A stretch of DNA of 64,000 nucleotides from Octopus vulgaris (taxonomy: Eukaryota): contig OX597825.1 of assembly GCA_951406725.2 (NCBI GenBank), positions 6,138,001 through 6,202,000 on the forward strand, in the 5' to 3' direction. This document shows positions 1 through 64,000 of this stretch, in pieces. Numbering within the stretch: the first letter of the stretch is position 1; each line of letters starts with the position of its first letter. The notes beneath the pieces were generated by a model. That model had not been told where the DNA came from, ran no database searches, and saw only the letters and a program-made list of their open reading frames with translations. A program made the position numbers and the translations under genes.

Positions 1-177
1 TGGTGCTGCCTCCTGGCTTCCCAGACCCCACTTGAACCGTCCAACCCATGCTAGCATGGAAAACGGACGTTAAACGATGATGATGATGATGTGTATGTAT
101 GTGTGTGGGTCTTCTGAATTTTTGTTTTAAATGCATTGATACATCTTTCTTATAATACCCGTATACTTTTCGTGTAG

Positions 178-7194
<7,017 letters not shown>

Positions 7195-9191
7195 AAACGA
7201 GGGTCACAATGAAAATAATCATCAATTCCTGTTTCACTCATTTATAACAGATACTAGTTACCTTCTGCTTCTTATTGTATACCTTTTTATTGTATATCAT
7301 TATTTTGGATTATATATATGTACTCCACTTTGTTAAAAAGATCTTCATTCTCATATGTTACGGTAGTAAAGTGATAGAAACCGCTAGAAATTCCTTGAGA
7401 CTAAGTCTCCTTACACTGGAAGTGCAAATCTAAAGGTGACCTTGCCATGCTTCCCTCTGGGGTGGTCTATCAATATAACTGTAAAATGTGGGGTACAATC
7501 AATTATATTCTTCATTTCAGTTATCTTGTTACTATGAATGTTCCAGGTTAATTAAGGCAGAGTCAATTAGAAATTATCATTTCCTATTTAAGAAACTTCT
7601 TTCAGTATTCCTTTCACCTCCAATTTATTTCATTTATATATATATGTATGTGTGTGGATGTGTTTGTTTAAAATATATTCTTTTTCTTTTTTTTTTTTTT
7701 TTTTGCCTTAAACCTTTTTGATAACAGTATTCTTGTTTAGACTCGTTTTATTTCTGGTCTTCAACTTTTTCCCCAGCATCATCCTTGATTGTTTTTTGTT
7801 TTTTCCCCCTCAGTTAAAACTGAAATTAGAAATAGATATCTACCTTTTTTTCTCTATAAACATTTCCAAAGACATGAAGAACTGTTGGAGCTTTAATATT
7901 TTTGATGTTACCACTTTATTTCTTGTCCTTCTGCTTATATTTTGCAAGCTGTGTTTTAATTATCCTGAACAATTTGCTTGGTAACGAACATAGTTTATTT
8001 GTTTTAAACAGCTACAAATTATTTCAGTTTAGGGGGTCTATTGATTTATTTATAAAGCCCTGTCGAGATCAAATTTGCTTTTCAACTTTCTGGGTGTTGA
8101 TATTATCATCTGTCCCCTTTTCCATAAAATTGAAGACCTGAGACTTATAAAAAGAAGCTTCAAGTCGGCAGGTTGGGGGGGGTTCCGAAAATTTATTGAG
8201 AGCACACATGCACATACGTACATACATAGAAATTGTCCAATTGTTAGGTGTCCGCTTCTTATTCATACACATTCTTTTTTAATTTGTTAAGTTTATTTAA
8301 AATCATTTTGAAACAAAACAATGAGATTGGTCTACTTACATTTATTGTATTAAGAATATTACAAATTAATTTTTTTTTTTAAATTAACACAAACATAAGT
8401 TAACAAACAGATTCTACTAACAAGGACAGTGGTCTACATGTTAGTAACATATATGCTTATTTCATAGTTCTTTAAATAACGGTAACAGGATACTACATGA
8501 CTAACTCTTTTGATTACTAACCTGTCTGGGACCATGTTTGGTTCTTTGATACAAACTTCCTGTCATAAAGTGATCCGAATTAAAATCTTCCATCAAACTT
8601 GTCTGCTAATTTATGCTCCAAACACCTGCTTAATTACATTACTAAATCCCTCATTATTTTTTAAAAACATTACTAGAAACAAAGGCAATTGTATTTCAAC
8701 TGAAATGTGGTTACGAAAGGGTTAACAGTGTACTTAAATCATTTGACACAAAGTGGAGTACATACATATTCTCTCTAATTCTCCCATTCACAGTCATAAC
8801 TACAGTTTATTTACTTTGAATGTGTGTATGTATGCATATTTGTGTGAGTGGAATTCTTTGTCGTAGTCACGAAAATATATACATTTAAAATGTCAAGATT
8901 TATACATTTTTGGCAGAAGCTAAAAAAACAAAAAAAAATCTCAAAATAAATTTTCAGTGTTTCTCCTGTCATTGCACAACCAACTGAATTGTAAGCATTC
9001 TGTCAACAGAATAGTCTCAAATAAATAATTCTCCACTATTATTAATTTTTTGTTATTGTCTACTCTTTCTGCGTTCTTTGAGGATGGAGTGGGTGTGTAA
9101 AAATATTGTATTTATGTTGTGTTTGTACAGACTTTATATTACATGATATATGAGGCCTTTCCAGGAAGAAACAGTATTTGTATTACTTTAA

Positions 9192-9424
9192 GGCGGTGAG
9201 CTGGCAGAAATGTTAGCACGCCGGGCGAAATGCTTAGCGGTATTTCATCTGCTGCTACGTTGTGAGTTCAAATTCTGCCAAGGTCGACTTTGCCTTTCAT
9301 CCTTTCGGGGTCGATAAATTAAGTACCAGTTATGCACTGGAGTCGATGTAATCAACTTAATACCTATGTCTGTCCTTGTTTGTCCCCTCTATGTTTAGCC
9401 CCTTGTGGGTAATAAAGAAATAAG
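9192..9424 (+). mobile_element. tRNA-derived SINE family B (representative copy)
   Basis: Head GGCGGTGAGCTGGCAGAA...GAGTTCAAATTC with A/B-box-like motifs, core GCCTTTCATCCTTTCGGGGTCGATAAATTAAGTACC and tail AAAGAAATA. Other copies: about 2100-2300, 23130-23360, 47780-48010, 51162-51380 (+); 3135-3520, 28720-28965, 34700-35290, 61400-61735 (-). Confidence 0.8.
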
Positions 9425-9679
9425 TATTTGTTTATAAGAAACAAAGTTATTGTTTTACAGTGGTTGGCGTTAGGAAGGGCATCCAGCTGTAGAAACTCTG
9501 CCAGATCAGATTGGAGCCTGGCGCAGCCATCTGGTTCGCCAGTTCCCAGTCAAATCGTCCAACCCATGCTAGCATGGAAAGCGGACGTTAAACGATGATG
9601 ATGAATTTAATCATGCTACTTCTCTCTCTACTCGTGCTCCTTCCCTCTTTCTTTTTAAATTCCACAATATATTTTCAAG

Positions 9680-9830
9680 AGTTTTCTACCATTCTCATTG
9701 TGGATTTTATCGAGTGTTCTTTATTATCTGACATGCCCAACCTTTCAGAGTGGAGCTCACTTCAGAGATATAAAAAGTCTGTAGGGGCCAAATCCAGAGT
9801 AATGTATGGCTAGGGTACAAATGTCCTCTT
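9680..9830 (-). mobile_element. Degenerate mariner transposase fragment
   Basis: The minus strand encodes LDLAPTDF...STLKG, a decayed form of the mariner YSPDLAP motif region. Confidence 0.55.
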
Positions 9831-10814
9831 ATTCTTTGCCCAAATGTAATGTATAAGCAGGTATGTTCTAGTGCAGCAATCAGATTTTGTTTGCCCAGCC
9901 CCCTGACCTCTTTCACACTACTTCTCTCAATTACCTCAGAACATCTGCTTTTCTGATTGTCTTTGCTTTTGGAAACGGTGATCCCATCTGCTGCAATGAC
10001 TACCATTGCTATGTACCCATGTTTCACCATTTGACCCTTTAGCTTTCAGTCCGTGCCGGTGGCACGTAAAAGGCACCATTCGAGTGAGGTCATTGCCAGT
10101 ACCGCTTGACCGGCCCCGTGCGGGTGGCACGTAAAAAGAACCCACTACACTCTTGGAGTGGTTGGCGTTAGGAAGGGCATCCAGCTGTAGAAACTCTGCC
10201 AGATCAAGATTGGAGCCTGGTGCAGCCCTCAGTCAAAATCGTCCAACCCATGCTAGCATGGAAAGCGGACATTTAACGATGATGATTAATCTGTCAAAAG
10301 TAATGCTTGTTTATTTACAATTGTTTTGTATTAATCATGCATTATCTCATAACCATGGGATTTTGATGATTTATTTATTTTTAAAATGACATTGTAGGGT
10401 AAGTGTGAGAGGCCATATATGGCAAGTTTAAATGCTAAAGGGTTAAGTAGTTTTTTGTTCATCTGTCACCAATTTTGCAACAACACAAGGCATCTTTTTT
10501 TTTCTTTTTTTTTTTTTTTTAATCATAAGGAACTTCTTAGCCAATCTGATGACAATTTTCATTGTCCTAATTTGGGATCACCTTCAGCTGATGTTCTTCC
10601 CAGTTTGAAACAGAATTTCACACGTTGATCTTTCAAAATCTTTCATTTTTCAGCTTGCAACAAATCACTTTTTAAAGTTTTATAAACTATGCATACAGCA
10701 CTAAATATAAAATAAAATAAAATTATTTAGTATATCAATTCATACCAGTACAAATACAAAGAAAACTTGACTTACAGTTCATCAGAATATCTGGAAAAAA
10801 GAACAGAAAAAATA

Positions 10815-11190
10815 ATTTACATTTGACGGAAATTTGTCCTCATCTTGTTTGTTGTTAACACAACATTTCGGCTGATATACCCTCCAGCATTCATCAGGTC
10901 GTCTTGGGGAAATTTCGAACCTGGGTTCTCATCCCTAAGGTATTTTTCTGATGTAGTTGCTATTATTATTATTATTCAGGTCACTGCCTGGAATATTAAC
11001 CACTACGCCATATGCCCACTGGTATAAGGCATAGTGGTTAAGAGCGCGGGCTACTAACCCCAAGATTCGGACTTCAATTCCAGGCAGTAACCTAAATAAT
11101 AATAACATCGAAAAAATACCTTAGGAATGAGAACCCAGGCTCGAAATTTCCCCGTGACACCTGATGAAGGCTGGAGGGTATATCAGAACT
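10815..11190. mobile_element. Inverted pair of tRNA-head/hammerhead-ribozyme units (non-autonomous retroelement-like)
   Basis: Inverted arms span 10872-11186. A central tRNA-like head reads TAGTGGTTAAGAGCGCGGGCTACTAACCC...TTCAATTCC. CTGATGA hammerhead cores are at 10891-10897 (-) and 11161-11167 (+). Confidence 0.7.
10856..10903 (-). ncRNA. Minimal type I hammerhead ribozyme motif (slightly decayed)
   Basis: Minus strand GACGAC-CTGATGA-ATGCTG-gagggtatat-CAGCC-GAAAT-GTT-GTGTT. The sister arm reads GACAC-CTGATGA-AGGCTG, which restores stems I and II. Confidence 0.6.
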
Positions 11191-11399
11191 AATATATATG
11201 TGTGTGTATACATACAGGGTGCAGTGAATAAATTGTTATCTAAATTACACAAAAATGAAAATAATACTAACATCTCATTTTACCAAAACGATTTCCAGAA
11301 GAATGAAATCATGTGATATTGGAATTCCAGTACCCATGACATGATTTCCGTCTTTTACTATACATGTGTGCTTTTATGCACTCAGCACCTAGATATGAG

Positions 11400-11553
11400 A
11401 ATCTCTCAAAGCTAATAATGCAATACTCACAGTTCTGCATTATTAATCTCTAAATTATGCTGCCTTGAAACGCTTGCTCTTTTACACCAAAATGAAACTG
11501 CTTTACTTAATCAATTCTCTGATGTAATCTTTGCTTGTAGGCATAACTTCTAA
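11400..11553 (+). mobile_element. Penelope-like element remnant, C-terminus of the GIY-YIG region
   Basis: 11452-11553 encodes KLCCLETLALLHQNETALLNQFSDVIFACRHNF*, resembling the recalled PLE C-terminal pattern LCxxE...LLNxxS(E/D)xxxxCRH. Confidence 0.55.
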
Positions 11554-11894
11554 TGGACCTTTGCTCATTACATAAAGTCATGATAATTTCTCATTATCTT
11601 AGCTATAAATACCTTTCACCCATCACAGCTTCTTTTTCTAATCCCACTCCTTTATCACAATGTTATTCGGTTCTTCACATCTATTGTTCTTAGTGTTTTA
11701 TCTTATCTGTGAACGACAAATATTCCCCCTGCTATTCTGATCTGACAATATATGCTCGTCCCACATCAGTCATCAACCAAAATCATCACAATTTTGATGC
11801 TTTATGTATGTTTACACACATACAAACATACACACTTATGTGTGTGTGTATATTTATATGTATATGTCAGTGTGCATGCATAACAAAGTGTAAG

Positions 11895-12525
11895 TGTCTT
11901 GAGAGAAAGGTTGGGAATAAGAGGTATCAGATGTGATGTGCATGAGAGGTAGATGTACAGGTATGGTCAGGTGATGCGTATGGATAAGGACAGCTGTGTG
12001 ATGAAACCTGTGGTAGAGGTAGACCCAGGAAGACATGGGATGAGGTGGTGAAGCATGACCTTCAAACTTTGGGCCTCACAGAGACTGACGAGTGACTGAG
12101 ACCTTTGGCGATACGCTGTGCTTGAGAAGACCTGTCAAGCCAAGTGACATCGTAATCGTGGCTGACATTGGTGCCATGTAACAGGCACCCATGCTGGTGG
12201 CACATAAAAAGCACCTTTCGAGCATTGGGCCTCACTGAGACAAAGTGGCTGATGCTGGTGACACACGAAGAGCTCCTTTCAAGTGTTGAGCCTTATTGAG
12301 GCAGTGACTGAGACCTTTAGCATTATGTCGTCCTTGAGAAGAAGACCCATCAAGCCAAGTAAAATTGTAATTGTGGCAGATACTGGTGTTGCACAAATGG
12401 CACCTGTGCCAGTGACACATAAAAGCACCTGTTACACTCTTGGAGTGGTTGGCATTAGGAAGGGCATCCAGCCATAGAAACCTTGCTAAATTAGACTGGA
12501 GTCTGGTGCAGACTTCCAGCTCACC
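11895..12525 (+). mobile_element. RTE-clade LINE 3' end running into the repeat family C sequence (its 3' UTR)
   Basis: Encodes GRGRPRKTWDEVVKHDLQTLGLTE...DLWRYAVLEK. This is followed directly by the GTGCCGGTGGCACGTAAAAAGCACC-type sub-repeats and the GTTAGGAAGGGCATCCAGC module. Confidence 0.75.
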
Positions 12526-12529
12526 TGTA

Positions 12530-12650
12530 TAAATATTTTTTCATTACAGACAAGAGTATTTTGTAAGAGGGGCCTTGCAAGTCTACCAGATAGATGGAAG
12601 AGCATTATAGAAAATGAAGGAGAGTATATTTTAGATTATAAAAAAGCTGC
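12530..12650 (+). mobile_element. Mariner transposase C-terminal remnant
   Basis: Encodes GLASLPDRWKSIIENEGEYILD. A related copy lies on the minus strand at about 20375-20460. Confidence 0.65.
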
Positions 12651-12669
12651 ATTATTTATGTGGAAAGTG

Positions 12670-13030
12670 AAAGTGTGTTGCTTTTTATGTGTGTGGTTTG
12701 TGGGGAGTGTTTGAGTCGTGCAGGCCTGGTGAGCCATCAAAATTCTCAGAAATCGACCCATTTATAAGCAATGATGTGGCTATTAAAATTCACAACAGAA
12801 CTTGTAAAATGTGGGTGTGTCTCTCAGTTTGGAAGTCTAAAAAGACATGTTAAGGGAGTGCATATGGTGGCCCCTGTTTCTCCTGCCAGCCAACACAATT
12901 GTCTACTATGTAATAAAATGGGTAAAAGCTTGGCCGGGCTTAAAAGTCATATAAGGGCATCACATAGCAACAATCATGAATCATTTCAGTGTAAGTCTTC
13001 TCGGCAATGGCTTTTCTCGTGTAACAAGGG
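12670..13030 (+). mobile_element. Decayed LINE (probably RTE) ORF end with C2H2-like fingers
   Basis: CLLCNKMGKSLAGLKSHIRASH and CVVCGECLSRAGLVSH lie in broken frames with no convincing splice sites. Confidence 0.45.
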
Positions 13031-13882
13031 TGCAGCTATGATATGTATATATATACATATTTATATATACCAGGGTAAGCACATAAATGCAAAACAAGGT
13101 GGAAAAAATAGTACTCGAATACCGGAGGTAGAGTAATATGCTGTATTAATAAAGTATATAGTGTGTGTGTGTATTCTTTTCTTTTACTTGTTTCAGTCAT
13201 TTTTGACTGTGGACATGCTGGAGCACTGCCTTTTAGTCAAAGAAATCAACCCCTGGACTTGTTCTTTGTAAGCCTGGTACTGATTCTATCAGGCTCTTTG
13301 CCGATCTGCTAAGTTACAGGGATGTAAACACAGCAACATTGGTTGTGAAACAATGGTGGGGTGACAAACGCACAAATATATATACACTCACACACACACA
13401 CATATATGATGGGCTTCTTTCAGTTTCCGTCTACAAACTCCACTCACAAGGCTTTGGTTGTCCCGCTGCTATAGTAGAAGACACTTGCCCAAGGTGCCTC
13501 ACAGTGGAACTGAACCCTGAATCATGTGGTTGGTAAGCAAGCTTCTTACCACACAGCCACAGTTTGTGTGAATGGATGGAGAGAGGAAAGCTTTGGTGGC
13601 TGGAGGTGATGGAGTGAGAGAGCCAAGAGAGTTTATAAATGATAGGAAAGCTTAGAGCGTGTTTGTGGACGGATGAGTGAATCTGATGTTGCTCAAAAGG
13701 GTACAGAACCAGCATGATGCGGCAGGAGTAAACCAACATATACTATCATGCCCCACTGGTGTTATTGGGGTTGCGTTGTATGCCTTGACCCAAGCATAGA
13801 ACAGGGCTCGTCTCTTTGAGCTGGGAAATGAATGGAATGCCTGGTGCGTGTCTCCTAAAAAAATGGGGAATAGGCCTGGGTG

Positions 13883-13920
<38 letters not shown>

Positions 13921-13959
13921 TACTGGATGTACCTGTGACCCACTGGGTCATAACTACTC

Positions 13960-14270
13960 CAAATTGAAAATGTCAAGGTGTAGCAGCAAAGGTAAAAGTA
14001 CGATTTCAAACTTCATGCAGTAAAATTCTTCAGAAATAGTTCTCCTGCTTTTGGTGTGACAACATAAACTTGACCAAGTGTTTCTCCGTTGAAAATGTTC
14101 AAATAGCCTTCGATTTTTTTTCCTCGCTTTCTTCTTTGCCATTCTTTGTTCCTACTGTTCCAAGTGAAATACAATGGGTATTTCAGCATAAAGTAATGGT
14201 TTCATAAAGTCATCATTGAAGGTTCAAAAAGAGATACCAGCGTCACATTTATTAATCCGTTATAATCAAT
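13960..14270 (-). mobile_element. Helitron Rep/helicase remnant
   Basis: The minus strand gives, with frameshifts, DDFMKPLLYAEIP..FTWNSRNKEWQRRKRG...LGQVYVVTPKAGELF..ILLHEV, the conserved Helitron segment between the Rep and helicase domains. Confidence 0.75.
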
Positions 14271-15006
14271 CTAATAACAGGTAAGATTGTTATGTTAACA
14301 AATATGTTGGATCATATATACAAAGATTAAGCAGGTGAAGGTGACGCCGAAAGAAAATCAGCCTGTCTTTTCATCATGACCATCATGGGATATAGTTCTA
14401 AATATCTATCTATATATATATATATTATTAAATCTGGGCACAGAGATTGTGTCTAAAGCCAGCTGGAGACGATGATCTCCTGGGGCTAAAAAGCTACAGT
14501 AACACCCCCCTTTGTGGTTAGCCATGTTGAGATGGCTATTATACTTAATATATATAAGCAGAATTTAGTCTGTCTGGAATCCCTATATCCCAGCCTACAT
14601 TTGCTCTACATAGACATATTATACCTTTTGGGAGATCAGGATGATCCAAGGATTGAAAATCTGCCCTTTATTTGGTTCTTGAACATTCCGTATTCGGATC
14701 TGATTTAAAAGGATTTGGGTTGCTATTTCTAGCAGGTAAAGCATCCGTGAGGGGTAAAAGAGTTACCTCCCTTAGTTTTAAGTTTTTCTAAAGAATTTTG
14801 TGCGTTTTTTAAAAATCTTTTTCCGTCATTAGACTGGAGCACTGTCTTGGAGAATTTTAATCGAAGAAAATGACACCTATTCATTCTTTTTTATGCTTGG
14901 TAGTTTTTTATTGGCCTCTTTTACTGAATTGCTAAGTTACATGGACATAAGCACAGCAGTAGTTGGGGACAAACAGACACAAAGTCACGTTACATCTATA
15001 CATTTA

Positions 15007-15046
<40 letters not shown>

Positions 15047-15459
15047 AAATAATAATATTTGTATTTTATATAAGCTTAAAGCTTATGGCAATTACTGTGC
15101 AATAACGACTAAGGAAAATTGTCTTATAAAGGGACATATAAAAAAAGAAGGCTTTTGTAGCCACATGGAACTCGAACCCACATCTCTTTGTTAACGTGAC
15201 TAAGTGGGTTACCTTTACGCCAGCCTTCTTTTTCTGTCGAGGGCTTCTATGCCCCGTTATTAGACTATTTTCTTTAGTCATTGCACGGTGATCGCCATAA
15301 GCTTAAAGCTTATATAAAATACCATTATTATTATTTTCAGGACTGTAAAAACGGCCATATAAAAACCATTCTCACTGAAATGTATATATATATATATATC
15401 CACATGTGAATCGTTGGTGATTTTCTTCTCCTGTTTTCCTTTCTATTGAACTTTCCTCT

Positions 15460-15495
15460 GTTCCTGAAGAAGAGTTTTGCTCGAAACGTTAAACC
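15460..15495 (+). ncRNA. Minimal hammerhead ribozyme motif
   Basis: GTTC-CTGAAGA-AGAGT-ttt-GCTC-GAAAC-GTT-AAAC. Same element family as 29576-29610. Confidence 0.55.
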
Positions 15496-16515
15496 ATCTT
15501 TCTTTCCGTCCCTGAATGTCTGCTTATACCACATCCTCACTTTTTTTGTGCTTGTTCTTCTGGATGCCCTTCCTAATGCCAACCACTCCAAGAGTGTCAT
15601 GTGTCACTGGCGCCATTTGTGTAACACCAGTATCTGCCACAATTACAATTTTACTTGGCTTGATGGGTCTTCTTCTCAAGGATGACATATATATATATCT
15701 TTTATTCAAATTTTAAAAGAACTCAAAAAATTTGTTAAGTTACAAGTTTTTCATTTAAACTGAATTTAAAGTCATACCATATTGGTGGGGGTTATACCAT
15801 ATTGGTAAGGTACCAATAAATGCTTTATTATTATTGCTCTCTTTGGTTTTGGGCTGCAGGCCCAGTCAGATTCTGCAGGAGCTAGCTTAAAAGTCAGCAT
15901 GGAGTGAGGCTTTTAAGCTTAGTAACTAATATGAGGGATTTTAAATAACATACCAAGATAAGAAATAGGATGTCATGCCATTGGTGAGGCATAAAATAAA
16001 GGATATAAGCAGATAATTAGTCACATAAACAGTAAGATAAACAGTGACATTGTGTTTTTTAGGATCACTAGGGTAGATTGGCCAGGAGATAAAGTTTAGA
16101 GCAAAGAATTTGAAAGTAAAGATAAGCATTCAGATTTAGCTGGAACAATAACGACAAAGATATTCTCAGAATCTCTTGTCCTTGAACAATCAGATTATTC
16201 TGTCAAAGGTAAAGCTTATTTATTTTCATTGTTTTGAAATTAATCATGTATTATCTTATAACTTTGGGATTTTGATGACATGATTGTTTATCTTTGATAT
16301 GACAATGCAGAGCAGGCATGAGATACCAGATCTGGTCTCTTAAAACAGGTAGAATATGTTGGTCAGATGTGGCTGGTTTAAGTGCCGAAGGGTTAAAAGG
16401 GAACAGAGGTAAGCCTAGAGGAACATGAAAGAAATATAAAGGAGGGGGAGAAGGGGAGAGAGAAAGAAAAGGATTGTGACTGATAGAAAGACAGAAATAA
16501 GGATACCAGGTTTAA

Positions 16516-16736
16516 CCCTTTTGATAACAATCCAGCTGAAACCGGCTCTGGCTCTGTAGTACAAGTGTCTTGTTTTCAAAAGTTCTTCATTAAAATCTTC
16601 CACCAAACCTTAGTCACAATTTATGTTCCTAACACTAGCTTAATGATAACTAAGTTATTTTACTAAATTCTTTGTTAAATTTAAAGTAATTGAAAGAAAT
16701 GCAGAGAATCTCAACAGAAATACAGTAAGGAAGGGG
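16516..16736. mobile_element. piggyBac-type MITE (family 2)
   Basis: TTAA|CCCTTTTG...GAAGGGG|TTAA. Related copies lie near 1523-1740, 8490-8725 and 61118-61260. Confidence 0.7.
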
Positions 16737-17469
16737 TTAAGGTGTATAAAATCAGAAAACAATACTGGGAAAAAGGGAAAATGACAAAGTACAAAGGGAA
16801 AATGATGTACGGAATTAAAAGCAGAAAAGGTATTGAAAAAAGACGCAGAAACTAGTTGAAGAAGAGATTCATAGAAAATGAAGCAGACAGATTGGAAGAA
16901 CCTATGGAGTGGCTGTATGACACATTCCAGGTACCAACACTGTTACAGGTGGTTGAACCCACATGTACAAGTGGAAGAATATGGAAGAACACAGAGTTCC
17001 TACAAATAGACTCCAAAAAGAAAATTTATTAAGTTGAAAAAAAAAATGATAAAAAGGGAGGAAGGGTGAATAAAGTAAAAAAACAATTACTTGCTTCCTC
17101 CCCACCTCCCCCAAAAAACTAAATGGGGAGATGCTGTAGTGAAAATGGTATGATCCTCCCCATGTGATAAAGTGGTATCATCATCGTTTAGCGTCCGATG
17201 ATGATGATGATACCACTTTATCACATGGGGAGGATCATACCATTTTCACTACAACATATATATTTCTTAAAGGCAAACCGGCAGCCAAGTCCACAGGACC
17301 GTTTACAAATGGTGACCCCGATGTGATCCCCCAGAAGATGTGGCACACAACTGAGCCCAAGCAGCCGAAAAATGATTGCTATCTAACACGACATCATTTC
17401 TAATATATCTCTCAAACAGTGAGAATATCACCAAGCTATGCTACAAACTGAAGGACTGCTGCAATGAGT

Positions 17470-17830
17470 ATCCTTAAATCCTTAAAAATGTTTTAGCCCA
17501 AAGGCCGCGGCCATGCTGGGGCACCACCGCTGAATGAGCTACACTAATATGTGAATCCACCTCTGATACGTGGCACTTGATCAACAAGGGAGTTCGATGC
17601 CGCTGCCCGCATCTGTGTCTCCTGTCGTGAGGTAGGTTCATCTGGGACCCCCGACAAGAAGAGATCCAGTTTAGTTTTAAAGAAACCCACATCCACACCA
17701 TGTAAGTCTCTCAGGCATTTAGGGAGGATGTGAATTTCAGAGGGGAATATGCTGAATAAAATCATAATCAACTGATTCTTCTGTATTTTATTTCACCCAA
17801 AGCCAGGTACTTTTCAGTGTCCCTTCATAT
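17470..17830 (-). mobile_element. CR1/L2-like LINE 3' end
   Basis: Encodes ILPKCLRDLHGVDVGFFKTKLDLFLSGVPDEPT...SNSLVDQ, homologous to the end of the 25229-26100 ORF, followed by a short 3' UTR and (TTAAGGAT)-type tail. A related fragment lies at about 43190-43400. Confidence 0.75.
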
Positions 17831-20479
17831 TTAGGACTAGTTATTGGGTGTGATCTTTTTTAAGACATCAGGTGTGATTTGAGGGAGACTTGTTTGCTAT
17901 TTCTGGCATTTCAAACAATTATTTTGTCAGTGGTAACAAAATAAAACCACATTTGATAAAAACATTTATTTATAGCAAAATATTTCACTCCACTCGCCAC
18001 CATACATACACATAGACACTCCTATACACACACACACATACATACATATGTACAGTCACATATGAGGAAGAAATTGATTAGAGATTATTTTCCTTGAAGA
18101 ACTTTGATATCAAATTAACTGGAAATCTACTTAATCAGTTTTATAAAAACATCCTGACTTGTGAAGCTTCACTTTGTAGTCTGTTTCCACATTCACCAGT
18201 TTGACAAAACTATATCATGGCAGAAACCAGTCCAAAAAGTAAGGCTTTTTTAAAGATTCACTCACTGTTCACTTTCTCTGGGTTTTCTATGTACTGTTCA
18301 TGTAGCTTTGGTTATTTTTTCTGATGAGTTGTAGTACACTTGAGCACTGTAGACAATCAGTTCATTACACACACACACACGTACTAATTTTAATTGTATA
18401 GTTTTTTTTTTCTCTTCTCTTTATCTCATTTATTCTATTTCCTGAAAGACTCCACTTAAATATACATTTCCCCTTCTTGAATTACTAAGCTCTGTAAAAC
18501 GTATAATTACCTGTAATGCATACCAGCGCTGCCCAGGTGTTATGACCTACAGCCACATTGTATTGTATTATTTGTTCCTTTCTCATGGGCAGAATCAGCT
18601 CAGCTGATATATAGCGAGCTGGATTACTGGCATAATGGATGTTATTGTTTGTTTAAAAGTGAAGTGGGGAGGGGTACAATTTGCATGGGTTTGCATGAAA
18701 GTGCTTTCTGCTCTTAAGAAGGATCACAAACTATGTATTGTCTCATCCTATATAAAGGGGTTAGTGCGATTTTACCTAGAAATCACGTTTTCAAAATTTT
18801 AATTTTCCTCCGTCCCCATTGCAATTTCTCAATTTGTAACTTTTCCTTTCCCCCGCCTCGCTCACCAATCACCTACCCACTTTCAAGAAGCTAAAACTTC
18901 CCAATGTTTCACTTTTGTCCGATGTTTCAAGCATGCTTAGAATTGTACTGAAATAGCAGATGTAAAAGATACCTGACCACCACCAGAAAACCTGACATGC
19001 TAGAAACAGCAGATAAACGACGTTATTTGTAAAGAATCTTCCCTGCTTTCCAAGAAGTTAAAAGTGAAACTTTGGGAGTTTAACTTTTTGAAAGGGGTGA
19101 GGTGATGGGTGGATGTTTGGAAAAGAGATTTTAGTGTTTCTTTAATAAAAAAAGGAAGAAGAAAATTCTTAATGATTCGTACTCTGTGGATTACCAAGAA
19201 TAAAATTTGGAAAAAAGTAACAATGAAGAAATTGATGTAGGGAGGGAGGGAGGAAATTAAAACATTGATAATCCTAATCCTAATCTCCTGTATCAAAAAC
19301 AGATGAATCGGAAGAAATTGAGGAAAAAAATAAGGGTGGGATGCCCATGTTACCTTGGACTTGCTAGAAACAACAGGTAAAGAACAGGATTTCTGGGGAA
19401 ACTTCCTTTTATGTTTATATCAGGTTTTTAAATACGTTCATCACAAGAATGAATTACAGAATAGAAAAAAGGGATTTCAATTGGATTTGAGCTGTAATTT
19501 TGCGAATGCACACAGCAAGAAATAACATAATTCATACGGAAGTTTTACCTAGAAAGTGTGCCAAAGGAAGTTATTTTATGGTATTCTTTCATTTGAAACA
19601 GTAAAGTTGTCAACTTGATCACATGATCGATCATATGGGATCATATGATTGTTTATTAATTTGCGTAAAAAATTTTTTTTATTTCTTTATGCTTTGAAGA
19701 GAGCAGAAACTGGAAGAGGGGAGAAAGTGAAATGGCAACATTTGCTTTGAAGTGAGAGCAGAAAGTGAAAGAGAAGAGAAAGTGAAAGATGTATGTACAT
19801 GTATATTAAATGGACATGTGTGTGTGTTTGTGTGCGTGTGCATCTGTGCATGTGCGTGAGGGAGAGAGAGAGAATGAGTGAGTGAAGGTGTGTGTTGTGA
19901 CGTATATATTTTTTTGCATGTATGTGTAAGTGGCACTCACTCACTCTCTTTCTTTCTCTCTCACACACATACACATTATCTTTCATATACATGTACATAA
20001 ATACATATGCATACAACTTTTTTGTACGCATGTGTACATGTATGTGTGCATTTCCTCATAACATAGAGAAATGGATGTCTTTTAATGAAATTTTCATGGT
20101 TATGGCTTATTTTGATACAATATTTACGTGTGCATTTTCATAAATATTTGTTTGAATAGAATTCTACTCATGCGTGAATCCTTAAAAGCAATTTGAAATA
20201 TTGCCCAATAATGACCTCAAAATTGTGTGACCTGACCTCATTTGCAATGTCATTTTAGTAATAAAAAAAAAGTTGTGTCAAAACAGTTTATTTGGTAGCT
20301 TTTATACTTGATCATCCCGTAAATAATGGGGTTTTTTACACTTTTATTTTTTAAAACTAAGATAAACAAACTTCTTTGTTCATCTAAAATATGCTCTCCA
20401 TCATTTCCTACAATGCTCTTCCATCTCTCTGGTAGACTTGCAAGGCCCTTCTTCCAAAATTCAAATTGAAAGTGTGAAA

Positions 20480-20720
20480 CTCCCTTTCTACAACCTGGTC
20501 GTTGTAGAGCCTTGTCTTTCGAATAACTTTAAGCTGGTTGTTCAGTGGGCGTGGCAATCCTGTAGTTGGTTTTTGAAGGAAGAAGCATTTGCATAGAGAT
20601 GTTCTTTAACCCTCTTGTATATTTGTCTGTTGAAGAATTCATTATATTTGTTGTACGTGATTTTATACACCACACTGTTCGGCGTTTCATGATTCAAATT
20701 GTAAAATATATGAGAGATGA
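20480..20720 (-). mobile_element. Penelope-like GIY-YIG endonuclease remnant
   Basis: Encodes NSVVYKITYNKYNEFF-NRQIYKRVKEH...SSFKNQLQDC, a decayed VVYxIxCxxC..YIG..R.L..R..EH motif. Confidence 0.6.
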
Positions 20721-21985
20721 AGAAATATAATACTAGAGTAAAAATGTCCCAGTGAAGAGGAAGAAGATATCGTTTCATCATGTGTTATAGGTCGGTATGA
20801 AAAAAGAACACTGGAGTTTGTTGACATTTTTGATAAGCAAAATTTTATTTTTTATGTAAACAAAAATCAAAAGTATGTCATAACTACGAACAACAAAACA
20901 TTGAGAGAGGTTTTGTTCTTGGTGTAGCAGCAGCAGCAGCAGATAAAGCGTCGTTAGTTGCTTACTGATTACTGACTTCTAACGAGATTCGTTCCCTGAC
21001 TTTTCCCTGCTTTTGTGTTGTCGGCTGCTGTCTGCCATCTCTGTTGGCCATCTCCCACAGCGTCTGTATCCCAAAGCTCTCTGTCTAATAGTCAATGGAG
21101 TGCTGAATTTATACTGGTTGATAGGCTCTGAAGGAAGCAAACTAAAAGAGGAGATTGCCACTGGACCCTGTTCAACGCAATGTGGAGATTCTGTTCATCA
21201 CATGGGCAATATTCAAGCAAATCACAACGTCAGATCCTTGATAGATGTTCTGACATTAGTTGACTCATAACAAGATGACAGGTTCAAAATTCTATCGTAA
21301 AACAGTCAGATCTGAGGAAATAAACTAATTCAAATTGTGAAAGATGATAGATTCTGTGAGGAAGAAAAGAACTCTGAGAAGCTGTTGTTTGTGCTGCTGA
21401 TGATGATGTTGAGATAGTTTTGGTGGTGACAATTGTGTTGGTGCTGGTGTTGATGCTGTTGCTGTTGAGCGAACGGTATTTGTCCCAGAGCTCGCAAGAT
21501 GGGAGAAGTCCGAAACGTGGTCCTTTACTATTCGTAAGACCCTGCAGAAGAAAAAGCAGGTCAACCCCCCCGACACCAAGAGCATCGATGGATGGACGAA
21601 TGTGCATCCAGGCTCTCACCGGTTGCGTAGGAAGTTGGGGACAAGAAACAGGAAGAAAGTGTGAGAGAAAGTTGGAGCGAAAGAGTACAGCAGGGGTCGC
21701 CACCATCCCCTGCCGGAGCCTCGTGGAGCTTTAGGTGTTTTCGCTCAATATGGTGTTGGTGTTGGTGTTGGAGGTGTTATTGTTGGTGGCGGCAATCATT
21801 TATACTGTTTATCAGTCCTCATTGATCAAAGGTATTTCACACCTGTCTTATCTAATAAGCCTAATCTAATTAAGATGGTGCTGGTGAGTGATTTGTGGTG
21901 TTGGTGGTGATGATAATTGAGATTATGTTTAGTGATTTGTGGTTATTCTGGATTGTATGAGAAGACCTCTGAAGCATTCAGGACA

Positions 21986-22182
21986 TTATATAACAACCAC
22001 TTTCCTATTACAGGGTGGCATTGTGGTTGGGGGAAGGGTTAGGGTTAGGGTTTCTTTATCCTTTGTAGTCATAGCTGTAGTTGTAGTTCTTTTTTTAGTA
22101 GTATAAGTAGTAGTAGCAGTAGCAGCAGCAGCAGCAGAAGTAGTAGTAATAGTAGTAGTAGTAGTAGCAGCAGCAGCAGTAC

Positions 22183-22231
<49 letters not shown>

Positions 22232-22400
22232 TGTAGTAGTAGCAGCAGCAGTAGTAGTAGCAGCAGCAGCAGCAGAAGTAGTAGCAGAAGCAGCAGCAGC
22301 AGTAGTAGTAGTAGTAGCAGCAGCAGCAGCATTGGCAGTGGTGGTGGTGGTGGTGGTGGCGGTGGTCATAGTAGGGACGGTTGTATTGTTGCTACCGCCA
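21986..22400. repeat. Compound (GTA)n/(GCA)n/(GTG)n trinucleotide microsatellite
   Basis: Seen directly. It produces the poly-T/A, poly-L and poly-V ORFs in the track. Confidence 0.95.
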
Positions 22401-22579
22401 TAACATCAATTTCACGATAGCATTTAGATTAATCTTATCACTTTAATGTGCAATTCTTTCCTTTCCACTGGCAGAGCTTTCTCACACACACACACACACA
22501 CACACAAGTTTTAGTGAAACTTGTTTGATATTGAGAATTAACTTTGAAACAAGTCATGGTTTAGAAAGACAATTGCTGC

Positions 22580-23000
22580 AATCCATTCTCCAGGAATGCC
22601 ATTGTTCAATAATTGAGAACCTGGTGTTATTCTGTATTCTTAAAAGAAAATGGTATTGTATCAAATAAAAGTGGTTTAGAAATTGTGACGCAGGCTGGAA
22701 AGCGGAACATTTTCCTATCGAAGTCGGATGTAGAGGCTTTGTTGGACACAGTGTGAGACGACTGTTGTTATCGCTAGGCCTAACTCATCGTAAAGTCAAT
22801 ACCACCATGACTGATATCCAATCTACAGTGCAGAAGGCTAGCCACTGGATTTGGTTAAAAAGAAACGATGAGCGATAGCTAGAAGTATATTGAGTTCTTC
22901 ATAACCAGCTGGGCCTCATATCAGTGAGGGGGGCCGGTGCGCATTGATGCCGTCGAGAGGTAGGCCCCGAAACGGCACGCATTCTCTCCTGATGACCCCA
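22580..23000 (+). mobile_element. RLE-type (HERO/NeSL-like) non-LTR retrotransposon 3' remnant
   Basis: Encodes AGWKAEHFPIEVGCRGFVGHSVRRLLLSLGL...VQKASHWIWLKRNDER*, typical of the restriction-like endonuclease C-terminus. Confidence 0.75.
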
Positions 23001-23992
23001 TACACTTGCTGGCTTCCGGTATACGGAGCTTTTGACTGGTAGCACTTGCATGTGCAAGTTGTTTGCAAGACATCTACAGGTATAGCTGTGTGGTAAAAAG
23101 CTTGTCATTCATACCACACAGCTCCACAAGGTGGCAAGCTGGCAGAACCATTAGCACGCCGGGCGAAATGCTTAGCGGTATTTCATCTGCCGTTACGTTC
23201 TGAGTTCAAATTCTGCCGAGGTCGACTTTGCCTTTCATCCTTTCAGAGTCGATAAATTAAGTACCAGTTATGCACTGGGGTCAATATAATTGACTTAATC
23301 CGTTGTCTGTCCTTGTTTGTCCCCTCTATGTTTAGCCCCTCGTGGGCAGTAAAGAAATAAGAAGCTTGTCATTTGACTGCGGCCATGCTGGAGCACTGCC
23401 TTTTAGTCGAAGAAATCGACCCCAGGACTTATTCTTTGTACGCCTGATACTTATTTTGTTGTTCTCATTTGCTGAACAACTAATTTATGGGGAAGTAAAC
23501 ACACCAACATCGGTTGTCAAGCAATAGTGAGGAGCCACACACAGACACACAAACACACACACATATATATATATACGATGGGTTTCTTTCAGTTTCCATC
23601 TACTATATCCACTCACAAGGCTTTGGTTGACTCGAGGCTATAGTAGAACCATGTGGCTGGTAAGCAAACTTCTTACCACACAGCCACTCCTGTGCCTCTG
23701 TTGTTCATCATTAAAAAATATCAGTTCCATTATAAAGGACTTTTGCTGGTTTTTTTTTGTTTTGAACAACAGAAATATTACCTTAAAAAGACATTGTACG
23801 CTTTTTGATTTTGCACACGTGCACATTATTTATCAGTTATTTTGGTAATTGATAACTAACTACTTCTTTTTAATTTATCAACTAACTCCTCATGCAAAGC
23901 CAGAATAACAATACTCTTGATTAGAGACAGGCATTTTGTTTGAATATTACTCTTCTATTCAAGGATACGCTCTTTGCAGTGTCATGGTGACC

Positions 23993-24465
23993 TACAAGGT
24001 CTGATCAATAAGTATTCGGACTGTTGCCATAGTAACGAAGCTAAAGTGTGCTGAGTGAAGCCACTTGGCAAAGATAGACCCTGAACTATGCTGTGCATGT
24101 GTACTAAGTTTTAACACTCTAGCTAACTTCTGCTGTTTACAGCAGTGCTCGGAAGGAAGGTGTGTAGCATGTGATCATCGCACTGACCATGACAGAGAAA
24201 GTTGTCATGGTGATACCTGCTGCTCAGAGGCCTATGCAGAGTTGCAGAAAGTGTAAGAAGGAGGAGTGTATGAACTGCGCACGTGTGCATGAGTGGTTCA
24301 GATGTTTCCAAGATGGTAAAAAAAAAAAAAATGTCGATATTAACGAATGCTCTGGGAGATCTGCGACCAGCAGAACTGAGAAAAACATTGCAGATATGCT
24401 TGCAGCTGTGAGGAGAAATCATCGAATCACCATCCAGGAGTTATCAGAGGATGTGCAGACTAGGT
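23993..24465 (+). mobile_element. Mariner 5' fragment (TIR plus HTH region of transposase)
   Basis: TA-CAAGGTCTGATCAATAAGT TIR-like start. Encodes ARVHEWFRCFQDG...ECSGRSATSRTEKNIADMLAAVRRNHRITIQELSEDV. Confidence 0.75.
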
Positions 24466-24486
24466 ACGGGCTTCTTTCAGTTTCCA

Positions 24487-24517
<31 letters not shown>

Positions 24518-24534
24518 ATATATATATATATATA

Positions 24535-24942
24535 GGCGCAGGAGTGGCTGTGTGGTAAGTAGCTTGCTAACCAACCACATGGTTCCGGGTTCAGTTCAGT
24601 CCCACTGCGTGGCACCTTGGGCAAGTGTCTTCTGCTATAGCCTCGGGCCGACCAATGCCTTGTGAGTGGATTTGGTAGACGGAAACTGAAAGAAGCCCAT
24701 CGTATATATGTATATATATATATGTATGTGTGTGTATATGTTTGTGTGTCTGTGCTTGTCCCCCTAGCATTGCTTGACAACTGATGCTGGTGTGTTTACG
24801 TCCCCGTTACTTAGCGGTTCGGCAAAAGAGACCGATAGAATAAGTACTGGGCTTACAAAGAATAAATCCCAGGCTCGATTTGCTCGACTAAAGGTGGTGC
24901 TCCAGCATGGCCGCAGTTAAATGACTGAAACAAGTAAAAGAG
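24535..24942 (+). mobile_element. tRNA-derived SINE family A (representative full copy)
   Basis: Head GGCGCAGGAGTGGCTGTGTGGTAAG...GGTTCAGTCCC, CORE-like GCACCTTGGGCAAGTGTC, internal (TA/TG)n and tail CCAGCATGGCCGCAGT...GAAACAAGTAAAAGAG. Other copies: 40887-41283, 57115-57510 (+); 13175-13560, 32070-32445, 44760-45128, 58810-59200, 61975-62340 (-). Confidence 0.85.
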
Positions 24943-25117
24943 TATATATACAATCAAAATAAGCAACAAGGATATCTAGAGGTAATGCATTACCTCTGGA
25001 TATCCTTGTGGCTTATTTTGATTATAATAACCCCATTTTGAATTATATTTACCATACTAAATTCTGGTGCACTTAACTTGAGTACCATGTTCAACTGAAT
25101 CTAAATTTTACTGAACT

Positions 25118-25189
<72 letters not shown>

Positions 25190-25190
<1 letters not shown>

Positions 25191-26100
25191 TTCATTTCAT
25201 TTCATTTCATTTGAGTTTGAGTCCATGCTCAGGCCAAGTCGAAGACTCCACCCTCAGAGTCTGGTGTGGTTGCCAGGTTGTATTCTCTGTTTAATTTTGA
25301 CATGTGTAGGAGCGAGTTTGAGTCAGTTTGTGCTCGTTGTGTATATCCTGGGAGGTGGGGTTCATCTCTAATGGTGCTTAAGTATCTATCCAGCTGCAAT
25401 TTGAATGATTCCACACTGCATCCTGATAGATTTCTGACATGTACCGGAATGAAGTTGAATAGTTGTGCTCCTCGAACCAACAGACTTGACTCTCGCAGGG
25501 TTTTTGCTGCCTGGCCAGCCTTTTTGTTGATTGGTGGTAGCTGGCAGCGTCTTCCGTGGCGCAGTGAGTGGTAGGTTTTGATACCAAAGTTTGGCACCTT
25601 TTGCTCTATCATTTTCCAAATGTATATAATTCGGTATCGCTCAAATCTTCTTTCTATTGAGTACATCTTCAAGGTTTTGAGTCTTTGCCAATAGTCCAGG
25701 TCCCTCGTTTCTGAGAAGTATGAGGTAAAATTTCTTTGGAGCGATTCCATCTTAGATAGTTGGCCCTTTGTTGTTGGTGACCACAACTGAGAACAGTAGT
25801 CAATCCTCGGAAGTATCATACTGTTCCAGAGGGTTTTCATTGTTGAGGTATCTCTTGATTTGAAGGTGCACAAGATCCACCCGCTGTACTTTCTTGCAGT
25901 AAGACAGACTGAGTCAAAGTGTTCTCTGAATTTTAGGCTGGTTCCCATGTGGATGCCTAAATCTTTCACATACTGTTTTTCCATTATTTGTTGTCCTGAT
26001 GGGTTTCTGTAGTTTGTTGTATTTTTCAGATCTTGATCTGTTCCGTAGCGGATTAGTTCAAACTTCTTATCATTGAACAACATGTTGTTTGTTTCCTGCC
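25190..26100 (-). mobile_element. 5'-truncated CR1/L2-like LINE, uninterrupted ORF2 C-terminus (about 290 aa) with (AATGA)n tail
   Basis: ORF 25229-26100 contains WQETNNMLFNDKKF, KDLGIHM, YCSQLWSP, ESLQRNFT and RLKTLKMYSIERRFERY. The (TTCAT)n tail is at 25190-25212 and the copy is embedded in (TA)n. Confidence 0.88.
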
Positions 26101-26135
<35 letters not shown>

Positions 26136-26153
26136 GGTGTGAGCATGAATATA

Positions 26154-26401
26154 AGTGGAACCCCGGTTTATGAATGCTTCCCATCACGAACAATTTTCGA
26201 ATATATAGAAGAACATCGAGTGAGGAACATTGTCTCGTGTAACAATTAACGAGAAGCTTGGAGTGTCAGCGGAAGAACATTCTCGAAATCGCCGTGCCTT
26301 CTCTTGAATTTCTTACGAGAAAAACAGTTTCAGTTTTCGAATATTTCGAGTAACGAACGGCTTTCAAAGACGAATTAAATTCTTAAAGCGAAGTTCCACG
26401 G
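26154..26401. mobile_element. pogo/Tigger-type MITE just upstream of the CDA start codon
   Basis: Decayed TIRs AGTGGAACCCCGGTT...AAGCGAAGTTCCACGG flanked by TA. Confidence 0.6.
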
Positions 26402-26496
26402 TACGGGGCTGTGGGTGTGTGTGTAACAGCTGATTGTACTTCAATAGAGTACTCTCCCTTCCGTAATTCTTCGCTTAACGCAAAAATCCTCGTTGA

Positions 26497-35510
<9,014 letters not shown>

Positions 35511-35609
35511 TTCAGTTGCTGCATTTAAAATGTGCAATTGATATTCTTCATCTCCTTCAGGAAATTCAGTTTTATAATGTATCATAAAACAACGATTATT
35601 TTGTTTTAA

Positions 35610-35615
35610 AATAAA
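35610..35615 (+). promoter_or_regulatory. Probable CDA polyadenylation signal
   Basis: AATAAA 100 nt after the CDA stop codon, followed by a T-rich tract. Confidence 0.55.
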
Positions 35616-36579
35616 AGTCTTTCAAAAAATTTCTTCTGTATTTTCTATTCTTTAAACTTTTCTATATTTGTTGGTTTCCCTCTCTCTCTTTCGGAGAGGC
35701 ACTGAGCAGCTATACGCACACATACACACACGGCAGTAACTCCTGCCTACCGAATTCAATCACAAAGCTCCGGTTGGCTCGGGGCTATAGTAGAAGACAC
35801 CTACCCAAAGTGCCACGCTGTGGGACTGAACCCGAAACCATGTAACTAGGAAGCAAGCTCCCTAACCACACAGCCATGCTTGCTTCTTTTGTATATTTTC
35901 ATAATTCATCTACCTTGGATCGTAGGGTGACCTGCTGTGCTTGAGGAGACCTATTGAGTCAAGTACATTAACATCAAAATAAATATCAGAAAGAGATTGT
36001 AGTTGTGATACCTGTGCCGGCGGCACGTAAAAAGCACCATCCAAACATGGCCGATGCCAGCACCGCCTTGACTGGCGCCTGTGCCGGTGGCACGTAAAAA
36101 GCACCCACTACACTCACGGAGTGGTAGGTGTTAGGAAAGGCATCCAGCAGTAGAAACACTACCAGATCAGACTGGAGCATGGTACAGCCTCTTAGCTTCC
36201 CAGACCCCGATCGAACCGTCTGACCCATGCTAGCACGGAAAACGAACGTTAAACGATGATGATGATGATGAATTACATTAGGATGTCTGTTCGTCTCTGC
36301 ACAATGTTTCTGTAGTTAAAATGCTTTGAATTTAAAAGAATAACTTTTATCTTTTACTTCTGCAGCCATTCTGGGGCACATCCTGAAGAATTTTTAGTTG
36401 AATGTATCGGTGCCAGTACTTATTTTTTACAAAGCCTGTTACTTATTCTATCAGTCCCTTCAGCCAAACTGCTAAGTTACACGGACATAAACACACCAGT
36501 ACCAGTTATCAAGCAGTGTAGATGGAACACACACAGACATAAAAACACACACACACACACATAGATATATGCATATTTC

Positions 36580-36820
36580 TTTTTCTTAATCCTTTTTACT
36601 CCTTGTGGAGCAAAGGGCCTCAACAGTTGTTTTCCACTTTTTGCGGTCATTGGCGTGTTTCTTGGCTGCTTCCCATGTCAGGCCGGTGGTCCTGAGCTCG
36701 TCCAAAATGCTCCACTTCCATGTCTGCTTCGGGTGTCCTCGCTTCCTTTTCCCCTGCGGGTTCCAGTCAAGTGCTTGTCGTGTCACATTTGAGGGTTCTT
36801 TCCACAGTGTCTTTCCGATC
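36580..36820 (-). mobile_element. RTE/BovB-like LINE 3' end
   Basis: Encodes RQALDWNPQGKRKRGHPKQTW...LTWEAAKKHANDRKKWKTTVEALCS. Confidence 0.8.
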
Positions 36821-38683
36821 CATATATGTATATACACCTATATACAATGGTCTTCTTTCACTTTCTTTCTACCACGCCCACTCACAAGGCTTTGGTCAGC
36901 CTGAGGTTATAGTTGAAGACACTTGCTCAAGGTGTCATGCAGTGGGACTGAACCTGGAACCATGTGGTTGGGAAGCAAGCTTCTTACCATGCAGCCACTC
37001 CTGCACCTATGGTTATTTCTCATCTCTATCAAAACTATACTCCAGTATTTTTAAAATGTCAATTATTTTTATGTATATTTTCTGTCTTTTATGGATGAAA
37101 AATGCTTGAATTCCATCAGCTGCAGTGCAGGAGGAGAGCAGTATTTTAAAGGAGAGCCTGGTGCACCCTTCTGGTTTGCCAGTCCTCTGTCGAACCATCC
37201 AGCCTATGCCAGCATGGAAAGTGGACGTTAAACGACGACGACGACGATGATGATGATGATGATACAAGGAAACAAGGACTACCTCTTTGACACCAGCAGC
37301 ACAATAAATAAAACCATTTCTTACACTGGTAAGAAATAGGGATGGTTTCCAGTCATCAGAACCATACACCATCCCCCCCACCACACTATCATCATCATCA
37401 TCATCATCATTTAGCATCCGCTTTCCATGCTAGCATGGGTTGGACGGTTCAACTGGGGTCTGGGAAGCCAGAAGGCTGCACCAGGCCCAGTCTAATCTGG
37501 CAATGTTTCTACGGTTGGATGCCCTTCCTAACGCCAACCACTCTGTGAGTGTAGTGGGTGCTTTTTACGTGACACCGGCACAGGTGCCAGACGGGGCTGG
37601 CAAACGGCCACAGACAGATGGTGCTTTTTATGTGCCACCGGCACGGGGACCAGGCAAAGCTGGCAATGGCCATGATCGGATGGTGCTTTTTATGTGCCAC
37701 CGGCACGGAGGCCAGTAACTGTCTATAAACACTATCTATACGCATACGTGTGTGTGTATGTATATCTGTGTTTGGGGGAATGTGTATATTCTTTTACTGT
37801 GGCCATGCTGGGGCACAGCCTTTAGTTGAACAAATCTACCCCAGGGCTTATTCTTTGTAAGCCTAGTACTTATTGTATTGGTCACTTTTGCTGAACCGCT
37901 AAGTTACAAGGACGTAAACACACCAACATTGGTTGTTAAGCAATGGTGAGAGGACAAACACACACAAATACATACATACATACATACACACATACATAGA
38001 TGCATACATACATACATACATACAATGGGCTTCTTTCAGTTTCTGTCTACCAAATCCTCTCACAAGGCTTTGGTCAGCCCGAGGCTATAGCAGAGGACAC
38101 TTGCCCAAAGTGCCACACAATGTGCTTAGAAAAGAGCAAACAGTAATAAATGGACTTGGTCGAAATGAATTTGATTCTACCACAAATGATAAAATTAAAA
38201 CTAAATCTGAGAGAAATATAAAAAAATTATCTTTGCAATTGTTCCAAACAGGAATCCGGTTATGTGAAAAATAAGTGTATGACTAAAAATGTGATATATA
38301 GATGTAAAGTTACATCTTAGGTTAATGAATACTTTTACATCAGTGCAGCATCATTAATATTCAAGATGAGACTGGCAAATTAGAAATAATTACAAAAGAT
38401 TCCAAGCAAATCTTAGCAGATTTCCACTTTTTTCTTATTTTTATTGTCCTAAAATTTTCGTTGCATCTTGCAATCTTTTCAATAGTTTTGACTCTATTGA
38501 AAAGATTACAAGACGCAACAAAAATTTTAGGACAATAAAAATAAGAAAAAAGTGGAAATTTTACCGGTGAGTGTGTTACATAATAAGGAACAAAAAGAAA
38601 ATGACTCTCCCCAGACACAACAGAATATGCTACAACACACGAACTCATATAAAGAATCTTGCAAACCAAATCCAAAAACCAAA

Positions 38684-38724
<41 letters not shown>

Positions 38725-39056
38725 GGAGGAAATATTTCTATTAAATAAAATAATATTAACCATTACTCTTAAAGTAATGCTGGAATGTTAGTTATAATTT
38801 ACACTTACAATCTACAATTAATTTGAGGTGTTTGCTTTGTAAATTCTCACAATTAGCTAACAAAATGTCCAGGGTCTCACGTAAACAGGGTCTGTAGGCT
38901 GCTCATTGCCTTGGTGAGGTTCAGCTGAAGCTATCACCAATTAATGTAGTGGTTTATATTCTTAGATTTCAAAATAGAAACATAAGCTACTCCAGGAGCT
39001 ACAAAGTGTAAAGCTGATAATCTGGTCAGGCATGAAGGATGAGCCTAATGTTCACA

Positions 39057-39405
39057 GATCTTTTCGCTTTGACCGGCAGATTTTTAAAATAATTTCTTTG
39101 TAACTAAACACTTATAAACTTCGTATACAGGTAGAATGTGTTTATAAAACATATTTTTCTCTTGGCTTTCTTGAAAAAATACTGTAGTTTGTAAGCTGTT
39201 TGTTGTTTAATTTCTTGCATTTCGGCAATTTCAACCAATCAATGACGTCTATCAAACAACAAATAGCTTACAAACTACAAAATTTTCTCAAGAAAGCCAA
39301 GAGAAAAATGTGTTTTTTAAACACATTCTACCAGTATACGAAGTATAAAAGTTTTTAGTTATAAAGAAAATATTTTAAAAATCTGCCGGTCAAAGTGAAA
39401 AGATC
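39057..39405. mobile_element. Foldback MITE with about 150-bp terminal inverted repeats
   Basis: GATCTTTTCGCTTTGACCGGCAGATTTTTAAAATA... and ...TATTTTAAAAATCTGCCGGTCAAAGTGAAAAGATC, with a spacer of about 45 nt. Confidence 0.85.
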
Positions 39406-39599
39406 CAATAAAACTATGGATGTTTACTGGCTGACGAAAGTGAGAGTGGAGACATTGAGCCAATGATTGTTGTTTTTCATTTAATCTTTAGTATTAGACA
39501 TTTTTTTCCAAACACCTAGGACCTTATATTCACATAAGAAATCCTATATTCCCAAATCCGTATGTCTCTCACGAAAAGACATTCAGCTGATAACCCTGA

Positions 39600-39687
39600 G
39601 TGACGGACTTCGCAGCTCGCCTCGTGTGTAACGCAACATTCCCACAAAACTATTTTGATTTTACCGCTCAGCTCCGGACTCTTTGAT
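39600..39687 (+). other. BUB3: Putative non-coding first exon of BUB3 (5' boundary approximate)
   Basis: The ATG exon has an upstream acceptor (cag 42681-42683), so a 5' UTR exon must exist. This CpG-containing unique segment ends in a GTAAGT donor at 39688. Confidence 0.4.
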
Positions 39688-40122
39688 GTAAGTTAATTAT
39701 TTCCGTTTCTTAATCAAAATAAATCAACTTTTTGCAGTTTAAGTGTATTAACAGGATTTAAGTGTATCAACATAAATCATAATTCCATTTAATAAGCTTT
39801 TTATTTCATTTCTTTTGAGACTTTTACGAAGAATCCGACCTCCTCTGGTCTCAGGTTCCTCTCAAAAACCATTTCCAGGTCTGGAGACGTCGAATTCTTC
39901 AATAATTTCAGTTTTAAATAATGGAAACGGTTAAAAAAATGAATTGGGAATTGGTTAGGGACTAAAGTTCTGTTTTCCAAATTGAAAATTCGTTTCGAAA
40001 TTGTTTACTTAAAGGAAAAGCGCCGAACCTTCTTTGAGATGGAATCACTGAAGACAGAATAAATTTTGATCTGATTTGAAAGGAATTCCTTGCTTGCGGT
40101 GGTGATCGATATTGAAAATGCC

Positions 40123-40341
40123 GGTACTACTCGAGAACAGTGGTCCTGGTGCGCGCACTCGCGCTAGCTAGTCGTGACTAGTCGATCCTACAAACGACTA
40201 CATAGCAAAAGTAAATAAAACACAAAGTAAATCATTTTTATTAAACGAAGTAAATAAAACACAAAAACACAGTAAGGATCGACTAGTCACGACTAGCTAG
40301 CGCGAGTGCGCGCACCGGGACCACCGTTCTGAAGTAGGACC
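40123..40341. mobile_element. 219-bp inverted-repeat element (67-bp TIRs, GG...CC ends) between 127/128-bp direct repeats
   Basis: TIR GGTACTACTCGAGAACAGTGGTCCTGGTGCGCGCACTCGCGCTAGCTAGTCGTGACTAGTCGATCCT and its near-perfect reverse complement. Direct repeats are at 39995-40122 and 40342-40468. Confidence 0.85.
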
Positions 40342-41768
40342 TCGAAATTGTTTATTTAAGAAAAAGCACCGAACCTTCTTTGAGACGGAATCACTGAAGA
40401 CAGAATAAATTGTGATCTGATTTGAAAGGAATTCCTTGCTTGAGGTGGTGATCGATATTGAAAATGCCATAGTTTATTGTTCAGAATTAATGATTGTATT
40501 GGTTATATGCTGCTGGAATCATCGAAGAATTAAACAAAATCCTTTCTTCTTTGGTTCTTGCATTCCTTGTTGATCCGATCTGATGGTTGGCGGCAATTTA
40601 TTATAAGCAATCTGTTTTGTGGAAGGTGTTTATAAGCCATTTCAGAAACACAAAAACCGTTAAATTCACTTCAACATTTTAAATTTAAATGTATATATTA
40701 TGATGGACTTTGCAGATGTACCTACGTGAACACACAGGTACATGAATACATACACACGCACACTAATACATATGTGACTTTTGGAACACCAAGGAGAGAA
40801 AAGGGCACCAAGCAAAGAGGCGGGGTTTGTTAAGTTGACGGCAGTTTCTGTACGTACGTACATGCATAGGTACATACGTACATATAGGCGCAGGAGTGGC
40901 TGTGTGGTAAGTAGCTTGCTTACCAACCACATGGTTGTGGGTTCAGTCCCACTGCATGGCACCTTGGGCAAGTGTCTTCTACTATAGCCTCAGGCCGACC
41001 AAAGCCTTGTGAGTGGATTTAGTAGATGGAAACTGAAAGAAGCCCGTCGTATATATGTATATATATGTGTGTGTATATGTTTGTGTGTCTGTGATTGTCC
41101 CTCTAGCATTGCTTGACAACCGATGCTGGTGTGTTTATGTCCCCGTTACTTAGCTGTTCGGCAAAAGAGACCAATAGAATAAGTACTGGGCTTTCAAAGG
41201 AATAAGTTCCGGGGTTGAGTTGCTCGATTAAAAGGCGGTGCTCCAGCATGGCCACAGTCAAATGACTGAAACAAGTAAAAGAGAAAGAGAAATACGTACG
41301 TTTATACGTAAACATACACGTTTGTTCCTTCTCGAGCCATGCCTGGCTCATAAGGGCCGGTTTCCTTGGCGTATAGGTTCCCCACCTGGATGCCGGTCTG
41401 TCGCAGGTGAGCTGCAAGATGCAGGAGGAAAGAGTGAGAGCAGAAGTTCGCCATTACCTTCTGCCGCGTGGAGCTTAGGTGTTTTGCTCATAAACACACA
41501 CATCGCCCTGTCTGAGATTCGAACCTGCATTCCCTCGACCGCGAGTCCGCTACTCTAACCACTAGTCCATGTACCTCCACACACATACACCACACCACAC
41601 ATACATCTTATCAAAGGTAGCTTAGAAGTGGTTCTTCATTGAGTGTGCAGATATACATTAAGACAGATAATGAACAAAAAAGACAGGTAATTGTTCAGTT
41701 TAATGATATAAAAAAACTAAATAAAATGAAGGGGGAGGAGATAAGTAGTAAAAGAAGCCGCTTACTTT

Positions 41769-42140
41769 TTATACAACATAAAAACTGGTGGTCGCCACCA
41801 GAAAGTGAACAAATGTCTTTTTTTCCTCAGTAGAAGTACAACAGAGAAACAATTTGTCTGATGTCCCAAACTGTCGTCTCAACTTCCGTGTCATCCACAT
41901 ATTTTCCACATTTTGTGTCTGGTTGTCTTGATCATGAGGATCAACAAAATATTGGTGTATAACCACCTCCTGCATGTAGACACCACCGTTGAGGATAGCG
42001 ATGTTATTATATGCTCGCCATCCATCGCTGACTATGACCCTGGCAAAATCCACCTTTGTATTAATTAGCTCAGGTAAAGTTTCTTCTGCACGATCAGGTA
42101 CTTCTACCTAAAAACACTTTCTTGGCCATCGAATACCCAG
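41769..42140 (-). mobile_element. Merlin (IS1016/IS1595-like DDE) transposase remnant
   Basis: Encodes VIVSDGWRAYNNI...VIHQYFVDP...TQNVENMW...KLRRQFGT, matching the SDxWxAY / FVDP / TQxxExxW pattern. Confidence 0.8.
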
Positions 42141-42700
42141 TGTCCCTTTTCGTCTTTTTCTACTTATTTATCCATAATTTTGGATCAAATCCTGGCAGGG
42201 ACACTAGCTAGAAGCAGGATAATAATCTAATTCTTCACTTTATCACATTCAAGAATATAAACACGTTTTTAAACACAACATACGTGGAGTGAAAAAGAAA
42301 CACCACCTTTCACCAGCACTGTGCAAACCACAGTGTTCTCTCTCCCTAGCATGAAGCTTCCTGTCTTGCACATATGAGCATGTGCACAACAGCCAAGCAC
42401 ACAGTTCTATACAAGGATTTTTGTATTTTTTTCATAAACCAGGGGATGGCTACTGACATAAGCTTCAGGATTATATAATGTACAAGTATAAAGAAAGAAT
42501 TAAAGGACTCATTATATTGAATGTTATCGATAATATCAAGTGGAAATAGGGGGTGCTGCAGTTCCCCAGAGCCTACACACAAGCTACCATTGCTGAAATA
42601 TCAAGACTTGGCATAGTGGTATGTTTTTTTTTTCGTTTTGAAATCTTAAATATTTCTTGTTTTTTTAAAATTTGTCTTTTCAGATATCCTGATATTCACT

Positions 42701-45700
42701 ATGTCAGATCAAGTCATTGAGTTTAAGTTGAAGAATCCACCGACCGATGGAATTTCAGCTGTGAAATTTGGACCCAATTCTAACCAGTTTTTACTTGTGT
42801 CATCATGGGACAGCAGTGTACGTCTCTACGATGTCATTAGCAACAATATGAGGATGATGTACAACCACAGTTGTGCTGTTTTGGATTGTTGCTTCCATGT
42901 GAGTAAAACTTTAATTCAGTATTTGTTTTCTTTTGTTTTTGTGTGTGAAATTTATACTTGACCCTTTCCAAGGGTCATTGTGGTTATATTCTGTGCCCCC
43001 TTAATTAATAGGTGATCAGGTGCCTGGTTGGTTTCTTGAAGTTAGTGATGTAAACCATCTGGTCATTTGCATCAAAGAACTCAAAGATCCTTGTTTCCTT
43101 GTTGTTTCTAGGACCAACGCTGTAACCTCCATGTACGAAAAGGTTTGGTTAGAGGCCCAAATTTCTGAGTTCTTTTACAGGGCTTAGAAAAACTGAAGGA
43201 CCACTGCAAGAAGTGTGTGAATCTGAGAGGGGAATATGTTGAATAAAATCATAACTGATCCTCCTATATTTTCTTCTTTTATCCGAAACCAGGAACTTTT
43301 CGGTACCTGCTAGTACATCATGGAGTTCCCTGGGTTGCTGCTCAGCATACTTGTTTAAGGCCACCAGCCACGAAGATAAGGTCATTGTTATGTATCAAGG
43401 TAATCTGCAAAAGGACTTGATAGAATCGGTCCTTTTGTTCATCTACAAGTCCTGTTTAAGGAGCATGAATGTTGCTGCTGTTTTTTCTATCTCAATCCCC
43501 TTATTTATCCATTTCTCAGCCTTTCATCATCCTTACAAGGTCTCACTTGATTACTTTGTTTGCACCTAACGCTTCACCCAAGCCTTCCTTCCCTGAATAA
43601 ACGTCTCTGAAATACCCTCTCCACTAAGTTTTTCCTAAAGATGTTTGGTATGAACATCTCCATAAACGTTACTAGATTGGGGAAGATTTGTTGTAAGGAA
43701 ATGGTCAGGTCAGCCTCCAGGAAATATATTTAATTAATATTTAAGCATTACTTTAATTCAAAACACTATGAATAAATTAGCATGATGATGATAATACTTT
43801 TAACAGAATGCTAACGGGTTAATTAAGTATGTAGGTGTTAATTATTTCCATCTTTACCTAACAACTAATCTGTTTAAGAAACGACAGTTGCCGTCAATTT
43901 GACTTTGTTGCCTTATTTCTGTTATTTTTCTTCCAGGATTCCGTACATGTCTACAGCGGTGGCATTGACGACACTTTGAAGTCATACGACTTCAATGCCA
44001 ATGTAGGTGTGTATTTTTTCAGGTAATCTTTGGTATTTTGGAGTTGTTGAGTATTTGAGAAAATAAATTCAAGCCATCATCATCACCATTAACATCATCC
44101 TTTAACGTCTGTTTTCTGTGCTGGCATGGGTTGGACAGTTTGATGCCTTTCCTAATGCCAACCACTTTTCAGTATGTAAATAAGAACAAAATATCTTTGG
44201 TGCATGGCAGATGTAGCAAGCTGTGAATGGATTTGCAAATAACCCCTAATTTTCAGTCAGTGATATGAAGTAGATTTATCAAATTTTCTTCTTCCTTTCT
44301 TTTAGAGACTACTGTCGGTAAACATGATGCGCCGATCCGTTGTGTAGAGTATTGTTCGAGTGTGAATGTTATTGTGACTGGAAGCTGGGATCACAGCGTC
44401 AAACTGTGGGATCCCCGATCTCCGTGCAGTTCTGGAGGACTCGCCCAACCAGATAAAGTAAGTTCATTTTGCTTCCCTTTGGACTCTGTTGTTAAACTAT
44501 TGGTAAAAAGTCAAAGTTTGTTTACTATTAACACTTTAGCATTTAAACTGGTCATCTCTGGCCTAAATTTTCTACTGGTTTCATGTTCAAACTGGCCGGA
44601 TTCTGCCTCTCACACTAACCCTACAATGTCATTCTAAAAATAAACAATCAAGTTATCGAAATCTTGAAGCTAGGGGATAATCCATGATTAATCCAAAGCA
44701 GTGTGAATAAATGAACAGTTGAGAGAGTAATCTGAATGCTAAAAGGATTACTCTCTCTACTCTTTTACTTGTTTCAGTCATTTGACTGCGGCCATGCTGG
44801 AGCACTGCCTTTAGTCGAGCAAATCGACCCCAGGACTTATTCTTTGTAAGCCCAGTACTTATTCTATCGGTCTCTTTTGCCAAACCGGTTATGGGGACGT
44901 AAGCACACCAGCATCGGTTGTCAAGAGATGTTGGGGGGACAAACACAGACACACAAACATATACATACACATATATACGACGGGCTTCTTTCAGTTTCCG
45001 TCTACCAAATCCACTCACAAGGCTTTGGTCAGCCCGAGGCTATAGTAGAATACAGTTGTCCAGGGTGCCACGCAGTGGGACTGAACCCAGAACCATGTGG
45101 TTGGTAAGCAAGCTACTTACCACACGGCCGACACAGAAGAGTGTAGGAGAAAGTGGAAGGGGTCAGTTACAAATCAGAGAGAAACAAAGAAATAATGGGC
45201 AAAACGGGAGATTTGGAGTTAAGAGAATTTCTACTGCTCTGAATGCAGATTTGAATCTACTTGTAAGTCGGGGAGAAAAAATGAGACTATTCAATTTTGC
45301 GAACTTTATTAGATTTTTTTAATATCAGTTTTATTGAATACTAGCTTAAAAACCGTACTCCGTGCTGACTTTTAAGTTAGCTCCTGTAGAGGGCTAATTG
45401 GGCCTGAAGACCCAAACTAGAGAGAGCAATAATGATAAAGCATTTATTGGTACCTTACCAATATGGTATAACCCCCACCAATATGGTATGACTTTAAATT
45501 CAGTTTTAATGAAAATCTTTAAAGTTAGCAAATTTTTGGAGTTCTTTTAAAATTGGAATTTTCAACTGTTAGCATCTAACAAATCCCCATCAAGACCTGA
45601 TCCCAATGCTGGATGTTCAAGAACCAAATGAAGGGCAGATTTTCAATCCTGGTTTCACCCTGATTCCTGATCATCATCATCGTTTAGCGTCCGCTTTCCA

Positions 45701-48700
45701 TGTTAGCATGTGTTGGACGGTTCAACTGGGGTCTGGGAAGCCGGAAGGCTGCACCAGGCCCAGTCTGATCTGGCAATGTTTCTACAGCTGGATGCCCTTC
45801 CTAATGCCAACCACTCCGTGAGTGTAGTGGGTGCTTTTTACGTGCCAGATGGGGCTGGCAAACGGCCACAGACGGATGGTGCTTTTTACGTGCCACCGTA
45901 GAGCAAATATAGATTAAGATACTGGGGCTCCGGACAGACAGAACTTTGTATTTATTATTATAGGTCATAATGATAAGACTATTGGAAAGGTTGCAAGATG
46001 CAACGAAAATTTTAGGAGAATAAAAACAAGAAATAAGTGGAAATTTTACCGATGAGTGTGTTACATTATAAGGCACCAAAAGAGAATGACTCTCCCCAGA
46101 CACAACAGAATATTATGGGTAAGTTCTTTATTCATTTTTCCAGTTCCGTAGAGTTATGTGTTTTGTACATTGCCTTTTTTAGGTGTATACCTTAGCTGTG
46201 TGCGGTGACAGATTGGTTGTTGGCACTGCCGGAAGAAGAGTTTTGGTGTGGGATTTACGAAACATAGGCTATGTCCAGCAGAGAAGAGAGTCAAGTTTAA
46301 AATTCCAGACTCGATGTATAAGATGTTTCCCAAACAAACAAGGATATGTTTTGAGTTCAATTGAAGGTGGGTGATTTTCTTCCTTTTATCATTTACATAT
46401 GAGGGGTTGCAGAAAAGTTCTTGGTTTTTGGTAAAAGAAAATACAGGAAAATAGTAGAGATTTTCTTTTGGTTTCTTGGTAGAAACAAATTGGAAATAAC
46501 ACTCACTGACCAAAGACAAGAAATAATGGTGTTACACTGTGTTATTGGTCCACCCTTTTTTTAAAACTTTTGCTATTGAGTCAAGTGCATTGAGTCAAGT
46601 ATATTGAGTCAAGTGCATCAAAATCAAAATCGAATCAAACCACAATCAAATAGAAATTGTAGTTGTGGCTGATGCCAGTGCTGCCTGACTGGCTCTTATG
46701 CTGGTGGCACTCAATAAGCACCATTCATGCGTTGGTTGTTGCCAGTGTCGCTTGACTGGCTCCCTGTGCCGGTCTGGTAGCAAGTAAAAAGCACCATCCA
46801 AACCTGGTCAATGCCAGCCCTCCTCACTCTGACTGGCTCCTGTGCCGGTGGCACATAAAATGTACCATCCGCACATGGCTGATGCCAGAGCTGTCTAACT
46901 GGCTCCCGTGCTGGCTCCCATGCACATAAAAAGCACCATCCGAACATTGTCGATGCCAGCCCCATCGCCCCGTCTGGCCCCACTACACTTGAAGTGGTTG
47001 CTGTTAGGAAGGGTATCCAGCTGTAGAAACACTGTTAGATCAGATTGGAGCCTGGTGTGGCCTCCTGGCTTGCCAGACCCCACTCAAACTGTCCAACCCA
47101 TGCCAGCATGGAAAACGGACGTTAAACGATGATGATGATGATGATGATGCTTTATTTCATTTTTGATTTTAGGTCGAGTTGCTGTTGAATACCTTGATCC
47201 CAGTCCTGAAGTGCAAAAGAAGAAATATGCTTTCAAATGTCATCGAATCAAAGAAAACGGTGTTGAGAAAATCTATCCAGTGAATTCCATTGCTTTCCAC
47301 AATACTCACAACACATTTGCCACAGGTGGTTCTGACGGGTTTGTAAATATATGGGATGGCTTCAACAAGAAAAGACTCTGTCAGTTCCATAAGTAAGTCA
47401 ATACAAAGTGTTTTTTTTTTTGAGATATCATTGTTAATATATTTTAGAATTGTTAGTTTGGTTACTCAGGTGCAAAACCTGTTGAGGCAGATGGAAAAGA
47501 CAAATTGGCAAATATGTTTATTGGTTGATATTTTTTATCTGAATTTCAAGGAACCTCTTTTTATGTATGGCTGTGTGGTAAGAAGCTGGCTTCCAAACCA
47601 CATGGCTCTGGGTTCAGTCCCACTGCGTGGCACCTTGAGCAAATTTCTTCTACTATAGCCTTGAGCCAACCAAAGCCTTATGAGTGGATTTGGTCGATGG
47701 AAACTGAAAGAAGCCTATTGTATGTCTTTGTGTCTGTCCTGCACCACTACCATTTGACAAATGGTATCAGTGTGTTTTGGCGGCGTGCTGGCAGAAGCGT
47801 TAGCACGCCGGGTGAAATGCTTAGTGGTATTTCGTCTGCTGTTACGTTCTGAGTTCAAATTCCACCGAGGTTGACTTTGCCTTTCATCCTTTCGGGGTCG
47901 ATAAATTAAGTACCAGTTACGCACTGGGGTCGATGTAATCGACTTAATCCGTTTGTCTGTCCTTGTTTGTTCACTCTATGTTTAGCCCCTTGTGGGTAGT
48001 AAAGAAATAGGTATCAGTGTGTTTACATCCCCATAACTTAGCAGTTTGGCAAAAGATCTGATAGAATAAATACTAGGTTTTAAAAAAGGAGCCCAGCATG
48101 GCCACAGTCAAAAGGTGATTTGCTGTGCTTGAGAAGACATGTCCAGCTATACACACAAGCTTGTCCTTTGTGGCCAGGCACCCCTTCCCCACATTCACAC
48201 ACACAATCTCCTCTGTCGGAACTCCCCCACCACTGCAGGCCTCCCCATCACCTTACTCTTCCTCTTGTTTCTACCCACAGTCTCCATCCGTGCTGGTGTT
48301 TTGAGAAGAGTATGTTCATCCATGATTTTGTATTGGTTTCCATTCCAGTAAGACGGACTGAAGAATCTCTTATAATAATGAGCGTAGTGTTTTGTAAAGA
48401 GTAGCATAAGTGAAGGGTGTGGAGAGAAAAGAGTAATTCAGTGAAGGAGAAGTAGTGAGAGTAATAGCCATGACTGAGAGGGAGTGAGGGAAAGTAATAG
48501 CAATGAGAGAGAGGAAGTGGCAAAGAGAGCATCGTGTATCTTCTACTACATGTTGTGTTTTTCTCTGTAACAACATATGAATGAGAAAGGAAGGGGTGAT
48601 AGAAGAATAAGGAAGGGGTGGAAAAAATCAAACAGCGTTTCAACTCTGCATATAAGTGTGTGTGCATGTACAAGGGAAGTATGTGAATGTATGTGTGAGC

Positions 48701-50212
48701 CAGTGTTCTTTCATTAACAGACGATGATCGATGTCACATCTCAAAAGACAACCACTTGGTAACATTGACAAGTCTGTTAATTTGAATTACCATCCATATT
48801 CTATCTTTTATTAAAAATAATAATTAATAATTAATAATAATTACAATGGCCTAGTGGTTAGGGCAGCGGACTCGCGGTCGCAGGATCGCGGTTTCGATTC
48901 TCAGACCGGGCGTTGTGTGTGTTTATTGAGCGAAAACACCTAAAAAGCTCTACGAGGCTCCGGCAGGGGGTGGTGATCCCTGCTGTACTCTTTCACCACA
49001 ATGGCGGTGCCCCAGCATGGCCACAGCTCAAGAGCGGAAACTGGAAAAACAAAACAAAACAAAACAATCACACACACCTACACAAATATATACATATATA
49101 AACTCATTAGAGAAAATGATTATTGCCTGAGCGTATCACGAATATAAAACGACTGCAGTTGAAAAGTATATAATAAATACACATTTAGCAGTTTCTTTAT
49201 GTTCCTAATTTATTTATATTAAAAAATCTATGTAATAAATTTTGAATAGGGAGTTTTTACAACATCATCTATAAGTCACGGACTGCTTTTTGTGGCTTCA
49301 TGTCGTATGAGTTTAGGTTGGTTTCAGTAATGGAGAGCACAACTGAAAGGAAATGTTGCTTTAAAATTTAGTTACCGCCAGATTTAAGTGGCCTTAAGTC
49401 ATACAAGAAAGAAGGAAAACTTAAAATTTCTTTTTGAAGGAAACAAGCATCAAGGGATGTTAGTTGTGGATCGATTTTTCACAAAAGAAAATTGGGAGCA
49501 AAAGAATTACTTAGCTAAAAACTTGGTTTTGTACCATATCTTTGTATATAAAAGTGAAGTTGTGTGTCTGTCTTCTACGATTTAGATTCCTAACTACTCC
49601 CACATTTTGCGGCGCAGTGTAACCAAAAGCGGGTATCTTATAGTCGTGATTCATATCGAGCCCTTCTGGGTATTAGCGCACGTCTACGATGAGTCTACGA
49701 TTTAAAAAAAAAATTTACCATCATTTCTTCCCATTTTTAATGCATGTTTTGCTATTATATAAGGGAAGTAACTCTCTAAAAATGCTTATATAGTTATTTT
49801 CCTTACAAACCCGAGCAACGCCGGGCGATACTGCTAGTTTATATATAAAATACTACAATTAGCCGTCATTTTTGATGGCACAGGGCCAGGTAGTTGTGTA
49901 ATAACCACAGATGTTTTCAGCTGACTGAATGTGTAAGAAAGAGAGAGAGAGAGAGAGTTGCGGATGGAGTGGAGAAGAAACCACTGATAATGTCCAGTAA
50001 CAGAATGTCTGAAATACTTAAAAATCTTTAAAAAATTATTGTTGTTTTTCAGGTATCCAACGAGTATCTCTTCATTGGCTTTCAGTCATGATGGTAGCAC
50101 GCTTGCCATCGCATCTTCATATATGTACGAATCGGATGAAATGAAGGAGGTACCCGAAGACACTGTATTCATTCGCAATGTGACCGACCAGGAAACCAAA
50201 CCTAAATCATAA
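42701..50212 (+). CDS. BUB3: Mitotic checkpoint protein BUB3 (WD40), 6 coding exons, 327 aa
   Basis: Exons 42701-42898, 43937-44006, 44306-44457, 46183-46366, 47173-47392 and 50053-50212 total 984 nt in frame. Motifs include [72 protein letters not shown] and [11 protein letters not shown]...[10 protein letters not shown]. Confidence 0.97.
46575..47150 (+). mobile_element. Repeat family C (RTE 3' UTR-derived, (GAT)n tail), representative copy
   Basis: About 65-70 bp sub-repeats, then GGAAGGGCATCCAGCTGTAGAAAC...GGACGTTAAACGATGATGAT. More than 15 copies occur on both strands, e.g. 1-90, 990-1390, 4840-5240, 10050-10285, 35915-36270, 51860-52210(-), 56540-56880(-), 59440-59810, 60630-60985(-), 62340-62830. 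Confidence 0.8.
48845..49050 (+). mobile_element. tRNA-derived SINE family D
   Basis: Head TGGCCTAGTGGTTAGGGCAGCGGACTCGCGGTC...GGTTTCGATTC, then GTTTATTGAGCGAAAACACCTAAA. Minus-strand relatives lie at about 4135-4420, 21520-21750 and 41330-41580. Confidence 0.75.
49539..49837 (+). mobile_element. Non-autonomous Helitron
   Basis: A|TC 5' end, 3' hairpin CCCGAGCAACGCCGGG, then CTAG|T; no target-site duplication. Confidence 0.8.
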
Positions 50213-50251
50213 ATTTTTTTTTAGTTTTTCTTCTTATTTTAATTACATTGA

Positions 50252-50257
50252 AATAAA
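50252..50257 (+). promoter_or_regulatory. Probable BUB3 polyadenylation signal
   Basis: AATAAA 40 nt after the stop codon, with a GT-rich tract downstream. Confidence 0.5.
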
Positions 50258-53200
50258 ATTAACAAACATGTGGTATTGTTGAGTTTAAAAATTTTTTTCA
50301 TCTCTTTTATAACCTGGAATTATTGAAAATATCACAGACTGAAACTAGAGAAATATATGTTTTATATAAGCTAAGCGAAGGAAGAGAGGCAGTGTCCGGT
50401 CGATGCCAGGTCCACCTGACTGGCTCCTGTGCCAGCGGCACGTAAAAAACACCAACTGATCGTGACCGATTTTACATCCCCATAACATAGCAGTTTGGCA
50501 AAAGAGACCGATAGAATAAGTGTTAGGCTTACTAAGAATAAGTTCCGGGGTCGATTTGTTCAACTAAAGGCGGTGCTCCAGCATGGCCGCAGTCAAATGA
50601 CTGAAACAAATAAAAGAATCAAAACTGCATATCAGCAAAAATTCTAAAGGATCCTAAATTGTTGATTGAAAATCAGTCAAGTGTGAATCACGGTAATCAC
50701 AGGTGTGAATACATGTGGTTTAGTAGTTTGGGGTATTCAGCTCGTGATTGTTGTTGTTGTTGTTGTTGTTAAGCAACAAGACGGGTAAGGGTGATTAGGT
50801 GATGGTCTGGGGCTTAGGGGCGGGAGACACCAGACCTTGGAAAAAAAAAAAAACTTTGGTCGTCTTGTAGTCAAGGGCTCTTTGTTGACGCCCGACACCA
50901 CTGGGGGTGGGTGGGGGTGGCCCTCGAAGTCTCTGGAAATGGAAATCTCCAGGTCCAAATTCTTGGACGGCAGCTCATGATTGTGAGGCAGAGAGTTCAA
51001 TTCCAGGCAAGGCATTGTGACCTTGAGCAAGACACTTTATTTCATGTTGCCTCAGTCCACTCAGCTGGCAAAAATGTACCTGTAATTCAAATGGGTCAGC
51101 CTTGTCACACTGAATCTCCTGGAGAACTACGTTAAGGGTACGTGTGTCTGGAGAAATGTTAGGTGGCGAGCTGGCAGAAACGTTAGCGCGCCGGGCGAAA
51201 TGCTTACCGGTATTTCGTCTGCCGCTACATTCTGAGTTCAAATTCTGCCGAGGTTGACTTTGCCTTTCATCCTTTCAGGGTCGATTAAATAAGTACCAGC
51301 AATGCACTGGGGTCGATATAATCGACTTAATACCTTTGTTCTCTCTGTGTTTAGCCCCTTGCGGGTAGTAAAGAAATAGGTACGTTTGTCTGGAGTGTTC
51401 ATCCACTTGCAGATTAATTTCATGTGCAGGCTGTTCTTCCATTGATAGAATCGACTGGAACCCTTTGTTACCATAACCGACGGAGTACCAGTAATTGCAG
51501 CTTAGAAGAAGAGTAGAAAAGAACACCTGGTTGTGGAAAAGAGTTCAAGACAAACACAATTACAGAGGAATGATGGAGTTATGTGGGGAGTTAGGCCAGG
51601 TTCAATACCAGCTGTTTCCAATGACTTCACTGGTCAGTTTGAACGGTCTGCAAAACCCAGCAACTGGACTACTACTGACTTTAAAAATGAACCACGATAG
51701 AGGACAATTACCTTTCTTCACTTCCATCTAAGCACAATCACCAATCACACAAGCTGTCCAGTTAAATTGCTTAAGGTGAGCACAACATTCTCTTACAGAA
51801 TTAGGCTGCTGCATCATCATCATCATCACCACCACTGCCGCCACCACCATCATCATCATTTAATGTCCATTTTCCATGCTGGCATGGGTTGGACAGTTTG
51901 ACTGAGGTCTGGAAAGCCAGGAGGCTGCACCAGGCTCCAATCTTATCTGGCAGTGTTTCTACAGCTGGATGCCCTTCCTAATGCCAACCACTCTGAGAGT
52001 GTAGTGGGTGCTTTTTACTTGCCTCCCGGCACAAGAGCCTGTCAGTGGATACTGGCATCGGCCATGATCGGTTGGTGCATTTTATGTGCCACCAACATGG
52101 GAGCCAGTGAGGTGGGCCTGGCATCGACCACGTTCGGTTGGTGCTTTTTACGTGCCACCGGCATGGGAGCCAGTCTCGGGGTACTGGTATCAGATACGTT
52201 TGGTTGGTGCTTTCCCACCTCTATTTCATCAGTTGCCTTTGGAACTGACATTCCAGTTTCAAATATTAGCAATAAACCAGATGATGAACATAAATAACAG
52301 ACTTTTTTTTGTTTTTGGTGCTTTTACATCATTTGTCAAATTAATCTCATTATTAAACTGTAAAGTGGAGATTTTTGTTTGGATGCAAAGAAGCCAAAAC
52401 AGAGGAGAACTGACAAGAGAAAACCATCTCTATATGGAAAGTGTGTTGTATCATAACTTGTATAAATAATGTCAGAGAAAATGAAATGATGTAAAGATAT
52501 GGAACAATAAAGACGAATCTTTCCAATAAAATAACTTTCATTGAATCAAGTGGTTGGCAAGAAGTAAGTTTACAAACTTCAGTTGAATTTAAAAGTAACC
52601 AGCCTCCCCTGGCCCCCGTGCTGGTGGCATGTAAAAAGCACCCACTACACTCACGGAGTGGTTGGTGTTAGGAAGGGCATCCAGCTGTAGAAACACTGCC
52701 CGATCAGATTGTAGCCTGGTGCAGCCTCCTGGCTTCCCAGACCCCGGTCAAACCGTCCAACCCATGCTAGCATGGAAAGCAGACGTTAAACGATGATGAT
52801 GATGATAACGTACATATTTTTTGGCAATAAGAGTGTTCTTGACTACAAAAAGAAGGAACTATTTGTGTGTGTGAGAGAGAAAGCATATAATTATGTATTT
52901 CAATGAGCTGTTAGAATAATGAATGCTACAATAAGGTCCAAATGTCTTAATCATATACAGAAGTATATAAAACAACGTGCAAGCACCATGGGCTAAGTAC
53001 GGATAAACTCTTATTTACAAAACGGAATGAGCTCACAACCTGAAGGTTTTGCTTCGAAATCATCATCGTTTAACACCCGTTTTCCATGCTGGCATGGGTT
53101 GGATAGTTTAACAGGCGCTGCCTAGGCTCCAGTTGTCTGTTTTGGCATGGGTTCTATGGTTGGATGCCCTTTCTAACACCAATCACTTTACAGTGGTTGG

Positions 53201-54369
53201 TGTCCGGAAGAGCATCCACCCATGGAAACCAATTTAAATCAGACTTGAACCTGGTGCAGTTCTCCTGCCTGCCAGATTTTATCATACCGTTCAACCATGC
53301 TAGAATGGAAAACGGATGTTAAATGATGATGATGTGCTGTTAACACTCCAAGCCTTTCAACAATAGTAGAGCTTCATCCACCTTCCTTTTCAAGCCAGTC
53401 CACGATGCCCACCACAGATGAGCGAACATAAACAAAAGAAAGGAAACGATAGGAAGATAGAGTCGAGCATTTACATAAGCACAGACCCTCAATTTGTTTT
53501 CGGCAATACAACAGGAACAAAGAATTCTGGATTGATCATAGCACTGACCAAATTTTTGAGTGTCTTATAAATTAGATTTGCCAAAAAAGTTGCAGAGACA
53601 ATAGGCCTAATAATGTAAACTAACTTAAAGATGGACAAATAATTCTGGTATTTCTATTCGTTGGGAAGCCATTCACAAGACAATTTGCAGTAAATCAACA
53701 TATCTGGGTCTTAGAAAAAAATTCCTTTGGACAAATGGTTTTCAGAGAGAATGTACCTTTCATTTATCCCATTATTTTCATTATAGAAAGCGAAAGAATA
53801 CAGCACTCATCGTTTAATAGTAAATACATATTTTTGTCATTATTTGACAGAGTATTTTGTTTTGGAAAATTCTCTGAAAAACATTATCGGAAGGTTTCAT
53901 TAAAGAATGAATACGTATTACTTTAATTTTTTTTTTTTTGCTCAGGTGGGGGAAAAAAAAAAGAAAAATTCTAAATAGATAAAAAAAAAATTTTTTTTCC
54001 AGTTTCTAAATTAAAAAAAAAACCCATCTGAAAATTATTTTTAAAAATGTATAATATAAAAAAAAAGGCTGGAGTGTATTCGAAACTGCGCCCAGCTAGC
54101 TTATTGTAGTTAGTGAACTTTTCGTAACTACGTTAAGCGGATCTTTTTAAAATTCTTCCAAAAGGTCTTGTTATGTTAATAAAATTCGCAAATGATGGGA
54201 AAATCAACTTCTTAAAACACTAATTATTACATTTCAATTTGTAAATATCAAAATCAAAATTAAGTGGGAGTTATATTTTGCATTGAATGCTGAAAACAAA
54301 CCGGAACAACGATAATTAGGTAACTAATTACGTGCTGCACCGGTGCGGTTACAAAGTCCTCTTGTAATT

Positions 54370-55769
54370 ATGGCTGAGCCTTTGCGACCTTTTGTCTATT
54401 GGGGACAAAAGAACGATCATGTTTCCTTGAAAGTGGATTTGAGGGACGTTTGTGTGAGTAATAGCAATTATTTATTTTTAATTCTTGTCCCAGTCTTTCG
54501 ATTCCTCGTTCGATCAACCGAGGAATCAATGGTTTTTTCAATGAACCAAAATCTCTCTCTCTCTATAAAGCTGAAATTGTCTTCAGTGTGTGGCAGGTTT
54601 GGTGGCCTTCAGCTAACACGATCTCCTCCCGAAACCCTGCCGCGCAAATTGACCAAAATTGAGAGTATAATAGAAGAAGGCTTGCTCTTCATTCTGTAGG
54701 AAATAAAATTCAAATCGGACCATGTTAACACCAAAAATTATTAACATAAAAAAGGTGCTTTTTTTTCTGTGAAAATCCCTATTTTTTTTACAATAGTTTG
54801 ACCGCTGTGTCGCCAGTTTTCGGTGTATTTCAACCAGAAAAATGTTCACTCAAAGAGAATAACAAGCTACATAATGCAAAATTTTTACTTTTCAAAAATT
54901 TCAATTCTAAAGGGTCGAAACAAACCCGAGCAACGCCGGGCGATACTGCAAGTATATTTAAAAAAAAAAAAATCTTCATAAAACATCTCCACTTTTTCTT
55001 GTGTAGTAAACTCCCCGAAATATTTCCCATGTTTAAAAATTTAATTATAACTCATTGCTTTTAAATTAAAATATTAATCGTACCATTTTTTCCTCACTTA
55101 TTCTATAAATACTCATTTAAAATGTTGGGCTGTATTTCGATAAAGGTAGAGAGACAAAGTGCTTGTTCGGCATGGGCCCCAAACGTTATTTTCGCCACGA
55201 TTGAAATTTTCTTTCTAGAAACATCAAGGAGAATATAAACGTTATCAGTTGTCATTAATAATTATCTTGATTTCTTTATAATAGTTCCAACCTCCGCGAT
55301 CGAAATGAGTGTGAACATTACGTGTGAGGTTCAAACAATCCATTGAGGCTGTGTATGTGTATATATGATAGAAATTGGACATGGGCGATCGTTGTATTCT
55401 TTCTTGTCTTGAGGTTCACAGCCAAACGGCTGGGTGGATTCACATGAAAAATGGCACACATTTGGAGACAGGTGAATAGATTGGAATGCAGTTTGTATTT
55501 TTTTCCTAACCCCCATACTTAGCGAGAAAATCGATTAAAACTTTTCTAATGGAATTTCCGTCTTTTTTTCTGCCATTAAAACAACCAGTTGCTTAGAAGC
55601 TGTTTTCTGATGGGGTGGGATAAGGAAATTTTCATACAGCTGGAGGCTTCAATCGAAATAGGGGACCCGAAGTGATAAGGTTGAGAAATGCTCTTATAGA
55701 TTATACCTAACCGAAAATGAACACAGCCACATCATCCAAATGACCGGGTGAAACTGGGCTTAGCTGCTA

Positions 55770-55806
<37 letters not shown>

Positions 55807-57870
55807 GTTTTGGTATCCAGAAGATCCAAAATGGTAGGTAAGGCTATGTAAGTGCTACGGAAGGACTGTAGTTAGATTCCCGGTTTAATAATAGTACGAG
55901 TAATGAGTCTAATGTAGGTCGTGTGTCAGCATGTATATGTTTATACTAATGAGACAACAAAACCGAGGCAGTGTGAAATTTCTAGGATATTTATAAAGAG
56001 AAAGGTCGTCTTAACAGCTGTTTCAAGGATATGTCTACACCATCACTTGTAGACATGATCACTCATTCACAAGCACTCGTAGACAGACTTGTAGATTTCT
56101 TTTCGAAAAGCAAGTTGAGTTGTTTGTTTAGAAAAAGCTTTGTTTTGCTCTCTGTGAATTTCTCGGTAACACGCAGAAGCATTTTTTATAGTAGTAGAAA
56201 CTTTTGCACTTTGTTCAAAATTTGGATCTTGTGCTTGAAAAATGAAACTCGTAAAGTGGGGTATTACTGTGTATATATATGTGTGTGTGTGTGTGTGTTT
56301 GTGTATATATGTATTTTTAAAAATATAACTTGAGTTTAGGATTAACTAATTCATTTTTTTGTTCCTTCTAGTGTTATAACAGTGTACCTCATGAGTTCTC
56401 TTTTTCATGATTTGGGTTTAACTGGCCTTTCTAGCATGTAAGGAGTCCTGTCAATGGTATCCTCTTTGTGTATAAAAATATTTTATACACTCTATATTTT
56501 TTTAAATATGTTACGTCTTATGACTTATTTATGCATGCTAACCATCATCATCATCATCATCGTTTAACGTCCGCTTTCCATGCTGGCATGGGTTGGACGA
56601 TTTTGACTGAGCGCTGGCGAGCCAGATGGCTGCACCAGGCTCCAATCTTGATCTGGCAGAGTTTCTACAGCTGGATGCCCTTCCTAACGCCAACCACTCC
56701 GAGAGTGTAGTGGGTGCTTTTTACATGCCACTGACATGAGGGCCAGTCTGGTGGTAGTGGCAATGACCTCGCTCGAATCCTTTTACACGTGCCACCGGCA
56801 CAGGTGCCAGTGAAGCGATGTTGGTAACAATCACACTCGAATGGTGCCCTTGTACGTGCCACGGGTACGGAAGCCAGTTGGCTGCTCTAAATTTATTACT
56901 CTCATATTTATGATATATGCGAGGCATAATTTAGCTCATGTGATTATTATATTTCAGTTTAGTGAATATCGGATAGAACCGTACGCATCGCACTTTTTCT
57001 TCTTGACTAATGCTGACATGTGGTGATTTATATTAATTGTCCTTTTTTTTTTGTTTATACAAATTAAAATTTTGGTGTTGAGAAGTAAAAACAGAAATCT
57101 TTAAAAATAACATAGGCACAGGGGTGGCTGTGTGGTAAGTAGCTTGTTTACCGACCACATGGTTCCGGGTTCAGTCCTACTGCATGGCACCTTGGGCAAG
57201 TGTCTTCTACTATAGCCACGGGCTGACCAAAGCCTTGTGAGTGGATTTGGTAGACGGAAACTGAAAGAAGCCTGTCGTATATATGTATATGTGTGCGTGT
57301 GTGTGTTTATGTGTCTGTGTTTGTCCCCCCAACATCCCTTGACAACCGATGCTGGTGTGTTTATGTCCCCCGTTACTTAGCGGTTCGGCAAAAGAGACCG
57401 ATAGAATAAGTACTGGGCTTACAAAAGAATAAGTCCTGGGTTCAAGTTGCTCGATTAAAGGCGGTGCTCCAGCATGGCCCTCAGCCAAATGACTGAAACA
57501 AGTAAAAGAGTAACATATTGAAGCATTTGCTTATTTGTTTCGTTTATTCAATTCACCAAGTTATTTTTGCACTCCCTCCTCACTCGTTGTTGGTTTTAGT
57601 TCCATGATGTTACAGTCCCCTAAACAAAGGATCACCAGATTTAAGCTAAAATTCTTTGTACCCCAATTTAAAAAGTCACAGGGTGATAGCACGGTGTGTA
57701 AAGAAAATGCAATCGTGTGATTTTAAGAGACAAAAGTGCGACATTTACAGTGATTGCGGGTTCAGTCCCACTGCGTGACACATTCGGGAAGTGTCTTTTG
57801 CCATAGCCTCGGGCTGACCAAAGCCTTGTGAGTGGATTTGCTAGCTGGAAACTGAAAGAAGCCCGTCGTA

Positions 57871-57902
<32 letters not shown>

Positions 57903-59027
57903 CTACACTCATGGAGTGGTTGGTGTTAGGAAGGGCATCCAGCTGTAGAAACACTGCCAGATCTGACTGGGCCTGGTGCAGCCTTCAGGCTTACCAGACC
58001 CCAGTTGAACCGTCCAACCCATGCCAGCATGGAAAGCGGACGTTAAACGATGATGATGATGATGATGATTGTTTTAAACTAATCACTGATTAAACGCTAA
58101 GCTGTTAATCACACTTCATCTTGCAGCTTCAAAATTCTAAAGGTGTGTTTGTATGTTTTTAGAATGGCACTGTAGGGTAAGTGCGAAAGGTTGGATCTGG
58201 TCAGTTTTAACATAGAAAAGATAATCAGGATATGGCCTGATTAAATGCTAAAGAGTTAAACTTGACACATTCTGGGAAATAAGTTTTGTATTAAAAAAAA
58301 ATAAATTCCTAAACTTCTTTTTTAATTTCCAGGATGAAACTATAGAAATCACCGAGGATTCGGTCAGTTTTAATGCTATCGGTCAAGGGGTCCGTGGTGA
58401 AAATGTTTACTGCTTCAATATTGATTTCTACCTACCTGTGGAGTCCGAGGTAAATAAGGACATTTCTTATGGTTTTTTTATTTTAACTTTCATCTTTAAA
58501 TGATTATAGTACTAATTGAAGAATTTTGCTTTGTTTGTTACTCGGAGATAAATTACTCAACCTATCTAATTATTGACTTTGTGGTTATGGTATTTGACTC
58601 AGAATCACAAGGTCATGAGTTCTAATCCTGGTGGTGTTGTGTGTCCTTGAGCAAGACACTTCATTTCACGTTGCCCCAGTCCACTCAGCTGGCAAAAATG
58701 TGTAATACCTGTAATTAGAAAGGGCCCAGCCCTAACATATTCTGTGTCGTACGGAATCTCCTTGAGAACTATGCTAAGGGTACACGTGTCTGTGGAGTGC
58801 TCAGCCACATACTCTCTTTTACTCTTTTACTTGTTTCAGTCATTTGACTGCGGCCATGCTGGAGCACCGCCTTAAATTGAGCAACTCGACCCCGGGACTT
58901 ATTCTTTTGTAAGCCCAGTACTTATTCTATCGGTCTCTTTTGCCGAACCGCTAAGTGACGGGGACATAAACACACCAGCATTGGTTGTCAAGCAATGCTA
59001 GGGGGACAAACACAGACACACAAACAT

Positions 59028-59064
<37 letters not shown>

Positions 59065-62000
59065 CATATATACGACGGGCTTCTTTCAGTCTCCGTCTAC
59101 CAAATCCACTCACAAGGCATTGGTCGGCCCGGGGCTATAAGTAGAAGACACTTGCTCAAGGTGCCACGCAGTGGGACTGAACCCGGAACCATGTGTTTGG
59201 TTGTGAAGTGCTCAGCCACATGCGCATAAAGTTCACGAGCAGGCTGTTCTGTTGATCGGATCAACCGGAACAGTTGCCATAGCAACAGAGGACCGGGAAC
59301 TTTGTTCTTAACTATTATATTTATGGCAACTGAGTCTATTAAAAAATAGACTTTGTATAACCTTCCTTGTTAGTCATATATTTCACTTGGCCACGCTTCA
59401 GACTTGGTGGCCCCTTATTGTTGAGAAAACCCTTAGCAAGGTTTATTTTTGCATGGAGGTGATGACACGTAATTGAGACCTTTCGTGATATGCTGTACTT
59501 AACAAAAACCCCGTCAAGCCAAGTGGAATCGTGGTCCTGGCCAATGCCAGTGTCACACGTAACTGGCACCTGTGCCACTGGAACATAAAAGCACATGTGG
59601 CTGGTGGAACAGAAAAGTACACATGCCAGTGGCACGTAAAACGCACCCATTACACTCTCGGAGTGGTTGGCATTAGGAAGGGCATCAACAGTAGAAACCA
59701 TGCCAAATCAGACCGAAGCCTGGTACAGATCTCTGGTTTACTAGTCCCAGTCAAACCATCCAACCCATGCCAGCATGGAAAGCAGATGCTAAAGGATTCT
59801 GATGATGCTGATGATACATATAAGCAAGGTTTTCAGTCAAGGCTGACAAATCATCATCGTTTAACGTCCGTTCTCCACGCTAGCATGGGTTGGACAGTTC
59901 GACCGGGGATCTGGGAAGCCAGAAGGCTGCACCAGGCTCCAGTCTGATCTGGCAGTGTTTCTACAGCTGGATGCCCTTCCTAACACCAACCACTCCGTGA
60001 GTGTAGTGGGTGCTTTTTACGTGCCAGGCGAGGCTGGCAATGGCCACGATTGGATTGGTGCTTTTTACGTGCCACCGGTTGCCTGATAATCACAGCTTGA
60101 TTTAATCATCTTAATTAACGAATACTTAGAGTTTAGTCCTTACTGTACTACTTGTTATTTTTAATTAAGCACAATTGCAATTTGTTACTCATCACATGAA
60201 ACAATTTTGGTAACAACAATTATATTGACTTCCTTCTGTGATACTGTTGTTGTTCACACTATAACTGTTTTATAACTGTTTTATGCTTTCAGAAAAGTTT
60301 CTATCGGATCAGTGACCGTGCTGTTGAATTTCGTTTCCAAAAAAGAGGGATCGGTGAAGTTTGGCCTCGTCTAACATACAAATCAGAAAAACAGCAATGG
60401 TTAAAGATTGATTTTGATAAATTTGCTCTTGAGGAAGATTCCGATGATAAACCAGAATATGAGGTGAATAACTATTTGTATTTTGGGATACAATCACAAT
60501 CAGCTACGAGTGTCAGAATCTCATTCCCATTCCTTTAGAACAGGAGTTGGCAAACTTCTAATATCATTGACCCCTTTTATGGAATTGTTGATAACTTATT
60601 GGACCCTCCCCCTGCATCATGTACATTTCATCATCATCATCATTGTTTAACGTCCGTTTTCCGCGCTAGCACGGGTTGGACGGTTCAACCGGGGCCTGGG
60701 AAGCAAGGGGCTGCACCAGGCTCCAGTCTGATCTGGCAGTGTTTCTACAGCTGGATGCCCTTCCTAATGCCAACCACTCCAAGAGTGTAGTGGGTGCTTT
60801 TTACGTGCCACCGGTACGGGTGCCAGGGGAGTCTGGCATCAGCCACGATCGGTTGGTGCTTTTAACGTGCCACCGGCATGGAAGCCAGTCAAGGCGGTGC
60901 TGGCATTGGCCACATTCAGATGGTGCTTTTTATGTGCCACTGGCACAGGAGCCAGTCGATGCGGCACTGGCCCCGGCCACGTTCACTGCACTAATATTGG
61001 TTGACCCTGGGCCATAATGCAAATATAAGACCTGATGTCTTATTCTCTAGGCATCACAAAATTGACTCCCATTTTACACCAACTTTAAGCAAACAAAAAT
61101 TCATCAATAATTATGCTTTAACCCTTTCGTTACCAGATTTCTTCTGTTGAGATGCTTTGTGTTTCTTTCAATTGATTTTAAATATAACAAAGAGTTTAGT
61201 AAAATAACTTGGTTATCATTAAACTAGTGCTAGGAACATGAATTGTGACTAAGGTTTGATACACAAACCGTAGTAATAGCAGCAACAATTTTCTAGGTAT
61301 ACATTAGTTTTATTATGGTAAGATTAGGGTCTTTAGACTTTAAGAATATTCTTTTTTACTCTAGGCACAAAACCCAAAATTTTGGAGGAGGGGGACAGTC
61401 AATTAGATCGATCCCAGTACGCAACTGGTACTTAATTTATTGACCCTGAAAGGATGAAAGGCAAAGTTGACCTTGGCGAAATTTGAACTCAGAACATAAA
61501 GACAGACAAAATACCTATTTAGGGGCTAAACATAGAGGGGACAAACAAGGACAGACAAAGGTATTAAGTCGATTACATCGACCCCAGTGCATAACTGGTA
61601 CTTAATTTATCGACCTCGAAAGGATGAAAGGTAAAGTCGACCTCGGTGGAATTTGAACTCAGAACGTAACGGTAGACGAAATACCGCTAAGCATTTCGCC
61701 CGACGTGCTAACGTTTCTGCCAGCCCACCACCTTAGACTTTAAGAATATTAAAGGAATTGGTGTGTTATTGCAGAGCTTTGTATCTTATGGCTTCTGACT
61801 AAATTCTGTTTCCTTTCTGTTTTTCTTGAAGCCCTCCAAAACATCAATAATGAAGAAACTTGAAAGTGATCTTAAACAAGTTGAAGGTTAGTGTTGTTGT
61901 TGTTGTTGTTGTGACTATTTTTTCTGCCTGGCTTTTATGTACCATTATGGGTAAAATAGTTATATTTTTTTTTTAACTTGTTTCACTCATTACTGGACTG

Positions 62001-64000
62001 CGGCCATGCTGGGGCACCACCTTGAAGAATTTTAGTCGAATGAATCGACTCCAATACTTTTCTATTTTTTAAGCCTGTTGATCTCTTTTGCCAAACTGCT
62101 AAGTTACGGGAACACAAACACCAACACCGGCTGTCAGGTGGTGGTGGTGGTGGTGGGACAAACATGCACACACATATACAATAGGCTTCTTTCAGTTTCC
62201 GTCTACCAAATCCACTCTTGAGGTTTTGATCAGCCCAGGCTGTAGTAAAATACATTTACCCAAGGTGCCATGCAGTGAGACTGAACCTGGAACCATTTGG
62301 CTGGGAAGCAAACTTCTTACCACACAGCCACTCCTGCACCTGAGCCCCATGCTAGTAGGGTATTAAGAGCACCATCTGAGCGTGATCGTTGCCAGAGCGG
62401 CTATCTGGCCTCCATGCCAGTGGCACGTAAGAGACACCATTCGAGTGTGATCGTTACCAGAGTCACCTTACTGGCACCTGTGCCGGTGGCATGTATAAAA
62501 CATTCGAGCGAGGTTGTTGCCAGTACCGCCTGACTGGTCCTTGTGCCCATGGCATGTAAAAGCACTCATTACACTCTCGGAGTGGTTGGCGTTAGGAAGG
62601 GCATCCAGCTGTAGAAACTCTGCCAGATCAAGACTTGAGCCTGGTGCAGTCATCTGGTTTGCCAACCCTCAGTCATTCGTCTGCACGGGCACAAGTGCCA
62701 GTAAGGCGACACTGGTAACGACCATACTCGAATGGTGCCTTTTATGTGCCACTAGCACGGAAGCCAATTAGCCGCTCCGTCAATGATCACGTTTGTGTGG
62801 TGCTCATTGTACCCCGCTAGCACGGATGCCAGTCATTGAATTTGATTTTGATTCAGATTTGTTGTTATTTTTTGTTTTCATTTGAAAAAGGAGAAAGAGA
62901 ATTCTATTTGTCAAAAGAATGATTGTTTGTTTCTGTTTCACAGAAGTGTTGTATTTATCTCGTTATCTCTCATTTTGAAAACAACCCGAAAGGATTTCTC
63001 TGTCTGTTTGTTTTATACCTTTTATTTATTTATTTTCTTTTTCAGTTAAATCTTCAATCAACTTCAATTACCTGTTCCTGTATAATTTATTCCAATTCAT
63101 GGGCTATTCTTATATCTGTGGCATCATGCAGTACCATTATTACAGATATGGAGAAGGTCAGTAATACAATGCAGATACTAAACACTCATATGTCTACTTG
63201 TGCAGTTTTTAACCAATTAAATTGGAATTTGAGTAAATTTATTGCTATTTTCATGATTATAGAAGAGCGTATGCAAAAAAAACCAACAACCTAGTGAGAT
63301 ATATATATAGTTTCAGCCATGCAGCTGTGGTCAGTTTTCATATATATATATATATAGAGTGTATCTTTAAACACATAAGGAATCCACTCGTGGAAGTCAA
63401 CATGCTAGAAAGAACAGCTAAGTTCTATAACCACAAAAATTAGGGGTAAAATTCGACAGGAATGAAACGAGAAATAAAATTCCTGTTGAATTTTATCCCT
63501 AATTTTTGTGGTTATAGAACTTAGCTGTTCTTTCTAGCGTGTTGAATTCCATGAATGGATTCCTTATGAGTTTAAATGTACACTATATATTATGACTAAT
63601 TCATAGTCTTTTGGGACTAAATTTTTACATGTTAGGCCACTGGAGGTGAAACATTTTAATTAATTTTCCATTTTCCTTTGATACGTTTAAGTATTATATA
63701 TGTATATATATATATAAATAAATAAAGTGATGGTTTGTTGCCAACTTAATGTGACAGTCCCATGAAAGGGAAGAATGCTACTGTTATTTAGCCCTAGGAA
63801 ACATTGTTTCTAGTTGGCCATGACACATTTCCTGTGTCCTTATGTTTTCAAAGGGGAGATAAGCACCTCCACCCAGCAACCAGAGACTAGTTTCAGAGTG
63901 ATTGCTCATCATCAGTCTATGTAAATGACATGACAGAGAATAAAAACAGTTGTCATTTCATTTTCTCGTTACTCCTCTAGACTCATCAAACACTTTGTTA
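54370..64000 (+). CDS. HACD3: Very-long-chain 3-hydroxyacyl-CoA dehydratase 3 (CS/p23 domain plus start of PTPLA domain), 5' part; continues beyond the window
   Basis: Exons 54370-54453 (MAEPLRPFVYWGQKNDHVSLKVDLRDVC), 58333-58449 (DETIEITEDSVSFNAIGQGVRGENVYCFNIDFYLPVESE), 60293-60463 (...WPRLTYKSEKQQWLKIDFDKFALEEDSDD...), 61832-61886, 63046-63156 (YLFLYNLFQFMGYSYI) and a probable exon from 63981. Phases are consistent. A CS domain followed by YLFxYNLxQFxG is typical of HACD3. Confidence 0.9.
54552..54952 (+). mobile_element. Non-autonomous Helitron in HACD3 intron 1
   Basis: A|TC start. It shares the 3' end ACAAACCCGAGCAACGCCGGGCGATACTGC(T/A)AG|T with 49539-49837. Confidence 0.75.
63880..63921 (-). 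ncRNA. Minimal type I hammerhead ribozyme motif
   Basis: Minus strand ATAGA-CTGATGA-TGAG-caatca-CTCT-GAAAC-TA-GTC-TCTG shows a full core, a palindromic stem III (ACTAGT), a GUC cleavage triplet and a 3-4 bp stem I. Confidence 0.65.

What the first reader, a model, noticed from the sequence alone, without database searches (positions are those of the whole stretch)
39995..40468. Inverted-repeat element flanked precisely by a 127/128-bp direct duplication (giant target-site duplication?)
Seen: DR1 (39995-40122) and DR2 (40342-40468) differ at about 7 positions and abut, with no gap, a 219-bp element with 67-bp CpG-rich TIRs ending GG...CC. The TIRs differ at about 5 positions and contain nested palindromes (GCGCGC, GCTAGCTAG, GACTAGTC). 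Established: DNA-transposon TSDs are normally about 2-11 bp, and Merlin TIRs start with GG and make 8-9 bp TSDs. A Merlin transposase remnant lies 1.3 kb away. Inference: either an insertion mechanism with widely staggered nicks, or a one-off rearrangement such as alternative transposition, re-insertion with duplication, or recombination between alleles with nearby insertions. The mismatches argue against an assembly duplication.
Basis: partly seen in the sequence, partly recalled or inferred. Interest (0 to 1): 0.72.

Follow-up and report, generated by a model that had tools for sequence, protein, structure and literature searches.

The report
Merlin MITE with long flank duplications
A small jumping-DNA element (a Merlin MITE) sits exactly between two copies of a 128-base stretch that is single in a related species; about 4 in 100 sampled copies of this element show such long duplications instead of the usual 8-9 bases, likely left by a recurring mis-step of its transposase rather than by a new way of inserting.

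Summary
A 219-bp element with 67-bp TIRs is flanked flush by 128/127-bp direct repeats with 7 differences. It is a Merlin MITE: hundreds of copies exist, transposase-bearing relatives share its TIR, and 148 of 207 copies with both ends have ordinary 8-9-bp TSDs. So a giant TSD is not the family's rule.

It is not a one-off either. Eight other copies of the 207 sit in flush 31-195-bp duplications (about 4%), and three more turned up among one-ended copies. Only 5 of 27,362 control positions look like this. A more distant species holds the window's unit once, without the element. Three species labels share the left junction, so this is no assembly artefact.

The family also shows a flush 420-450-bp deletion and one element-unit-element duplication of the maize alternative-transposition type.

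Best reading: recurrent aberrant transposition, most likely re-insertion of one element end a short way off (hybrid-element insertion, 0.5). A single insertion with uncoupled ends remains open (0.3). Known kinds of event, not found reported for Merlin in my searches, at a notably high rate.

The parts
39995..40122 (+). DR1, first copy of the 128-bp duplicated unit, flush with the element's left end
   Evidence: junction in contigs of organisms A, B, D
40123..40341 (.). 219-bp non-autonomous Merlin MITE
   Evidence: many copies; alignment of 24 copies; transposase-bearing relatives with the same TIR and 8-9-bp TSDs
40123..40189 (+). left TIR, 67 bp, starts GG
40275..40341 (-). right TIR, 67 bp, 5 mismatches to the left TIR
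40342..40468 (+). DR2, second copy of the unit (127 bp), flush with the element's right end; runs into the right flank with no inserted letters listed against the outgroup contig

Best explanation
This is a Merlin MITE whose flanking 128-bp duplication was likely made by its own transposase in a recurring aberrant reaction, most likely hybrid-element insertion (alternative transposition). Step 1 (inferred): the MITE inserts normally with an 8-9-bp TSD. Step 2 (inferred): after replication the transposase pairs one end of this copy with the opposite end of the sister copy and transfers them to a site 128 bp away on an element-free homologue or on the repaired sister. One product is flank-unit-element-unit-flank, as here. 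The reciprocal product is an intact element with a flush deletion and no TSD. Shown: the Merlin identity, the normal TSD, the recurrence of long flush duplications, single-unit empty sites for two cases, one documented flush deletion, and one element-unit-element duplication. That the events are transposase-made at all, by either this route or rival 1, I put at about 0.8.
For: Both junctions end exactly at the terminal GG/CC in this and most other cases. Recurrence: 9 of 207 both-ended copies; 8 of 203 (3.9%, 95% CI 1.7-7.6%) after removing the query and 3 repeats of one insertion. Control: 5 of 27,362. The pre-insertion state is a single unit, in an outgroup contig for the window's site (X16) and in a paralogue for L018 (L302). 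Reciprocal class: inside a hAT element the MITE with intact ends and no TSD replaces 422-451 bp that are present in MITE-free paralogues L410 and L419. At L002 a neighbouring repeat is cut flush, and the continuation seen in 21 paralogues is missing. 17 of 207 copies have intact ends and no duplication. L003 has two sister elements: one with the TSD on both sides, one sharing it on one side only. That is the structure described for maize alternative transposition (PMC3744419 section 10). L018 has 4 extra bases at the end of DR2 against its paralogue, a possible excision footprint. Duplicate-pair divergence (5.5% here; 1-19% across the nine) is of the order of TSD mismatch (79 of 1290, 6.1%, biased low) and TIR divergence from consensus (5.6%), so the duplications date from the element's active period.
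Against: No allele with the element at the same junction and an ordinary TSD (the predicted parent) was seen in the 7 runs laid. No inverted flank duplication was found among 50 no-TSD copies apart from SINE and microsatellite matches. All sizes are short (31-195 bp; 8 of 12 lie at 31-47), and none was found between about 200 bp and the 1.2-2.9-kb flank limit; P-element and Ac events are often far larger (Ac 8 kb to >5 Mb). No footprint is visible at the window's site or by eye at most others. L003 is a single case and could be a plain tandem duplication. Flush deletions also arise by ordinary adjacent deletion, and only 2 of the no-TSD copies could be tested against paralogues.
Confidence: 0.5

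Rival explanations
1. One insertion with uncoupled ends. The two element ends are joined to opposite target strands tens to hundreds of bases apart, and strand-displacement fill-in copies the stretch between them: a true long TSD. Reversed polarity would give a flush deletion. It is an occasional mode of a transposase that normally staggers by 8-9 bp.
For: Short sizes clustered at 31-47 bp (8 of 12). No footprint at the window's site against the outgroup. No parent allele seen. Two cases have one exact end and one truncated end (L126, L287), as expected if the host repaired the second end. Bacterial precedent by title: IS1549 and IS1634 make long direct repeats (reference list). A Dup-IS-Dup without TSD arose de novo for IS481.
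Against: Does not yield L003 (two elements, TSD retained on one) or a footprint at L018. The truncated ends can be later deletions: 2 of 89 one-ended copies is no higher than the rate among both-ended copies.
Confidence: 0.3
2. Unequal crossing-over between two alleles that carried the MITE at nearby sites (a local hop, then homologous recombination through the element). This also gives duplication and deletion products with exact ends.
For: The same anatomy is predicted. Two sites where only one repeat copy shares the outgroup letter (40412 in organism A DR2; 40434-equivalent in organism D DR1) could mean that DR1 and DR2 came from different haplotypes.
Against: It needs two insertions within 30-200 bp segregating together, at about 4% of loci, and crossovers within about 230 bp of homology. 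Two sites are within what parallel mutation could give.
Confidence: 0.12
3. Host replication or repair at the element's strong hairpin: a template switch or break repair duplicates the flank after a normal insertion, with no transposase in the second step.
For: The TIRs form a very stable hairpin. Two cases have one truncated end.
Against: It does not explain base-exact junctions at both termini in most cases, and it needs two switches to leave out the second element copy.
Confidence: 0.08

Closest known systems
Merlin superfamily (IS1016/IS1595-related DNA transposons) and their MITEs
   Same: GG...CC TIRs, 8-9-bp TSDs in most copies, DDE_Tnp_IS1595 transposase in relatives with the same TIR
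   Different: About 4% of copies carry 31-195-bp flush duplications. The Merlin survey passages I read (PMC8101967, 12 of 26 places shown) mention only 8-9-bp TSDs.
P-element hybrid element insertion and Ac/Ds alternative transposition (tandem direct duplications)
   Same: Duplications and reciprocal deletions with a breakpoint exactly at an element end; L003 matches the two-element structure in PMC3744419
   Different: Here mostly one element between the copies, sizes of tens of bases, and a rate near 4%. Maize had 3 of 7611 hAT insertions, but under different structural criteria, so the rates are not directly comparable.
Bacterial IS1549 and IS1634 (long, variable direct repeats) and the IS481 Dup-IS-Dup event
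   Same: A DDE element flush between long direct repeats of variable length
   Different: Different transposase families. I saw only the titles for IS1549/IS1634; their size ranges (tens to hundreds of bp) are recalled. The IS481 duplication is about 60 kb.
Long TSDs of non-LTR retrotransposons (R9 126 bp; Dualen median 900 bp)
   Same: Element flanked by a long duplicated target (PMC9977147 passage)
   Different: RNA-based target-primed mechanism; this element has TIRs and a DDE partner

Membership tests
Merlin superfamily | TIRs of 24-462 bp with terminal GG (PMC8101967) | tested here: met
   67-bp TIRs, GG...CC
Merlin superfamily | 8- or 9-bp TSD | tested here: met
   Family level: 106 nine-bp and 42 eight-bp of 207, allowing up to 2 mismatches; chance rate 423 of 27,362. 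This particular copy has none.
Merlin superfamily | DDE_Tnp_IS1595 transposase in elements with the same TIR | tested here: met
   L159: PF12762 E=5.7e-20 with a matching left TIR. Among 30 related loci, L184, L185, L190, L202, L204, L206, L209, L210 and L211 have both TIRs and an 8-9-bp TSD. All seen copies are broken or partial; no intact autonomous copy of this family was identified.
MITE | Short, non-coding, TIR-bounded, many copies, derived from an autonomous family | tested here: met
   414 exact matches to one 33-bp internal motif alone; ends and subterminal repeats shared with transposase-bearing copies
Element class that makes long TSDs as its rule (IS1549/IS1634-like) | Most insertions flanked by long, variable direct repeats | tested here: not met
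   9 of 207
Hybrid element insertion / alternative transposition | Rearrangement breakpoints exactly at element ends | tested here: met
Hybrid element insertion / alternative transposition | Reciprocal flush deletions | tested here: inconclusive
   One clear case, one likely (L002); 17 untested or partly tested candidates; rival 1 and adjacent deletion predict them too
Hybrid element insertion / alternative transposition | Parent allele with a normal TSD, and exchange of flanking markers | not testable with these tools
   Only contigs of 7 runs could be laid; no phased population data

The most novel reading that the evidence does not exclude
This Merlin transposase has a second, built-in insertion mode in which the two ends integrate independently tens to about 200 bp apart, with a preferred spacing near 45 bp. 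About 1 insertion in 25 then makes a true long TSD, and a similar share a flush deletion: a eukaryotic cut-and-paste counterpart of bacterial IS1549/IS1634 long direct repeats.
Probability: 0.3. Interest if true: 0.72.

Novelty: new variant of a known kind. Interest (0 to 1): 0.5.

Why it matters
In the papers I saw Merlin is described from sequence surveys, and I recall no biochemical study of it. A countable fossil series of short flush duplications and deletions at about 4% of insertions gives a direct handle on how its two ends are coordinated. It also shows that a MITE family can seed many small duplications and deletions in a large animal genome, and that TSD-based annotation will miss or mis-bound such copies. 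The kinds of event are known from P, Ac and some bacterial IS elements, which caps the surprise.

Tried and rejected
Assembly artefact: rejected (7 differences; junctions in independent contigs).

Insertion into an older tandem repeat: rejected (no 8-9-bp TSD, no third unit, single unit in the outgroup). Copies in microsatellites or tandem arrays (L013, L096, L110, L224, L269, L276, L290, L296, L297) were set aside for this reason.

Unit as part of the element: rejected.

Neighbouring Merlin remnant as the partner: unlikely.

My first reading was that organisms B and C lack the element. One search overturned it for B (same sample, junction present). The single-unit contig in organism C (depth 5.5) may be a graph collapse or a later loss, so it is not counted. 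The outgroup contig (depth 68) could in principle be a collapse too.

The first controls were too loose, since tandem repeats passed; they were replaced.

A target-site preference test on junction 9-mers was uninformative (weak profile).

Two other Merlin families in hand showed no long duplication, but only 9 elements had both ends located: too few.

Six-frame translation of the flanks showed no open gene; they were not scanned against Pfam.

No RNA holder listed.

Earlier findings: none.

Literature searches found no report of long flush duplications for Merlin. The library lacks most subscription papers, supplements were not read, and three primary papers were not held.

Full report
1. Observation. 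The window lies in a 2.8-Gb, 227-contig genome; that it is an octopus is my inference from size and recalled repeats. DR1 (39995-40122) and DR2 (40342-40468) align end to end with 6 substitutions and 1 indel and abut the 219-bp element without a gap. The TIRs are 67 bp with 5 mismatches. A genome search with the left flank plus DR1 returned only DR1 and DR2.

2. What the element is. A DNA search gave 1532 candidates, of which 40 were scored, and one internal 33-mer has 414 exact matches. Copies share GG...CC ends and differ by 8-bp modules in the TIR. A PF12762 search gave 150 matches. One of the 30 loci fetched, L159, has this TIR directly upstream of a Merlin transposase frame (E=5.7e-20). 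Searching with it gave 30 loci, of which 9 have both TIRs and an 8-9-bp TSD. One of them (L190) lies about 38 kb from the finding, outside the window. The element is therefore a Merlin MITE by the definition in PMC8101967 (passages). The remnant 1.3 kb away is a weak Merlin match of another family.

3. Census. I examined 310 loci. 14 were dropped as duplicates by shared flank; some of these are separate places that share a SINE or host-element flank. That left 296, of which 207 had both ends recognisable. Classes: 106 with a 9-bp TSD, 42 with an 8-bp TSD, 9 with a long flush duplication, and 50 other. The nine are L035 (31 bp), L392 (35), L109 (42), L258 (45), L059 (44-48), L003 (70, with the element duplicated too), L018 (120), the finding (128) and L371 (195, with a microsatellite expansion in one copy). 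Among the 89 copies without two recognised ends, three more were found: L270 (47 bp, complete but with a nested SINE), L126 (40 bp, left end truncated) and L287 (45 bp, right end truncated). Leaving out the query and three repeats of one insertion gives 8 of 203, 3.9% (95% CI 1.7-7.6%). Of 27,362 overlapping pseudo-elements in the same flanks, 114 passed the same rule. In all but 5 the similarity ran on into the pseudo-element, i.e. tandem repeats; 8 of the 9 real cases are bounded by the element. Limits: copies were picked by exact motif, so less decayed copies and contigs C1-C5 are over-represented; flanks were 1.2-2.9 kb; the shortest cases (L035, L392, 81-83% identity) are the least secure.

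4. Empty sites and age. A contig of organism E, about 9% diverged, runs left flank, one unit, right flank with no element and no listed insertion at the junction. The DR1-element junction is in contigs of organisms A, B and D, and unit-to-right-flank contigs exist in A, B and D. For B and D these fit either the duplication or a heterozygous empty allele. Organism C gave a single-unit contig at low depth, which is inconclusive. Several DR1/DR2 differences (40008, 40040) are private to the assembly. For L018, paralogue L302 has one unit between the same flanks. Duplicate divergence is of the order of TSD and TIR decay. The duplication thus arose with or soon after the insertion and is old.

5. 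The other class. Of the 50 others, 15 have a SINE or a second TIR beside an end, 8 have a damaged end, 6 have a decayed short TSD, 4 are copies of one insertion carried in a larger element, and 17 have intact ends and no duplication. For the carried insertion, 26 of 30 host loci have the MITE and 4 lack it. In two of those the MITE's two flanks are 422 and 451 bp apart, so the MITE replaced that stretch with both ends intact. The lost stretch reads like a hAT transposase C-terminus (motif recalled). At L002 an adjacent repeat is cut flush. A paralogue test recovered the expected -9 overlap at many ordinary TSD sites, which validates the method.

6. Mechanism. Exact ends, recurrence and both signs of rearrangement point to the transposase. 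I favour hybrid-element insertion (0.5) because it yields all three structures seen: the single element between repeats, the flush deletion, and L003. In L003 one element keeps both TSDs and its sister shares one, as described for maize (PMC3744419, passages and section 10). It also explains a possible 4-bp footprint at L018. Against it: no parent allele, no inverted products, and uniformly short sizes. A single insertion with uncoupled ends (0.3) fits the size cluster and the usual lack of footprints but not L003. Unequal crossing-over between nearby insertions (0.12) and hairpin-driven template switching (0.08) are less economical. All mechanistic steps are inferred.

7. Known relatives and novelty. 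Precedents are P and Ac alternative transposition, bacterial IS1549/IS1634 (titles only; the same paper's table lists 5-6 bp as typical for the IS1634 family), an IS481 Dup-IS-Dup (PMC11708052, passages), and long TSDs of non-LTR elements (PMC9977147, passages). PMC3053259 and PMC2528002 (passages) added nothing. Nine searches found no such report for Merlin, within an open-access library and without supplements. Verdict: real, recurrent, a new variant of known aberrant transposition; interest 0.5.

Noticed in passing
L010, L022, L084, L123, L149, L150, L240 (element ends): A common SINE-like repeat repeatedly ends exactly at the MITE's terminal GGTA. In L010 it sits inside the left TIR with about 18 bp of the TIR duplicated, which suggests targeting or 3' microhomology at the TIR.
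   Followed up: partly
L217, L024, L358, L368, L393-L422: One MITE insertion with a flush 420-450-bp deletion lies inside a hAT-like element that was later amplified: 26 of 30 fetched host loci carry it.
   Followed up: yes
window 41800-42260, - strand: Degraded Merlin transposase remnant of another family (PF12762 E=0.0017).
   Followed up: yes
L167, L168, L170, L171, L181; L313, L318: Two further Merlin-type families with other GG...CC TIRs and clean 8-bp TSDs.
   Followed up: partly
L153-L158, L165: A family with a 308-aa open frame matching PF12762, in repeats of about 3 kb that are 92-99% alike; ends not located; possibly recent.
   Followed up: no
window 39057-39405: Another inverted-repeat element with 155-bp arms, 91% complementary; also smaller ones at 38420-38559 and 37156-37486.
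   Followed up: no
window 40600-40690: Very high-copy repeat ends just right of the finding (depth table).
   Followed up: no
window 40412 and 40434: At each site one repeat copy of one species shares the outgroup letter while the other copies do not: parallel mutation, or different source haplotypes for DR1 and DR2.
   Followed up: partly
MITE TIR interior (alignment A2): The TIRs carry 0-2 extra 8-bp CG-rich modules that vary independently at the two ends.
   Followed up: no
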